A stretch of DNA of 63,752 bases, the filler included, from Dehalococcoidia bacterium (GTDB taxonomy: Bacteria > Chloroflexota > Dehalococcoidia > DSTF01 > JACRBR01), in NCBI GenBank assembly GCA_041494685.1. It is 4 parts of 4 records of this genome, joined end to end, with 100 filler letters (N's around TTAATTAATTAA, not from the genome) between each part and the next. Parts side by side here need not be neighbours in the genome. Positions count along the whole stretch, not along the records: positions 40,401 to 59,620 come from JBGQBE010000057.1; 3 more parts are not named here. One strand, written 5' to 3'. Shown here in pieces: positions 1 through 63,752 of this stretch. Under the pieces are notes generated by a model, which had not been told where the DNA came from, ran no database searches, and saw only the letters and a program-made list of their open reading frames with translations. Position 1 is the first letter of the stretch. The number at the start of each line of letters is the position of its first letter. The translations under genes were made by a program, and so were the position numbers.

Positions 1-551
1 ACTTCGGCTTCCTGCTGCTGGACCAGGATCTCGTCCTCGACCGTCGCGGCGATCTCCATGCGCACGACATCGCCCCAGGCGATCTCCCGCTCGATCGGCT
101 CCAGCGTGGCGACACGGCGGCGCAGGATCTTCAGCGTCTCGTCGACTTTCGCCTCGTCGACGCTGACGGTCTCGACCGTGACGCGCAGGCTCTGGTAGTC
201 GCCCAGGCCGATCGTGGGGCGCACGGGGATCGTCGCCTTCACCACCAGCGGCTCCGTCGTCTCGACGACGAGTCGCGGGCGGGCGATCGGCGTGATGCTC
301 TCGTCGGCGTCGACCGCCTCGCGGTAGACCACGGGCACGAGCGCGTCCAGCGCCTCGTCGAGGATGCGCTCCTCGCCGAAGTAGCGGCGCACCATGGCGG
401 GCGGCGCTTTGCCGGGCCGGAAGCCCGGCACCTTGGCGCGGGGCGACAGTTTGCGCACGGCCTTCTCGCGCGCCGCATCGAGCCGCTCCGACTCGACCTC
501 GATCGTCATCAGGACTTGGGACTCGGGGATCTTCTCTGTCGAAACTTTCAA
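1..551 (-). CDS. tig: Trigger factor, N-terminal part (runs off window)
   Basis: Manual translation from TTG at 551: MKVSTEKIPESQVLMTIEV...KVPGFRPGKAP; GFRxGKAP ribosome-binding signature. Confidence 0.93.
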   Translation of the reverse strand, partial: MKVSTEKIPESQVLMTIEVESERLDAAREKAVRKLSPRAKVPGFRPGKAPPAMVRRYFGEERILDEALDALVPVVYREAVDADESITPIARPRLVVETTEPLVVKATIPVRPTIGLGDYQSLRVTVETVSVDEAKVDETLKILRRRVATLEPIEREIAWGDVVRMEIAATVEDEILVQQQEAE

Positions 552-660
552 GCCAGCCGCCAACCTCGCCGACGGGGATGCGGCCGCTCCTGACAACAGT
601 CACGGCCGCCTTGGCGACCGTCTTCGGGTGGAGTGCCGGTGATACCGTCGTGCCGTTGGA

Positions 661-669
661 AGTATAGCA
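661..669 (-). promoter_or_regulatory. Extended -10 promoter (TGcTATACT) upstream of tig
   Basis: Minus strand TGCTATACT about 110 nt before the tig start. Confidence 0.5.
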
Positions 670-704
670 AGCCTGCCCGCTGGAACAGCGGCGGTCGCGG
701 CAGC

Positions 705-1682
705 CTAGCTTTCGCGCGAGGTGAGCACGTCGTTCAAGGCGTCCCCCAGGAGGTTGAAGGCGAACACGAGCGTGGCCACGATCGTGGCGGGGACGATCAA
801 GAGGATCGGGTGGTGCTCCAGCACCGACCGGGGCGCGCCATCGGTGATCAGGGCGCCAAAGCTGGGGTGCGGCGGCTGGATGCCGACGCCGAGGAACGTC
901 AGGCCGATCTCCGTAGTGGCGATGCCGCCGAGGGCGGCGGACGCGCCGACGATGATCAACGGCATCACGTTCGGCAGGATGTGCTGGCGCAGGATGCGCG
1001 CCGTCGTCGCCCCGCTGGCCTCGGCGGCGATGATGTAGTCCGACCGGCGCAGCGCCAACACCTGGGTGCGGATGAGGCGGGCGCCGCCGACCCAGCCGAA
1101 CAGCGACAGCACGCCGAAGATCAGGAAGTAGTCCGGGAACCCGGACGAGACCAGGCCGTCCCAGTGCAGGCCGTTCTCCAGGTGCCCCATCCAGCGGTCC
1201 CACTTCGGGCGCATGGTGGCGCTGATCAGGATCAGCATCGGTAATCCGGGCATCGACGCCAGCACCTCCCCCGTCCGGTTGATCGCCGCGTCGACCCAGC
1301 CGCCGCGGTATCCCGCGAGCATGCCGAGTACGACCGGCAGCAGCACGAAGCCGGTCGCCACGGTTGCGACGGTGACGATGGTCGTGGTGCGCGCGGCGTA
1401 GATGGTACGGCTCATCATGTCGCGCCCGATCCGGTCGGTCCCGAACGGGTGGTGCAGCGACGGAGCGGCGAACGAGTTATCGAGGTTCTGCTCCGAATAG
1501 CCCTGCGGCGCCAACAGCGGGGCGAACGCGCCGGCAACGTAGAAGATGGTGATGGCGACCAGGCAGATCACCGCCAGCTTCTTGCGCAGCAGGCGGCGCA
1601 ACGAGCGCCGCGTCAGGCTCTCGCCGCGCACCGTGCGCTCGGCGGCGACGGCCTGGCGGCCTCCCGCATCGAACATCGTCAT
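705..1682 (-). CDS. oppC: Peptide/nickel ABC transporter permease (OppC/DppC family)
   Basis: HPFGTDRIGRD and EAA-loop-like YIIAAEASGA motifs; true start MTMFDAGG at 1682 overlaps the oppB stop (ATGA). Confidence 0.9.
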   Translation of the reverse strand: MTMFDAGGRQAVAAERTVRGESLTRRSLRRLLRKKLAVICLVAITIFYVAGAFAPLLAPQGYSEQNLDNSFAAPSLHHPFGTDRIGRDMMSRTIYAARTTTIVTVATVATGFVLLPVVLGMLAGYRGGWVDAAINRTGEVLASMPGLPMLILISATMRPKWDRWMGHLENGLHWDGLVSSGFPDYFLIFGVLSLFGWVGGARLIRTQVLALRRSDYIIAAEASGATTARILRQHILPNVMPLIIVGASAALGGIATTEIGLTFLGVGIQPPHPSFGALITDGAPRSVLEHHPILLIVPATIVATLVFAFNLLGDALNDVLTSRES

Positions 1683-2632
1683 CGCACACCCCCGGCGCGG
1701 ATGCGCGGGTCGATGACGATCAGCGCGAGGTCGACGATGAGGTTCGCCAGCACAAACGCTGCCGCGGAGAGCAGCACGATCGCCTGGATGACGTTGTAGT
1801 CGCGCCCGGTCACGGACTCGTACACGAACCGGCCGATGCCAGGGATGCCCAGCAGCGTCTCGGTGAACAGCGCGCCTTCGAAGAGCCCCACGATCGAGAG
1901 GCCGATCACGGTCGTCATCACCGGCACCAGCGAGTTGCGGGCGACGTGGCGCGTAATGACGGTGAACTCGTCCAGCCCCTTGGCGCGCGCAGTGCGCACG
2001 AAATCCTCCTGCAGCGCCACCAGCGTCGTCGCGCGCGCCAGCCTCGCCACGCCGGCGACGCCCGGCAGCGAGAGCGCAACGGTGGGGAGGATCATCGACT
2101 TCGAGAACATGCCGTCGAAGCCGCCGGGCGGCAGCCAGTGCAGCCTGGCCGCGAAGACCAGCACCATCATCGGCACGGTCACCAGCACGGGGATCGACTG
2201 GAAGAAGAGGAACGTGCCGATCGCGAACGGGTCGAGCCAGGTGCCGCGCTTCACCGCGGCGAATACGCCGATCGGGATGCCGACGAGGAACGTCAGGACG
2301 AAGGCGTACAGCCCGAGACGGAAGGAAACCCACATCTTGGGGCCGATGATCTCCGGGATAGAGCGGTCGCGGAAGCGGAAGCTGGGGCCGAGGTCGCCGT
2401 GCAGCAGGATACGTTCCACGTAAATGCCGTACTGCTCGACGATCGGCTTGTCGAGCCCGTACTTGTGCTCGACGCGCGCGAAGGCCTCCGGGTCGCGGTA
2501 CTGGCCGGAATAGACGCTGATCGGGCTGCCTGGACCCCAGCGCGTCACGTAGAACGTCGCGAACGAGACGATCAGCAGCGTGATCGGCAGGAACAGCAGT
2601 CGGCGCAGGATGTAGCCGGCGAGGCCGTCCAT
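1679..2632 (-). CDS. oppB: Peptide ABC transporter permease (OppB/DppB family)
   Basis: YILRRLL N-terminus, GDLGPSF, DFVRTARAKGL EAA loop, RDYNVIQA. Confidence 0.92.
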   Translation of the reverse strand: MDGLAGYILRRLLFLPITLLIVSFATFYVTRWGPGSPISVYSGQYRDPEAFARVEHKYGLDKPIVEQYGIYVERILLHGDLGPSFRFRDRSIPEIIGPKMWVSFRLGLYAFVLTFLVGIPIGVFAAVKRGTWLDPFAIGTFLFFQSIPVLVTVPMMVLVFAARLHWLPPGGFDGMFSKSMILPTVALSLPGVAGVARLARATTLVALQEDFVRTARAKGLDEFTVITRHVARNSLVPVMTTVIGLSIVGLFEGALFTETLLGIPGIGRFVYESVTGRDYNVIQAIVLLSAAAFVLANLIVDLALIVIDPRIRAGGVR

Positions 2633-2646
2633 CTCGCGCGGCCGGG

Positions 2647-4296
2647 CTAGCGACTCACCGTGACGTCGCGGAAGCGCTCGATGATCAGCGGCGTGAACCG
2701 GAACCCCTGCACGTACGGCTTCACCAGCGCGTGCGTGGTGTCGAAGAACATCGGGATCCAGACGGCGTCCTTTAGCAGTGTCTTCTCAACGTCCTGATAG
2801 ATCGCCAGCCGCGTCTCGGTGTTCGGCTCCGTGCGGGCCTGCAGCAGCTTGGCGTCGATAGCCGGGTTGCTGTAGCGCGTGTTGTTCTGCTTGCTCTTGC
2901 TGTAGAAGAGGATGTCAAGCAGGTCTTCGGGGTCCGGGTAGTCCATGATCCAGCCGATGTGGAACATCTGGTAGCTGCCGTTATCGATGTCGCTGAAGAA
3001 CGTGCCCGCCTCGGCCTGCTGGATCTTCACCTCGACCCCCAGGTTGTCCTTCCACTGCTGCACGATCGCGTCGGTGGTCGGCCCGACGGTGGCGCCGGCG
3101 CCCGACTCGGCGAGCGTGATCTCCGGCATCTTGCCGGCGTACTTCGACTGGGCGAGCAGCTGCTTCGCCTCGTCGGGGTTGTAGGCGTACGTCTTGTCGT
3201 CCTGCGTGTAGCCGGGGACGCCGGGCATCAGCAGGCCGTTCGCCACCGGGATGGCGTTCTTCAGCACCACTTCGGCGATCTTCTTGCGGTCGACGGCCTC
3301 GGCAAACGCTTGCCGCACCTTCGGGTCGTCGAACGGCGGCGTGTTGGTGTTGAAGCCGATGTAGTCGAGCGACATGCGCGGCGTCTGGACGTAGTCCTTA
3401 TTCAGCGCATCGCTCGGATCTTGTACGCGGTCCAGGTCATCGAGGCCGACGCCGGTGAGGTCGATCTTCCCGTCCTCGTAGTCCACGAGCGAAGAGCCGC
3501 CGGCGAGGTCGTAACGGATCGTCTTGAGCTTGGGCGCGCCCAGGTGGTGATTGTCGTACGCCACGAGTGTGATGTGGTCGCCGAGCTTCCACTCCTGCAG
3601 CTTGTAGGGGCCGGTGCCGTTCGGCTTCTGCGTCCAGCGGCTCGGGTTCGCCTGGATCTGGCGCTTGTCGACGAGGAATGACGTCGGGTACGTCAGCTTG
3701 TAGAGGAAGTAGGGCTTCGGCGCGTCAAGCGTGACGGCGATCGTCGTGTCGTCCACGATCTTGAGGCCGCTGATCTCCTTGGCCTTGCCGTTGGCCACGT
3801 CACGCGCCCCGGCGATGTCGCCGAGAAAGTTCGACGCCGTGATGGAGCCCGTATCGGCGCTGAGTGCGCGCTCCCACGAGTACTTGACATCGTCGGGCGT
3901 AACCAGACGGCCGTCCTGGAAGGTGGCTTTCTTGTTGAGATGGAACGTGTACGTGAGGCCGTCGGGGCTGACGTCCCAGCTCTCGGCCACATCCGGCTGC
4001 AGCTTCAGGTCTCGGTCGAGCCGTACGAGGCCCGAGAAGATCTCGACGATGTAGAGCGCGGAGCCGGAGTCCTGGGCCACCGCAGGGTCCAGGAAGAGCG
4101 GGTCTTCGCCACGGAGCCGCAGCTCGCCTGACGCCGCCGGGCCGGCGGACGACGCCGTGCTGGAAGCAGCGGGCGTGCCGGAGGAGTCCTTCTTGTCGCT
4201 GCCGCCGCCACCGACGACCAGGATCAGCACGGCCGCGAGGCCGATGATCAGGACGGCCGCGACGCCTCCAACAACCAGCGTGAGCTTGTTGCTCAT
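2647..4296 (-). CDS. oppA: Peptide ABC transporter substrate-binding protein (family 5), N-terminal membrane anchor
   Basis: AESWDVSPDGLTYTFHL, GTGPYKL, PFDDPKVRQA, WIMDYPDP motifs. Confidence 0.92.
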   Translation of the reverse strand: MSNKLTLVVGGVAAVLIIGLAAVLILVVGGGGSDKKDSSGTPAASSTASSAGPAASGELRLRGEDPLFLDPAVAQDSGSALYIVEIFSGLVRLDRDLKLQPDVAESWDVSPDGLTYTFHLNKKATFQDGRLVTPDDVKYSWERALSADTGSITASNFLGDIAGARDVANGKAKEISGLKIVDDTTIAVTLDAPKPYFLYKLTYPTSFLVDKRQIQANPSRWTQKPNGTGPYKLQEWKLGDHITLVAYDNHHLGAPKLKTIRYDLAGGSSLVDYEDGKIDLTGVGLDDLDRVQDPSDALNKDYVQTPRMSLDYIGFNTNTPPFDDPKVRQAFAEAVDRKKIAEVVLKNAIPVANGLLMPGVPGYTQDDKTYAYNPDEAKQLLAQSKYAGKMPEITLAESGAGATVGPTTDAIVQQWKDNLGVEVKIQQAEAGTFFSDIDNGSYQMFHIGWIMDYPDPEDLLDILFYSKSKQNNTRYSNPAIDAKLLQARTEPNTETRLAIYQDVEKTLLKDAVWIPMFFDTTHALVKPYVQGFRFTPLIIERFRDVTVSR

Positions 4297-4615
4297 GTTT
4301 CAGTACCCTCGCTTCCCTGCCGCCGCCCACCAAGGCGTGACGATCATAGCAGGGCAAGATCGCTTCGTACAGAAAACGGATGATCGACTCAAACAGTTTC
4401 AGGGGCCGCAGACGTTTTCGTGAGAAGGCTGACAGGGACGACACGCGCGAGTCCGCGGCAGTCGCGGTGGCGTGCGCGCGGCGCGGATATCCAGTACGCG
4501 GTACTTCGCCGCGCAGGATCGCGCGCCGCGGACGCCACCGGCTCGCACGTGTTCTCTGATATGATTCCGGCACGTTGCGCCGGAGCCGGATCGCCCGCTT
4601 AGCGATGATCAGGGT

Positions 4616-7600
4616 ATGAGCGAAGAGACCCCACGGATGCACGAACCCGGCGCCCCGCCCGCGGCAGCCGGCATCGTGCCCCCTCCGGCTCAGGCGAAGA
4701 CAGCTCGCCGGGATCGTTCTGGTCAACTCACAGCCCTGGCGCTGCTCCTCATCCTGGCCCTGGCAGCGTACCTGCGCTTCACGCATATCAACTGGGACGC
4801 CACCAGCGGGCCCTGGGACCCGCAGCAGAGCTCCGCCAACAGCGGTCACCTGCACCCGGACGAGCGCTTCCTGACGCAGATCAGCACGAACACACGCGGC
4901 GCCAGCAGCATCGCCAACTACTTCGACACCGACACCTCCGGTCTCAGCCCCTACAACATCAAGAACGCGGACGGCAGCAGGCAATCGACCTTCGTCTACG
5001 GCACGCTGCCACTCTTCATGAACAAGTTCCTCGCGTTGCACGCTAACACGCCCTATGACGTGCTCGATACGGTCACGTTCGGCAACGCGGACGCGGTCAA
5101 TACGGTCATCGGCGCGCTGATGCTCGACAAGCTGGCGCTCCCCGACCACAACTACGCGGACTACGACGGTTACAACCTGAGCGGCCGCTGGCTCTCAGCG
5201 CTGTTCGACGTGGGCACGGTGCTGCTGATCTTCGCGTTCGGCGCGCAGCTCGCGAACCGGCGCGTCGGGCTGCTGGCGGCGTTCCTGTATGCGCTCTCGG
5301 CGTTCCCGATCCAGAACGCGCACTTCTTCGTCGTGGACCCGTACGTGACGTTCTTCGCCACCTTCACCGTGCTGTTCGCCGTGCGCTCGGCGAAGCGCGG
5401 CGGCTGGCGCAACTTCGCCGCCGCAGGGCTGGGCGCCGGCCTCGCCGCCGGCTGCAAGATCACGGCGATCTCGTTGTTCCCGGTCGTGCTGCTCGGCGTC
5501 GGGGTGTACGCGTGGGGCGGCATCAAACCGTACGTCGCGCCGATGTGGGCCGGTGACACGCCGGAGTACGCCGTTGCGCGCGACGGCCGCCGGCTCGACT
5601 CCTCGATCGCGACGCTGATCATCGGCTCGGCGATCGCGCTGCTCGCCGGCTTCCTGGCCTTCCGCGTGGCGATGCCGTACGCGTTCAAGACGCCAAGCCT
5701 CGGCGACTGGCTCTCGCTGCGGGCCGGCCACGTCGGGCCGCTGCCATTCCCCTACCCGGACATCATGAACCGCCACTGGCTAACGGATCAGACGGCACAG
5801 CGGCAGTTGCTCGGCGGCGACGCGGCGTTCCCGCCGAACGTGCAGTGGATCGGCCGCTCGCGCTGGCTGTGGCCCGCGCAGCAGATGATCTCGTGGGGCA
5901 TGGCGCCCGCGCTCGGCATCACGGCGTGGCTGGGCGTGCCGTTCGCGGCGTGGTACGCGCGGCGCAACCGTGACGGCGCGCTGCTGGTGCCGCTGGCCTG
6001 GGTGCTGGGCTACTTCGGCTTCATGGGCATGCAGTTCTCGCTCTACATGCGCTACTTCCTGCCGCTCTACCCCACGCTGACCGTCTTCGGCGCGTTCCTG
6101 CTCTACCAGGCGTGGCGCTGGGCGGCCTCGGAGCGGCCGCTGGCGGCGCTGGGCAGCGTGGCCGACCGCGTGCCGGCGCTGACGCTCGCGGCGCGCAACC
6201 TCGTGCGCGCCGGCGTCGTCGTGGTCGCGGTGTTCACGGCGATCTTCGGCATCGCTTTCTACCGCATCTACACGCATCCCGTGACCCGCGTCAGCGCGTC
6301 GAAGTGGGTGCTCGAGAACGTGCCCGAGGGCTCGACGATCGGCCACGAGGACTGGGACGACAGCGTGCCGTACGGCGTCGGTAACGTGCCGAACCGGCAG
6401 TACAGCGGCGTGCAGTTCAAGAACTTCGACCAGGACACGCCCGAGACGGCCAACCGCCTCATCGACTACATCGGACAGTCGGACTATATCGCGCTGGCCA
6501 GCGCGCGCGTGTCCGGCACGATCACGCGGGCGCCGGCGCTCTGGCCCGTGGCGTCGCGCTACTACGCCGCGCTCGAGGACGGCACACTCGGCTTCGAGAA
6601 GGTGGCGGAGTTCGCGCAGTATCCCAGCATCTTCGGCCACGATTTCAACGACACCGGCGCCGAGGAGTCGTACAGCGTCTACGACCACCCGACCGTGACG
6701 ATCTACAAGAAAACGAGCGCGTACTCGCCGGCGAAGGCGCGGCAGGTGCTGCATGCGGACGCTTTCCCGCAGTTCCCCAGCATCCTGCCCGGTGACGCCG
6801 GCCAGAACGGCCTGATGTTCAAGCCGGACGTGTTGAAGACGCAGCAGGCCGGCGGCACCTTCAGCGACCTGTACGACGCGACCGACTTCGTCAACGCGCA
6901 CCCGGTGTTCTTCTGGCTGCTGGTGATGGAACTCGCCGCGTTCTCGCTGCTGCCGCTGACGCTCGCGCTGTTCCGCGGGCTGCCGGACCGCGGCTTCCTG
7001 CTGACCAAGCCGCTGGGCATCCTGCTGCTGGCCTACCTGGCGTACGCCCCCGCGAGCCGCGGCACGCTGCAGTACACGCGCACCGAGATCGCCAGCATGC
7101 TCGGCGTGATGCTTGCGGTCGGCGTGCTCACGGCGGCGCTGTGGCGGCGCGACATCGTTGCGTTCGTGCGCGAACGCTGGCGCTTCTTGCTCTTCGCGGA
7201 AGCGGTCTTCCTGCTGATGTTCGCGCTCTCGTACTGGCTGCGGCTGCAGAACCCGGATCTCTTCCACCCGTCGCAGGGCGGCGAGAAGCCGATGGACTTC
7301 GCGTACCTGCAGGGCGTGGCCAAGAGCACCGACCTGTCGCAGGGGCCGATCGACCCGTGGAACGCGGGCGGCTACCTGAACTACTACTGGTTCGGTCAGT
7401 TCATCGGCGCCACCGTGATGAAGCTCACCGGCATCGTCCCGGAGGTCTCGTACAACCTCATCGTGCCGATGTTCTTCGCGATCACGGCGGCGGCGACGTT
7501 CTCCCTGGCGTACAACCTGACCGAGGCGACGCGCAGGCTAATGAAGCGCCGCCCCAGCGGCCTGCCGATCGGTCCGGCCGGCCCGATCGTCGCCGCGCTG

Positions 7601-9469
7601 GCGGCGATCTTTCTCGTGCTGCTGTCGGGCAACTTTGCCGCCGTGCAAGTGCTCGAGCAGGGCTTCTCGCGCGTCAGTCCGTGGCACAGCGGCGTGCCAG
7701 TGCTCGGCGGCATCGTGGCGATCGCCGGCGGCTTCAAGGCGGCGATCGTCGGCGACGCCGGCTTCCGCCGCATGGTGTACGACTACGACTGGTGGGCGCC
7801 GAGCCGGGCGCTGGGGATCATCCCTACCGCGAAGGACAACGTGACGCCGATCACGGAGTTCCCGTTCTGGACGTTCCTCTTTGCCGACCTGCATGCGCAC
7901 CTCATGGCGATCCCGTTCTCGATGACGGCCGCGGCGGTGGGACTGGGCGCGGTGCTGAACGTCTCGCGCCTGAACCCGGCCGGCGCGGCGCGCGAGCACG
8001 GTCGCGAGGTGCGCAGCTGGGCACTGGTGGTGCTGCTGGGGCTGATCGTCGGCGCGCTGCGCTGGATCAACTCGTGGGACTATCCGCCGTTCCTGCTGCT
8101 GGGGGCGGCCGCGCTGATCATCGCCGAGCGCGGAAAGGAAGGGCGTGTGACGCTGCGCGCGATCAGCACCGGCGTCATCAAGGCGGCGGTGATGGGCGTG
8201 GCGTCGTACGCGTTCTTCCAGCCGTTCGCGAAGAACTACAGCCAGGCATACACCGGCTTCCATCAGTCCGACCAAACCACCGCGCTCGGCGACTACTTCA
8301 AGCACTTCGGCATCATGTTGTTCATGATCGCGGGCTTCGTGCTCTTCTCCCTCAACCGCGCGATGACGCGCACCAGCACCGTGCGCGCGATCTTCTTCGG
8401 CCGTGGCCGCCGCCGGCGCCCGATCGAGACGACGCCGGTGCTGATCGCGCTGCTGGTTGCGGGCGGGCTGGCCATCTGGGCCGCCACCCTCCACCGCTGG
8501 GGCGTGACGGTATTTGCCGCCGTCGGCCTGGTCGCCGTGATCCTGGCGGCGATCCGCGAACTGCGCGCGCCGACGCCGGTCGCGCCGGTGTTGCTCTTCG
8601 TGTATGCGATGATCGCCCTGGGCCTGGGGCTGTGCGGCGGCGTCGAGGTGCTGACGCTCGACGGCGACATCGGCCGCATGAACACCGTGTTCAAGTTCTA
8701 CGAGCACGTGTGGATGCTGTGGGGCGTCGCGGCGTCGTTCTCCGCGTGGTACCTCTTCGCCGTGATGCGCCCGCACGACGCGTTCATGCGGCGCGCCGGT
8801 GAGCTGAACGCGGCGCTCGTGCGCGTGCCGCGCTACGCGTTCGCCATCATCGTCGCGGTGCTGCTGGTGGCGTCGCTCGTGTTCCCGTACTTCGGCACTC
8901 GCGCGCGGCTTCACAGCCGCTTCGACCCCGCCCAGCCGGCCAGCAACGATGGCCTCGCGTACCTGGACTCGAGCGTGGTCTACAACAACATCGACCCGAG
9001 CACGGGGCACGGCGGCGTGCACAACATGGCCGACACGCGCGATCTCATCAACTGGATCCGCAAGAACATCCCGGGTTCGCCGACGGTCATGGAAGCGGTG
9101 GGGCCGTCGTACCGCAGCCTGGGCAACCGCGTAGCGATCAACACCGGGCTGCCCGCTGTCACCGGGTACGGGTACCACCAGTCGCAGCAACGCGCCAAGT
9201 TCTCGGTCATGGTGGAGCAGCGCCAGCGCGACGTGGCGAGGTTCTACAGCACCACCGACGTCGGCGAAGCGCGCTTGCTGCTGCTGAAGTACGACGTGGA
9301 GTGGGTGATCGTCGGCGACGAGGAGCGGCTCAACTACCCGGCCGAGGGCCTCAAGAAGTTCACCGACGGCCTGGGCGGCGTCCTGGAGAAGGTGTACGAG
9401 AACCCGAGCAACCAGATCTGGCACGTAATCCCGCAGGATCAGCTCCAGGCATCCGCAACCGCGCATTGA
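4616..9469 (+). CDS. Large membrane protein: N-terminal GT-C/PMT-like glycosyltransferase domain fused to a DUF2298 / Chlor_Arch_YYY domain
   Basis: 1617 aa, many TM segments; HPDERF, GGEKPMDFAYL, DPWNAGGYLNYYWFG, ITEFPFWTFLFADLHAH, RMNTVFKFY motifs. Confidence 0.82.
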   Translation: MSEETPRMHEPGAPPAAAGIVPPPAQAKTARRDRSGQLTALALLLILALAAYLRFTHINWDATSGPWDPQQSSANSGHLHPDERFLTQISTNTRGASSIANYFDTDTSGLSPYNIKNADGSRQSTFVYGTLPLFMNKFLALHANTPYDVLDTVTFGNADAVNTVIGALMLDKLALPDHNYADYDGYNLSGRWLSALFDVGTVLLIFAFGAQLANRRVGLLAAFLYALSAFPIQNAHFFVVDPYVTFFATFTVLFAVRSAKRGGWRNFAAAGLGAGLAAGCKITAISLFPVVLLGVGVYAWGGIKPYVAPMWAGDTPEYAVARDGRRLDSSIATLIIGSAIALLAGFLAFRVAMPYAFKTPSLGDWLSLRAGHVGPLPFPYPDIMNRHWLTDQTAQRQLLGGDAAFPPNVQWIGRSRWLWPAQQMISWGMAPALGITAWLGVPFAAWYARRNRDGALLVPLAWVLGYFGFMGMQFSLYMRYFLPLYPTLTVFGAFLLYQAWRWAASERPLAALGSVADRVPALTLAARNLVRAGVVVVAVFTAIFGIAFYRIYTHPVTRVSASKWVLENVPEGSTIGHEDWDDSVPYGVGNVPNRQYSGVQFKNFDQDTPETANRLIDYIGQSDYIALASARVSGTITRAPALWPVASRYYAALEDGTLGFEKVAEFAQYPSIFGHDFNDTGAEESYSVYDHPTVTIYKKTSAYSPAKARQVLHADAFPQFPSILPGDAGQNGLMFKPDVLKTQQAGGTFSDLYDATDFVNAHPVFFWLLVMELAAFSLLPLTLALFRGLPDRGFLLTKPLGILLLAYLAYAPASRGTLQYTRTEIASMLGVMLAVGVLTAALWRRDIVAFVRERWRFLLFAEAVFLLMFALSYWLRLQNPDLFHPSQGGEKPMDFAYLQGVAKSTDLSQGPIDPWNAGGYLNYYWFGQFIGATVMKLTGIVPEVSYNLIVPMFFAITAAATFSLAYNLTEATRRLMKRRPSGLPIGPAGPIVAALAAIFLVLLSGNFAAVQVLEQGFSRVSPWHSGVPVLGGIVAIAGGFKAAIVGDAGFRRMVYDYDWWAPSRALGIIPTAKDNVTPITEFPFWTFLFADLHAHLMAIPFSMTAAAVGLGAVLNVSRLNPAGAAREHGREVRSWALVVLLGLIVGALRWINSWDYPPFLLLGAAALIIAERGKEGRVTLRAISTGVIKAAVMGVASYAFFQPFAKNYSQAYTGFHQSDQTTALGDYFKHFGIMLFMIAGFVLFSLNRAMTRTSTVRAIFFGRGRRRRPIETTPVLIALLVAGGLAIWAATLHRWGVTVFAAVGLVAVILAAIRELRAPTPVAPVLLFVYAMIALGLGLCGGVEVLTLDGDIGRMNTVFKFYEHVWMLWGVAASFSAWYLFAVMRPHDAFMRRAGELNAALVRVPRYAFAIIVAVLLVASLVFPYFGTRARLHSRFDPAQPASNDGLAYLDSSVVYNNIDPSTGHGGVHNMADTRDLINWIRKNIPGSPTVMEAVGPSYRSLGNRVAINTGLPAVTGYGYHQSQQRAKFSVMVEQRQRDVARFYSTTDVGEARLLLLKYDVEWVIVGDEERLNYPAEGLKKFTDGLGGVLEKVYENPSNQIWHVIPQDQLQASATAH

Positions 9470-9513
9470 TCGCGGGGCGGTTGTACGCTCCCCGCCCGAG
9501 CGACGCGTTCGTC

Positions 9514-9547
9514 TCTCCAGTCCCCAATCTCCAGCTTCCAGCTCCAG
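9514..9547. repeat. Short tandem heptamer repeats (TCTCCAG/TCCCCAA/CTTCCAG)
   Basis: tctccag tccccaa tctccag cttccag ctccag in the intergenic region before the ffh promoter. Confidence 0.6.
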
Positions 9548-9567
9548 CCCCCGAAGCCGCCCCTTCC

Positions 9568-9595
9568 TTGCCCGCCTTCCGCCCCCTGCTACAAT
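9568..9595 (+). promoter_or_regulatory. Sigma70-type promoter for the ffh operon
   Basis: TTGCCC (9568)-16 nt-TACAAT (9590) with a TGn extension. Confidence 0.55.
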
Positions 9596-9604
9596 ATGGG
9601 GCCT

Positions 9605-10936
9605 ATGCTTGACTCCCTTTCCGAGAAGCTCACTGGCGTATTCCAGAAGCTCGGCTCGCACGGCACGATCACAGAGAAGGACCTCGACGAAGCGATGCGC
9701 GAGGTCCGCATCGCGCTGCTCGAAGCGGACGTCAACTTCAAAGTGGTCCGCCAGTTCATCGCGGCGGTGCGGGAACGGGCGCTGGGTTCGCAGGTGCTCC
9801 AGAGCCTGACGGCGACGCAGCAGGTCATCGGTATCGTCAACGAAGAGCTGGTGAACATCCTGGGCGGCAGCCCGTCCACGCTGCAACTCGCCTCGAAGCC
9901 GCCGACCGTGATCATGCTCGTCGGCCTCAAGGGCAGCGGCAAGACTACGACGGCCGCGAAGCTGGCGCTGCACCTGCGCAAGCAGGGGGCGCGCCCGCTG
10001 CTCATCGCCGCCGACCCGTACCGCATGGCGGCGGGCGAGCAGTTGAAGGCGCTGAGCAAGCAGCTTGGCATGCCGGTCTTCGAAGCGACGGAGGGCCAAT
10101 CACTGCCGGACCTCTGCACCGCCTCGCTGAAGGAGGCGCAGCGCCAGGGCGCGACAGTCGTCATCGTCGACACGGCCGGCCGCAGCACCATCGATGGCGA
10201 GCTGATGAGCGAAGTGTCGCTGATGCGCGAGGCGCTGAACCCGAACGAGGTGATCCTGGTGCTCGACGCCATGACCGGCCAGGAGGCCGTGAACGTGGCG
10301 ACGGAGTTCCACGCGCAGCTCAACGTCACCGGCATCATCGTCTCGAAGATGGACGGCGACGCGCGCGGCGGCGCCGTGCTCTCGATCCGCGCGGTCAGCG
10401 GGCTGCCGGTGAAGTTCATCGGCACCGGCGAGAAGGCCGACGCGCTGGAGCCGTTCTACCCGGATCGCTTCGCCTCGCGCATCCTGGGCATGGGCGACAT
10501 GCTCGGCCTGATCGAGCGCGCCAAGGAGGCGATCTCCGAGCAGGACGTCCAGGCCATCGAGAAGAAGATGAAGAACAAGAGCCTCGACCTCGAAGACTTC
10601 ATCCTGCAGTTCCAGCGCATCAAGAAGATGGGGCCGCTGAACCAGATCGTCGACATGCTGCCCGGCATGGGGCAGATCAAGAAGCAGATGAAGGTCGAGA
10701 ACTTCGACGACGGGTTCTGGAAGAAGGCCGAAGCGGTGGTCTACTCCATGACTCCGCAAGAGCGGAAGCACCCGGAGGTCATCAACGGCAGCAGGCGGCG
10801 TCGCATCGCCGCGGGAAGCGGCACCACGCCGCAGGAAGTGAATCAATTGCTGAACCAGTGGAAGGAGGCCAAGAAGATCATGCAGAGCTTCTCCGGCAAC
10901 CGCGCCGGGTTCATGCGTATGTTTGGAGGGTTCTGA
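9605..10936 (+). CDS. ffh: Signal recognition particle protein
   Basis: ALLEADVN, GxxGSGKTT, DTAGR, DGDARGG, RILGMGD, SRRRRIAAGSG. Confidence 0.97.
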   Translation: MLDSLSEKLTGVFQKLGSHGTITEKDLDEAMREVRIALLEADVNFKVVRQFIAAVRERALGSQVLQSLTATQQVIGIVNEELVNILGGSPSTLQLASKPPTVIMLVGLKGSGKTTTAAKLALHLRKQGARPLLIAADPYRMAAGEQLKALSKQLGMPVFEATEGQSLPDLCTASLKEAQRQGATVVIVDTAGRSTIDGELMSEVSLMREALNPNEVILVLDAMTGQEAVNVATEFHAQLNVTGIIVSKMDGDARGGAVLSIRAVSGLPVKFIGTGEKADALEPFYPDRFASRILGMGDMLGLIERAKEAISEQDVQAIEKKMKNKSLDLEDFILQFQRIKKMGPLNQIVDMLPGMGQIKKQMKVENFDDGFWKKAEAVVYSMTPQERKHPEVINGSRRRRIAAGSGTTPQEVNQLLNQWKEAKKIMQSFSGNRAGFMRMFGGF

Positions 10937-10938
10937 TC

Positions 10939-11232
10939 GTGCTACGAATTCGACTCCGCCGCGTCGGCAAGAAGAAGCAGCCCAGCTACCGCCTCGTCGT
11001 CGCCGACTCGCACGCGCCGCGTGACGGCGCGTTCATCGAGACGATCGGCACCTACAACCCGCTGACTCAGCCAGCGACCATCGAGGTCAACGACGACAAG
11101 GCGCGCGAGTGGATCGCCAAGGGCGCCGTGCCCTCCGACCGCGTCGCGAAGATCCTCTCCGCCCGCGGCATCGGCGAGCCGCCCGCGTTCACGCCGAAGG
11201 CGAAGAAGGCCGCCGCCGCGCCCGAGGCCTAG
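10939..11232 (+). CDS. rpsP: 30S ribosomal protein S16
   Basis: GTG start; LRIRLRRVGKKKQPSYRLVVADS...RDGAFIETIGTYNP; canonical position after ffh. Confidence 0.96.
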   Translation: MLRIRLRRVGKKKQPSYRLVVADSHAPRDGAFIETIGTYNPLTQPATIEVNDDKAREWIAKGAVPSDRVAKILSARGIGEPPAFTPKAKKAAAAPEA

Positions 11233-11238
11233 CCAGCG

Positions 11239-11469
11239 ATGAAAGATCTCATCGAGTATCTCGCGAAGCAGCTGGTCGACAAGCCGGACGACGTCAAGGT
11301 CACGGAGGAGACGGAGCGCGGCCGCGTGATCGTCCGCCTCGAAGTAGCCGAGGACGACTACGGCAAGGTGATCGGCAAGGGCGGACGCATCGCACAGTCG
11401 ATGCGCGCGCTGCTCAAGGTCGCCGCGGTCCGCAGCGAGGAATACGCCTCGCTCGAGATCGGCGACTAG
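11239..11469 (+). CDS. khpA: KH-domain RNA-binding protein
   Basis: 76 aa; DYGKVIGKGGRIA GxxG loop; between rpsP and rimM. Confidence 0.92.
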   Translation: MKDLIEYLAKQLVDKPDDVKVTEETERGRVIVRLEVAEDDYGKVIGKGGRIAQSMRALLKVAAVRSEEYASLEIGD

Positions 11470-12260
11470 TGCCAGGAGCACCACGCCCCAGGGGCCGCGC
11501 CCCCGCGCCCAGTACCGTCCGCGACCGCGTCGCGGGCCGCCCGGCACCGGCGCCCCCCGGCCCGCCCGGCGCCGCGCCGCGCGCGAACCCGACCGCCCCC
11601 GCCAAGCCCGTCCCGACAAAACGCCGCAGTTCCTTCGCCGCTACCGTGAAAGCGGCGCGCAAGCCGGCGCCCACGCCGCGCGCGAAGCCGCAGGCCGCGC
11701 CCGATACGAACGCTCCGAAACCCGCAGGGGAGCCGCTGACGCCGCGCACGCGCCGCCAGACCGAGCCCGACCCCGGCTACGTCGTCGTCGGCCGCGTTCT
11801 GGCGCCTTTCGGCCTGAAGGGCGAGTTGAAGGTCGAAGCGGTCACCGACAACCCGGAGCGCTTCCGACCGAAGGCGAAGCTCTTCGCGGGCTTGCAGCCG
11901 GTGTCGGTGGCCAGCTCTCGCGAGGCGCAGGGGTACGTCTACATCACGCTCAAGGGCTACCCCGACCGTACGAGCGTCGAGAGGTTCCACAACGCGCTGC
12001 TGCAGATCCCAGAGACCGCCCTGGCGCCGCTGCCCGAGGGCGAGTACTACCGCTTCCAGTTGCTGGGCCTGACGGTCGTGGACCGCAACGGCATCGCGCT
12101 CGGCACACTGGACGAGGTCATCGAGACCGGCGCGAACGACGTCTACCGCGTGCATAGCGAGTCCGGCACGGACCTGCTGCTGCCGGCCCTGCGCGACGTC
12201 ATCGTGAGCGTGGACCTGGCGGCGAAGCGCATGGTCGTCGACCCGCCGGACTGGCGCTAG
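11469..12260 (+). CDS. rimM: Ribosome maturation factor RimM with a Pro/Ala/Arg-rich N-terminal extension
   Basis: VGRVLAPFGLKGELKV, LPEGEYYRFQLLGL, ETGANDVY; GTG at 11469 overlaps the khpA stop; start position uncertain. Confidence 0.88.
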   Translation: MPGAPRPRGRAPAPSTVRDRVAGRPAPAPPGPPGAAPRANPTAPAKPVPTKRRSSFAATVKAARKPAPTPRAKPQAAPDTNAPKPAGEPLTPRTRRQTEPDPGYVVVGRVLAPFGLKGELKVEAVTDNPERFRPKAKLFAGLQPVSVASSREAQGYVYITLKGYPDRTSVERFHNALLQIPETALAPLPEGEYYRFQLLGLTVVDRNGIALGTLDEVIETGANDVYRVHSESGTDLLLPALRDVIVSVDLAAKRMVVDPPDWR

Positions 12261-12288
12261 GCGCACCGACGCCGCTGCCGGGCGCCGG

Positions 12289-12318
12289 TTGAGCGGGCGC
12301 GGGGGGCGCGGGTATACT
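12289..12318 (+). promoter_or_regulatory. Promoter for tRNA-Ala
   Basis: TTGAGC-18 nt-TATACT ending 10 nt before the tRNA. Confidence 0.55.
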
Positions 12319-12328
12319 GGGCGAGTCT

Positions 12329-12404
<76 letters not shown>

Positions 12405-12411
12405 GCATGAC

Positions 12412-12448
12412 CAACACGCCCCTCCGCGCATGCGCGAGGGGCGTGTTG
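12412..12448 (+). terminator. Hairpin after tRNA-Ala
   Basis: 13-bp perfect stem caacacgcccctc/gaggggcgtgttg; weak U tail. Confidence 0.6.
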
Positions 12449-12479
12449 TCTTCGCCCCCAGACCGCTACCCTGCCCCGC

Positions 12480-12959
12480 ATGGACGACGACCGGCGCATC
12501 GCGCGCGTACAGGCCGCGCTGGACGCCCTCGGCTACACGGGCGCCATCATGTCGATGGCGGGCAGCACGCACACGGCCGAGCAGGCCGCGGCGGTGGCCG
12601 GCTGCGCGCTGGGCCAGATCATCAAGACGCTGGCGATATACGTCGCGGGGACGCCGATGCTCGTGCTGGTCTCCGGCGACCGGCGCCTCGACGACCGCCT
12701 CGTGGCGGCGCGCGCCGGCACCGGCCGCAAGCAAGTGAAGCTGGCGTCGCCCGAGCAGGTGCTGGAACTCACCGGGTACCCCGTGGGCGGCGTCTCCCCG
12801 TTCGCGTTGCCCGCCCCGTTGCCCGTCGTCGTAGACGCGACCCTGCGCCGCTTCGACACGGTCTGGGTGGCGGCCGGGACGGCAAGCGCCATCTTGCCCA
12901 TCCCGCTCGACGACCTCCTGCGCTACATCGGTGGCGACTTCGCTGAGATCTCTTCGTAA
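12480..12959 (+). CDS. YbaK/EbsC family aminoacyl-tRNA deacylase
   Basis: THTAEQAA, QIIKTL, TGYPVGGVSPF, VWVAAG motifs. Confidence 0.88.
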   Translation: MDDDRRIARVQAALDALGYTGAIMSMAGSTHTAEQAAAVAGCALGQIIKTLAIYVAGTPMLVLVSGDRRLDDRLVAARAGTGRKQVKLASPEQVLELTGYPVGGVSPFALPAPLPVVVDATLRRFDTVWVAAGTASAILPIPLDDLLRYIGGDFAEISS

Positions 12960-13000
12960 CACGGTTATGTCGTGTCCTTGCCGCCGGCGCGAAGTGCCCA

Positions 13001-13028
13001 TTGACTCCGCGATCAAAGGCGAGATAAT
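13001..13028 (+). promoter_or_regulatory. Promoter for the liv operon
   Basis: TTGACT-16 nt-GATAAT. Confidence 0.5.
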
Positions 13029-13100
13029 GGGCGGGGCCGCAGCGATGGGCACCGAATGCTGCGACGCCCAGTGAACGGATTCAGGAGGAGGATCTCGCAG

Positions 13101-14396
13101 ATGCGTACAAACCAGGGGCGCGGACGGTTCCGTGCACCACTATTGGCGGCGATGGTCGCGATCGTAGCGACAGCCGCGCTGGCCTGCGGCGGCGGCACGA
13201 GCAGCAGCGACAAGACAGCCACCGCTTCGGCTGGCGGCGGCAAGACTCCGGCGGCGGGCAAGACGGCCGGCGCAACCTCGGCCGCGACGTCCGCAGCGGG
13301 TGCGGGCGGCACGATCACGATCAAGAAGGGCGACTCGATCAAGATCGGCATCAGCACGACGCTGACGACCGACAACGCGCAGCTCGGTATTCCGATCCGC
13401 GACTCCGCCCTGCTCGCGATCAAGACGAAGGCCACGATCAAGGGCTTCAAGATCGAGGGCGACCCGCAGGACGACGGGTGCGCCGGCCCGGCTTCCGTCG
13501 CCGCGGCGAACAAGCTGATCGCCGACAAGGTGGTGGCGGTGGTGGGGCCGATGTGCTCCGGCGGCGCGGTCGCGGCGCTGGACCCGTACTCGCAGCAGAA
13601 CATCCTCGTCATCAGCTCCTCGGCCACGAACCCGAGCGTGACCGCGCTGGGCAAGAAGGACTTCTTCCGCACGGCGTGGAATGACGCCACGCAGGGTGCC
13701 GAGATGGCGAAGTACGCCTACACGACCCTCAGCAAGAAGAACGCCGTGCTGGTCAACGACCAGAGCACCTACGGCAAGGGGCTAATGGACGTGTTCAAGG
13801 CTGCGTTCACCACGGCCGGCGGCAAGGTCGCCGGTGAGGAGCAGGTCAAGGTCGGCGACAAGGACTTCGGGCCTACCGTCACGAAGATCAAGGGCGAGAA
13901 CCCGGACATCGTCGTCTTCGGTGGATTCATCGCCGAGGGCGCGATCCTCGTGAGGCAGCTGGCCGAGGCGGGCATCACCGCGACGTTCATGGGCGCTGAC
14001 GGCATCGCCGACCAGAAGTACATCGACCAGGCCGGCGGCAAAGCCGAGGGCTCGTACGTGAGCCGCGGTCCGACGCCGAGCGACCAGACCGAGTACAACA
14101 AGTTCGCCGCCGCATACAAGGCCGAGTACGGCAAGGACCCCGGCCAGTTCGGCGAGCAGACGGTGGACGCCGTCAACATCATCCTGGCCGCCATCGAGAA
14201 GGTCGCGACGACCAACGCGGCGGGCGACCTGGTGATCGACAAGGACGCGCTGATCGCCGCTGCCAAGGCGACGAGCAACTTCAACGGCGCCTCCGGCATC
14301 ATCACCTTCGACGCCAGCGGCGACCGCGTCATCACGACAGGCACGGTCAACCGGATCGACCAGGTGAAGAGCGGGAAGCTCGAGCGCGTACAGTAG
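13101..14396 (+). CDS. livK: Branched-chain amino acid ABC transporter substrate-binding lipoprotein (LivK/LivJ family)
   Basis: AGGAGG RBS; lipobox ALAC; VVGPMCSG, SATNP, FFRT, DQSTYGKG. Confidence 0.88.
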   Translation: MRTNQGRGRFRAPLLAAMVAIVATAALACGGGTSSSDKTATASAGGGKTPAAGKTAGATSAATSAAGAGGTITIKKGDSIKIGISTTLTTDNAQLGIPIRDSALLAIKTKATIKGFKIEGDPQDDGCAGPASVAAANKLIADKVVAVVGPMCSGGAVAALDPYSQQNILVISSSATNPSVTALGKKDFFRTAWNDATQGAEMAKYAYTTLSKKNAVLVNDQSTYGKGLMDVFKAAFTTAGGKVAGEEQVKVGDKDFGPTVTKIKGENPDIVVFGGFIAEGAILVRQLAEAGITATFMGADGIADQKYIDQAGGKAEGSYVSRGPTPSDQTEYNKFAAAYKAEYGKDPGQFGEQTVDAVNIILAAIEKVATTNAAGDLVIDKDALIAAAKATSNFNGASGIITFDASGDRVITTGTVNRIDQVKSGKLERVQ

Positions 14397-14422
14397 ACGC
14401 GCAGCACCGAAGATATGAGCGA

Positions 14423-14456
14423 CGCCGGGAGGCCGCAGGTATGCGGCCTCCCGGCG
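14423..14456 (+). terminator. Intercistronic 15-bp perfect hairpin after livK (mRNA stabiliser or partial terminator)
   Basis: cgccgggaggccgca-ggta-tgcggcctcccggcg. Confidence 0.65.
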
Positions 14457-14478
14457 CGCTGTTCAAGGCGGCGGCAAC

Positions 14479-15390
14479 GTGCAGGAGTACATCCAGCTCC
14501 TCATCGACGGCCTGACGATCGGCGGCGTCTACGCCGTGATCGCGTTAGGCTACACGCTGGTGTACGGCGTCCTCCGGATGATCAACTTCGCCCACGGTGA
14601 ACTCTTCATGATGGGTGCGTTCACCGGCTACTACACACTCAACGGCTTCCAGCAGCACAGCAGCCTCAACGACACGATCCCGGTCTTCACGATCGCCGTG
14701 GCGATCGTGCTGGGCATGCTCGTCGCCGTCGCGCTGGCCGTGGTCATGGAGCGCATCGCGTACCGGCCGCTGCGCCATGCGCCGCGGCTGGCGCCGCTGA
14801 TCAGCGCGATCGGCGTCTCCATCTTCCTGCGGAACATCATGCTCCGCGTGACCAACGCCCAGGGTAAGGTCTACCCCAGAGTGTTCCCCCGCACGGTGCT
14901 CGAGTTCGGCGAGGTTCGCGTGCTGTACGTGCAGATCTTCCTGATCGTCCTCTCTTTCCTCTTCCTCGCACTGCTCTACCTGTTCATCGAACGCACCAAG
15001 ATCGGCATGGCGATCCGCGCGGTCGCGGAGGACCGCACCACTGCCGCGCTGATGGGCGTGAACGTGGATCGCACGATCGTGCTGACGTTCGTGAGCGGCG
15101 CGGCGCTGGCAGGTGCGGCGGGCGTGGTCTACGGCATGTACGTCACCACCGCGACCTCGGGAATGGGGTTCATCCCCGGCATCAAGGCGTTCACCGCGGC
15201 CGTGCTCGGCGGTATCGGCAGCGTGCCAGGGGCGATGCTCGGCGGTTACTTCCTGGGCATCTCCGAATCGTTGAGCACCAAGTGGCTCGGCGCGCAATAC
15301 AAAGACGTCGTCGCCTTCGTGCTCCTGGTTGGCGTGCTGATCTTCCGCCCCTGGGGGCTGCTGGGCAAGCGCGAGGACAAGCGGGCCTAG
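14479..15390 (+). CDS. livH: Branched-chain amino acid ABC permease
   Basis: ALGYTLVYGVLRMINFAHGE, KAFTAAVLGGIGS. Confidence 0.95.
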   Translation: MQEYIQLLIDGLTIGGVYAVIALGYTLVYGVLRMINFAHGELFMMGAFTGYYTLNGFQQHSSLNDTIPVFTIAVAIVLGMLVAVALAVVMERIAYRPLRHAPRLAPLISAIGVSIFLRNIMLRVTNAQGKVYPRVFPRTVLEFGEVRVLYVQIFLIVLSFLFLALLYLFIERTKIGMAIRAVAEDRTTAALMGVNVDRTIVLTFVSGAALAGAAGVVYGMYVTTATSGMGFIPGIKAFTAAVLGGIGSVPGAMLGGYFLGISESLSTKWLGAQYKDVVAFVLLVGVLIFRPWGLLGKREDKRA

Positions 15391-15395
15391 CCAAT

Positions 15396-16676
15396 ATGAG
15401 CACGCTTCGAGAGGCGCTGGCGCAGTGGAGCCCATCCCGCCTCTGGCAGCGGGCCGAAGCGCGCCTGGGCAGGACGTCCGCCGGCGCGGCGGCGCTGCGC
15501 CACGGCCAGTACGTGGTGCTGCCGCTCGCCGCCATCGCCGCCGGCCTGGCGGCTGAGCACATGACAATCCGCTGGGCGTTCGCGATGATCATCGCCGCCA
15601 GCTACCTCATGCTGCGCAGCAGCACGAATCTGTTCGGCATCGTGGTACTGGGCGCGATGCTGGCGTACCTGCCGGAGCACATGGATCTGTTCGAGCGGGG
15701 CATCCTCTTCGACGTCGCGCTTTACGCGATGCTCGGCATCGGCCTGAACATCGTCGTCGGCTATGCGGGACTGCTGGACCTGGGGTACGTCGCCTTCTTC
15801 GCGGTCGGCGCCTACCTCTTCGCGCTGCTGTCCGCGCCCGAGGTCGGCGGCGGCTTCGACGTCGGCACCAGCTTCTGGCTCGTGCTGCCGATGGCGATGG
15901 TGGTGGCGGCGCTCGTCGGCGTGCTGCTCGGCATCCCGGTGCTGCGCCTGCGCGGCGACTACCTGGCGATCGTGACGCTGGGGTTCGGCGAGATCATCGG
16001 CATCATGCTCAACAACGAGGGCGCGACCGGGCTCATCGGCAAGCACGTGAACTCGACCCACGGACTTACGAACGGCTCGGTCGGCGTCTTCTCGATCCCT
16101 AAACCGTATTTCTTCGACATTAAGCTCGCCACGCCGCACGAGATGTACTACGTCGTCCTCGTCGGCTGCCTGCTGGCCGCGTTCGCGGCCGAGCGCATCC
16201 GCGTCTCACGGGTCGGCCGCGCGTGGGAGGCGATCCGCGAGGACGAGGACGTGGCCGCGGCGATGGGCGTGAACACGACGCAGTACAAGCTCCTCGCCTT
16301 TGCCATCGGCGCGTCGATCGGTGGCCTGGGCGGCGCCATCTTCGCCGCGAAGCAGAGCGCGGTCTTCCCATCTGATTTCAACCTCGACGTATCCGTCAAT
16401 GTGCTGGCACTGGTGATCATCGGCGGCATGGGCAACGTGCGCGGCGTCGTGCTCGGCTCCCTGCTGCTGATCGGCCTGCCGGACGTCTTGCGCGATTTCA
16501 GCATCGACCTCGGCTTCGTCAGCCTCGACAACCTGGGCGCGGACTACCGCCTCGTGATCTTCGGTGCGGCGCTGGTCGCGGTGATGGTGCTGCGGCCCGA
16601 GGGGCTGCTGCCGTCGCGGCGCCGGGCGGCCGAATTCGAGCAGGCGCGCGTCATCGAAGCGGAACGGGCCACGTAG
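15396..16676 (+). CDS. livM: Branched-chain amino acid ABC permease
   Basis: GLNIVVGYAGLLDLGYVAF, LRLRGDYLAIVTLGFGEI, GRAWEAIREDE. Confidence 0.93.
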   Translation: MSTLREALAQWSPSRLWQRAEARLGRTSAGAAALRHGQYVVLPLAAIAAGLAAEHMTIRWAFAMIIAASYLMLRSSTNLFGIVVLGAMLAYLPEHMDLFERGILFDVALYAMLGIGLNIVVGYAGLLDLGYVAFFAVGAYLFALLSAPEVGGGFDVGTSFWLVLPMAMVVAALVGVLLGIPVLRLRGDYLAIVTLGFGEIIGIMLNNEGATGLIGKHVNSTHGLTNGSVGVFSIPKPYFFDIKLATPHEMYYVVLVGCLLAAFAAERIRVSRVGRAWEAIREDEDVAAAMGVNTTQYKLLAFAIGASIGGLGGAIFAAKQSAVFPSDFNLDVSVNVLALVIIGGMGNVRGVVLGSLLLIGLPDVLRDFSIDLGFVSLDNLGADYRLVIFGAALVAVMVLRPEGLLPSRRRAAEFEQARVIEAERAT

Positions 16677-16678
16677 CG

Positions 16679-17460
<782 letters not shown>

Positions 17461-17464
<4 letters not shown>

Positions 17465-18207
17465 GCGAGGCCGCGGCGACGCCGAAGGCTCCGCAGGCGC
17501 ACTTGGACGTCCGCCAGGTCGTGTCGGGCTACGGCCAGATCATGGCGATCAAGGGCGTGACGCTGCACGTCGATACGGGCGAAATCGTCGCCCTGATCGG
17601 CAGCAACGGCGCGGGCAAGTCCACCACCCTGCGCACGATCTCCGGCCTGTTGCGGCCGCGCACCGGCGAGATCTGGTTCGAGGGGCAGCGCATCGACCGC
17701 CGCCCGCCGCACGAGATCGTGGGTCTTGGCATCTCGCAGTCGCCCGAGGGGCGCGCGATCTTCGGCCGCCTGAGCGTGCTGGAGAACCTGAAGCTCGGCG
17801 CGTACCACCGCTCGTCCCGCACCGATATCGCCCAAGACATGGAGCGGGTGCTCACGCTCTTCCCCCGCCTGCGCGAGCGGCTGAAGCAGGACGGCGGCAC
17901 GCTCTCCGGCGGCGAGCAGCAGATGCTGGCGATCGCGCGCTCGCTGATGGCGCGCCCGCGCATCCTGCTGCTCGACGAGCCGTCGATGGGCCTCTCGCCC
18001 GTTCTGGTGGAGACGATCTTCCGCACGATCCTGGAGATCAACCGCGAGGGTACGACGATCCTGCTGGTCGAGCAGAACGCGGCGATGGCGCTGCAGATCG
18101 CATCGCGGGGCTACGTGCTGGAGTCGGGTGTCGTAGCGCTGGAGGCGCCGGCGAAGGAGCTGCGGCGGAGCGACATGGTCCGCAAGACATACCTGGGCGA
18201 GCCGTAG
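17461..18207 (+). CDS. livF: Branched-chain amino acid ABC ATPase
   Basis: GSNGAGKST, LSGGEQQML, LDEPSMGL. Confidence 0.95.
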
Positions 18208-18211
18208 CGCC

Positions 18212-20161
18212 TCAGCGCTCGAACGTCACCGTCAGCAAGCGATCGCGGCTCAGGTCGATCTTCATATCCACGCTGGGGGACGCGAACGGAGTGCCATCGA
18301 GCAGCACGCCGGAGCGGTGCATGTCGGGCGGCGGGTCGACGCGCACGGAGATGGGCAGTTCCCAGCCCGGCTGCCGCCGCAAGTGGAGCGTGTAGGTCCA
18401 CGTGTTGCCCTGCTTCACCACTTCCGGCGGCGTGCTGTAGGTGAACACGAGGTGCTTCTTCGTGTCTCTCGGCAGCGCGAAGAAGCGGCCGAACGACACA
18501 AGCCCGTTCTCGTTGCTCACTTCTTCCACGCCGATCTCGCCGGTGTCATCTTTCACCGACGTGATCTTGCTGCCAGGCGGCGTCAGCAGTCGCACATAGC
18601 CGCCGTACTGCCCCTTCAGCATCAGCGTCTCGACCAGCACCGGATCCCGCCCGGCGGACCAGCCGGCCAGGTCGTTGTCGTAGTCCAACGCTACCGTCGT
18701 CGACGCGGCGCCGTCGCCGTCGAGTTTCACCGTGACCTGAGCACTGTGGCGGATGACGGCGTTGAGCTTCGTGCTGTTGACGCTGGCGTCGATCACCTGC
18801 AAGTAGTCGCCACCGGAATAGCTCACGGCGCCGTCCCAGCCGAACTGGTGGATCAGTTCCTCCTGCCGGTCATTGGACGTATAGAGCAGCAGATCCTTCT
18901 GATCGCCCAGCTTCTGCACCAGGTCGATCAGCGGCGACCACTGCCCCGGCTGCGGGTGCAGCACGCGCTGCAGCACTCCGTCCGCCAGGATGCCAGCGAA
19001 CGCCTTGCGGTCGGTGTGCTGCTCGTACGGCGCCCGCGTGTTCGCCTCGATGAGGTCCCAGGCGTTGTCCGCGTCCACCGTCACGCCGAACTCCGGTACG
19101 TCGACCGGGCCGGTGATCGCCAGGAGGCGCTGCAGCGTCGCCACGTTCATGCCAATGACGCCGTCCACCTGCTGCCCGCCGCCCATCAGGAAGAAGCTCC
19201 GCGCGGTCTTCGCCGACGTCGGGAAGTCCGGCGACCAGGTCGAGACGGCCAGGTTCCAACTCGTGTCCTTGAGCAAGTACTGCTGGAGCGGCCGCGGCGC
19301 GGCGATGTGCGGGTTGGCGCGCGCCATCCAGTCCTCGCCGAACTTCACGGCGTCCTCGAACTGCATGTCTTCGACGTGGCCGTGGTCCATGTGCACGGTG
19401 CCGACCACCGACACCAGTCCGCCGGTCGGCAGCAGTTCGGCCTGGTTCTGCGCCAACACCAGGTAGGTGCGCGGCCCGTTGAAGCCCATGAACTCCGGCG
19501 CGAACAGGCGGGCGCGGTTGTAGGTGTCGAGGAAGTCACGCAGGCGCTGGCGTCGCGCGTCCAGCTCGTTGATGCCGCGCCGCATCGGCCCGATCAGCGA
19601 ACGGTCGCCGATGCCGGCGCGCAGCGCGTCGACGTCCTGCAGTTGAGCTTCGATTTTCAGCACATGCGGGTCGACCGCGTCGATCACCGCGACGGTTTTT
19701 TCCGGCAGCGTACCCTCGCCGTGTTCGCGCACGCCGTTGAACGCGTCCACCGCGTCGACGCCGTCCGAGCCGATCGATGCGCCCGCCTCGCCGATGTCGG
19801 CGAGCGAGACCGCGGCATCGACCTGGCCGCCGGCCAGGGGCAGGTGGCGAAGGACGGAGATGACAGGATCATCGTGGATGCGGCTGGTGGCCGCGGCGAA
19901 CTTGATGCCCGCGCCGGCAAAGTCAGCGCGCGCGGCGGCGAGATCTTCGGGCTTCGCGTCGAGCCGCTTCTGTTCGAGGAGCGATTGGCCCGCACGGAGG
20001 TAGGCGCGGCCGTCGTTTACGTCGCGGATGATCTTCGAGGCCCGGTACCCCTCGAACGCGCCGGCGGCGAGGAGCGCGGCCAGCAGCAGCAGCGCGACGC
20101 GGCCGAGCGGCCAACGGCGCAGGCGTGCGAAGCGAGAGGCAGGCGGGGCCTCATCGGGCAT
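18212..20161 (-). CDS. DUF4012 domain membrane-anchored protein
   Basis: N-terminal TM; PRTYLVLAQNQAELLPTGG, WSPDFP, DGVIG motifs. Confidence 0.8.
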   Translation of the reverse strand: MPDEAPPASRFARLRRWPLGRVALLLLAALLAAGAFEGYRASKIIRDVNDGRAYLRAGQSLLEQKRLDAKPEDLAAARADFAGAGIKFAAATSRIHDDPVISVLRHLPLAGGQVDAAVSLADIGEAGASIGSDGVDAVDAFNGVREHGEGTLPEKTVAVIDAVDPHVLKIEAQLQDVDALRAGIGDRSLIGPMRRGINELDARRQRLRDFLDTYNRARLFAPEFMGFNGPRTYLVLAQNQAELLPTGGLVSVVGTVHMDHGHVEDMQFEDAVKFGEDWMARANPHIAAPRPLQQYLLKDTSWNLAVSTWSPDFPTSAKTARSFFLMGGGQQVDGVIGMNVATLQRLLAITGPVDVPEFGVTVDADNAWDLIEANTRAPYEQHTDRKAFAGILADGVLQRVLHPQPGQWSPLIDLVQKLGDQKDLLLYTSNDRQEELIHQFGWDGAVSYSGGDYLQVIDASVNSTKLNAVIRHSAQVTVKLDGDGAASTTVALDYDNDLAGWSAGRDPVLVETLMLKGQYGGYVRLLTPPGSKITSVKDDTGEIGVEEVSNENGLVSFGRFFALPRDTKKHLVFTYSTPPEVVKQGNTWTYTLHLRRQPGWELPISVRVDPPPDMHRSGVLLDGTPFASPSVDMKIDLSRDRLLTVTFER

Positions 20162-20246
20162 GGGTACGCCCTCCGTTCGGGATCCGGTGCGTGAGATGTG
20201 TGAGCGGGGGCCGCCGTAGCGGCCCCCGCCGGGAGTCCTTAGCGAG

Positions 20247-20346
20247 NNNNNNNNNNNNNNNNNNNNNNNNNNNNNNNNNNNNNNNNNNNNTTAATTAATT
20301 AANNNNNNNNNNNNNNNNNNNNNNNNNNNNNNNNNNNNNNNNNNNN
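20247..20346. other. Artificial contig linker (N run with TTAATTAATTAA)
   Basis: Ns flanking a six-frame stop linker. Confidence 0.97.
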
Positions 20347-21438
20347 AACGACGAGTTCAGCTCGCTCATCGCCGCGCTCAACGACGCCGGCACCAACACC
20401 GAACGCCTGGTCGCGCGGCTGCGGCAGGAGCGGGCGCAGCTCGAGGCCCTGCTCAACGCCAGCAGCGACGCCACGGTGGCTATCGATACCGACGGGCGCG
20501 TCGTCTACCTCAACGACGCGGCGCGGCAGATCTTTGCGCCGGAGGCCGGCGAGCCGCAGGGCCGTCAGTTCATCGAGGTCGTCCGTGACCACGACCTCAA
20601 CGACCTGCTGGTCGCGGCGGCGCAGCGCGGCGAGCGCAGCGTCAGCCTTGTCGCGTACGGACAGGCGCAACGCTGGATCCAGGCGACGGCCGTGCCGATC
20701 GAGGGCGGCGGCGACTGGGCGGCCCTGGCGGTATTCCACGACCTGACGGAGGTGCGGCGGCTGGACAGCATGCGCCGCGACTTCATCAGCAACGTCTCGC
20801 ACGAGTTGCGGACGCCGCTCGCGGGCATCCGCGCGGCCGCGGAGACGCTGCAGGAGGGCGCGCTCGAGGACGCGGCGGTAGCGCGCGAGTTCCTGGGACA
20901 CATCCAGCGGGAGACGGATCGCATGACGCAGCTCGTCGAAGAGCTGCTCGAGCTGTCACGCATCGAATCGGGCGCGGCGCCGCTGCGCTTCGAGCCGCTG
21001 GATGTGGCGGCGCTGGTGAAGGACACCGTGCAGCGCTTCGCCCAGCAGGCGGAGCGCGCCGGCATCGCCCTCAGCGCGGACGTGCCCGCCGCCGAGTTGC
21101 CGATCATCGGCGATGCGGAGCGGCTCGAGCGCGCGCTCGGCAATCTCGTCGCGAACGCGCTGAAGTTCACGGCGGAGGGCGGCAGCATCACGGTCGGCGC
21201 AGCCGCGGACGGCGCCGACGCAGTGATCAGCGTGCACGATACTGGCATCGGCATCGAGGCGGAGCAGCAGGCGCGCGTGTTCGAACGGTTCTACAAGGCC
21301 GACCGCGGGCGCGGCAGCGGCACCGGCCTCGGCCTCGCGATCGTCAAGCACATCGTGCAGGCGCACGAGGGCAGCGTGGCCGTCGAAAGCCGCCCGGGCC
21401 GCGGCAGCACGTTCACCATGCGCCTCCCGCGGCAGTAG
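20347..21438 (+). CDS. PhoR/WalK-like sensor histidine kinase (5' truncated by the gap)
   Basis: HAMP end, PAS, DFISNVSHELRTPL H-box, NLVANALKF, DTGIGI, GTGLGL. Confidence 0.92.
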   Translation, partial: NDEFSSLIAALNDAGTNTERLVARLRQERAQLEALLNASSDATVAIDTDGRVVYLNDAARQIFAPEAGEPQGRQFIEVVRDHDLNDLLVAAAQRGERSVSLVAYGQAQRWIQATAVPIEGGGDWAALAVFHDLTEVRRLDSMRRDFISNVSHELRTPLAGIRAAAETLQEGALEDAAVAREFLGHIQRETDRMTQLVEELLELSRIESGAAPLRFEPLDVAALVKDTVQRFAQQAERAGIALSADVPAAELPIIGDAERLERALGNLVANALKFTAEGGSITVGAAADGADAVISVHDTGIGIEAEQQARVFERFYKADRGRGSGTGLGLAIVKHIVQAHEGSVAVESRPGRGSTFTMRLPRQ

Positions 21439-21447
21439 CGGTCTTAT

Positions 21448-21711
21448 TCAACCATCCAGCGCCGTCCGCACCTGCTCCGGGCTGAGGCCGTCGACCTCCA
21501 CCGTCTTCGTACGTGACTGCGCGCCCGCTACCAGCGACAGCCTGGACGGCGCGACGCGCAGCGCCTTCGCCAGCAGCCGCACCAGCGATTCGTTCGCTGC
21601 GCCATCGACGGGCGCCGCCGCCACGCGCGCGCGCAGCACCTCGCCGTCCCATCCGTCGATGGCGTCGCGGCCGCCGCGTGGCGTCAGTCGCACGGTGATG
21701 CGGACTGGCAT
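21448..21711 (-). CDS. DUF167 (YggU/UPF0235) family protein
   Basis: VAAAPVDGAAN, GAQSRTK motifs. Confidence 0.88.
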   Translation of the reverse strand: MPVRITVRLTPRGGRDAIDGWDGEVLRARVAAAPVDGAANESLVRLLAKALRVAPSRLSLVAGAQSRTKTVEVDGLSPEQVRTALDG

Positions 21712-21712
21712 C

Positions 21713-22156
21713 TCAGGCGCGCCGCCACATCGTGTGGATCCGCGCGCGGAGCTCGTCGGCCCGCGAGATGAACTGGTACTGCCAGCAGGCGCGCGGCGGC
21801 TCCTTCCAGTCGTCCATCGTCACTTCGACGAACCCGTGGCGTTCCCAGAACGGCAGCGCGTCGCCCGTGAAGAGATAGATGTCCGCGACGCCGGCGGCCC
21901 GCCCCCGCTCGATCAGCGCCCCGGCGATGCGGCTGCCCGCGCCCTGGCCGCGCAGGCGTTCGTCGCAGACGACGCTGCGGACGACCGCGCAGTCGCCGTA
22001 GAATTCGATGCCGCCGCACGCGACGATCTCGCCGCCCCGCTCGCCGACCACGAAGCCGTCTAGGTGCCCCTCGATGAACAGCGGAGGCAGGTCGGCGGCG
22101 GCGATCACTTCGGCGATGCGGGGCACGTCGGCCGGGCGGGCGGTCCGGATGGTCAT
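21713..22156 (-). CDS. GNAT N-acetyltransferase (ArgA/ArsN2-like)
   Basis: Start MTIRTARPAD at 22156; RSVVC..LRGQGAG acetyl-CoA motif; FWERHGF. Confidence 0.82.
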   Translation of the reverse strand: MTIRTARPADVPRIAEVIAAADLPPLFIEGHLDGFVVGERGGEIVACGGIEFYGDCAVVRSVVCDERLRGQGAGSRIAGALIERGRAAGVADIYLFTGDALPFWERHGFVEVTMDDWKEPPRACWQYQFISRADELRARIHTMWRRA

Positions 22157-22185
22157 CTTGGCGGCCGGGGCGGGATGCTTGCTTG

Positions 22186-22345
22186 GCACGGAATCGCCTC
22201 GATGAGACTGCTGATGGGGGTTGACAGCGGTGCGATACTGGAAGGGCGAACGGGTGAAAGCTACCGCAGCCCCACATGGCGCCGCGGCTCTTCGGGCACC
22301 ATCCCCGGCGCGCCGGACAGCCGCATCGCCATGTCCGTTTGCTTC
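22186..22345 (-). ncRNA. Candidate structured RNA (6S-like rod or long 5' leader)
   Basis: TGgTACAAT extended -10 at 22351-22359 (minus strand); long interrupted hairpin that pairs better on the minus strand (G:U instead of A:C). Confidence 0.35.
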
Positions 22346-22474
22346 CGTTGATTGTACCAACGGGCCGCCCGGTCGCGCGTCCCGCCCCGTTTGTCCCTAA
22401 CCCCAGCCACCTCTATCGTTCGAACCACCGGCGCACGTCCGATGCCCGTGCCCGCGCACGACGGAGGAGACCCC

Positions 22475-23770
22475 ATGGCCAGCATTCGCGAGATGTCCGA
22501 GAAGCTCTGGAGCGGTGCGCTGGACGCCGACGACGCCCATCCCGTCCACGCGCGCTACCCCGAAGGCGAGGAGCTGCTCGACGGCGTCCTGTTCTACAAG
22601 GGACTCGCCAGCGCCAACACTATCGACACCGGCGACGGCCTGGTGATGCTGGACACCGGCGCGATCAACGACGTAAAGCCGCTCTTTGCCGCCGTGCGCC
22701 GCTGGCGTGCCGACGCACGGCTGAAGGCCGCCGTCTTCTCACATCACCACGTCGACCACATCTTCGGCGTCACGCCGTTCGAGCAGGAGGCCGCCGAGAA
22801 GCGCTGGCCCCGCCCCGTCGTCTACGGCCACGCCGACCTGGTACCGAACTTCGAGCGCTACAAGCGCACGCGCGGCTGGAATGGCGCGATTAACCTCCGC
22901 CAGTTCGCCATCCCCGTCGAGCGCTTCGACTGGTTTGAGCACTATCGCTACCCGGACGTGCGGTACCACGACCGCATGACCTTCCGCAGCGGCGATCTGA
23001 CGTTCGAGCTCCACCACGCGCGCGGCGAGACCGACGACGCGACCTGGACCTGGATCCCAGAGCGGAAGATCCTGCACACGGGAGATCTCTTCATCTGGGC
23101 CGCGCCGAACGCCGGCAACCCTCAGAAGGTGCAGCGCTACGCCGGCGAATGGGCCGCCGCGCTGCGCGAGATGGCGGCGGTCGGCGCCGAGTCGATGCTG
23201 CCGGGCCACGGCATGCCGATCTTCGGCGCCGACCGCATCCGCGTCGCGCTTGGCGACACCGCCGACCTGCTCGATTCGCTGGAGTCGCAGGTGCTGGCAC
23301 TGATGAACCAGGGCTGCACGCTCGACCGCGTCCTCCACGAAGTGACGATGCCGGAGCATCTGCTGGCGAAGCCCTACCTGCGCCCGATCTACGACCACCC
23401 GCAGTTCATCCTGCGCAACATCTGGCGCCGTTACGGCGGCTGGTACGACGGCGAGCCGGACAACCTGCTGCCGGCGCCCCGTGCCGAGCAGGCCCGCGAG
23501 TGGGTGTCGCTGGCCGGCGGTCTCGTGCGCGTGCTGGAGCGCGTCGAGCAGCTCCGTGCCGAGGGTAACCTGCGCCTCGCCTGTCACCTGGTCGAGTACG
23601 CGGTGATCGTGGACGGATCGCAGCAGGTCCACACACTGCGCGCGCGGGTGTACGGCGAATGGGCGAAGCAACAGGAGTCGTCGATGGCGCGCAACATCCT
23701 GAACCACGCCTCGCTGGCGAGCGCGAAGGGCAAGCGCGACCTGGCCGGCGACTATGAGGGCGCGAGTTAG
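22475..23770 (+). CDS. Alkyl sulfatase-like metallo-beta-lactamase-fold hydrolase
   Basis: GGAGGAG RBS; SHHHVDH, GETDD, PNAGNPQKVQRY, LPGHG, GWYDGEP. Confidence 0.87.
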   Translation: MASIREMSEKLWSGALDADDAHPVHARYPEGEELLDGVLFYKGLASANTIDTGDGLVMLDTGAINDVKPLFAAVRRWRADARLKAAVFSHHHVDHIFGVTPFEQEAAEKRWPRPVVYGHADLVPNFERYKRTRGWNGAINLRQFAIPVERFDWFEHYRYPDVRYHDRMTFRSGDLTFELHHARGETDDATWTWIPERKILHTGDLFIWAAPNAGNPQKVQRYAGEWAAALREMAAVGAESMLPGHGMPIFGADRIRVALGDTADLLDSLESQVLALMNQGCTLDRVLHEVTMPEHLLAKPYLRPIYDHPQFILRNIWRRYGGWYDGEPDNLLPAPRAEQAREWVSLAGGLVRVLERVEQLRAEGNLRLACHLVEYAVIVDGSQQVHTLRARVYGEWAKQQESSMARNILNHASLASAKGKRDLAGDYEGAS

Positions 23771-24006
23771 GCACGCGCGTTAGAGCCTGCGCCGGCGGAT
23801 ATTCATCCCACCCCGTTTCGTCGCGCCGCGTCGGGTTCTGGCTTTCCTCCCGCCGCGGACACTGTGCCCGACCAACAAACGCTCGATCGAGTGTGGGAAG
23901 GCGGTGGAGCGACCTTCCGGACGAGCGGGGGACCGCTTCAGCCGTCCCGCGACGGAGCGGCGGCGCGTCCGGTATCCTTCCCGCGGTGGCGTTACGAGGA
24001 GGAAGC

Positions 24007-24819
24007 ATGCGGAAGTTCGGATTCTTGCCGTCGGCGGCGCTGTTGGTCGTGCTGGCGGCGGCGTGCGGCGGTAGCAGCAGCAGCAACAAGACCCCAGCCG
24101 CCACGACGCCCGCCGGCGGTACCGCCGCGGCTGGCGCGACACCGGCGGCGACCACCGCGGCCACATCCTCGAGCGGCGGAAGCGGCGGCGGCGCCGTCGA
24201 TCCGGGGCTGAAGGCGATCTCGCAGACGTTCGCCAAGGCCACCTTCAAGGGCACGTACAAGCTGACCGGCGCCGGCGACCCGCAGTCGCTCGGGGACGGC
24301 ACGATGGTGCTGTACAAGGACGGCTCGTCGCGGTTCCGCTTTGACGTGACGGGCACGCAGGACGGCCAACCCGTCTCGCTCGTCTTGATCGAGAAGGACG
24401 GCGTGACCGTGTTCTGCCTGAAGGACGCGGGCGGCCTCGGACAGGTGCTGGGCGTGCCGGCCGGCGAGGGCGCTTGCTTCAAGACCGACGCGTCGGACCC
24501 CAGCTCGAACCCCGCCGCCAGCCTGAGCCAGTCGCTGACGGACCTCGAGAGCGGCGACGTGACGATGGTGAGCAAGAGCACGCGGTCGATCGCCGGCCGC
24601 AGCGCGACGTGCTACGTCACGAAGTCCGCCGCGAACAAGAGCAATGACGAGGAGTGCTTCTCCGACGACGGCGTCGTCCTCTACTCGAAGGGCGGCGACG
24701 ACGGATCGGCGATCGAGGCCACCGATATCAGCGGCTCGGTGGTCGAGACCGACTTCGACCCGCCGTACAGCGTGCACGACCTGCCGATGACCGGCGGTTC
24801 GCTACAAAGCGGGCAGTAG
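24007..24819 (+). CDS. Hypothetical lipoprotein
   Basis: GAGGAGG RBS; lipobox LAAAC; Ser/Thr/Ala linker; four further Cys. Confidence 0.75.
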   Translation: MRKFGFLPSAALLVVLAAACGGSSSSNKTPAATTPAGGTAAAGATPAATTAATSSSGGSGGGAVDPGLKAISQTFAKATFKGTYKLTGAGDPQSLGDGTMVLYKDGSSRFRFDVTGTQDGQPVSLVLIEKDGVTVFCLKDAGGLGQVLGVPAGEGACFKTDASDPSSNPAASLSQSLTDLESGDVTMVSKSTRSIAGRSATCYVTKSAANKSNDEECFSDDGVVLYSKGGDDGSAIEATDISGSVVETDFDPPYSVHDLPMTGGSLQSGQ

Positions 24820-24870
24820 GCTGGATCGCGCGGCTATCAGCACTGCAAGCATGCTCTGGTCGGTGCGGCC

Positions 24871-25464
24871 GTGATCCGCGCACGCGTCGCCGTGACCGTC
24901 TCGCTGCTGCTGTCGCTCGCGGCGCTCACGCTGGGCGTCGTCGCGTTCACCCGCACCGTACGCGATCACAGCGACACGCCCGGCCGCCTCGTCCAGACGC
25001 GCATGAACAACGACTACGTCGGAGCGCCCGTCTCGTTCCCGCTCGACGACTTCTTCGTCGGCCCGGACGCGAGCGGGCACGTGCGCGCCTTCTACGCCTA
25101 TCCGCCGGGCTACTTCGGTCATCAGCGCGGCTGCAAGATGATCTGGGACCAGTCGGCGACGATCCCCGCGAGCGGGGGCGGTACCGCCGGCCCCGGGCTC
25201 TTCGTCGACCCGTGCGGCGGCGCGCGCTTCAACCGCGATGGCGTGCTCGTGTCCGGCCCGGCTGACCGCAACCTCGACGAGTTCCAGTTCGCGCCCGCGG
25301 TCGACGGATTCATCGTCGACACGAGAACGCTGTATTGCGGCGCGCCGCTGCCGTCCGCCCCCGCGACGCCCGAGGCCGGCGACCTCACCCCCACCGCGAC
25401 CGCCACGCCCGGCCCGCAGGATCGGACCTGCGACCGCGTCTCGCCGAACACGAAGGGCTCGTAA
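24871..25464 (+). CDS. Membrane-anchored Rieske-fold-like protein lacking canonical 2Fe-2S ligands
   Basis: N-terminal TM; GHQRGC...FVDPCGGARFNRDG..VSGPADRNL aligns to Rieske boxes I/II and the GP..R.L loop. Confidence 0.65.
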   Translation: MIRARVAVTVSLLLSLAALTLGVVAFTRTVRDHSDTPGRLVQTRMNNDYVGAPVSFPLDDFFVGPDASGHVRAFYAYPPGYFGHQRGCKMIWDQSATIPASGGGTAGPGLFVDPCGGARFNRDGVLVSGPADRNLDEFQFAPAVDGFIVDTRTLYCGAPLPSAPATPEAGDLTPTATATPGPQDRTCDRVSPNTKGS

Positions 25465-25524
25465 GGATCGAGGCGCTCCGTGACTGATCCCCGTGGCGTT
25501 TGGCGTTCAGGCCGCGCACGCGAG

Positions 25525-26697
25525 CTACAACCTTCGCTCGTGCCGCCTGATCTCCCAGTCGGCCCACTTGTAGAGCCCGTGGCGCAGCGGCCCGAGCTTG
25601 CGCGGCAGGTCGGGGTAAGTGATCTCGCCGCGGATGATCTGCGTCAGGTAGCGCCAGAACGTGCCGTTGTACTTCATCATCAGCACGCTGGCCGCCGGCA
25701 GCCGCTGGAAGATCGCCATCAGCCGCCGCGACGTCAGGATCTCCTCGCCCATCGCCGCTTCCAGCGCGCGCTGGTAGCCGCCCAGGTCCGGCACCTCGCC
25801 GGCGAGCAGGCGCTGCGCCTCCCGCGCCGCCAGGCGGCCGCTGACGAACGCCGCCCAGATCCCCTCGCCCGAGAGCGGGTCCACCAGCGCCGCCGCATCG
25901 CCCGCGAGCATCGCCGCGCCGCGCACGGCCGGCTGGCCGTCGCGCCGCAGCGGCAGCTGGTAGCCGCGGTGTGCGTACAGCTTCGTCTCGTCGAAGCCGT
26001 AGTAGGCGCAGAAGCGCGATAGCTCCGCGCGCAGGGTCGGCCCGACCGCCTTCCAGCCGCCCACACCCACGTTGAGGTGGTCGCCCTTCGGGAACACCCA
26101 GGCGTAGCCGCCGGGGATGCCGCCCAGGTCCAGCGCGATGAAGTGCTCCCAGTCCGCCGTCACGGCCGCGTCGGCGGGGTAGTTCGCCTCCAGCGCCACC
26201 GCGTGCTCGCCTGCCGGCGCGAGTCCGAGCGCCCTTGCGGTCGTGCCGTTCACGCCGTCGCAGCCGATCAGCACGCGCGCTTCGTGCGCATCGCGGCCGA
26301 TGCGCACGCGCGCCCGCCCGTTCACCTCCACCGACGTGACGGCGGCCCCGTCGCGGAAGTCTGCCCCGGCGCACGCCGCGGCTTCCGCCAGGAAGGCGTC
26401 GAGGCGGCGGCGCTGTGTCATGCGGGCGAGCAGGGTAGGGCTGGTGCGGTCGAAGCGCGGCCCCATCGCGGCGCTGACCCGAACGCCGTAGATCTCGCGC
26501 TCGGTGACGGGCGATAGGTCCAGGTCGTTCTCGCTGTCGGCGCGGAACGTAACGCCGCCGCCGCAGGGCTTGTCGCGCGGGAACGACGCCTTGTCCGCCA
26601 GCAGCACCTTCGCGCCGGCGCGCGCCAGGTTCCGTGCCGCCGTGCTTCCCGCCGGCCCGGCGCCGATGACGATCGCGTCCCAGGTTGTCGTGCTCAT
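25525..26697 (-). CDS. Geranylgeranyl reductase family FAD-dependent oxidoreductase
   Basis: [38 protein letters not shown]. Confidence 0.9.
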
Positions 26698-26738
26698 CCG
26701 GAGTATTGTACGGAAGGGGTGCGCTTACGGCTCACGCC

Positions 26739-27632
26739 TCAGCGCAGCGCGATGATCGCCGCCGCCAGCAAGATGCCCTCGGCGCAGATCGCCGCGACGA
26801 GCAGCACGTACCCGACCATCCGCTCCCACGAGTGGGCGATGAAGCCGAGGCCCAGGTTCAGCAGCAGCAGCGCCACGCCCGTCATCGGCAGCTTCAGCAG
26901 CTCACTCTTCGATGCCACCCGCGTGACGCCGCTGAGCTGCGGGAAATTGAGCGGGATGTTCGCCTGCAGGCCCGGGTACTGCTGGTAGACGTACGCGAAC
27001 ATCGCGAAGAACGTCGCGAACGCCGCCAGCGCCAGCGTCTGCGCCGCGCGATCCTCCCAGAACGGCTGTGCGGCCAGGTACAGCCGGTCCGGCGCCTGCG
27101 GCACTGCCACCAGCGAGCCACGCCGCTGCTGCGCCTGCACGGCCTCGGCGAACGCCACTTCGTCTTCCACGCTCACGGCGTACGACTGACTCGGCGTCAC
27201 GATGTAAAGCAGGTCGGCCGGCGACTGGTGCGTCGAGTAGAACAGCGTGTCGCCGATGCCGCCGTCGATGTTGGCGCGGCCGATGTGGTGGCCCAGCCAG
27301 CTCACGCCCGCGATGTGCGGGTTCGGCAGCTCCCGGCCCGGCACCAGCCGCTCGATCTGCGACATCGGCACCATCTGGCGGATATCGCCCCAGGTGATCG
27401 TGAGGGCGTTGCGGTCCAGCGAGTAACGCAACGTGCCCAGGCTGTACGTCCAGTACGCGAACAGCAGCCCCATGAAGAAGAACACCGACGCCACCACGTA
27501 CAGCGAGATCACGCCCAGCGCGACGTCCTGCGTGACGCCGCGCAGCACAAGTGCCAGCGCGACCGCGAAGCACCACGCGGCCATGCCGCCGCCTACCAGG
27601 CTGCCGATTGTGCGCGGGGGGCGAAAGTCCAT
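26739..27632 (-). CDS. Membrane protein with a bacterial PH-like domain
   Basis: Start MDFRPPRT at 27632; 2 TM, YSLD..LTITWG..VPMSQI PH-like segment, 3 C-terminal TM. Confidence 0.65.
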   Translation of the reverse strand: MDFRPPRTIGSLVGGGMAAWCFAVALALVLRGVTQDVALGVISLYVVASVFFFMGLLFAYWTYSLGTLRYSLDRNALTITWGDIRQMVPMSQIERLVPGRELPNPHIAGVSWLGHHIGRANIDGGIGDTLFYSTHQSPADLLYIVTPSQSYAVSVEDEVAFAEAVQAQQRRGSLVAVPQAPDRLYLAAQPFWEDRAAQTLALAAFATFFAMFAYVYQQYPGLQANIPLNFPQLSGVTRVASKSELLKLPMTGVALLLLNLGLGFIAHSWERMVGYVLLVAAICAEGILLAAAIIALR

Positions 27633-27637
27633 GAGAC

Positions 27638-28585
27638 CTAGCTCTTCGCCGCGGCGGGTTCGGCTACCGGTGACACCGGCAGCACCCAGTCGGCGTACTT
27701 CGCGTTGCGGCCGCGGATCGCGTCGAAGAAGATCGCCTGCAGCTTCCGCGTGATCGGGCCGATGCCGCCGCCGCCGACGGTGCGGCGGTCCACTTCGGTC
27801 ACGGCGGAGATGTGCGCCGCCGTGCCCGTCAGGAACACCTCGTCCGCGACGAACAGCTCCGTCCGGTCGATCGTGCGCTCGATCACCTCCAGCCCCAGGT
27901 CTTCCTTGGCGATCTGGCACACCGACTCCAGCGTGATGCCTTCGAGCACGTTGTCGCTGCGCGCCGGCGTGATCAGCCGCCCGTGGCGGATCATCACCAG
28001 GTTCTCGCCCGAGCCCTCCGAGACGTGTCCGTCGTCGTTGAGCATGATCGCTTCGTCGTAGCCGTTCTCAAGCGCCTCCGTCTTGGCCAGCGCCGAGTTC
28101 ACGTACAGGCCGTTCACCTTCGCACGCGCCGGGATCGACGTGTCCGGCACGCGCCGCCACGTCGACGTCTGGCAGCGGATGCCGGCCTCCGTGTCCAGAT
28201 AGTTGCCGAAGGGGATGGCGAAGAGCATGAAGTCGTCGTCCACGCCGTCCAGCCTGGGGCCGATCACCTGGCCGCTCTTGTAGGCGATCGGGCGGATGTA
28301 GACGTCCTCGCGGAAGCCGCACTGCGCCACGACCTGGGCGCAGATGTTCGTCAGCTCGTCGGCGGACTGCGGCAGGCCGATGTGCATGATGTGCGCCGAC
28401 TGCTTCAGCCGCGCGAAGTGCTCGCGCGGGCGGAAGATCAGCGTCTGGCCGCGCTCTTCGCTCCAGTTGCCGCGCACACCTTCGAACACCGCCGTCCCGT
28501 AGAGGAACGCGTGCGTCATGACGCCTACCTTGGCCTCCTCCAGCGGGACGATGCGCTTCTGGAGGTAGCAGTAGGAGGTGCCCAT
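27638..28585 (-). CDS. ilvE: Branched-chain amino acid aminotransferase
   Basis: THAFLYGTAVFEG, AKVNGLYVNS, EGSGEN, LEGIT, DEVFLTGTAA. Confidence 0.93.
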   Translation of the reverse strand: MGTSYCYLQKRIVPLEEAKVGVMTHAFLYGTAVFEGVRGNWSEERGQTLIFRPREHFARLKQSAHIMHIGLPQSADELTNICAQVVAQCGFREDVYIRPIAYKSGQVIGPRLDGVDDDFMLFAIPFGNYLDTEAGIRCQTSTWRRVPDTSIPARAKVNGLYVNSALAKTEALENGYDEAIMLNDDGHVSEGSGENLVMIRHGRLITPARSDNVLEGITLESVCQIAKEDLGLEVIERTIDRTELFVADEVFLTGTAAHISAVTEVDRRTVGGGGIGPITRKLQAIFFDAIRGRNAKYADWVLPVSPVAEPAAAKS

Positions 28586-28770
28586 AACTCGCGTCCTTTC
28601 TATGGGGGATTGTGCGGATTATAGGCCGTGAGCCCGATTCGGGGCAACCGCGCCGCTTCGCCCGGCGCGGCGGCAGATTGGCGCAGGTGCGGCCGCACGA
28701 TTGACCGCGCCCGGGGCGGTCGCTATCGTCAGCGCACGGTCGCGGGTCGATTACGAAGTGAGGAGGCGCC

Positions 28771-29610
28771 ATGCCGCAGCACGTGATGAAGGTCGGGAAC
28801 GTCGAGATCGTCGCGCTGCTCGACACGTCGGCGAGCGTACCGTGCTCGATGGTCTTCCCCACGGTCGGGCACGGTGACTGGGCGCGGCACGAGGACCACC
28901 TCGACGGCGGCGACAAGCTCCCGCTCTCGATCAGCTCCTACCTCGTGCGAGGCGGCGGCAAGACCGTGCTCGTCGACACCGGCATTGGCGCCAAGGACCG
29001 CCCGTTCTTCGGGAACGGCCGCTTGCCGGAGGCGCTCGCCGAGGCCGGCGTACAGCCCGACGACATCGACATCGTCCTCGCGACCCACATCCACATCGAC
29101 CACGTCGGTTGGCACACCACGAAGCGGGGCGACGCCTGGGTGCCGACCTTCCCGCGCGCGAAGCACGTCTTCAACCGCGCCGAGTACGACTACTTCACCG
29201 CGCCCGCCGTCGCGAGCGACCCCCAGTTCCCGTGGGTCGCCGACTGCGTGCTGCCGCTGCGCGACGCCGCCGAGATCGAGCTCGTCGGCGATGAAGCCGC
29301 CGTGACGGACGAGATCACGCTCCTGCCGTCGCCCGGCCACACGCCCGCGCACACGTCGTTCCTGATCCAGTCGGCGGGCGAGCGCGCGCTCGTGCTGGGC
29401 GACGTGGCGCACAACCCGGCGCAGGTGACGGAGCCCGGCTGGCAGCCGATCTTCGATATGGACCCCGCGAAAGCGTCCGCCACGCGCGCCGCGCTGATGC
29501 AGCGGATCGAGGAGCAGGGCTGGCGCCTTGTGGCCGGCCACTTCGCGCACCCCGGCTTCGGACGCGTCGTGCTGGTCGAAGGCAAGCGCTACTGGCGCGG
29601 GGGGATGTAG
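28771..29610 (+). CDS. MBL-fold metallo-hydrolase (YtnP / quorum-quenching lactonase-like)
   Basis: THIHIDHVG (HxHxDH), PGHTPAH, GDVAH, GHF. Confidence 0.88.
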   Translation: MPQHVMKVGNVEIVALLDTSASVPCSMVFPTVGHGDWARHEDHLDGGDKLPLSISSYLVRGGGKTVLVDTGIGAKDRPFFGNGRLPEALAEAGVQPDDIDIVLATHIHIDHVGWHTTKRGDAWVPTFPRAKHVFNRAEYDYFTAPAVASDPQFPWVADCVLPLRDAAEIELVGDEAAVTDEITLLPSPGHTPAHTSFLIQSAGERALVLGDVAHNPAQVTEPGWQPIFDMDPAKASATRAALMQRIEEQGWRLVAGHFAHPGFGRVVLVEGKRYWRGGM

Positions 29611-29623
29611 CCCGAGTCAGAAC

Positions 29624-30151
29624 TCAGTCGCCCAGCGGCGCCCGTTCGCAGGCGTAGGTCCCCTCTAGTCGCTGCTGTCCGCAGATGAGCCTGCGGGTAT
29701 CGACGATGGTCCCGGCGTCCGTCACCTCTACAGGGAACGTGTCGAGATCTCGCGGCGACGGACCGAACACGCGCCTGCCGGACGAGTCGTATTCGAAGCC
29801 GCCGCACGGATCTGTGAACAGCCCGTGAATCGTCACAGGCCCGTTCTGGAATCCCGCGTCCGCCTGCCATCGAACTTCGCAGCCCATCCCACGAAAGAGC
29901 GGATGCGGATCGTACGTGTACAGAGCCACGGGATGCCCCGTTTCAGGGTGTGCGATGCAGAAGTGGTGCAGCTCGACGCAGAAGGGCTGCGGCGTGAAGC
30001 TGGCGAGATAGTCCGGTGATCCGAGATGCACGAGCGTCCCGCGCACCGGCCCGTCGTCGTCATCGCCACGGAGCAGCGTCACCGCCGCGCCCGTCGCGCC
30101 GCCGATCGCCCCGGCGAGAAGGACGAGCACCGCCACCCATCGCCAGGGCAT
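29624..30151 (-). CDS. Second membrane-anchored Rieske-fold-like protein lacking canonical ligands
   Basis: Start MPWRWV at 30151; YDPH......GC...FTDPCGGFEYDSSG..VFGPSPRDL. Confidence 0.65.
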   Translation of the reverse strand: MPWRWVAVLVLLAGAIGGATGAAVTLLRGDDDDGPVRGTLVHLGSPDYLASFTPQPFCVELHHFCIAHPETGHPVALYTYDPHPLFRGMGCEVRWQADAGFQNGPVTIHGLFTDPCGGFEYDSSGRRVFGPSPRDLDTFPVEVTDAGTIVDTRRLICGQQRLEGTYACERAPLGD

Positions 30152-30153
30152 CG

Positions 30154-31023
30154 CTAGTGCGCCGGCGCGCGGTCGTACCCCGCAAGATCCGGCCGCCCCG
30201 ACCACAGCCAGCCGATGTTCGTCTTGCTGATGCCCATCAGCACGCCGTGGAACGTCGCCGGGTGGATGAACATGCTGCCGTCGGGGTTCGGGCTGCCCGG
30301 GTCGCGGCCCATGAAGCGCATCCCCCGCGCCTCCAGCCGCTCCACGATCGGCGCCGTCTCCTCAGCCTCGATGTAGCACATGTACAGCGTCTCGCCGCCG
30401 CGCCGCGTCATGAAGCGCCCCATCGGCTTCGCCGGGTCGTCGATCTGCGACAGCTCGATGCGGTCTAGCCGCTCCGGCGGGTTGAACAGCGTCAGCCGGC
30501 CGTGATAGCCGTACTGCTTGCTGGTGATCGCGTGGAAGCGCGACGCGTCGAGTCCGAAGCGGTCCGCGTAGAACGCCGCCGCTGCTTCGTGGTCGTCGAT
30601 CAGGTTCGTCGCCTCGTACAGGTAGCGCATCCGGCCGATCATCGGCCGTGCGACCTCCCGCGAGATCACCATCCGCAGCCCCGGCGTCTGGTCCGGCGCG
30701 ATGAAGATCTGCCCGCCCTCGTCCGAGTACACGACGCCCTTCGCCGACAGCCGCGCCGCGAGCGCGGCCACGTCGTTCGTCGAGAACCCGGCGGCGAAGA
30801 GCCCCTCGCCCCACTGGTCCAGGAACGCCCGCACCGGCCCGGCGCCCGCCGGCTCCAGCAGCTCGAACTCGCTCGTGCCGGCATGCACGACGCGGCGCTT
30901 CGCGGCGAGCGCGCGCACCTCGTCGTCCTTCACCACCTCCGCGCCGAAGAGGTCGATGAACGTCTCGGCGGCCGCGGCGCGGTCCTTCACGGCAAGCTGT
31001 ACGCGGTCGACGTGCTCCAGCAT
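30154..31023 (-). CDS. VOC/glyoxalase family protein (two-domain)
   Basis: Start [17 protein letters not shown]...[18 protein letters not shown]. Confidence 0.8.
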
Positions 31024-31172
31024 GGCGTCCCTCCTGGCTGCGCGGGGTGTGGCGCCTATGCTATCCCGCGCCGGACGGGCATGCAATCGCGCGCGGCAGC
31101 GAACTTCCGGACGTACAATGGACGCGAGCAACCGCGCCGTGCCCGCGGCGCTCGCACGAAAGGAGTGCCATC

Positions 31173-32153
31173 GTGAGCCAGATGCCGCCGCCCGAGGAGC
31201 GGATCAAGGACGAACAGGGGGCAGCCGCCGTCATCCGATGGTTCCTGACGGGCTTAGCGTACGTCCTGCTCATTCCTCCGTGGGGATTCATCGTCGCACT
31301 CTATTCAGTGAAGATCGTCAGCGAGTACGAGCGCGGAGTCATCTTCCGCATGGGCCGGCTGGTCGGTGCGCGCGGGCCGGGGCTCTTCCTCATCCTGCCG
31401 ATCATCGACCGCATGGTGAAGATGGACCTCCGCACCGTCACGATGGATGTGCCCAGCCAGGAGTGCATCACGCGCGACAACGTCACCGTGAAGGTCAACG
31501 CCGTCATCTACTTCCGCGTCGTCGATCCCGAATTCGCCGTCACGAAGGTGATCGACCACTTCCGCGCCACGTCGCAGATCGCCCAGACCACGCTGCGCAG
31601 CGTGCTTGGCCAGTCGATGCTCGACGAGCTGCTGTCGGAGCGCGAGCAGATCAACGCCAAGCTGCAGAAGATCATCGACGAGCAGACCGAGCCGTGGGGC
31701 GTCAAAGTCTCGACCGTCGAGGTGAAGGACGTGGAGCTGCCGCAGAGCATGCAGCGCGCGATGGCGCGGCAGGCCGAGGCCGAGCGCGAGCGCCGCGCCA
31801 AGATCATCAACGCCGACGGCGAGCTGCAGGCGTCGGAACGGTTGTCGGAGGCGGGGCGCATCATGTCGCTCCAGCCCGGCACCCTCCAGCTGCGCTTCCT
31901 GCAGACGCTGGCCGAGGTGGCCACCGAGAAGAACAGCACGATTGTCTTCCCGGTGCCGGTCGACCTGCTGGACCTGTTCACGCGGCCGATGCGCGAAGCG
32001 GCTGCCGGCGGCGGCGGTCCCCGCCCGCGCGTGCACGTCGGTCCGTCGGACCTCACCGCGCTGCCCGACGTCAGCGTGCCGCCCGTGCCCGAAGTGCCGC
32101 CTGTACCCGACATGCCGCCGGTGCCGCCGCCGCATGAAGGCGTCGTGAGCTAA
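31173..32153 (+). CDS. SPFH/stomatin (slipin) family protein with a Pro-rich tail
   Basis: AAGGAG RBS and GTG start; [36 protein letters not shown]. Confidence 0.92.
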
Positions 32154-32389
32154 CGCGAGGCGGGCTTCTCGCGTGGCGGCGACCAGCGGCGCACCGCAAG
32201 CGCCACGCCGATGCACACCGCGAAGACGCCGACCGCGATCGCCGTGAGTTCCGGCCCCCACGCCACGGCGTCGCGCCGGAACAACGCGATCATCGCGACG
32301 CCCGCGATCATCCGCAGCACGATGAACAGGACGATCAGCCGGAAGACGCGCCGGATGCGCGCCCCGGTACGCCGCAACGAATTGAGCAT
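32150..32389 (-). CDS. Small membrane hypothetical protein
   Basis: 79 aa, two hydrophobic segments; CATACT 6 nt before the ATG (leaderless-type). Confidence 0.5.
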
Positions 32390-32410
32390 GCCGGGAGTAT
32401 GAAGGGAGCA

Positions 32411-32485
32411 GGACCTAGAACCAAGAACGTAGAACCTGGGCGGCGTTCGGGGACATTAGGTTCTTGGTTCTAAGTTCCAGGTTCT
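32411..32485. repeat. Inverted pair of heptamer tandem arrays (AGAACCT-like / AGGTTCT-like)
   Basis: Left ggacct agaacca agaacgt agaacct; right aggttct tggttct aagttcc aggttct; 13-bp perfect pairing 32416-32428 with 32460-32472. Confidence 0.8.
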
Positions 32486-32497
32486 CCCGGAGGGACA

Positions 32498-32968
32498 TTG
32501 GCGCATCTCGAGATCCAGAAGTTCGTCGCGGCGCCGCCGGAGCGCGTCTGGGACGTCCTCGCCGACCTGGAGCACCAGGCCGCGTGGATGGTCGACGTGC
32601 GCAAGCTCGATATCGTCACCGAGGAGAAGCGCGGCGTCGGCGCCGTCATGCACGTCACCAGCGAACTCTTCGGCCTGCCGCTCGTGAAGGACGTGATGGC
32701 GATCACCGCGTGGGAGCCGCCGCGCCGCATGGACGTCGAGCATCGCGGCCAGTTCCACGGCTCCGGCCAGTTCCTGCTCGACCGCGCCGACAACGGCACG
32801 ATCTTCACCTGGATCGAGGACTTCGCGCCGCCCCTCGGCCCGCTCGGCGAGGCCGTATTCGCGCTCGTCGTCCGCCCCCACCTGCTCCGCGTCTTCGCGC
32901 GTTCGATGGAGAACGTCCGCTGCCTGGCGGAGGCGCCGAGTGAAGCACCGACGGGAATTCAGAATTGA
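32498..32968 (+). CDS. SRPBCC (polyketide cyclase/START-like) family protein
   Basis: GGAGGG RBS and TTG start; VAAPPERVWDVLAD...WM, TAWEPPRR. Confidence 0.82.
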   Translation: MAHLEIQKFVAAPPERVWDVLADLEHQAAWMVDVRKLDIVTEEKRGVGAVMHVTSELFGLPLVKDVMAITAWEPPRRMDVEHRGQFHGSGQFLLDRADNGTIFTWIEDFAPPLGPLGEAVFALVVRPHLLRVFARSMENVRCLAEAPSEAPTGIQN

Positions 32969-33046
32969 CATAAGACATTCTGGGGCGCGCTTGGTATAGC
33001 CCTGCCGCGCGGCGCTGGCCGTTATCATGGTGTCCGGAGAAGAGCA

Positions 33047-34234
33047 ATGCCAACTGAGCGCATCCCGGTCCAGGCAGGCGTCCTTGAGTGGGCGCGTCGA
33101 TCTGCTCGGCTTGATGTCGATGCCGCTGCTTCGAAACTCGGCGTGTCGCGAGACACCATCAGTAAGTGGGAAGGCGGTGAGATCGCTCCTACCATCGTGC
33201 AGTTGCGCAACTGCGCGCGTGTGTATGGACGGCCGTTGGCCGTCTTGCTCCTGCCGGCACCTCCTCCTGACTTCGATGCCATGCGTGACTTCAGAAGCGG
33301 TGACGTAGCTCAAGCCGGCTGGAGTCCTCAGCTTGCGGCGGAGTTCAGGCGAGCGCTTGCGCAGCGCGACGTAATCCTTGAAATCGCCGAAGTCAGTCCC
33401 GAGTCAGTTCACCCGGCCGCTGCCTTTCCTGCCATCGATGTCCGGACCGACGCGGAGCGCGCAGGTACTGCGCTGCGTGAATTCCTCGGCGTTTCATTGG
33501 ACGAGCAATATCGATTCGCTGATCCACACGACGCCTTGCGCGCATGGATCACGGCCGCCGAGCATCGCGGCGTGATAGTGATTCAAACGCGAGGCGTGGA
33601 ACTCCAGGAGATGAAAGGGTTCTCGATAAGCGAGTGGCCGTATCCCGTGGTTGCCCTCAACGGAGCAGATTGGCCCCGGAGGCGGACATTCAGCCTGCTT
33701 CACGAACTGGCTCATCTGGCGGTCAACCTCGGAGGGTTGTGCGACCTCCACGAGATGCGGACCGTCCGTCGCAGTCAGGAGGATGATCTTGAGCACGCGT
33801 GCAATGAAGTTGCCGCAGCCGTTCTGCTGCCTGAGGCTGCACTGCTGGCGCAGCGCTCCATAGCCACTGCGAAGGAAACGCACGGCTGGACGCTCGAAGA
33901 GTTGGGCACGCTTGAAGCGAGATTCCATGTCAGCTCAGAAGCCATTCTTCTCCGCTTGATCAAGATCGGCAAGGCGACATGGAATACCTATTGGCTGCGA
34001 AAACCAGAACTTGATAGCCAATACACCGCCGCGCGCGAGCATCAAGCGGAGCGCAACCGGGAGAGGGAGGGCGGCCCATCCTATTACCTGGTGAAGGCAC
34101 GCAACGTGGGCCGTGCGTACGCAACCAGCGTACTCGATGCCTATCGTAATCGCCGAATCAGCGCGCTGGACGTGGCTGACTACCTCGACATCCGCTACAG
34201 CCAGCTTTCGAAGTTCGAGGCGGCCATTCGATGA
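33047..34234 (+). CDS. XRE-HTH + ImmA/IrrE family zinc metallopeptidase
   Basis: LEWARR..KWEGG..PTIVQL HTH; RRTFSLLHELAH (HExxH); EHACNEVAAAVLLP; lower GC. Confidence 0.9.
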   Translation: MPTERIPVQAGVLEWARRSARLDVDAAASKLGVSRDTISKWEGGEIAPTIVQLRNCARVYGRPLAVLLLPAPPPDFDAMRDFRSGDVAQAGWSPQLAAEFRRALAQRDVILEIAEVSPESVHPAAAFPAIDVRTDAERAGTALREFLGVSLDEQYRFADPHDALRAWITAAEHRGVIVIQTRGVELQEMKGFSISEWPYPVVALNGADWPRRRTFSLLHELAHLAVNLGGLCDLHEMRTVRRSQEDDLEHACNEVAAAVLLPEAALLAQRSIATAKETHGWTLEELGTLEARFHVSSEAILLRLIKIGKATWNTYWLRKPELDSQYTAAREHQAERNREREGGPSYYLVKARNVGRAYATSVLDAYRNRRISALDVADYLDIRYSQLSKFEAAIR

Positions 34235-34707
34235 CCCCAGGAACCACCTACTCGATTGACACTAGCGCCTTGATGGATGGCATGAAGCGGTACTATCCGC
34301 CGGCGACATTCACACAGCTGTGGGTCCAGATCGATGGGTTGATCGAAGCCGGTCGGCTCCTGGCTTCGGAGGAGGTGGCTGAGGAGGTCAAAGTTCACGA
34401 CGACGAATTGCGCGACTGGGTTCATTCTCGCGCGGGTAGACTCATCGTCCCAACCGATGCTCGCATTGCCAGCGAAGTTACGCGAGTCTTGACGGTCAAT
34501 CCACGCCTGGCGGGGAACATCAGGGGGCGCAACCGCGCCGACGCGTTCGTAATCGCGCTCGCCTCGTTGCGTGGAGCCACGGTCGTCACTGGTGAAGGTC
34601 ACAACGGAACTGCAGACCGGCCGAAGATACCGTACGTCTGCCAGCAGCTTGGCATACCTTGTATCCGGCTGCTGGAGGTGATTATCGCGGAAGGCTGGAC
34701 GTTCTAG
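34231..34707 (+). CDS. DUF4411 family PIN-fold protein
   Basis: YSIDTSALM, RYYP, ADAFVIALA, VVTGE, KIPYVC; ATGA overlap with the upstream gene. Confidence 0.85.
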   Translation: MTPGTTYSIDTSALMDGMKRYYPPATFTQLWVQIDGLIEAGRLLASEEVAEEVKVHDDELRDWVHSRAGRLIVPTDARIASEVTRVLTVNPRLAGNIRGRNRADAFVIALASLRGATVVTGEGHNGTADRPKIPYVCQQLGIPCIRLLEVIIAEGWTF

Positions 34708-34713
34708 TGCCTC

Positions 34714-36366
34714 CTACCGCGTCAGCCAGCCGAACTGCTGCGGCTTCCGCTGCGACTTCGCGTTGATCATGATGTTCACCACGTTCGGGCGGTTGCTCGC
34801 CAGCGCCGCGTCCAGCGCCGGGCGCAGCTGCTCCGGCGTCTCGACGTAGTAGCCGTCGCCGCCGAACGCCTCGATCACCTTCTCGTAGCGCGCGTTCGGC
34901 ACGTACGACGTCGGCATCACGCGCGCCGGGTCCAGCGTGCTCGGACCGCCGCCGATGCCGTTGTTGTTGAGAATGATGAACGTGATCGGCATGCCGTAGC
35001 GGCACGCCACCTCCACCTCCATCCCGCTGAATCCGAAGGCTGAGTCGCCTTCGACCGCCACCACGCGCTTGCCCGGGTGCACCGCCTGCGCCGCGATCGC
35101 GAAGGCCAGCCCCACGCCCATCGTGCCGAAGCTGCCCGCGTCCAGCCGGTGGCGCGGCTCGAAGTTCGGCAGCACCGTGCGGCCGATGTCCATCGTGCTC
35201 GCGCCCTCGCTGCAGATGATTGCGTCGCGCGGCAACACGTCGCGGATGTCGCGCAGCGCGCGGTAGTAGCCCATCGGCGACGCGTCGTCATCGAGCATCG
35301 CCTGCGTGCTGCCGCGGTTCTCCTCGATCTTCTTTGCGATGCCCGTGCGCCAGGTGTTCTCCGCGGCGAACTGCCACGGCTGCTCGCGCAGCGCCGCGTT
35401 CAGCTGCCCGGTCACCGCTTTCGCGTCGCCCGCCAGCGCCACCTCGGCCGGCACGTTCGCCCCGATCTCCTCCGCGGCGATGTCCATCTGGATCACGCGC
35501 ACGTCCGGGCTGAAGCGCGGTGGCAGGCCGAAGTGCATGATCCAGTTCAACCGCGCGCCGATCAGCAGCACCAGGTCGGCGTTCTGCAGCACGTGCGAGC
35601 GCGCCGGCGCCGTCGAGAGCGCGTGGTCGTCCGGCATCACGCCCTTGCCCATCGGCGACGCGAGGAACGGCAGCTGCGTGGTCTCGATGAACTCGCGCAC
35701 CTCCGGCGCCGCATCGGCGTACGCTGCCCCCTTGCCGACGATCACCAGCGGCCGCTCCGCCGTCTTCAGCGCCGCCAGTGCCGCCTGCACCGCCGCCGGG
35801 TCCGCGAACGACCGCGGCGGCTCCGGCACGCGCGGCCGCTGCGGCGCGGCGTCCTCGTCGAACTTCGCGCCGATGATGTCGCCCGGCAGGTCCAGGTACA
35901 CGGGGCCGGGACGCCCGTAGATCGAGGTGCGCACGGCCTGCTCGACGAAGTAGGGGATGCGCTCGGCGCGGTCCACCGTGGCCGCGTACTTGCACCACGG
36001 CCGCGCCGCCTCGACCTGCGGCGCTTCCTGGAACGCGCCCATGCCGTGCTGCGAGATGTCGGACGCGCCGCCGAGCAGGATCATCGGCCAGCGGTTCGAC
36101 CACGCGTTGGCGAGGCCGGAGATGGCGTTCGTCATGCCGGGGCCGGAGACCGCCAGGCACGCGCCCGGCCGCCCCGTCATGTAGCCGACCGCCTGCGCGG
36201 CATACGCCGCCGACTGCTCGTGCCGCATGCCGATGTACGTGATCCCCTCGCGCTGCGCTGCGAACGCGATCGGCACCACCGGCACCCCGACGATGCCGAA
36301 CATGTACTGCACGCCCTGCGCCTTCAGGCTCCGCGCGATCAGCGCCGCCCCGTCAACCTCCGCCAT
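34714..36366 (-). CDS. Thiamine-diphosphate enzyme, 2-hydroxyacyl-CoA lyase / oxalyl-CoA decarboxylase family
   Basis: FGIVGVPV, RHEQSA, LDAGSFGTMGVG, GDSAFGFSGME..NNNGI ThDP motif; C-terminus RKPQQFGWLTR; AGGAG RBS favours start 36366. Confidence 0.9.
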   Translation of the reverse strand: MAEVDGAALIARSLKAQGVQYMFGIVGVPVVPIAFAAQREGITYIGMRHEQSAAYAAQAVGYMTGRPGACLAVSGPGMTNAISGLANAWSNRWPMILLGGASDISQHGMGAFQEAPQVEAARPWCKYAATVDRAERIPYFVEQAVRTSIYGRPGPVYLDLPGDIIGAKFDEDAAPQRPRVPEPPRSFADPAAVQAALAALKTAERPLVIVGKGAAYADAAPEVREFIETTQLPFLASPMGKGVMPDDHALSTAPARSHVLQNADLVLLIGARLNWIMHFGLPPRFSPDVRVIQMDIAAEEIGANVPAEVALAGDAKAVTGQLNAALREQPWQFAAENTWRTGIAKKIEENRGSTQAMLDDDASPMGYYRALRDIRDVLPRDAIICSEGASTMDIGRTVLPNFEPRHRLDAGSFGTMGVGLAFAIAAQAVHPGKRVVAVEGDSAFGFSGMEVEVACRYGMPITFIILNNNGIGGGPSTLDPARVMPTSYVPNARYEKVIEAFGGDGYYVETPEQLRPALDAALASNRPNVVNIMINAKSQRKPQQFGWLTR

Positions 36367-37540
36367 CACCATCTCCTTCTACAACATCAGCCTTGCGTAC
36401 CGATGCCTGTGCCGCCAAGCTCACTGCCGGTGCCCAACGAGGGTCGATTGACGTGTGAAAGTCGCTCGGTGTGAGCCCATCAAAGTCGCTCACGAGGTTG
36501 CCGATGTTTGAATTGACGGCGATACACAACGCCGTTCCATCCGTGAAGTGGAACTGGATGGCTTCACGTTCATGGAGAGATTCGCTCGACGCTTCGGCAC
36601 CGAACCTCACGGATTGAATAGTCTTCCCGATCGCTTCCTGTAACAGCCCTAGCTTGAACTCTGGCATGGGCGGACCAACGATTTCCGGAAATGCCTTCAG
36701 CGCGTCCTCCCTCCTGACGCACGACTCCGCGTCTACGCCGAACTCACGCTCAAGCCAATCGACCAGTTCGCCAAGCCCGGATTGGATCGCCCGAATATCG
36801 CCGTCGAAGGTAGCGAATGCCTCGAACGACGACGTAACCCCCTTTGTCACGCCGTGCTTTCGGTTACGCATCTCACGGTTCTTGGTGAGCGGTGCATGCA
36901 CTTTCGTAATCAGCTCGGGTGGCATGATCGCCTTGAGGGTGTCCAACTTGCCGCGGGCGCTGCGGGCGTTGATAGACCGCCTCGCAGCGATCAGTGTCAG
37001 CGCATCTTCGCTCAGTCCGTCCCCTATCACCCGATAGAGTTCAAGGTGCGCCTGAGCGTAGGCATCGGCGTTTTCGCTGGCAGGGTAGTTCACGAGCGGG
37101 TTTCCGACGACTTTCCACAGCGGCACGCCGAGCACGTAATTCGTCGTTGCATTGATCTTCTGGATCAGTGCGTTCAACTGGAGAAGCGGCCCGTCCTCGA
37201 CGTCCCATTCAGCATCGAGGTTCCGCCTTACCCAGCGCTCGAAGGCCGGATCGTCTTCGTTGAACTCCGTCGGCTTGGTTCTGAACGCGAGCCAGATCCT
37301 CTGATCGCGATTGCTGAGCCGCTCGATGTCGAAGCTCAAAGCCGCCAAATGCACCGCTCCCTCTGCGTCGTGGCGCAGCGCAAAGCGCATGTGTAACGGC
37401 GTTCCACCGTCAGCACCGACTGACTCCAGTTCCCCGCCCATGTCGTCCTCGACGAGCACGTACTCTTCCGGCGACTGACGGTAAGACGCCAGCACCTTCC
37501 GATCGAAGTAAACGAAGAACTTCTCGTAGGCGTCATTCAC
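36353..37540 (-). CDS. Lower-GC hypothetical protein, possible HEPN-like motif
   Basis: AGGAGG RBS and GTG at 37540 (VNDAYEKFF...); 395 aa; atypical codon usage; REMRNRKHG. Confidence 0.7.
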   Translation of the reverse strand: MNDAYEKFFVYFDRKVLASYRQSPEEYVLVEDDMGGELESVGADGGTPLHMRFALRHDAEGAVHLAALSFDIERLSNRDQRIWLAFRTKPTEFNEDDPAFERWVRRNLDAEWDVEDGPLLQLNALIQKINATTNYVLGVPLWKVVGNPLVNYPASENADAYAQAHLELYRVIGDGLSEDALTLIAARRSINARSARGKLDTLKAIMPPELITKVHAPLTKNREMRNRKHGVTKGVTSSFEAFATFDGDIRAIQSGLGELVDWLEREFGVDAESCVRREDALKAFPEIVGPPMPEFKLGLLQEAIGKTIQSVRFGAEASSESLHEREAIQFHFTDGTALCIAVNSNIGNLVSDFDGLTPSDFHTSIDPRWAPAVSLAAQASVRKADVVEGDGDGGG

Positions 37541-37593
37541 TCGCCGACCTCCTTCGATGACTCCCGGAGCTCGCTTGACCCCGCGCACGCGCC

Positions 37594-38376
37594 TCACGCC
37601 CGCGCCCACAGGTCCAGCCGCACGTAGTCCGCGGTGTACGGCGCGCCGTACCGCGCGACCGTCTCTCGCACGACGGCGCGCGCGTAGCCGTCGCGCAGCT
37701 CCTCCGGCAGTCGCGCGACGTGGTCGCGGAGCAGGATCGTGCGTGCGTAGAGCGCGGCCTCGTCCTCCACCTCGAACGGCACCGGCTCCGCCCACAGCTC
37801 CGCGCGCACGTCGCGCCACCCCGCACGCTCCATCGACGCTTTCGCGCGCTCCGGCGAGCGGTACGTCTTCGTATCGCTGAAGTCCGAGAAGTACGGCACG
37901 TACTGCGGCTCGCGTATCACCGTCCCCGCCGACTCCAGCACGTGCGCGTTGTTGCCGAAGCCGCCGCACTGCGCGCGCAGCCGGCCGCCGGGCTTCGTCG
38001 CCCGGAACAGGCAGCCGAATAGCGCGTCGTCGTCCGGTATCCAGTGGAACACCGCGTTCGAGAACACCGCGTCCACCTGCTCGGGCAGCGTGAAGTCGGT
38101 GAGGCTCACGTGGATCGGGTGGACGTTCCTGACGCCGCGCTCGGCGATGCTCTTGCGCAGCGACGCGATCATCTCCGCCGACGCGTCGACGGCGTAGATC
38201 CTGCCGCGCGGCAGCTTCTCCAGCAGGTCGAACGTCACCGAGCCGGAGCCGCAGCCCGCGTCGAGCACCGTCTCGCCGCCCTCCAGTTCGAGGCCGTCGA
38301 TCACCTTCTGCGCCCAGCGGCGCATCGGCTTGCCGATCCGGTCGTAGACCTCGGCGTCCCAGTAGGTGTTCGTCAT
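37594..38376 (-). CDS. Class I SAM-dependent methyltransferase (trans-aconitate MT-like)
   Basis: WDAEVY, VLDAGCGSG, DAVFSNAVFHW, DYVRL. Confidence 0.88.
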   Translation of the reverse strand: MTNTYWDAEVYDRIGKPMRRWAQKVIDGLELEGGETVLDAGCGSGSVTFDLLEKLPRGRIYAVDASAEMIASLRKSIAERGVRNVHPIHVSLTDFTLPEQVDAVFSNAVFHWIPDDDALFGCLFRATKPGGRLRAQCGGFGNNAHVLESAGTVIREPQYVPYFSDFSDTKTYRSPERAKASMERAGWRDVRAELWAEPVPFEVEDEAALYARTILLRDHVARLPEELRDGYARAVVRETVARYGAPYTADYVRLDLWARA

Positions 38377-38557
38377 CTCGCGCGCCCCTCGTCGCCCGCG
38401 CCGCGCCCGGCGGGCGGCGTCCTCACGACACTATAGACGCCGTCGGCGGAAGGGGTGACATGATCGTCTTGGATATGCCCGTCCCGCCGATGCACAATCG
38501 CGACGGATCGCTGCGCCTGCGCGCCAACCCGCCGTTGTGGTACGCCGCTCCGGCCGC

Positions 38558-38630
38558 GAAACAGCGAAAAGTGCCGAGCAAACTCATCCCCCGGCCTGGC
38601 CGGAAACAGTGAAAAGTGCCGAGCAAACTC
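38558..38630. repeat. 28-bp direct repeat, two copies, period 45
   Basis: gaaacag(c/t)gaaaagtgccgagcaaactc at 38558-38585 and 38603-38630 (27/28 identical). Confidence 0.85.
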
Positions 38631-38904
38631 GGTCGTCGGGAACGGCTCAGGCAGGCCGTTTCTGCGAAACGAAATGCCTCGCAGATTCGGATCGCGCCTG
38701 GCCAGAACCTGGACGGAAATGCGCATCCCGCCACCGCGTTGTGATCTGTGGAAGAAGGACAGAGGCCCCGCAAGAGCGGGGCCCCAGTCACAGGCAGAGG
38801 AAGGAGGTAGCCGGATGACCGTCCCTGCAAGACGGCCCGCCGCTACCTGAAACGTCGGCCGGTTCCGGCCAGATCTGTTGGCCCCCGGCGGAGATTTCCC
38901 CACG

Positions 38905-39546
38905 ATGTTCGCATTCAATCAGACAATCAGATCCCGCCCATCCGCCCCCGGCGGCCCCGCGCCCGCCTCCCCGGCGGCCGACGCCGCCCTGACCGAGGCG
39001 CTGGACCTGCTCACCGGCCGCTACAGCCTGCTCGACGCCGCCGGCGACCGCCGCGCCGCGTATTGCCGCATCTACGCCCGCTACATCGCCGCGCTCCGCC
39101 GGGAGGTCGCCGCCGGCGCGTTCGGCGCGACCGCATCGTGGCTGGCCGGCCTCGAACTCGACACGGCGCGGCGCTACCTGCGCGCCATCGACGAGTGGGG
39201 GTGCCACAACATGTGGAGCGTGCCCGCGCCGTGGCGCGCCGCCTTCACGCTGGCCGCCGACGCCTCGGGCGACGGCATCGCTACCTCGCTGCGCGCCCAC
39301 CTGTCGTACGAGTTGCCGCTGGCGGTCGCGCGCGCCGGCACCGTCCGCGGCGCCGGGGGCGCGTTCAAGCGCGCCGGGCGCATCTTCGCGGCCGCGGCGC
39401 CGTTGCACGCGCACGATGTCGCCGTCCTCCACGCGGCCGCCTGGCGCGAGGGCACGGCGCTGGCGGCGGCCGGCGACGACGAGCGCGAGACCGTCTACCG
39501 CCGCCTCCAGATGGACACGATGCAGGCGATCGTCCAGGACCGATAG
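38905..39546 (+). CDS. DUF5995-like protein (divergent)
   Basis: DRRAAYCRIY, VPAPWRAAF, AHLSYELPLA resemble the family motif. Confidence 0.55.
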   Translation: MFAFNQTIRSRPSAPGGPAPASPAADAALTEALDLLTGRYSLLDAAGDRRAAYCRIYARYIAALRREVAAGAFGATASWLAGLELDTARRYLRAIDEWGCHNMWSVPAPWRAAFTLAADASGDGIATSLRAHLSYELPLAVARAGTVRGAGGAFKRAGRIFAAAAPLHAHDVAVLHAAAWREGTALAAAGDDERETVYRRLQMDTMQAIVQDR

Positions 39547-39576
39547 CGCCGCCGATCCGCCCGCTATACTCCCCCC

Positions 39577-39855
39577 ATGAAGTCCGACCTGCGTAAGCGC
39601 ATCATGCGTCTGCCCGTGCGGGCGAAGCTGCAACTGGCCTGGCGCCTCTTCCGCGACCCGGAGACTCCCGCGCTCGCCAAGAGTGTGATGCCGGTGGTGC
39701 TGCTGTACCTCGCCAGCCCGATCGACATCATCCCCGATTTCATCCCGCTGCTTGGCCAGCTCGACGATCTGCTGGTGCTGGCAGCCGGCCTGGGCCTCGT
39801 GCTCTGGCTGACGCCGCCCCACGTGATCGAAGATCACCTCGGCGCACTCGAATGA
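39577..39855 (+). CDS. YkvA/DUF1232 membrane protein
   Basis: YLASPIDIIPDFIPLLGQLDD. Confidence 0.92.
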   Translation: MKSDLRKRIMRLPVRAKLQLAWRLFRDPETPALAKSVMPVVLLYLASPIDIIPDFIPLLGQLDDLLVLAAGLGLVLWLTPPHVIEDHLGALE

Positions 39856-40300
39856 GCGGACTGCTGGCCGGCGCTGCCCGCGTGTCGATCGCCCCGCGGC
39901 CGGAGGACCTGGCCGAGGGGCTGTACCTCGGCGGCTTCGGCAGCTACCGCCAGCGACGCGCGACCGGCGTCCACGACGAGCCGCAGTGTCGTGCCGCCGC
40001 GATCAGCGACGGCTTGACCGTGTTCGTGCTCGCCGTGCTCGACCTCGTCGGTGCGGGCGGGCCGCTGCTGGCGTCGATCCGCGCGGACGCGGCGCGCCTC
40101 ACGCATCTGCCGCCGGAGCAGATCATCATCGCCTGCACGCACAGCCACGCCAGCCCCGATATGCAGGGCCTGTGGGGCGGCACGGGCGCGGCGTACGAGA
40201 CGCACGTCGCGCACCGCGCCGCGAGCGCCATCTGGCAGGCGCACCAGGCGCTCGCGCCTGCCGACGCGCGCGTCGCGACGACCGCGCTCGGCGGCGTCGT
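39852..40300 (+). CDS. Neutral/alkaline ceramidase N-terminal-like protein (3' truncated)
   Basis: AGAARVSIAP, GVHDEPQCRA, IIIACTHSHASP. Confidence 0.75.
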
Positions 40301-40400
40301 NNNNNNNNNNNNNNNNNNNNNNNNNNNNNNNNNNNNNNNNNNNNTTAATTAATTAANNNNNNNNNNNNNNNNNNNNNNNNNNNNNNNNNNNNNNNNNNNN
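40301..40400. other. Artificial contig linker
   Basis: Ns plus TTAATTAATTAA. Confidence 0.97.
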
Positions 40401-40659
40401 CGACCAGCGTGATGACGTGCGGCGGGATGGCCGCCAGCGTCTTGCGGAGCGCCTCGTAGCCGCGCTCGGGGCCGAGCGCCTCGTAGAAGGCGACGTTGGG
40501 CTTGTACGCGCAGACGAGGTCGGACGTGGCCTCGATGATGGCGATGTTGAAGGCGGCCACGTCGTCGATGGCCATGCGCGCGGGGTCCGGGTCCAGGCCG
40601 ATGCAGAGCAGGCTGCCGCTCCGCTCCCACGCCGCCTCAAGCTTCTGCCGGAATGTCAC
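40401..40659 (-). CDS. pyrF: Orotidine-5'-phosphate decarboxylase, N-terminal part
   Basis: [33 protein letters not shown]; truncated by the gap. Confidence 0.9.
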
Positions 40660-40669
40660 GCCGATGCCG

Positions 40670-41491
40670 TCAGCCCTTTCCGCTCGCGACTTCGCTGCGC
40701 CCCTCCGGGATGGCCGCGCCCGCGTCGCGCAGGCGCTGCCGTTGGTCCGCGAAGGCGCGCTCGTCGCCACTCGTAAGGTACAGCACGGCGCCGCCGTCCG
40801 CGCGCGGGTTGCGGAGGCCGCGGTCGCCGAGCACGCGCACGACCTGGCGCGCGACGGCTTCGGACGGCTCGATGACGAGGACGCCGTCGCCGGCCTCCTG
40901 CTCGATGACGGTCTTGAGGAAGGCGTAGTGCGTGCAGCCGAGCACCAGCACGTCCGCGCCGCTGGCGTCGAGGCGCGCCAGGTAGCCGCGCAGCAGCGCG
41001 CGCGTCGCCGCGCCGTCGATGTCGCCCGCCTCCACGCGCTCGGCAAGGCCGGGCGCCTCGATCGTCTCGACCGAGACCTCGGCGCCGTAACGGTCGATGA
41101 GCGCGGCGAGCTTCTCGCCGCGGGCGGTGCCGGGCGTGACGAGCAGGGCGACGCGGCCGCAGAGCGTGCGCTCGGCGGCGGGCTTCAGGGCGGGTTCGAT
41201 GCTGACGAAGGACACGCCGGGGAATGTCTCTCGCAAGTGGGCGACGGCGGCACTCGTGGCGGTGTTGCAGGCGACGACGATGAGCTTCGCGCCGCGCGCC
41301 AGCAGCTCGCGCGTGATGGCCTCGGCGCGGGCGCGCACTTCGGCGGCGCTGCGCGGGCCGTAGGGGAACCAGGCGGCATCGGAGTAGTAGATGAGGTCTT
41401 CGCCGGGCAGGCGGGCGTGGACGTGCGCGAGCACGGACAGGCCGCCAGCGCCGGAATCGAACAGGCCGATGGGTGCGGAAGCGTCGGGCAT
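40670..41491 (-). CDS. murI: Glutamate racemase
   Basis: [31 protein letters not shown]. Confidence 0.95.
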
Positions 41492-41655
41492 AGCTGGGAA
41501 GATCGTAGCAGGTCGAGCGAGGCGGCGGTGGCACGAGGCACGGGCGGAGGCGCGTGTGAGTCTCCTAATAGGTGCGCGAAGGTGACACCGGAAGGCGGCA
41601 GGGCGCGCCTCGGAGCGGTATGCTGGAAGCAGTCACACGAGAAGGAGACAGGGCC

Positions 41656-41961
41656 ATGCCGGACCTCGGCGTACCAGAGCTGATCATCATCGCGGTCATC
41701 GTGCTGCTGCTGTTCGGGCCGGGCAAGGCGGCCGACCTGGGCGGCTCGCTGGGCAAGGGCATCCGCGAGTTCCGCAAAGCGACGCGCGACGAAGACGACA
41801 CGGTCGCGCCCGCGCAGCTGGCATCGGCAAGCGGCCCCGCGCTCGCGGTGCCGGCCGGCACGGAGCAGGGCGGCGCCGCGACGCGCTTCTGCGCCGAATG
41901 CGGCACGGCGGCGGGCGACGGGAAGTTCTGCACGAACTGCGGCCACGCCCACGGCGCCTGA
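41656..41961 (+). CDS. tatA: TatA/TatE twin-arginine translocase subunit with a C-terminal zinc ribbon
   Basis: AAGGAG RBS; LGVPELIII..LLFG..K..DLGGSLGKGIREFRKA; FCAECG..KFCTNCG. Confidence 0.88.
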   Translation: MPDLGVPELIIIAVIVLLLFGPGKAADLGGSLGKGIREFRKATRDEDDTVAPAQLASASGPALAVPAGTEQGGAATRFCAECGTAAGDGKFCTNCGHAHGA

Positions 41962-42003
41962 GCCGCCCACACGGCCGGGGACGGCTATGCCACACGATCG
42001 AAC

Positions 42004-42032
42004 GAAGCGCCTCCCACTACGGGGGGCGCTTC
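42004..42032. terminator. Hairpin between convergent tatA and trpB
   Basis: gaagcgcctccc-actac-ggggggcgcttc. Confidence 0.6.
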
Positions 42033-42114
42033 TGCGTCGGTCCGGCTTCGCCGGACGCACAGCCGGGGACGGCTGTGCCACGCGCTTGGCGCCGCGGATC
42101 GCGGACGATGGTCG

Positions 42115-43329
<1,215 letters not shown>

Positions 43330-43353
43330 GTGTCACCAATCCTGCGGTAGTCA

Positions 43354-44079
43354 TCATACGCCGGCGGCCTTGGCGGCGCGGATGAAGGCGGCGATCTTCG
43401 CGGGGTCTTTCGCGCCGCCGGTCTCCACCCCGCTCGATACGTCGACGCACCACGGGCGGACGGCGCTGATGACGGCGACGACGTTGCCGGCCGCGAGGCC
43501 GCCCGCCAGCCATAACGGCAGGCGCGCGGCAACCGCGGCGGCAACGGCGGGGTCGCCGGACGCCCCGGTGCCCCGGCTGGGGTCGAGCATGAACGCCAGC
43601 GCGGCGCCCGGCTGTACGTACGCGAGCACGTCGTCCGCGGCCATGCCGGGCCGCGTGCGGAGCACCTTGATCGCCTGACGGCTCGCGAGCATGCAGTCGC
43701 TCCACGGCTCGTTCCCGCTGAGCTGCACCAGGTCGATGCCGGTCTCCTCCACGATCTCGTTGACCTCGTCGATCGGCTGATCCGCGAAGACGCCGACGGT
43801 GAGCGGGCGCTTCTGCGCCAACAGGCGATCGAGCGCCTCCGCGCCGTGCGCGAACCACGCTTCGATTGTGTCGAACCGGCCGGGGTGCATCGGCGGCGGG
43901 TCAGGCTGCGCGATCTCTCGCAGCGGCGTGCCGACGGCCGCGACGATCTGCGCCGCCTCCTCGCGCGACACGCGCCGGCGGCTCTCGGCGAACATGATGC
44001 CGATGAAGTCGGCGCCCGCCTCAGCCGCCGCGACGGCGTCCGCGACGCGCATACAGCCGCAGATCTTGACGCGCGTCAC
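43354..44079 (-). CDS. trpF: Phosphoribosylanthranilate isomerase
   Basis: GTG start; VKICG, GADFIG, VGVF, VQLSG, LAGGL, VDVSSGVE. Confidence 0.9.
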   Translation of the reverse strand: MTRVKICGCMRVADAVAAAEAGADFIGIMFAESRRRVSREEAAQIVAAVGTPLREIAQPDPPPMHPGRFDTIEAWFAHGAEALDRLLAQKRPLTVGVFADQPIDEVNEIVEETGIDLVQLSGNEPWSDCMLASRQAIKVLRTRPGMAADDVLAYVQPGAALAFMLDPSRGTGASGDPAVAAAVAARLPLWLAGGLAAGNVVAVISAVRPWCVDVSSGVETGGAKDPAKIAAFIRAAKAAGV

Positions 44080-44636
44080 TGTGGCCCCCTCACCCCGGCC
44101 CTCTCCCGCGAGGGGAGAGGGGGATGCGGGCAACGCGCATGGATGTGGGCGACGGCTTCCGCGACGTTGTCGTCGAGGGGGCGGGTTGTGTCGACGGTCA
44201 AGCGCGGCTCGAACGCCGTGGGTGCGGCGCCGGCGTGGAGTGCGAGGTCGAGCGGCTCGCGCGGCTGCGACTCCACGGCGTCGCGCGTCGCGAGGCGGCG
44301 GAGCAGTTCGGCGCGGTCAGGGCAGACACACTCGATCAGGATCGGGGGAGAGCCGGCGAGCGCGGCAGTGGCGAGCCATCGGCGCTCGACCGCGTCCCAG
44401 AACACGGGGTTGTCGAGGATGAGGCTGTGGCCGAGCCGCACGAGGCCGGCGGACTGCGAGAAGTACACCTCGTACGCGGCGGGGCCGGCCTGCGCCTCGG
44501 CGACGCCGGCGCGCAGGAGCGCCGCCTTGATCACGTCCTTGTCGAGCACGACCGCGCCCAGGCGCTCGCCGAGCGCGCGGGCGAGCGTGCGCTTGCCGCT
44601 GCCGGGCTCGCCGTGCATCTGCACGACGATCGTCAT
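44076..44636 (-). CDS. P-loop kinase / AAA_33 family protein
   Basis: Start MTIVVQMHGEPGSGKRT (Walker A); LDKDVIK; ILD; overlaps the trpC stop and trpF start. Confidence 0.82.
   Translation of the reverse strand: MTIVVQMHGEPGSGKRTLARALGERLGAVVLDKDVIKAALLRAGVAEAQAGPAAYEVYFSQSAGLVRLGHSLILDNPVFWDAVERRWLATAALAGSPPILIECVCPDRAELLRRLATRDAVESQPREPLDLALHAGAAPTAFEPRLTVDTTRPLDDNVAEAVAHIHARCPHPPLPSRERAGVRGPQ
44085..44123. repeat. REP-like palindrome CCCTCACCCCGGCCCTCTCCC-GCGA-GGGGAGAGGG
   Basis: Imperfect hairpin of a widespread intergenic repeat type, lying within the 3' end of the kinase CDS. Confidence 0.7.
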
Positions 44637-45466
44637 ATGAGGAGCTCCCGCATCTTGGTCGTCATGTCGGGCGCGGTCATCAGCGCCTCCGCCACGAGAA
44701 CGGCGTGGACGCCGCACTTCGCCATGCGCTCGACGTCGGCGCGGTCGCGGATGCCGCTCAGCGCGACGACGACGCGGTCGTCCGGGATCAGCGGGCGCAG
44801 ACGCTCGGTGGTCGCGAGGTCTACCTCGAAGGTCTTGAGGTCGCGGTTGTTGATGCCGATGAGGTCGCCCTGCGTCTTGAGCGCACGCGCCAGCTCGGCC
44901 TCGTCGGCCACTTCGACCAGGCACTCCATCTGCTGCTGGTGGGCGAGATCGATGAGCGCGTGCAGCTCGTCGTCGGTGAGGATGGCGACGATCAGCAGGA
45001 TGGCGTCGGCGCCGTAGGCGCGCGACTCGTAGACCTGGTACGGGTCGAAGATGAAGTCCTTGCGCAGCATGGCGGGCCGCCCGCCGGGGTAATAGCCGTC
45101 GATGCTGACGCGGCAGTCGGAGAGGAAGTCGATCGACCCCTGGAAGTACTTCGACTCGGTGATGACGGAGATGCCGGCCGCGCCGCCGATGGTGTACGTG
45201 CGGGCGAGCGCGCGGTGCTCCAGCGTGGCGACGAGCCGGCCCTTGGACGGCGTTGCCTTCTTGATCTCGGCGATGAGCTGGATGCGCTTGCCGCCGGTGC
45301 TGGGGCCGCGCGGGCCTTCGAGGATCGCCTGCACGAGGCTCCACTGGGGCGTGGAGATGCGGTCCTGGCGGCGCTTCAGGGCGTCGAGCGGCTCGTGCGT
45401 CTTGCGCGCCTCCACTTCCACGCGCTTGTCGGCGACGATGCGGTCGAGGATGGTTGGCTCGCTCAT
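44633..45466 (-). CDS. trpC: Indole-3-glycerol phosphate synthase
   Basis: ILDRIV, IAEIKKATPSKG, LRKDFI, GADAILLI, IGINNRDL. Confidence 0.95.
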   Translation of the reverse strand: MSEPTILDRIVADKRVEVEARKTHEPLDALKRRQDRISTPQWSLVQAILEGPRGPSTGGKRIQLIAEIKKATPSKGRLVATLEHRALARTYTIGGAAGISVITESKYFQGSIDFLSDCRVSIDGYYPGGRPAMLRKDFIFDPYQVYESRAYGADAILLIVAILTDDELHALIDLAHQQQMECLVEVADEAELARALKTQGDLIGINNRDLKTFEVDLATTERLRPLIPDDRVVVALSGIRDRADVERMAKCGVHAVLVAEALMTAPDMTTKMRELLI

Positions 45467-46488
45467 ACGGCGTTGGTCGCCTCCACGAACGCGGCCAGCT
45501 TCGCGGCTGCCGCGCCCGAATCGATGCTGCTGGCGGCGAGCCGCACGCCGGCCGCCATGTCCGCCGCCGTGCCCCACGCGACGAGCGCGGCGGCGGCGTT
45601 GATCAGCGTGAAGTCACGGAGCGCGCCTGGAGCGCCGTCGAGGACGAGGCGCAGTTCCGTGGCGTTCTGTCGCGGCGAGCCGCCGCGCAGGTACGTTATG
45701 TCGTGTCGCTGCAAGCCCAGCTCTTCCGGCGCGACGCGGTAGGTGCGGAGCGCGCCATCGGCAAGCTGCGCGACGGTGGACGGGGCGGTGATGCTGAACT
45801 CGTCGAAGCCGTCGTCGCCGTGCACGACGAGCGCGCGCTCGCTGCCGAGGCGCGCGAGCGCGCCCGCGATCGTCTCGACGAGCTGGGGGCGGGCGACGCC
45901 GACCACCTGGCGGCGCGCGCCGGCGGGGTTGGTGATGGGGCCGAGCAGGTTGAACACGGTACGGATGCCGATCTCGCGGCGGAGCGGCGCGACGAACTTC
46001 ATGGCGGGGTGGAACGCCTGCGCGAACATGAAGCCAACGCCGGCGCGCTCGATGCAGGCGCGCACCTGGGCGGGCGAGAGATCGATCTTCGCGCCGAGCG
46101 CTTCGAGCACGTCGGCGCTGCCGGACTGCGAGGTCATGGCGCGGTTGCCGTGCTTGGCGACGCGCGCGCCGGCGCCGGCCGCGACGAAGGCGGCGCAGGT
46201 GCTGACGTTGAAGGAGCCGCTGGCGTCGCCGCCGGTGCCGCAAGTGTCGAGCAGCGGGCCGTCGATATCGATGCGGCTGCTCTTCTCGCGCATCACGCGC
46301 GCCATGCCGGCGATCTCGTCGACGGTCTCGCCCTTCATGCGGAGGGCGGTGACGTAGGCGCCGAACTGCGCCGGCGTGGCGGCGCCGGTCATCAACTCCT
46401 CCATGCAGGCGGCGGCCTGCGCGTCGGTGAGGTCTTCGCGCTCGACGAGCTTCGCCAGTGCGTCGCGGATGGTGAATGCGTCAGTCAT
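45463..46488 (-). CDS. trpD: Anthranilate phosphoribosyltransferase
   Basis: DTCGTGGD, FNVST, AKHGNR, RTVFNLLGPITNP. Confidence 0.96.
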   Translation of the reverse strand: MTDAFTIRDALAKLVEREDLTDAQAAACMEELMTGAATPAQFGAYVTALRMKGETVDEIAGMARVMREKSSRIDIDGPLLDTCGTGGDASGSFNVSTCAAFVAAGAGARVAKHGNRAMTSQSGSADVLEALGAKIDLSPAQVRACIERAGVGFMFAQAFHPAMKFVAPLRREIGIRTVFNLLGPITNPAGARRQVVGVARPQLVETIAGALARLGSERALVVHGDDGFDEFSITAPSTVAQLADGALRTYRVAPEELGLQRHDITYLRGGSPRQNATELRLVLDGAPGALRDFTLINAAAALVAWGTAADMAAGVRLAASSIDSGAAAAKLAAFVEATNAV

Positions 46489-46738
46489 AGGTTGTAGTCG
46501 TGCGTCTGGCGATCACTTCGATCAGGATCCGTTGTCGGGCATCAAAGATGGCGAACATAACACGATACTCGCCGACGCGGATGCGCCAGTTAGCGCTTCC
46601 GCGCAGCTTCTTTACGCCGCTTGGCCGCGGGTCGGATCGCAGCGCCTCGATGGCCGCCGCGATCCGCCGCTGTTCTTGACGCGGCAACCGCGCCAGTGCG
46701 CGTTCCGCTCTTGGTCGCATTTCGATCTGGTAACTCAA
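46481..46738 (-). CDS. RelE/ParE family type II toxin
   Basis: 85 aa, basic; PRPSGVKKL..WRIRVGEYRV; TTG start. Confidence 0.9.
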   Translation of the reverse strand: MSYQIEMRPRAERALARLPRQEQRRIAAAIEALRSDPRPSGVKKLRGSANWRIRVGEYRVMFAIFDARQRILIEVIARRTTTTYD

Positions 46739-46958
46739 TGCCCAGCTTCTCCATCACTTCCTCGAACGGTACCGCGGTGGAGGGATCCTTCATGTACTCT
46801 TCGAGTCCGCGCTGCACCGCGGCACCGTCGAGCTGGTCTTCAAACGTTTCCTCGATCGCGTATCGGACCAGCTCCGCCATCGGGACCTTCTTCTCGAACG
46901 CGAACCTGCGCAGGTCTTCGTAGCGCTCGTCGTCGAGACTCACCAGCAATCGTTTCAT
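46590..46958 (-). CDS. Cognate antitoxin (ribbon-helix-helix-like)
   Basis: GGAGG RBS; MKRLLVSLDDERYEDL..MAELVRYAIE; acidic FEEVMEKLG; ORF runs on into the toxin. Confidence 0.75.
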   Translation of the reverse strand: MKRLLVSLDDERYEDLRRFAFEKKVPMAELVRYAIEETFEDQLDGAAVQRGLEEYMKDPSTAVPFEEVMEKLGIELPDRNATKSGTRTGAVAASRTAADRGGHRGAAIRPAAKRRKEAARKR

Positions 46959-46970
46959 CGGGTTTCCTCC

Positions 46971-46994
46971 TGATATCGTGATATCACGATATCA
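46971..46994. promoter_or_regulatory. Perfect 24-bp palindrome, putative TA operator
   Basis: tgatatcgtgatatcacgatatca, three GATATC units at 8-nt spacing, directly upstream of the antitoxin RBS. Confidence 0.75.
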
Positions 46995-47555
46995 CATCTC
47001 CAGGAAGTTGCGGAGGATCTGGTGCCCGTCGGGCGTCAAGATCGACTCCGGGTGGAACTGGACGCCTTCGACCTTGAACGTGCGGTGGCGCACGCCCATG
47101 ATGACGCCGCTCTCGCTGCGGGCGGACACCTCCAGCACGTCCGGGACGCTGTCGGGCCGGATGGCGAGCGAGTGGTAGCGCGTGGCGCGGATCGGCGACG
47201 GCAGGCCGGCGAAGACGCCGCGGCCGTCGTGCGTGATCTCCGACACTTTTCCGTGCAGGATCTCGCCGGCGCCCTCGACGATGCCGCCGTAGACCTCGCC
47301 GATGCACTGGTGGCCGAGGCAGACGCCGAAGATCGGCAGCTTCGGGCCGAAGCGGCGGATGACGTCCTTGCTGATACCCGCCTCGTCCGGGTTGCCGGGG
47401 CCGGGCGAGATGATGATGCGCTCCGGCGCCATGCGCTCGATGTCGTCGAGCGTCAGCTGGTCGTTGCGGACGACCTGCACCTGGGCGCCGAGCTCGCCGA
47501 GGTACTGGAAGAGGTTGTAGGTGAAGCTGTCGTAGTTGTCGATGAGCAGCAGCAT
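46992..47555 (-). CDS. trpG: Anthranilate synthase component II (glutamine amidotransferase)
   Basis: MLLLIDNYDSFTYNL, SPGPG, GVCLGHQ, RYHSL, QFHPES. Confidence 0.95.
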   Translation of the reverse strand: MLLLIDNYDSFTYNLFQYLGELGAQVQVVRNDQLTLDDIERMAPERIIISPGPGNPDEAGISKDVIRRFGPKLPIFGVCLGHQCIGEVYGGIVEGAGEILHGKVSEITHDGRGVFAGLPSPIRATRYHSLAIRPDSVPDVLEVSARSESGVIMGVRHRTFKVEGVQFHPESILTPDGHQILRNFLEM

Positions 47556-48808
47556 CAGCGCTTCCTCGCCTTGATCAGCAGCGTGTACGGCACGAGCCGC
47601 GCCCGCGCCGCGTCTATCCCGTCGCCGGCGTCCGCCTCTTCGCGGGGCTCCAGCAGGCGCTCGACGGTGAAGCCGGCGCGCGTGAGCAGGTCGAACCATT
47701 GCGAGACGGTCCAGAACCACTGGCGGAACCGCGCCAACTCGCCCGAGGCGAAATCCCAGGTCCAGTCGAACGGCGTGTCCCAGTACGCGCGCTGCACGCG
47801 ATAGGGCGCGGCGTCCGACAGCGTGACATCGAACGGGTGGCGGACGGAGATCGCCAGCACGCCGCCACCGCGCAGCACGCGATGCACCTCGCGCAGGGTG
47901 TCGTCGATGCGCTGGACGTAGTTGAGCATGTGCGCGGCGACGGCGGCGTCGAAGCTCTCGTCGTCGAAGCGCGAGAGGTCCTCGACGCTGCCGACGGCGA
48001 ACGACGCGTTCTGCGCACCGTGCCGCTGCGCGTACTCCTTCGCGTATTCGATCTGCTTCTCCGAGACGTCGATGCCGACGGCGACCGCGCCCATCTTCGA
48101 GAGCGCGACGACATCCTGGCCGCCGCCGCAGCCGAGCGCCAGCACGCGCTTGCCGCGCACGTCGTCCAGCAGCCGCACATCGTCCTCGCGCAGGTGCCAC
48201 GACCACATCAGGCTATCGGCGTAGCGGTCGCCGAAGCGGTCGCGCTGGTAGGCGGCCGAGATGGCGTCCCAGCCGGCGCGGTTGTCGGGCGGTGCGGCGC
48301 GCCCGGCGGCGATCTCGGCAGCGAGCGTGGCGGCGGGCAGGGCGTCTCGCTCGCCCAGCGGGACGGCTTCGCCGGCGGCGCTCCAGTCGGTCTGCGGCGT
48401 GTAGTCCGGGTCGGAGAGGATCTGCACCAGCGGATCGCGCAACGCCGCGGGCATGTCGAGCTGCGCGAGGTCGGCCGCGCCGAGCCAGCGCGCGTCGTCG
48501 TAGTCGCCCTCGGCGTTGAAGCGGAGCGGGCCGCCCTCCATGACCGCGCGGAAGATGTTGGCGACGTAGCGGCGCTGGTCGGCGCCGTCCTCCAGGTACA
48601 CCGTCTCGACGAACTGCGCCTCGCCGAGCGTCAAGCTGAACTGCTCGCGCGCGTGGCGGCGCAGGGCGTCCTCCGCGGCCTCCGAATCGGGCACGGTGGT
48701 GAGCGGCAGCAGCCACTGTCCCGCGAAGGGGCCGCGGCCCGGCTTGCGGCGCGTGACGAGCGCGAAGTCGCCGCGCTGGAAGAGCGCCGCCGAGAGCAGG
48801 TCCGGCAT
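47555..48808 (-). CDS. Nudix-like domain fused to a class I SAM methyltransferase
   Basis: Start MPDLLS at 48808; degenerate Nudix box; VLALGCGGG, GIDVS..QI, FDDESFD, RVLRGGG. Confidence 0.8.
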   Translation of the reverse strand: MPDLLSAALFQRGDFALVTRRKPGRGPFAGQWLLPLTTVPDSEAAEDALRRHAREQFSLTLGEAQFVETVYLEDGADQRRYVANIFRAVMEGGPLRFNAEGDYDDARWLGAADLAQLDMPAALRDPLVQILSDPDYTPQTDWSAAGEAVPLGERDALPAATLAAEIAAGRAAPPDNRAGWDAISAAYQRDRFGDRYADSLMWSWHLREDDVRLLDDVRGKRVLALGCGGGQDVVALSKMGAVAVGIDVSEKQIEYAKEYAQRHGAQNASFAVGSVEDLSRFDDESFDAAVAAHMLNYVQRIDDTLREVHRVLRGGGVLAISVRHPFDVTLSDAAPYRVQRAYWDTPFDWTWDFASGELARFRQWFWTVSQWFDLLTRAGFTVERLLEPREEADAGDGIDAARARLVPYTLLIKARKR

Positions 48809-48809
48809 C

Positions 48810-50293
<1,484 letters not shown>

Positions 50294-50297
<4 letters not shown>

Positions 50298-51310
50298 GAC
50301 GGCATGCCCCTCTCGATGTAGTCGAGCCGCAGCGCCTTCCGCACCGCCTCCATCGTCGCCTGGGCGGCGGCGCGGCCGGCGGCGCTGCCACGCTCCAGCG
50401 CTTCGCTCACGAGCTGGGGGTGCGCCTCGAAGTGGGTGCGCCGCTCGCGGATGGGATCGAGCAGGTCGTTGATGGCGACGATCAGCTTCTTCTTCACCTC
50501 GACGTCGCCGACCGCGCCGCGCACGTAGCGCTCCTTCAGGTCGTCGACCTCGGCGGTGTCCGGGTTGAAGGCGTCGTGGTACATGAAGACGGGGTTCCCC
50601 TCGATGTGGCCGGGATCGGTGGCGCGCAGGCGCGTCGGGTCGGTGTACATGCTCATCACCTTCTGGCGCACGGTCTCGGCGTCGTCCTTCAGGTAGATGG
50701 CGTTGTCCAGCGACTTGCTCATCTTCGCCTGCCCGTCGGTGCCGACCAGCCGCGGCACGCGGCCGACGAGCGGCTCCGGCTCCGGGAACACCTCGGCGAA
50801 GTCGCGGTTGAAGCGCCGGGCGATCTCGCGCGACAGCTCGATGTGCGGGAGTTGATCGTCGCCGACGGGCACGAGGTGGGCGCGGGGCATGAGGATGTTC
50901 GCCACCTGCATGAGCGGGTAGATGAAGAAGCCGACGGGCACGCTCTTCTTGCCGGACTCCAGGTCCTGCATCTCGGCCTTGAGCGTGGGGTTGCGCTGGA
51001 GCATGCCAAGCGGCATGAACCAGGACAGCAGGACCGCCAGCTCGGCGTGCTCCGGCACCATGCTCTCAATGACGTAGTGGCTGCCCTCGGGATCGAGGCC
51101 GACGGCGAGCCAGTCGAGCGCGACCTGCCACACGGCGTCGCGGACGCGGTCCACGTCGTCGGCGTAGTCGGAGACCTGGTAGTCGGCGATGAGGAAGAAG
51201 CACTCATACTCCTTCTGCAGCCGCACCCAGTTCTCCAGCGCGCCGGCGTAGTGGCCCAGGTGCAGCGGGCCGGTGGGCCGGATGCCGGTGAGAATGCGCT
51301 TGCGGGTCAT
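50294..51310 (-). CDS. trpS: Tryptophan--tRNA ligase
   Basis: Start MTRKRILTGIRPTG; HLGH (HIGH); VPVGDDQLPH; KMSKS. Confidence 0.96.
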
Positions 51311-51327
51311 TGCGCCGCTCCGCGGCG

Positions 51328-51456
51328 CAACAGCAGACAACAGACAACAGACAACAGATCAGACGGGGGCGTATACGCCTCCGGCAGACAACAGACGACA
51401 GACAACAGATCGGGCGGGGACGTGTGCGCCGCCGACAGACAGCAGACAACAGGCGA
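51328..51456. repeat. Heptamer array (CAGACAA-like) organised in 51-bp higher-order units
   Basis: Units 51334-51384 and 51385-51435 plus a partial third unit from 51436. Confidence 0.88.
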
Positions 51457-51472
51457 CCAATTGGCCGATCGG

Positions 51473-51925
51473 TTAGTCAGCGACATACTCTCCCTTTTCC
51501 TCTCTAAACGCCGTCCCGCGGCCAGTCTGCTTGTCGAGCAGGATCATCTGCGCCGAGATCATTCGCAATATCTCCTCGCAGGCCTCGACCAGGGCGGCCT
51601 CGCGCTCCGCCGGGATCTTTCCGGAACGATGGAGCACGTCCAGCCAACCGATCGTCTCGTTGGCGGAGCCGCGTGCTATCGACAGGTGGTTGCGGTACGC
51701 GCCGGCCGCGAACCGGCCATGCCCCTCCGCGATGTTCGCACCGATGCTGCTGGATGACTTCACAAGCTGCTGCACCAACACATTCGTCGCGCGGTCGTTC
51801 GGCAGCGTGCCTACAATGTCCAGCACTGCCACCGTCAGATCCTGCGCCCTCTGCCACATCGCCAGATTCCTGAACGAGTACCTGTTCTTCGCCGGAGCCC
51901 CATCGCCCGTCGCGTCGGCGCACAT
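51473..51925 (-). CDS. Four-helix-bundle protein (23S rRNA intervening-sequence protein family)
   Basis: SFRNLAMWQRA, QLVKSSSSIGANIAEG, HLSIARGSANET; GGGAG RBS; lower GC. Confidence 0.92.
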   Translation of the reverse strand: MCADATGDGAPAKNRYSFRNLAMWQRAQDLTVAVLDIVGTLPNDRATNVLVQQLVKSSSSIGANIAEGHGRFAAGAYRNHLSIARGSANETIGWLDVLHRSGKIPAEREAALVEACEEILRMISAQMILLDKQTGRGTAFREEKGEYVAD

Positions 51926-51960
51926 ATCAGTCTCCCGCGTTTCTTCCCGCGCTTCCGCGC

Positions 51961-52020
51961 TCTGCTGTCTGTTGTCCGTTGTCTGCTGTCTGCTGTTGTC
52001 TGCTGTTTGCTGTTTGCTGT
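51961..52020. repeat. Heptamer array (TTGTCTG/CTGTTTG-like), inverted relative to 51328-51456
   Basis: About 8 degenerate units ending at the trpB2 stop codon. Confidence 0.88.
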
Positions 52021-53390
52021 CATGGTGCAGCCACCACCGGCACCTGCTTCATCGCTTCGGCGACCTGCGCCGCCGGGTAGGCGAAATCCTGGAGGTTGCC
52101 GGCGAGATAGTTGTCGTAGGCGGTCATGTCGAAGTAGCCATGGCCGCTGAGGTTGAACAGGATCACCTTCGCCTCGCCGGACTGCTTGCAGGCGAGCGCT
52201 TCGTCGATGGCGGCGCGGATGGCGTGCGCGCTCTCGGGCGCGGGCACGATCGCCTCGGTGCGGGCGAACTGGATCGCCGCCTCGAAGACGGTGTTCTGAT
52301 GGTAGGCGCGCGCCTCCATGTGGCCCTGGTTGTAGAGCTCGCAGATCAGGTTCGCCATGCCGTGGTAGCGCAGGCCGCCGGCGTGGATGCCCTCCGGGAT
52401 GAAGGTGTGGCCGAGGGTGTACATCTTGACGAGCGGCGTCATGCCGGCGGTGTCGCCGAAGTCGTAACGGTACTCGCCCCTGGTGAGCGACGGGCACGCC
52501 TCCGGCTCGGCGGCGATGAAGCGGGTCTTCTTACCGCCGACGAGCTTCTCGCGCATGAACGGGAAGGCCATGCCCGCGAAGTTCGAGCCGCCGCCGGCGC
52601 AGCCGATGACGACGTCCGGGTACTCGCCGGCCATCTCCATCTGCTTCAGGGCTTCCTGCCCGATGACGGTCTGGTGCATCAGCACGTGGTTGAGCACGCT
52701 GCCCAGCGAGTACTTCGTGTCGTCGCGCTTCACGGCGTCCTCAACGGCCTCGCTGATGGCGATGCCGAGGCTGCCGGGGTTGTCCGGCGTCGCGGCCAGG
52801 ATGGCGCGGCCGGCCTCGGTGTCGGGGCTGGGGCTGGCGACGACTTCGGCGCCGTAGAGCTGCATCATGCTGCGGCGGTAGGGCTTCTGATGGTACGAGA
52901 CTTTGACCATGTAGATCTTCAGCTCCATGCCGAAGAAGTTGCAGGCCATCGCCAGCGCCGTGCCCCACTGGCCGGCGCCGGTCTCGGTGGTGATGCGCTT
53001 CACGCCCTCCTGCTTGTTGTAGTACGCCTGGGCGACGGCGGTGTTCGGCTTGTGCGAGCCGACCGGCGACGCGCCCTCGTACTTGAAGTAGATGTGGGCG
53101 GGCGTGTCGAGCGCCCGTTCGAGCCGGCGGGCGCGGATCAGCGGCGTCGGCCTCCAGAGCTTGTAGACCTCGCGCACCTCGTCCGGGATCTCGATGTAGC
53201 GCTCGGTGGAGACCTCCTGCTTGATCAGCTCCATCGGGAAGAGCGGCGCCAGATCGGCGGGACCGATGGGCTGGTGCGTGCCGGGATGCAACGGCGGCGG
53301 CGGCGCCTTGGGCAGGTCCGCCGCGATGTTGTACCAGTGCGTCGGCATGTCGGTCTCGGACAGGTTGAACTTGGTGATGTCGTTGTTCAC
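52020..53390 (-). CDS. trpB2: TrpB-like PLP-dependent enzyme (TrpB2)
   Basis: [54 protein letters not shown]. Confidence 0.93.
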
Positions 53391-53512
53391 TGGGAATCCT
53401 CCTTGGCTATCGGCGTTCGGCCGTCAACTGCGTCGTCGTGCCGCCTGCGATGACGCAGGCCCGAAGGGCGGACAGGTCTGAAGAGCTGTCCCTACGGATC
53501 TGGGTCGCGGGC

Positions 53513-53810
53513 AAAACAAAAAGCTCACGCCCACTGAGGGGCGAGAGCTTGTCTCGCGGTACCACCCTGCATCGCCCGGCGCCGCACGCCGGACATCTCT
53601 GCTCCGCACGGGCCACGCGGGCCGATGCGGCGGGCCGTGGTAACGGTGCCCATCCCGTCGGAGACTACTGCCCCGCCTGAGCGAGGGTTCGGTCCGAGGC
53701 TCCCAGGTCCATTCGGTCTGTCGCGCGGCCGCCGGCTTTCACCTGACCCGGCTCTCTTATCGGCCCGCCTGCCGGACGTACTAGCCCTGATCGTCGCCGA
53801 TCCGTATCGA
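53513..53810 (-). promoter_or_regulatory. T-box riboswitch with Trp (UGG) specifier and intrinsic terminator
   Basis: Minus strand: AGUA, AGAGAG..GGUGAAAG stem I motifs; GAA-UGG-A specifier (53709-53711); T-box AGGGUGGUACCGCG (53555-53568); terminator AAGCUCUCGCCC..GGGCGUGAGCUU plus U tract (53513-53550). Confidence 0.92.
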
Positions 53811-53819
53811 AGTGGTGGC

Positions 53820-53849
53820 AGCGTAGCCCCGCGCGGGCGAGGGTGTCAA
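53820..53849 (-). promoter_or_regulatory. Promoter of the T-box leader
   Basis: TTGACA-18 nt-TACGCT on the minus strand. Confidence 0.6.
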
Positions 53850-53874
53850 GCGGCGACGACAACGCGCGCTGCCG

Positions 53875-56571
53875 CTACTCCTCCTCCCGCCGGAACCGCA
53901 GCGTCACGATCTCGTTCGGACGGGCGGCGATGGCGGCGCCCTGGCGGACGCGCGGCACGTCCGCCTCGTCGTCTTCGTTCAGGTTCGTCAGCGAGACGCT
54001 GCCGCGCGCGGGCGGCACGTCGACGAAGGTATCGGCCTCGCCGTCCATGATGTTGTAGACGCGGACGATGACGCCATCCCCGTCCTCGGCGCGCTTGATG
54101 CCGGAGACCGGGAAGGCGGGCGACGGCACCTTGACGAGCTGGTCCTTCGCGGGCATGTGGCCGAGGCCACGGCGGTTGTAGCGCGCGCGCATCGGGCGCA
54201 GCGCCTGCACGGCGAGCACGTGCGCGGCCGCGTCGGCCCAGGTACCCGCGTGCGGGATGATGCTGTACTCCAACACGTTGCGGCCGTGGAGCTGCGCGCC
54301 GGGCGTGCGCAGCTCGGGCCCGGCGCCGCCGCGGCGCGTGTAGATGTCGGAGCGGGAGAGCCAGCCGACGCAGCGCAGCAGCGTCAGGGCGATGGTGGCA
54401 CCGTCGGGCGTGTCCAGCACCTCGTACTCCGGCAGGCCGCGGTTCGCGATGGTGAGGCCGAACTCGCCGTCATCGACGCTGACGAAGGCCTTCTGCGGGT
54501 AGGTGCCGAGCGGCTGCTCCATCCACGTCGCGGGGTCCCACCGCGGCAGGGCGATCGGCCGCTGCACGACGCCGAAGTGCTGGTCGGCCTTCGAGACGCC
54601 CGTCGTGATACCGGACGGAAAGTGCGCGCGGAGGCGGTGGTCCTCGGCGGCGTTGAAGACGACGGTCTGCACGTCGGCGCGCGGTACGCCGTCGGTCAGC
54701 GTGACCGTGGTGACGATGCGCTCGTCGCAGGTGGCGGCGCTGCGCGACGCGCGGTCGGCTGCGAGGCCGGCGGGCAGCGCGTACGTCAGCTCGACGGTCA
54801 GCGCGTGCACGCCGGCGCCGTGCTCGACGCGGATCTTCGGCTGCGCGGCCGGGCGATCGACAAGCGTGTCGGTCTCCGGGGCGCAGAAGTTGTACTCGTC
54901 GCCGCGGTCGCCGCCATCGACGAAGCGGTTGAGGCCGGCGTGGGCGCGGCCCGTGCGCTTGTCGAGCACCTTCAGCGTGCCGTCCGCGGGGTCCGCCTCG
55001 ACGAAGAGGAACTCGTTCTCGATCATGCGGCCGTTGTTGGTCAGCGGGGCGAGCGGCTCGCCCGACTGGAGGCGGTAGATCTTGTAGCCGTAGCCCGGCA
55101 CGTCCGCCGCGACGAAGCCGATCTCCGCGCGGGCGCGGTCGAAGCCGGAGGGCGCGCCTTCGGGCAGCGTGATGTACGACGTCTGGCCGACCTGGCGCAC
55201 GTCGACGCGCTCGCCGTCCGGGCCGACGGCGGCGACGAAGGGCGACTGGTCGTTCCACGGCACGGCGGCGGTGACGTAGCCGGTCGCGGGCTGGGGCGTC
55301 GGGTTGAAGACCGAGATCGTGCCCATCGGGTCGTCCGGCCCGAGCGCGCCGATGATACGCAGCGACTGGCGCACCATCTCCTCGCCGATCTGGCGCACCC
55401 ACTCGTAGCGCTGGCGCATCTCTTCGTGGACGCCATCGACGGAGCAGCCGCAGATCGAGTCGTGCGGCTGGTTCTCCAGCAGGTGGCGCCAGGCACGGTC
55501 GATCAGCGCGGAGATCGAGGCCTCGGACGTGGGGAAGGGCATGTGGGCGGTGGTGGGCGGCAGCGGCTCGTGCCACTCCGGGCCCACCTGCTTCTTCACG
55601 ATGTCGGCCCACGTGCTGAAGGGTTCGGCCCAGTGCGCGAGCAGGTCCTCGCACTCCTGGTTCGACTGCTTGATCCACATGCGGGCGGAGAGCACGCCGG
55701 GCAGCAGGTGGGCGCGCTGGCCGCTGCGGAACTCGCCGTCGTGGCGCGGCCAGTCGCGGGCACGGTCGCCCATGTAGTCGCGGATGGCGTCGAAGACCTG
55801 GGGCAGCGAGCTGTGCTGAAGCACGGCGCCCTCGATCTCCATGTTGGCGGTGCGGATGAGCTCGGGCAGCTCCGGCTGGGGCGGCAGGTGGTCGCTGCCG
55901 TTCATCACGAGCACGTAGGGCGTGGTGGCGAGCGGCTCCAGGTCGTCGCGGACGGACTGGATGCGGGCCATCAGCGCCTTCGGGTTACGCGGCAGGGTCG
56001 CGCCGCTGCCGTAGCCCTTGGGCTTGTGGATCGTCAGCACCTCGCTGCCGTCAGGCGAGCGCCAGAAGAACTCGGTGGTCTTGAGCGAGTCGTCGGCGCC
56101 GCGCCACATGGTGGCGTTCTCGATGCCGAAGCCGCGGAGGATGGCGGGCATGTGGGCGATCTGGCCGAAGGGGTCGGGGATGTAACCGACTTTCATCACG
56201 GGGCCGAACAGCTTCGCGACGCGGTGGCCGCGCAAGAAGTTGCGGACGAGCGCCTCGCCGCCGGGCAGCGCCTCGTCCGGGATGATGTACCAGGGGCCGA
56301 TCAGCAGCTTGCCCTGCTGGACGGCGCGCTCGACGTCCTCGAAGCGGTCGGGGCGCACTTCCAGGTAGTCCTCGATCGGGATCGTGTGGCCGTCGAGCAT
56401 GAAGTGCTTGTACTCGGGGTCGCTGTCGAAGATATCGAGCAGCATGTCCATGAGGCCGACGAGTCGGACGCGGAACGACTGGTAGGCGAGGTACCACTCG
56501 CGGTCCCAGTGCGTGTGCGAGATCACCATCAGCTGGCGCTTGTCTTTGGGTTTCGAAGAGAAGAGCGGCAT
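53875..56571 (-). CDS. Glycoside hydrolase family 38 alpha-mannosidase
   Basis: SHTHWDREWY, LDG, IGPWY, PDPFG, NQPHDSICGCSVD, TLLRCVG. Confidence 0.93.
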   Translation of the reverse strand: MPLFSSKPKDKRQLMVISHTHWDREWYLAYQSFRVRLVGLMDMLLDIFDSDPEYKHFMLDGHTIPIEDYLEVRPDRFEDVERAVQQGKLLIGPWYIIPDEALPGGEALVRNFLRGHRVAKLFGPVMKVGYIPDPFGQIAHMPAILRGFGIENATMWRGADDSLKTTEFFWRSPDGSEVLTIHKPKGYGSGATLPRNPKALMARIQSVRDDLEPLATTPYVLVMNGSDHLPPQPELPELIRTANMEIEGAVLQHSSLPQVFDAIRDYMGDRARDWPRHDGEFRSGQRAHLLPGVLSARMWIKQSNQECEDLLAHWAEPFSTWADIVKKQVGPEWHEPLPPTTAHMPFPTSEASISALIDRAWRHLLENQPHDSICGCSVDGVHEEMRQRYEWVRQIGEEMVRQSLRIIGALGPDDPMGTISVFNPTPQPATGYVTAAVPWNDQSPFVAAVGPDGERVDVRQVGQTSYITLPEGAPSGFDRARAEIGFVAADVPGYGYKIYRLQSGEPLAPLTNNGRMIENEFLFVEADPADGTLKVLDKRTGRAHAGLNRFVDGGDRGDEYNFCAPETDTLVDRPAAQPKIRVEHGAGVHALTVELTYALPAGLAADRASRSAATCDERIVTTVTLTDGVPRADVQTVVFNAAEDHRLRAHFPSGITTGVSKADQHFGVVQRPIALPRWDPATWMEQPLGTYPQKAFVSVDDGEFGLTIANRGLPEYEVLDTPDGATIALTLLRCVGWLSRSDIYTRRGGAGPELRTPGAQLHGRNVLEYSIIPHAGTWADAAAHVLAVQALRPMRARYNRRGLGHMPAKDQLVKVPSPAFPVSGIKRAEDGDGVIVRVYNIMDGEADTFVDVPPARGSVSLTNLNEDDEADVPRVRQGAAIAARPNEIVTLRFRREEE

Positions 56572-56581
56572 GAGGGACCTC

Positions 56582-56609
56582 AGAACCTGGAACTTAGAAC
56601 CTAGAACCT
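56582..56609. repeat. Heptamer block, 27/28 identical to the reverse complement of 32458-32485
   Basis: agaacct ggaactt agaacct agaacct. Confidence 0.85.
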
Positions 56610-56674
56610 AGGGGCTGAACCGCGGGTCATGGGCGATGGTAGCGGTTGCGGGGGCAACGTGCGACCGGCGGCGG

Positions 56675-57190
56675 TCATTCGTAGCGCATCAGGGCGCGGA
56701 TGTCGTAGTCCTGCAGGTGGGCGCGGCCACCCAGCGGCGCCAACTCCACGAGGAAGAGCAGGCCTTCGACCGTGGCGCCGAGAAGCTCGACGAGCTTGCA
56801 GGCGGCGCGGGCGGTGCCGCCGGTGGCGAGCAGGTCGTCGACGACGACGACGCGGTCGCCGGGGTTCAGCGCGTCGGCGTGGATATCGAGCTGGGAGCTG
56901 CCGTACTCGAGCGAGTACTCGACGGACATGCGGGCGGCGGGCAGCTTGCCGGGCTTGCGGACCGGCACGAACGGCAGCCCGAGACGCGCGGCGACGGGCA
57001 CGCCGAAGAGGAAGCCGCGCGACTCGATGCCGACGATGACGTCGACACGGCGCGAGGCGACGTAGTCCGCCATCCGGTCGAGGGCGAAGCCGAGTGCGGC
57101 GGGCTCGCGCAGCAGCGGCGTGATGTCGCGGAAGAGGATGCCGGGCTGCGGGAAGTCCGGCACGTCGCGGATGTACTGCCTGAGGTCCAT
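56675..57190 (-). CDS. apt: Adenine phosphoribosyltransferase
   Basis: PDFPQPGILFRDIT, ESRGF, RKPGKLP, VDDLLATGGT. Confidence 0.96.
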   Translation of the reverse strand: MDLRQYIRDVPDFPQPGILFRDITPLLREPAALGFALDRMADYVASRRVDVIVGIESRGFLFGVPVAARLGLPFVPVRKPGKLPAARMSVEYSLEYGSSQLDIHADALNPGDRVVVVDDLLATGGTARAACKLVELLGATVEGLLFLVELAPLGGRAHLQDYDIRALMRYE

Positions 57191-57390
57191 CGGGCTTCGC
57201 CCTTTCGGGTGCGGCGGATTGCTGCGCGCAGTATGGCTCGCAGCCAGCCGTAGCAGTGCAGCGAGCCTGCGCCAACTTCCATGTGCGCGTGATGCGCGAA
57301 ATGGCCCAGTAATGCCTCGCTTAAGCGATATTCTCCCGCTTGCAAGGCCCAGGTATACTCGTTAGTATCTGCTGCATTCAGCGAGGCGGC

Positions 57391-57621
57391 ATGGACGACA
57401 CACGGGGTGAGCTGACGCAGCGTGAAATCAACGTCTTACGGTTCCTCGCCTACGGCATGAGCCACAAGGAGATCGCTGAGCGGCTTCAGATCGCATCGTC
57501 CACTGTGAGCAACCATGTCGGCGCGATCCTTCTGAAGCTACGTGCACACAACGCCACCCAAGCCGTTGCTATTGCGATACGTGATGGCCTCATCGAATCC
57601 CCTCGCGGCGAGAGCGAATAA
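57391..57621 (+). CDS. Stand-alone LuxR-type HTH regulator
   Basis: LTQREINVL..LAYGMSHKEIAERL..TVSNHV..IL.KL. Confidence 0.88.
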   Translation: MDDTRGELTQREINVLRFLAYGMSHKEIAERLQIASSTVSNHVGAILLKLRAHNATQAVAIAIRDGLIESPRGESE

Positions 57622-57751
57622 CGGGCTCCCGAACTTGGCGTAGGTAGAAATCGCCAGTTAGTTCTGCTCTACCTGACTTTGAGCCAGTGTCGCATGCTGA
57701 TGTCCGCGGACGCACCGGCGGTCGCACTCGTCGAGAAGATAGGAGGCAGTG

Positions 57752-58222
57752 ATGGTATTCCGGCCGGCAATTCTGGCCGTCGTTGTGGCGGTGATCGCGT
57801 TGGCCGCCGTATCGGGCCCGACGGGCTCGATGAGAGTAGCTCATGCATCCGTGCTCACGCCTGCCCACTGTGACCCAGATCCGAAATACTACTGCAGCCG
57901 CGTGGAGTTCGATCGGGTAACCGGCGGCTTCATAATCCGAACGTATCAACACAGAGGTGCGACGGATGGCGGTGCGCAGAGATGGCAGCGTAACTATGTG
58001 CAGGAGAGCGCGTACCCGAGTGGCACCTTTCTCCATAACGTGCCGGAGACGAGCTGGAGCACCAACGAGTTTCTGCCGAGTTCGTACACGTCGGTGTCCC
58101 GCGGCGTTACCTACTATCAGCACATCAACGTCCACTTCGGCTTCCAGTACTACGAATGCACTCCAGACGCAGGATGTTATTACTGGTGGGGCGATACCGA
58201 TCAGATCATGCTAGCCGTCTAG
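57752..58222 (+). CDS. Secreted hypothetical protein (lower GC)
   Basis: AGGAGG RBS; signal peptide-like N-terminus; two Cys pairs; aromatic-rich. Confidence 0.7.
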   Translation: MVFRPAILAVVVAVIALAAVSGPTGSMRVAHASVLTPAHCDPDPKYYCSRVEFDRVTGGFIIRTYQHRGATDGGAQRWQRNYVQESAYPSGTFLHNVPETSWSTNEFLPSSYTSVSRGVTYYQHINVHFGFQYYECTPDAGCYYWWGDTDQIMLAV

Positions 58223-58236
58223 CACGGAGTAATGCC

Positions 58237-58884
58237 ATGAAACTCAATCGCAATCACGCTGTATTCATAGGCACTTTGGCGGCGCTCGCGATCGGCGCGG
58301 CCATCTGGGCGATGATCCCCACTTCAGGTGCTTCCGGTAGCCGGGTTCCGCAGGCGTGGCCCGCATTTGACATGACGTACAAGATCACCGCTCACCTCGA
58401 CACTGGAACAGGCCAGCGCAGCTACCAGGTGTGGCAACTGCGCTACGACAGCGATTCATCGTGGGAGCAGCAGCTTGTAGGAGACACAGAATATCCCGCC
58501 AGAGTCGGATCAGTTCAGTCGTTCGATGGCACGACGCGTCGGTATTACAACGCGCTGGCCAATACTACGCGGGAGGACAAATCAACCGACGGGACGCTTA
58601 CTGCGCCCGGCGAGTGGTTCGTCCCACGATCGAGGGCCGTTCTGTTGAAGAAGGGCTACGTCGCCACGGATTCCGCAGGCAACACCTATCACAAAGCAGA
58701 CCGAGTCGCGTGCCCAACCGAACTGGATGGCAATAGCGGACAGATCGCTTGTGGCTCTGACGGTCGTGTAGAGATGGACACCGACATCACGCTGGACGAG
58801 CATGGAGTCCCGCTTCGCGTCGAGACTTCCGTCGCGGGCACACCGACATCTAGCTTCGAAGCATTGGATTTTCACGCGCGGTAG
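58237..58884 (+). CDS. Membrane-anchored or secreted hypothetical protein (lower GC)
   Basis: GGAG RBS; start MKLNRNH; N-terminal TM; beta-rich body with a Cys pair. Confidence 0.7.
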   Translation: MKLNRNHAVFIGTLAALAIGAAIWAMIPTSGASGSRVPQAWPAFDMTYKITAHLDTGTGQRSYQVWQLRYDSDSSWEQQLVGDTEYPARVGSVQSFDGTTRRYYNALANTTREDKSTDGTLTAPGEWFVPRSRAVLLKKGYVATDSAGNTYHKADRVACPTELDGNSGQIACGSDGRVEMDTDITLDEHGVPLRVETSVAGTPTSSFEALDFHAR

Positions 58885-58920
58885 TTTGCGACGCGCGCTG
58901 GCGTAGCAGATTCCAGGATT

Positions 58921-58950
58921 TGTGCCCCCTGTCAGTACGCAGGGGGCACA
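58921..58950 (+). terminator. Hairpin after the secreted-protein pair
   Basis: tgtgccccctg-8 nt-cagggggcaca. Confidence 0.55.
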
Positions 58951-59114
58951 CTACTTACCCACATCCCGGGATTTCCGCTCCCTTGATCAATAGACCGCCA
59001 ACCTCATCGGGCCCGCGGCACTTGGTCCGGGGATCGACCGAACCGGCTATCGAGGGTGCGCTGGCCGATGCAGGTCAACCGGCTTCCGATCGTCTGGCGT
59101 CGGTGCGCGCTACG

Positions 59115-59618
59115 CTAGAGTCCACGGAACTCCCGGGTGTCGTCGCCGAGGGGGACGAGGGCGTGCGTCACGTCGGCGCCGTTGATCGCCAGGCGCAGCG
59201 TGGCAGCGCCGCGGATGCGGACCGGCGCGATCTCGCCCCCGGCCTCGACCTCGACGGCACCCGTGGCTTCATCGACGGTGACGCGGCCGAAGCCGAAGGC
59301 GTCGCACTCGACGGTGACGTCCGGGGTCTCGAGCCAGAGCGGCGCTTCCTCGTCGGAGGGGTTCACGACGACGTAGCGGCGGCTATCGGCGTCGGCGCAG
59401 AGCCACTTCGGCGTCGTGCCGGCCATCAGCTTCGCGCCGCCCAGCTCGATCAGCGCGTCGCGGGACTGGAGCCACTGCGGGCCGCCGCCGTCGAGCGCGC
59501 CGCCGCGCGCCATGGGCGGCACGTGCGGCGCGCCGTCGAGCACACGCGCGAGCGGGCGCATGTCGCGCAGGCTGTAGCGCAGCGTGACGCTGCCGCCGTC
59601 GCTGGCGTAGGCGATCTC
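59115..59618 (-). CDS. Hypothetical protein, C-terminal fragment
   Basis: Frame open to the gap; host-like codon usage. Confidence 0.55.
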   Translation of the reverse strand, partial: EIAYASDGGSVTLRYSLRDMRPLARVLDGAPHVPPMARGGALDGGGPQWLQSRDALIELGGAKLMAGTTPKWLCADADSRRYVVVNPSDEEAPLWLETPDVTVECDAFGFGRVTVDEATGAVEVEAGGEIAPVRIRGAATLRLAINGADVTHALVPLGDDTREFRGL

Positions 59619-59620
59619 GC

Positions 59621-59720
59621 NNNNNNNNNNNNNNNNNNNNNNNNNNNNNNNNNNNNNNNNNNNNTTAATTAATTAANNNNNNNNNNNNNNNNNNNNNNNN
59701 NNNNNNNNNNNNNNNNNNNN
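59621..59720. other. Artificial contig linker
   Basis: Ns plus TTAATTAATTAA. Confidence 0.97.
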
Positions 59721-59819
59721 CGCCATCGCCGCCATGGTCTGGCTCGGCTGGAAGGCGAACATAGACGGGTGAGGGAGCCGGTCAGCTGGTCCGCTGGTCA
59801 GCTTGGTCGGGAGATGCGG

Positions 59820-61001
59820 TTAAGCCAGGATCAGCGGGATGAGGATCTCGTCGCGGTGGATGCCGCCGTGGACGCCGCGCAGCCGATCCTCCGGCCTGTA
59901 CAGCAGCACCGACGCCGCGTCCGCGATCGCCACATAGTCGCCGATGCGCGCGCGGGTCTCGGCCGTCAGCGCCACCGGTCCGAAGAGGGCCAGCTGCTCC
60001 GCCTCGTCCGTCGTCAGCAGCACAAAGTGCTCGCCGTAGCACGCCCGGAACGCCCGCTCGAACTCGGCGGCGCGGCCGTCGCGTACGTGGAACATCAGCA
60101 CGCGCGGGTCGCCCGCCGGCGGAAAGCGCAGCGCCGCCATCACGTCGCCGCCATCCTCGATCAGCAGCGCCTCGTCCGGGTCGACGCTGATCTGCCCGTG
60201 GTCCGCCGTCAGGATGATCCGCGCGTCCGCCGGCAGCCGCTCGCGCAGCGCCGCGATCGCCGCGTCCACCGCCGCCAGCGCGCCCAGCGTCTGAGGCGAG
60301 CGTGTACCGTACTCGTGCTGCGCGACGTCGACGTGGGGGACGTACACGTAGCTGTACGCGGGCTCGCGCACCGCCGCGTCGTGCCGGGCGATCGCCTCGA
60401 CGGCCGCGTCCAGCGAGTCGTAGGGATGCTCCTGCGCGCCGCCGTTGAAGTAGCGCGTGTAGACGCTGCCGGAAATCGGCCGCGGCACGAACGCGGCGGT
60501 GCGGCGCGTGAAGCGCGCCATCACGGACGGTACGGGCAGCGCCGATTCGCTGTCGATGTCTGACAGAGGCCGCTTTGTGAAGCGGTCGATGTACGGCAGG
60601 ATGGTGGCGGTGACGCCTTCTCGCGGCAGGTGCAGGAACCAGCCGACCACCGCGTGCTCCGCCGGCCAGCTGGCCGTAGCGATCGACGTCAGCGCCGCCG
60701 GCGTGCCGGACGGGAACACCGACTGCAGCTCCATCGCGACGTGGCGGTGCAGGAACGAGTTCGCCGGCAGCGTATCGATGAGGTGCATGCCGAGGCCGTC
60801 GACCAGTACGAAGACGACGTGCCGCGCGCCGCCGCCGATCGTTTCGCCGATGCGGCGTGCGTTCGGCGTCGTCGTCACGCCCGGTGCTCCGCCGATCGCC
60901 GCGAGCGCCCGCGCGAAGTCGACAGTGTTCGCCGCGTCGGCGTCAGGCCGCACGAGGCCGCCGGCGCCGCACCAGTCGAGCAGGCGCGGCACTTCGCTCA
61001 C
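59820..61001 (-). CDS. Alkaline phosphatase superfamily (nucleotide pyrophosphatase/phosphodiesterase-like)
   Basis: GTG start overlapping the DinB stop; VLVDGLG, SVFPSGT, DVAQH, TADHG, GVHGG. Confidence 0.85.
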   Translation of the reverse strand: MSEVPRLLDWCGAGGLVRPDADAANTVDFARALAAIGGAPGVTTTPNARRIGETIGGGARHVVFVLVDGLGMHLIDTLPANSFLHRHVAMELQSVFPSGTPAALTSIATASWPAEHAVVGWFLHLPREGVTATILPYIDRFTKRPLSDIDSESALPVPSVMARFTRRTAAFVPRPISGSVYTRYFNGGAQEHPYDSLDAAVEAIARHDAAVREPAYSYVYVPHVDVAQHEYGTRSPQTLGALAAVDAAIAALRERLPADARIILTADHGQISVDPDEALLIEDGGDVMAALRFPPAGDPRVLMFHVRDGRAAEFERAFRACYGEHFVLLTTDEAEQLALFGPVALTAETRARIGDYVAIADAASVLLYRPEDRLRGVHGGIHRDEILIPLILA

Positions 61002-61546
61002 AGGGGCGCGCCCTTCATGCCCATCAGCCCCTTGATGAACTGCACCTCGCCCAGGTGCTCGGAGACGTGGCCGATGGCGAAGAAGGCGATCGTCTCGGCC
61101 TTCGACATCACGTCGACGCCGGGGTAGACGCCCGTGAAAAACGGCAGCCGCACCTCGGCGGCCGCTTCGTCGTCGCTGATCTCGGCGAGGTACGCTTTGA
61201 CGCTCGCGCCGACGGCTTTCGCGTACGCGAGCAGAGGCTCGATTCCCAGGCGGATGCGGCCGATCTGCTCGCGCGAGAGGCCGTTGCCGAAGGGCGTGAC
61301 GCCCGTCTCGGTGACGGGCAGCCGCTCCGCCCAGCCCTGCGACGCGAAGACGGTGGGCCGGTGCATGACCATGCCGTGCAGCAGGTCGTCGGTCGCGCGG
61401 TAGGCGTGCCAGATCGCGAAGATGATCGACGTGTCGTGGCCGTCGGGCTGCCACGCAAGCTGCTCCGGCGTCAGCCCCTGCACCAGCAGCTCCGGGTACC
61501 AGAACCAGAACTCGATGTTCTTGCCGAGCGCGACCTGTGCGGCCAT
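60998..61546 (-). CDS. DinB family protein
   Basis: GLTPEQLAWQP, IWH, HVSEHLGEV His pattern. Confidence 0.8.
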   Translation of the reverse strand: MAAQVALGKNIEFWFWYPELLVQGLTPEQLAWQPDGHDTSIIFAIWHAYRATDDLLHGMVMHRPTVFASQGWAERLPVTETGVTPFGNGLSREQIGRIRLGIEPLLAYAKAVGASVKAYLAEISDDEAAAEVRLPFFTGVYPGVDVMSKAETIAFFAIGHVSEHLGEVQFIKGLMGMKGAPL

Positions 61547-61565
61547 ATGACCCTCCTGCGCTGCG

Positions 61566-62435
61566 TTAGCGGACGGACCCTGGAGCGGCGTGGCGGTCGG
61601 CCCATGCGGCGCAGACGACGCCGATGATCAGCAGAGCCGCGCCGAAGACGGCGAACGCCGCGCCGTCGCGGATGGGGATCCAGGCGAGTCCCTGCCCGAT
61701 CAGCAGGAACTCGTGCTGGATGTACTCCGTCTCGCCCTCGGACACGATGCGCATGTAGAAGCGCGCGGCGATACCACCGAACAGCACCGGGATCGCCACC
61801 GCCAGGACGACGCCGCCCACGCTGGCAAGCCGTCCGAAGCCGCGGCAGAGCGCCGCGAGCGTTATGCCCAGGAACGCGCAGAGCGCCGCGAGGACGAACG
61901 TCAGCACGCTCAGGAGTTCGTGGTGGCGGCTGCGGAGGAAGTCCAGTCCGGTGTCCGTAATGCCGCCCACGGTGAACAGGCCGACATCCCGGCTCGACTT
62001 GGGGCTCAGGCGCAGCGGCTCCGTCCCGTGCGCGTACATCAGGTCCGCCGAGCGGTCGATGACGAGGTCGCGCACCTGCTGCTTGCTCCGACCCTTCACC
62101 TCTTCCGGCTGGAGCGGAATGGTGATAGGGAAGTTCTTCAGCTGGACCGTGTCGCCGGGGCCAGCGGCGGCCGCCTGCTGCTGGAGGTCGTCGTAGTTGC
62201 GGTCGATCAGCGGGTCGATCTCCGTGAGCGCGGCGACGGAGCGGCGCAGCGTGCGCTTCGACGCGCCTTCCGCCGTCACCTGGAAGAGTTGCAGTGACAC
62301 CATCAGTGCCGCCAGCGCGAGGAACAGGGAGAATCCGACGCCCCATTTGCCGATGCTGCGCCAGAACAGCGGGGCGTCGTCGGCCACCATGCCGCGGCGG
62401 GAGATCGATCGTCCGTACGTCGGCGAGCCGGCCAT
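61566..62435 (-). CDS. Hypothetical membrane protein
   Basis: 289 aa, four hydrophobic segments, host-like codon usage. Confidence 0.7.
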   Translation of the reverse strand: MAGSPTYGRSISRRGMVADDAPLFWRSIGKWGVGFSLFLALAALMVSLQLFQVTAEGASKRTLRRSVAALTEIDPLIDRNYDDLQQQAAAAGPGDTVQLKNFPITIPLQPEEVKGRSKQQVRDLVIDRSADLMYAHGTEPLRLSPKSSRDVGLFTVGGITDTGLDFLRSRHHELLSVLTFVLAALCAFLGITLAALCRGFGRLASVGGVVLAVAIPVLFGGIAARFYMRIVSEGETEYIQHEFLLIGQGLAWIPIRDGAAFAVFGAALLIIGVVCAAWADRHAAPGSVR

Positions 62436-62438
62436 GCG

Positions 62439-63011
62439 TCAGCCCACCGGTACCGCGACGACGCGCGCGACGCGGTCGTGCAGCGTGCGGTGCCGCGCGT
62501 CACGCATCGCCGACACGAACGCGATGATCGGGGAGGCGATGCAGAGCGTCATCAGCAGGAAGAACACCGCGAGCGACAGCCGGCTGAGCACCAGCGCGAT
62601 GATCGCGATGAGCGGAAACCCGGCAACCAGCGCCATCGGCCAGGAAAAGAGCAGGGGGTTGAAGCAGAACCACCAGGAGAGCGCGCCGCGTGCCCGCAGG
62701 CGCGAGCCGTCCTCGCGCAGCATGCGGATGCCGGCGACGTACTGGCCCGCCGTCTGGCCGCGCGTCAGCAGCACGGTCAGGCTCAACGCGGTCCACGCCA
62801 ACGGCGTGCCGACGCCGATGATGCCCAGGAACGCATACATGCTGTGTTCGCTGTCCGTCGTGGCGCCGTGCGTGACGATGAGGAGTTGCAGGCCTCCGAT
62901 GATCGTGAAGACCATCGCCACAGCGGCGAAGATCACCATGTCGACGAGGTATCCACCGGTGCGGGCGCGGAGGCTGGCGGCGCGCGGTCCGGCGGCGGCG
63001 GTCTCAGGCAA
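62439..63011 (-). CDS. RDD family membrane protein
   Basis: R..GYLVD, GQTAG..AGIR, RTLHDRVA. Confidence 0.85.
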   Translation of the reverse strand: MPETAAAGPRAASLRARTGGYLVDMVIFAAVAMVFTIIGGLQLLIVTHGATTDSEHSMYAFLGIIGVGTPLAWTALSLTVLLTRGQTAGQYVAGIRMLREDGSRLRARGALSWWFCFNPLLFSWPMALVAGFPLIAIIALVLSRLSLAVFFLLMTLCIASPIIAFVSAMRDARHRTLHDRVARVVAVPVG

Positions 63012-63113
63012 TGCGATCTCGTTCGTAGCGATGGCGCGGGCCTCGGCGCGATATGTGACGGCGGGAGTATATCACGGGCGATCCGCGCGCCCGCCGCGCG
63101 ACATAAGCGTCTG

Positions 63114-63752
63114 TCAGACGACTGTCGCGCTTGCGCGTGTGATCGCGCTGTAGGTCTCCGGCTGGCGGTTGCGCACTACGTCAGTGTTCGGCGCGCGCGT
63201 CTTCACGTGGCTGAGCGCGCGGTTCACCTCCGCGCTGATCGAGAGGTCGCGACCCTCCAGCGCGGTCGCCAGCGGCCTGCCAGAAGGATCGATGATCATC
63301 GTCGCGGCGGTGGCCGTCGGGGCGGCGGCGCAGGCCAGGAAGACGCGGTTCTCTTCGGCGCGGGCGCGCGCGAACAGCGTCATCGGCAGTGCCGGATCGT
63401 CCGACGCCCACAGCAGGATCTCCGCGCCGCGCAGCATCAGCGAGCGCGCCACCTCCGGCGCGTACGCCTCGGCGGCCACCAGCAGCCCCACGCGGCCGGC
63501 GGGCGTGCTCGCGACGGGGCAGACCTCGTCGCCCAGCGGCATCGTCTCGAATCGCGCGCCGGGCGGCTTGTGCGACTGGCGGTGCTTCGCGATGACGCCG
63601 CGCGGCCCAAGCAGGTACATCGCCCGCCAGCCTGTGGCGTCCGGCTCGGACACCGTGAACGCGACGCAGACGCCGGTCTCGGCGGCGATCGCCCGCATTC
63701 CCGCCAGCACTTCGTCGTGCGCGTACGCCGCACGCAGGCGCGAGGGCGTCGC
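63114..63752 (-). CDS. Carbon-nitrogen hydrolase (nitrilase) superfamily protein, C-terminal part
   Basis: TPAGRVGLL, PEVARSLMLRGAEIL, ARARAEENRVF, IIDPSG; frame open to the window end. Confidence 0.78.
   Translation of the reverse strand, partial: ATPSRLRAAYAHDEVLAGMRAIAAETGVCVAFTVSEPDATGWRAMYLLGPRGVIAKHRQSHKPPGARFETMPLGDEVCPVASTPAGRVGLLVAAEAYAPEVARSLMLRGAEILLWASDDPALPMTLFARARAEENRVFLACAAAPTATAATMIIDPSGRPLATALEGRDLSISAEVNRALSHVKTRAPNTDVVRNRQPETYSAITRASATVV

Follow-up and report, generated by a model that had tools for sequence, protein, structure and literature searches.

Results

An array-bracketed gene between trpB2 and trpS

Within the window, by which we mean the whole 63,752-nt stretch of Dehalococcoidia bacterium DNA that was analysed, a gene of the PF05635/TIGR02436 family lies between a TrpB-like gene (trpB2) and trpS and is confirmed to be surrounded by inverted arrays of period 7 (Table 1). 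As the initial annotation had it, the gene is lower in G+C content (0.631) than trpB2 (0.671) and trpS (0.682), an array of the ACARCAR type in the mRNA sense starts from the trpB2 stop codon, and complementary CUGUUGU arrays precede trpS. The 5′ array begins at the A of the trpB2 TGA (52020-52022), itself part of an ATGA overlap, and the 3′ arrays run as far as 51330, which leaves 19 nt to the trpS ATG (51310-51308). The cassette exactly fills the stop/start junction of the two genes.

The ATG of the overlap occupies the ancestral trpS start position. The 62-aa frame that had been described as coupled through this ATGA and as running through the upstream array is indeed open; it crosses the 5′ arm, overlaps the start of the PF05635 gene out of frame and has no Pfam match. 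A likely ribosome-binding site, GGGAG, lies 7 nt 5′ of the PF05635 gene ATG. The blocks of the 3′ arm form a 51-nt super-repeat with G+C-rich spacers between them, the spacer between the second and third blocks containing the palindrome GGCGTATACGCC. A GGAG lies 7 nt upstream of the trpS ATG, in the loop and 3′ side of the hairpin that precedes this gene. Apart from the PF05635 gene and the 62-aa frame the cassette has no ORFs, and it encodes no transposase. No rRNA match was found in 50000-54200; the cassette sits between trpB2 and trpS, not in an rRNA helix.

Table 1. Features of the trpB2-trpS junction and its surroundings, in the direction of transcription.
Feature	Position	Strand	Basis and remarks
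T-box leader upstream of trpB2	53534..53803	-	RF00230, 47.3 bits, E 2e-9
Terminator-like hairpin after T-box leader	53543-53528	-	terminator-like site match
trpB2 (TrpB-like PLP enzyme)	52020..53390	-	PF00291; NF009057, 771 bits
62-aa frame	51835..52023	-	starts at ATG of ATGA overlap; open
5′ arm, mRNA sense (ACAGCAR/ACAACAG)n, 8.3 units	51961..52021	-	tandem and inverted repeat searches
Tandem array	51961-52021		Tandem Repeats Finder; 8.3 copies, 78%
G+C-rich spacer	51926..51960	-	period-12 row 51933-51955 (Tandem Repeats Finder)
Four-helix-bundle gene, 150 aa, PF05635/TIGR02436	51473..51925	-	profile searches
Small hairpin	51454..51471	-	directly 3′ of PF05635 gene TAA; weak terminator-like match
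3′ arm, (CUGUUGU/CUGUCGU)n	51330..51452	-	three blocks: 51436-51452, 51385-51409, 51330-51358
51-nt super-period	51333-51452		Tandem Repeats Finder
Tandem array	51385-51409		Tandem Repeats Finder; 3.6 copies
Tandem array	51330-51358		Tandem Repeats Finder; 4.1 copies, 95% matches
7-bp hairpin GCGCCGC-GGA-GCGGCGC	51312..51328	-	read from sequence; also present in RNA fold
trpS (tryptophanyl-tRNA synthetase)	50294..51310	-	PF00579
trpE, downstream of trpS	48810-50297

Pairing of the arms

Tandem Repeats Finder reports four period-7 features at the locus. A 31-nt inverted repeat (51328-51358 against 51968-51998) is 94% complementary with its halves 609 nt apart, and the repeat search returned 22 further inverted pairs in other registers. 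Direct reading of the sequence verified the 24-bp helix first described, with 23 Watson-Crick pairs and one G:U pair of the transcribed strand only: of the 24 places in 51330-51353 set against 51966-51989, 23 are complementary, and the sole mismatch (51342 A opposite 51977 C) becomes G:U on the minus (mRNA) strand. Purines make up 71% of the best-paired stretch of the 5′ arm. Both the repeat search and RNA folding give terminal inverted repeats that are predicted to form a stem around the ORF. In the predicted fold of a 736-nt stretch the 5′ array pairs with the 3′ arrays at −352.6 kcal/mol, compared with −312.3 ± 5.9 kcal/mol for 20 shuffles of the same stretch (z = −6.9).

Tryptophan operon context

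The T-box match upstream of trpB2 covers the full model (1-219) and includes the conserved AGGGUGGUACCGCG; at 47.3 bits it falls below the gathering score, which is 93. A Trp specifier is suggested by the reading GAA-UGG-A. Downstream of trpS follow trpE, trpD and trpC. No promoter-like site was found in 50900-53900. An RNase III gene is present in the genome.

The four-helix-bundle protein

The encoded protein scores 90.1 bits (E = 1.3e-25) with PF05635, whose cut-off is 33.8, and 88.5 bits with TIGR02436, whose cut-off is 24. Its predicted structure (pLDDT 87.6) has four long helices and the fold of 2GSC (target TM-score 0.91-0.93, rmsd 1.1-1.5 Å) and 2RLD (0.84-0.90); the Avd structures 4DWL and 8UB7 resemble it at a target TM-score of 0.82-0.84 and 12-13% identity. 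The nearest structures are those of IVS-type proteins, with Avd further away; the relation to rRNA intervening sequence (IVS) proteins and to Avd holds as first stated. The entries of the solved relatives 2GSC and 2RLD each contain five chains, and an IVS-ORF family protein has been called a "homopentamer" (PMC4990558). The protein is near neutral rather than basic (pI 6.3; 6.3-10.2 across 16 relatives), and PADLOC gave marginal hits only (E 0.007). No transposase was found among 13 scanned proteins of this contig and no reverse transcriptase (RVT_1) match in the 97.6%-complete genome; within that scope, the absence of both that had been noted stands.

Hairpin-armed packaging across the PF05635 family

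Inverted period-7 arms flank all three PF05635 copies of this genome, and no two of the copies share a unit. The trpB2-trpS locus has an up/down inverted score of 25; among 300 random genes of the same genome, 12 score at least 12 and none scores at least 20. In 41 related genomes of the order, 26 of 36 PF05635 loci score at least 12 and 10 score at least 20. A broad set spanning at least 10 phyla gave 58 of 79 loci at 12 or above and 28 at 20 or above, compared with 5/79 and 0/79 for non-cognate arm pairs. This set was gathered with an alignment of six sequences from the trpB2-site clade, and the sample therefore leans toward relatives of that clade; candidate carriers in it include Rhizobium tropici, Mesorhizobium shonense, Shinella granuli and a Nostoc strain. 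By these counts and controls, the bracketing is not due to chance. It is a general property of the PF05635 gene family in many phyla, and the test first proposed, of family members elsewhere for flanking inverted period-7 arrays, is positive at 26/36 order loci and 58/79 broad loci. None of the 20 loci from alphaproteobacterial relatives lies in rRNA, and paralogues in tandem clusters of G005 and of G017 also carry a different unit each. A search of mainly open literature found no description of inverted heptamer arrays bracketing non-rRNA PF05635 genes; within that literature, the packaging was found described for the rRNA copies only.

Arm polarity is fixed, with the purine-rich arm 5′ of the gene, as in gene-less hairpins. 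Of the 58 broad loci, 46 have an upstream arm with more than 60% purine and none has one with less than 40%, and all 12 gene-less hairpins of this genome between co-directional genes have a 5′ arm that is over half purine (0.52-0.78; at least 0.6 in 11/12). Orientation of arrays relative to genes based on A+C showed no bias (60 vs 54), purine content being informative instead. The single G:U pair of the transcribed strand at this locus is real, but no corresponding trend exists: arm mismatches comprise 29 G:U vs 27 A·C in the order set and 60 vs 73 in the broad set. As there is no sense-strand G:U excess, arm complementarity may be kept at the DNA level.

Arrays and hairpins without the gene

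Period-7 arrays were taken from Tandem Repeats Finder; a stricter detector, which gave 65 arrays, was dropped. Of the low-GC period-7 arrays, 135/188 are intergenic. Elsewhere in the genome there are 21 short-loop hairpins, and gene-less hairpins fill operon junctions, 5-30 nt from the stop and the next start, with cassette-like polarity. AGAACCT is the second most abundant unit family in G000 (44 pattern matches), and no G000 cassette has this unit. Heptamer arrays also occur in G011, G014, G015 and G020, genomes of 51-96% completeness in which no PF05635 gene was found. The gcvH gene (C8:66988-67377) has arrays on both sides, explained by a local hairpin next door.

An old resident at a junction that is filled or empty

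The proteins of the trpB2 site form a 100/100 clade in the tree, the flanks of the orthologues are syntenic, and dN/dS of about 0.25 (0.25-0.26) indicates purifying selection on the gene. The trpB2-trpS cassette has long resided here and been passed on vertically, and purifying selection acts on it. The same junction is filled in 7 of 27 relatives and empty in 13, and within genus g5 it is filled in G004 and empty in G020. The initial annotation's proposal of a mobile insertion holds in part: clean empty sites do exist in relatives, one of them in a genus with an occupied site, but by the clade, the synteny and the dN/dS value the cassette is not a recent insertion here.

The arm units of the orthologous cassettes are AACAGAC (four genomes), GCAGAGN (two), AGAACCY, AAACAGGC and ACGGGCAT. 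In G022, G029, G028, G027 and G039, each with its own unit, the left arm pairs better with the right arm of the same cassette than with any other (13-20 vs 6-13), as compared by an ungapped arm matrix; RNA duplex energies over 100-145-nt flanks were uninformative, long forced duplexes blurring the signal. The two arms are shown to co-vary among orthologues. In G017 and G029 the four-helix-bundle ORF itself has the ATGA-overlap ATG as its start codon, and in G004 this codon opens a short frame that stops 2 nt before the PF05635 gene ATG.

In six of the seven occupied trpB2 sites a stop/start motif of 4-8 nt recurs at both cassette ends: ATGAC (G000), ATGACG (G004), CGCGTGAC (G016), TGACG (G022) and CATGA (G029) were recorded. 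The repeated ATGA-type motif may be just the start codon required by trpS, a coding constraint, and no target duplication was seen in nine other filled-versus-empty comparisons. Genome G000 contains a one-armed remnant (C60:13050-13101) at a site where two relatives carry a cassette of that unit, and in G023 the trpB2-trpS junction holds a Y1_Tnp gene with REP-like palindromes. Some close protein pairs share a unit and lie at loci that are not syntenic (L013/L014; L023/L027, both from one genus). Synteny holds for most sister pairs, and cassette movement is therefore rare.

Among DNA contigs of four runs, X2, X3 and X4 have contigs identical to the window over parts of the cassette, and one contig of X1, possibly the source sample, spans it entirely; breaks in the assemblies tend to fall within the 5′ array. 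In a relative represented by a 374-nt contig of X1 (14 differences in 126 nt), trpS and trpB2 are joined by 176 nt instead of 859, a nearly empty site. No same-strain excision form was seen in the DNA contigs of the four runs.

Discussion

The closest published system is the 23S rRNA intervening sequence of Coxiella burnetii (helix 45), where a 28-bp stem encloses an S23p/PF05635 ORF in its loop; ORF-bearing 23S rRNA IVSs are also described in Leptospira and Brucella (PMC4990558). The Coxiella IVS has three to four GACAGAT heptamers, a number that differs from strain to strain, and in vitro the first repeat is the site of RNase III cleavage, which documents the link of this family to stem-bounded, RNase III-cut 23S rRNA IVSs (PMC4990558). 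Both systems place the ORF in the loop of an inverted-repeat stem (28 bp in Coxiella, 24-31 bp ungapped in this operon), carry tandem heptamers of similar unit in the 5′ arm (GACAGAT there, GACAACA/GACAGCA here) and are without a mobility gene. They differ in that the host transcript is rRNA there and a protein-coding operon here, where longer arrays serve as arms and the 3′ arm is tripled. RNase III cleavage has been shown in Coxiella and is inferred here. The Coxiella ORF is reported to be decaying and, according to its authors, probably not translated (PMC4990558), whereas purifying selection acts on the gene here, which is preceded by a good ribosome-binding site.

We consider it somewhat better than an even chance that the junction houses an IVS-type gene-plus-hairpin cassette, co-transcribed with the Trp T-box operon and processed at its stem. 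Without a promoter of its own, the cassette would be transcribed along with the operon, and its arms would pair in the transcript as a long interrupted stem. By analogy with the homologous 23S rRNA IVSs, RNase III might cut this stem, which would free the ORF-bearing loop and part the trpB2 and trpS messages. Ribosomes leaving trpB2 could restart at the retained ATGA ATG and read through the 5′ arm; such translation would open the stem and couple expression of the PF05635 gene to the host operon. Finally, the protein (five chains in each entry of its solved relatives) may act on the periodic arms. Cleavage by RNase III and action of the protein on the arms are the least secure of these steps.

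The repeat-bounded, IVS-like element that was originally proposed is supported in part, by its packaging, the empty sites, the fold and the Coxiella precedent; at this site it is not a recent insertion, and the single G:U pair belongs to no trend. Several observations count against the IVS-type RNA cassette. The missing sense-strand G:U excess would fit complementarity at the DNA level, the protein is not basic, the T-box match lies under the Rfam gathering score, and heptamer arrays occur in four genomes in which no PF05635 gene was found. Because the Coxiella ORF is deemed probably untranslated by its authors (PMC4990558), that precedent says nothing on the action of the protein.

A DNA-level selfish element, which we think unlikely though worth serious weight, would use the arms as DNA hairpins or terminal inverted repeats for a recombinase encoded elsewhere, comparable to REPIN/RAYT, IS200/IS605 ends or integron attC sites. 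In that case the four-helix-bundle gene would be cargo or an accessory, and the gene-less hairpins non-autonomous or decayed copies. REPIN/RAYT systems combine REP hairpins with a Y1 transposase-like gene flanked by REP hairpins. Like them, the cassette has a single gene between inverted repeats that are also present, gene-less, as many intergenic hairpins, as well as long vertical residence, and a Y1_Tnp/REP element sits at the same junction in G023. Unlike them, it encodes a small helical bundle without a known nuclease or recombinase motif, and its arms are tandem arrays whose unit changes from copy to copy. Selfish DNA would account for the absent G:U excess, the filled and empty junctions even within g5 (G004 vs G020), the same-unit protein pairs at non-syntenic loci, the motif repeated at both ends, the one-armed G000 remnant and the 21 short-loop hairpins. 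Against it, no recombinase lies in or beside any cassette examined, no reverse transcriptase was found in the genome, sister pairs are mostly syntenic with movement rare, and the gene has been under long-term purifying selection. The fixed arm polarity relative to the gene is not needed by symmetric terminal repeats. No target duplication was seen in nine other comparisons, and the ATGA-type repeat may simply be the trpS start codon.

Rather improbable, in our judgement, is a host regulatory module in which the heptamer hairpins are ordinary intercistronic elements of processing, stability or translation and the protein binds arrays genome-wide, a TRAP-like ring on periodic RNA with its gene inside its own target for feedback. 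The predominance of intergenic arrays (135/188), the hairpins in operon junctions 5-30 nt from stop and start with cassette polarity, the purifying selection, and the five chains per entry of solved relatives together with Avd in an RNA-protein complex would all suit such a module, as would the paralogues that differ in unit within one genome and in the G005 and G017 tandem clusters. It sits poorly with the 44 AGAACCT matches in G000, which has no cassette of that unit, with arrays in genomes lacking a PF05635 hit, and with the near-neutral protein. Short tandemly repeated heptamers (STRR) are known from cyanobacteria. In Beggiatoaceae, TAACTGA forms many-copy intergenic tandem heptamers near start codons, described as direct repeats with one inverted set among about 170, and the paper makes no mention of "23S", "S23", "helix bundle" or "intervening" (PMC4679880). 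Both repeat families resemble the present arrays in copy number, intergenic tandem arrangement and proximity to start codons, and differ in being described as direct repeats.

We also entertain, as a speculation that is quite improbable, that the protein itself maintains or propagates the periodic hairpins, a subunit ring reading 7-8-nt units of a single-stranded arm in a REPIN/RAYT-like partnership without a classical transposase.

That an unrelated small gene came to lie between two of the many heptamer arrays is hardly credible: arrays are common and gcvH also has them on both sides, but that case is explained by its neighbouring hairpin, all three genome copies are bracketed, and we reject coincidence on the controls (10/36 vs 0/300 at a score of 20). 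Just as implausible is an Avd accessory protein of a diversity-generating retroelement. Avd (4DWL; RT-Avd-RNA complexes 8UB7, 8UBB and 8UBE) shares the four-helix-bundle fold (target TM-score 0.82-0.84) and is a component of an RNA-protein complex, while the IVS-type relatives 2GSC/2RLD have five chains per entry and are nearer in structure; with 12-13% identity, trp genes as neighbours and no RVT_1 match, this assignment is rejected unless a reverse transcriptase lies in the unassembled part of the genome.

PF05635 is a very large family without known function, called uncharacterised in PMC4990558 and likewise in a 2024 preprint on rRNA insertions in candidate-phyla bacteria. The rRNA IVS appears to be a special case of a more general cassette found at stop/start junctions within ordinary operons; were that so, the periodic arms, RNase III and a coupling with the gene upstream could each be put to the test. 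The fixed arm polarity, common to gene-less hairpins, and the absent G:U signal sharpen the question of RNA versus DNA. The trpB2-trpS junction offers a natural series across one order, in which it is filled, empty, scarred or replaced by a REP/Y1 element. Insertion breaks the ancestral translational coupling of trpB2 and trpS, and for annotation it matters that in two of seven occupied sites (G017 and G029) an arm is translated as the N-terminus of the protein. If the protein does propagate the hairpins, this would provide a function for the rRNA IVS proteins and an origin for bacterial heptamer repeats such as the cyanobacterial STRR.

A tryptophan operon cassette with inverted heptamer arms

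The four-helix-bundle gene and its inverted period-7 arms, here called the cassette, wholly fill the trpB2-trpS junction of a region in which every gene lies on the minus strand. As no promoter-like site was found within 50900-53900, the cassette is most simply read as part of the tryptophan operon transcript. The T-box leader contains the conserved AGGGUGGUACCGCG box and GAA-UGG-A at the expected specifier position; its specifier is apparently Trp, in a leader that matches Rfam below the gathering threshold. It would put trpB2, the cassette and trpS under tRNA-Trp control, which would probably extend to trpE, trpD and trpC. The window joins contigs C55, C56, C57 and C76 by N (264 in total) near 20246, ~40400 and ~59720, and features are not readable across these joins; the cassette lies on C57 (contig position = window position - 40400).

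Features of the window and of related loci (G000, the window's own genome; other G numbers, genomes of the same order; C, contigs; L, loci)
Feature	Location	Strand	Remarks
T-box leader	window 53534-53803	minus	RF00230, 47.3 bits (gathering score 93, so below), E 2e-9
Terminator-like hairpin	window 53543-53528		with T-box leader, upstream of trpB2
TrpB-like gene (trpB2)	window 52020-53390	minus	NF009057, 771 bits
Four-helix-bundle gene	window 51473-51925	minus	PF05635, 90.1 bits; TIGR02436, 88.5 bits
trpS	window 50294-51310	minus	after cassette
trpE, NUDIX/methyltransferase gene, trpD, trpC, second PLP enzyme		minus	after trpS, in this order
ACCTAGA array	window 32413-32437		partner ~32460-32472; short-loop hairpin between divergent genes
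ACCTAGA array	window 56577-56611
PF05635 copy with in-frame TAG	G000:C2:87118-87435
gcvH junctions	G000:C8:66780-67500		L062
One-armed remnant	G000:C60:13050-13101		(ACGGGAA)n, gene sense
Paralogous gene run	G005:C4:35500-43500		L147
Paralogous gene run	G017:C18:238500-246500		L148
Y1_Tnp gene junction	G023, 2465-3220		L034; IS200-like, PF01797, E 1.3e-7

In the mRNA sense, the 5′ array consists of 8.3 heptamers (ACAGCAR/ACAACAG) whose first base is the A of the trpB2 TGA. Beyond the stop of the four-helix-bundle gene, the complementary CUGUUGU-type heptamer recurs in three blocks, which form a 51-nt super-repeat and finish 19 nt ahead of the trpS ATG. The best ungapped inverted repeat across the cassette is 31 nt (94%), and in the RNA fold the 5′ array pairs with the 3′ arrays (z -6.9; 0/20 shuffles equal it). 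Array positions, inverted repeat and fold bear out the initial annotation, which had heptamer arrays bracketing a lower-GC gene (0.631, versus 0.671 and 0.682 for its neighbours); the 24-bp helix with a single G:U that it described is correct on direct reading of the window sequence.

At the left end, the ATG overlapping the trpB2 stop is retained, the same ATG that is the trpS start in empty sites. It begins a 62-aa frame running through the arm in the window, and in G004 a short frame that ends 2 nt ahead of the ATG of the four-helix-bundle gene; in G017 and G029 the four-helix-bundle ORF begins at this very ATG, and the array is consequently translated with it. The right end has a new GGAG, placed within a 7-bp hairpin ahead of the trpS ATG. 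A stop/start motif (ATGAC, ATGACG, CGCGTGAC, TGACG, CATGA or ATAG) occurs at both cassette ends in 6/7 filled sites and could be a target duplication or merely the start codon needed by trpS. No target duplication is visible in nine other filled-versus-empty comparisons, where a 7-123-nt spacer is replaced.

Inverted-array packaging is the norm of the family

All three PF05635 genes of the window's genome lie between inverted arrays, and the unit differs from copy to copy (ACAGCAG in the window cassette, GGTAGTT on C14, TGGTGAT on C2); the C2 copy has an in-frame TAG. The family is found in 26 of 41 genomes from the same order. Among 36 loci from these genomes, the inverted score, which measures complementarity between the flanks either side of the gene, is at least 12 in 26, at least 15 in 16 and at least 20 in 10; among those scoring at least 12, L004 matches through G+C-rich sequence rather than an array, and L002, L017 and L040 were scored with misplaced windows, L040 reaching 28 with a corrected one. 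Without the two loci of G021, an unpublished genome, 24/34 score at least 12 and 9/34 at least 20. Control scores for 300 random genes of the window's genome reach these three thresholds in 12, 2 and 0 cases; gcvH, the sole heptamer case among them, is accounted for by an adjoining local hairpin.

A broader set of 79 loci, drawn from the 80 best among 582 confirmed relatives that this clade's patterns picked up, covers Chloroflexota, Alphaproteobacteria, Betaproteobacteria, Planctomycetota, Acidobacteriota, Gemmatimonadota, Bacteroidota, Cyanobacteria, Verrucomicrobiota, Acidimicrobiia and candidate-phyla bacteria. Scores here are at least 12 in 58, at least 15 in 50 and at least 20 in 28, against 5, 2 and 0 for non-cognate arm pairs, and the arm period is 7, less commonly 8. 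The closest named relatives among the best 80 are Dehalococcoidia/Chloroflexota assemblies (43-48% identity), which hints that the window belongs to this lineage. None of 20 alphaproteobacterial loci examined lies in an rRNA gene. Inverted-array packaging is the norm of the family, far from chance, and the flanking period-7 arrays proposed from a single locus recur in most of the members scored.

In L147 and L148, cassettes occupy several successive junctions in runs of paralogous ~390-410-aa genes, the heptamer unit differing in each; the one paralogue checked is an acyl-CoA dehydrogenase, and several genes are split or broken. The neighbourhood of the TAG-containing copy has similar paralogous gene runs.

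Period-7 arrays are also found apart from the gene. TRF returned 351 period-7 rows in the window's genome; 188 have a low-GC unit, of several unit families, and 135 of these are intergenic under a crude gene model. Plain hairpins are formed by 21 arrays with a reverse-complement partner 8-62 nt to the right. Between co-directional genes, the purine-rich arm comes first in 12/12 gene-less hairpins, which lie, like the cassette, within a few nt of the adjoining stop and start. The gcvH junctions carry several same-strand GCAAACA and AACAGAC arrays and one local hairpin; the four-helix-bundle gene is absent from them. Two ACCTAGA heptamer arrays lie in the window itself.

Arms co-vary and have a fixed polarity

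Orthologous cassettes use the units AACAGAC (four genomes), GCAGAGN (two), AGAACCY (one) or the 8-mers AAACAGGC and ACGGGCAT (others). In five genomes with their own unit, the left arm scores 13-20 with its own right arm and 6-13 with foreign ones. Some process keeps the arms complementary as their sequence drifts. The upstream arm, in gene sense, is more than 60% purine in 46/58 loci of the broad set and less than 40% in none; the order set gives 13/26 and 3/26, and all scored trpB2-site arms (6/7 filled sites, G017 having had a misplaced window) contain 67-84% purine. Such a constant orientation suggests that the arms act strand-specifically, either in the transcript or on one of the DNA strands.

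The G:U pair remarked on at first does not extend to a trend. Arm mismatches have no sense-strand G:U excess, with 29 G:U versus 27 A.C in 29 order loci and 60 versus 73 in 63 broad-set loci, a coarse count made on ungapped alignments with ambiguous registers. Polarity and the rRNA precedent favour arms that act as RNA, through RNase III processing or translation coupling, and the absence of a G:U signal, together with the scars left at lost sites, favours arms that act as DNA, through hairpin recombination or arm homogenisation.

An old copy, repeatedly lost

The trpB2-trpS adjacency is kept across the order. Among 27 genomes in which we examined the junction, it is filled by the four-helix-bundle gene in seven (G000, G004, G016, G017, G022, G028, G029), empty in 13, where the trpB2 stop commonly overlaps the trpS start (ATGA), occupied by other content in four and unassigned in three. 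One of the empty sites (G020) lies in the same genus as filled G004. The other content comprises unrelated spacers (G008, G034), arm-like arrays around ~250 nt with no recognisable gene (G025) and a Y1_Tnp gene (G023); the junction draws two different kinds of hairpin-flanked gene. REP-like palindromes (GTAGCGCGGGCTTTTCAGCCCGCGCG) flank the Y1_Tnp gene, and a short heptamer remnant adjoins it.

In a tree of 33 proteins (L002 and L017 omitted as broken, L028 as partial), filled-site proteins form one long-branched clade with 100/100 support, which also takes in G027 (gene after trpS), G039 (adjoining trpS) and G036; within it, the four members from the window's own family cluster (82/98). Compared with the window's copies, the four-helix-bundle protein drops from 67% to 45% identity and TrpB2 from 88% to 72%; dN/dS is ~0.25, with dS close to saturation. 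The trpB2-trpS copy is an old and functional gene, inherited vertically and repeatedly lost, and no recent insertion. Other sister pairs are mostly syntenic as well; L013/L014 and L023/L027 have a unit in common and different flanks, and L015/L030, L032/L030, L008/L013 and L005/L010 are also non-syntenic. Cassette movement therefore occurs, though rarely.

We examined eleven junctions of the window's genome that are orthologous to relatives' cassettes. Seven are clean, one holds a one-armed remnant at the site of a full ACGGGAA cassette in G003 and G031, one (C47) a gene-less hairpin of another unit, and two short arrays. Loss occurs both by clean removal and by decay to scars.

The four-helix-bundle protein

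The predicted structure has four long helices (pLDDT 87.6) and resembles 2GSC (target TM-score 0.91-0.93) and 2RLD, which are also found by sequence (E 4.4e-6 and 8.5e-9). The suggested kinship to Avd, the accessory protein of diversity-generating retroelements (DGR), is upheld as a distant fold match to Avd alone (4DWL) and in the RT-Avd-RNA complex (8UB7 and others), with TM-scores of 0.82-0.84 at 12-13% identity. No reverse transcriptase was found in the window's genome, so a DGR role is unlikely; the genome has one RNase III gene. Seven columns (Q53, S60, N64, E67, G68, S87, E90) are invariant in an alignment of 16 diverse members and fall in the motifs S-x-x-A-N-I-A-E-G and G-S-x-x-E. These polar or acidic positions hint that the bundle has a defined functional site and is more than structural. 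The pI is near neutral (6.3) for the window's protein and ranges from 6.3 to 10.2 across relatives. Our working guess is that the protein acts on the periodic arms.

Relation to the 23S rRNA intervening sequence

The closest described object is the ORF-bearing 23S rRNA intervening sequence (IVS). In Coxiella, a 28-bp terminal stem loops out a PF05635-family ORF, preceded by three or four GACAGAT heptamers whose number varies by strain; in vitro, RNase III cleaves within this stem, at the first repeat, and the authors think the ORF untranslated (PMC4990558). The window cassette shares this design, but an IVS is defined by lying in rRNA and the cassette does not, so we file it as a variant of the IVS kind, not a member. 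We found no description of inverted-array packaging outside rRNA in a literature that leaves out most subscription journals. The initial reading of the cassette as an IVS-like inserted element stands as to its IVS design and family-wide packaging, but not as to fresh insertion: at trpB2-trpS the cassette is an ancient resident.
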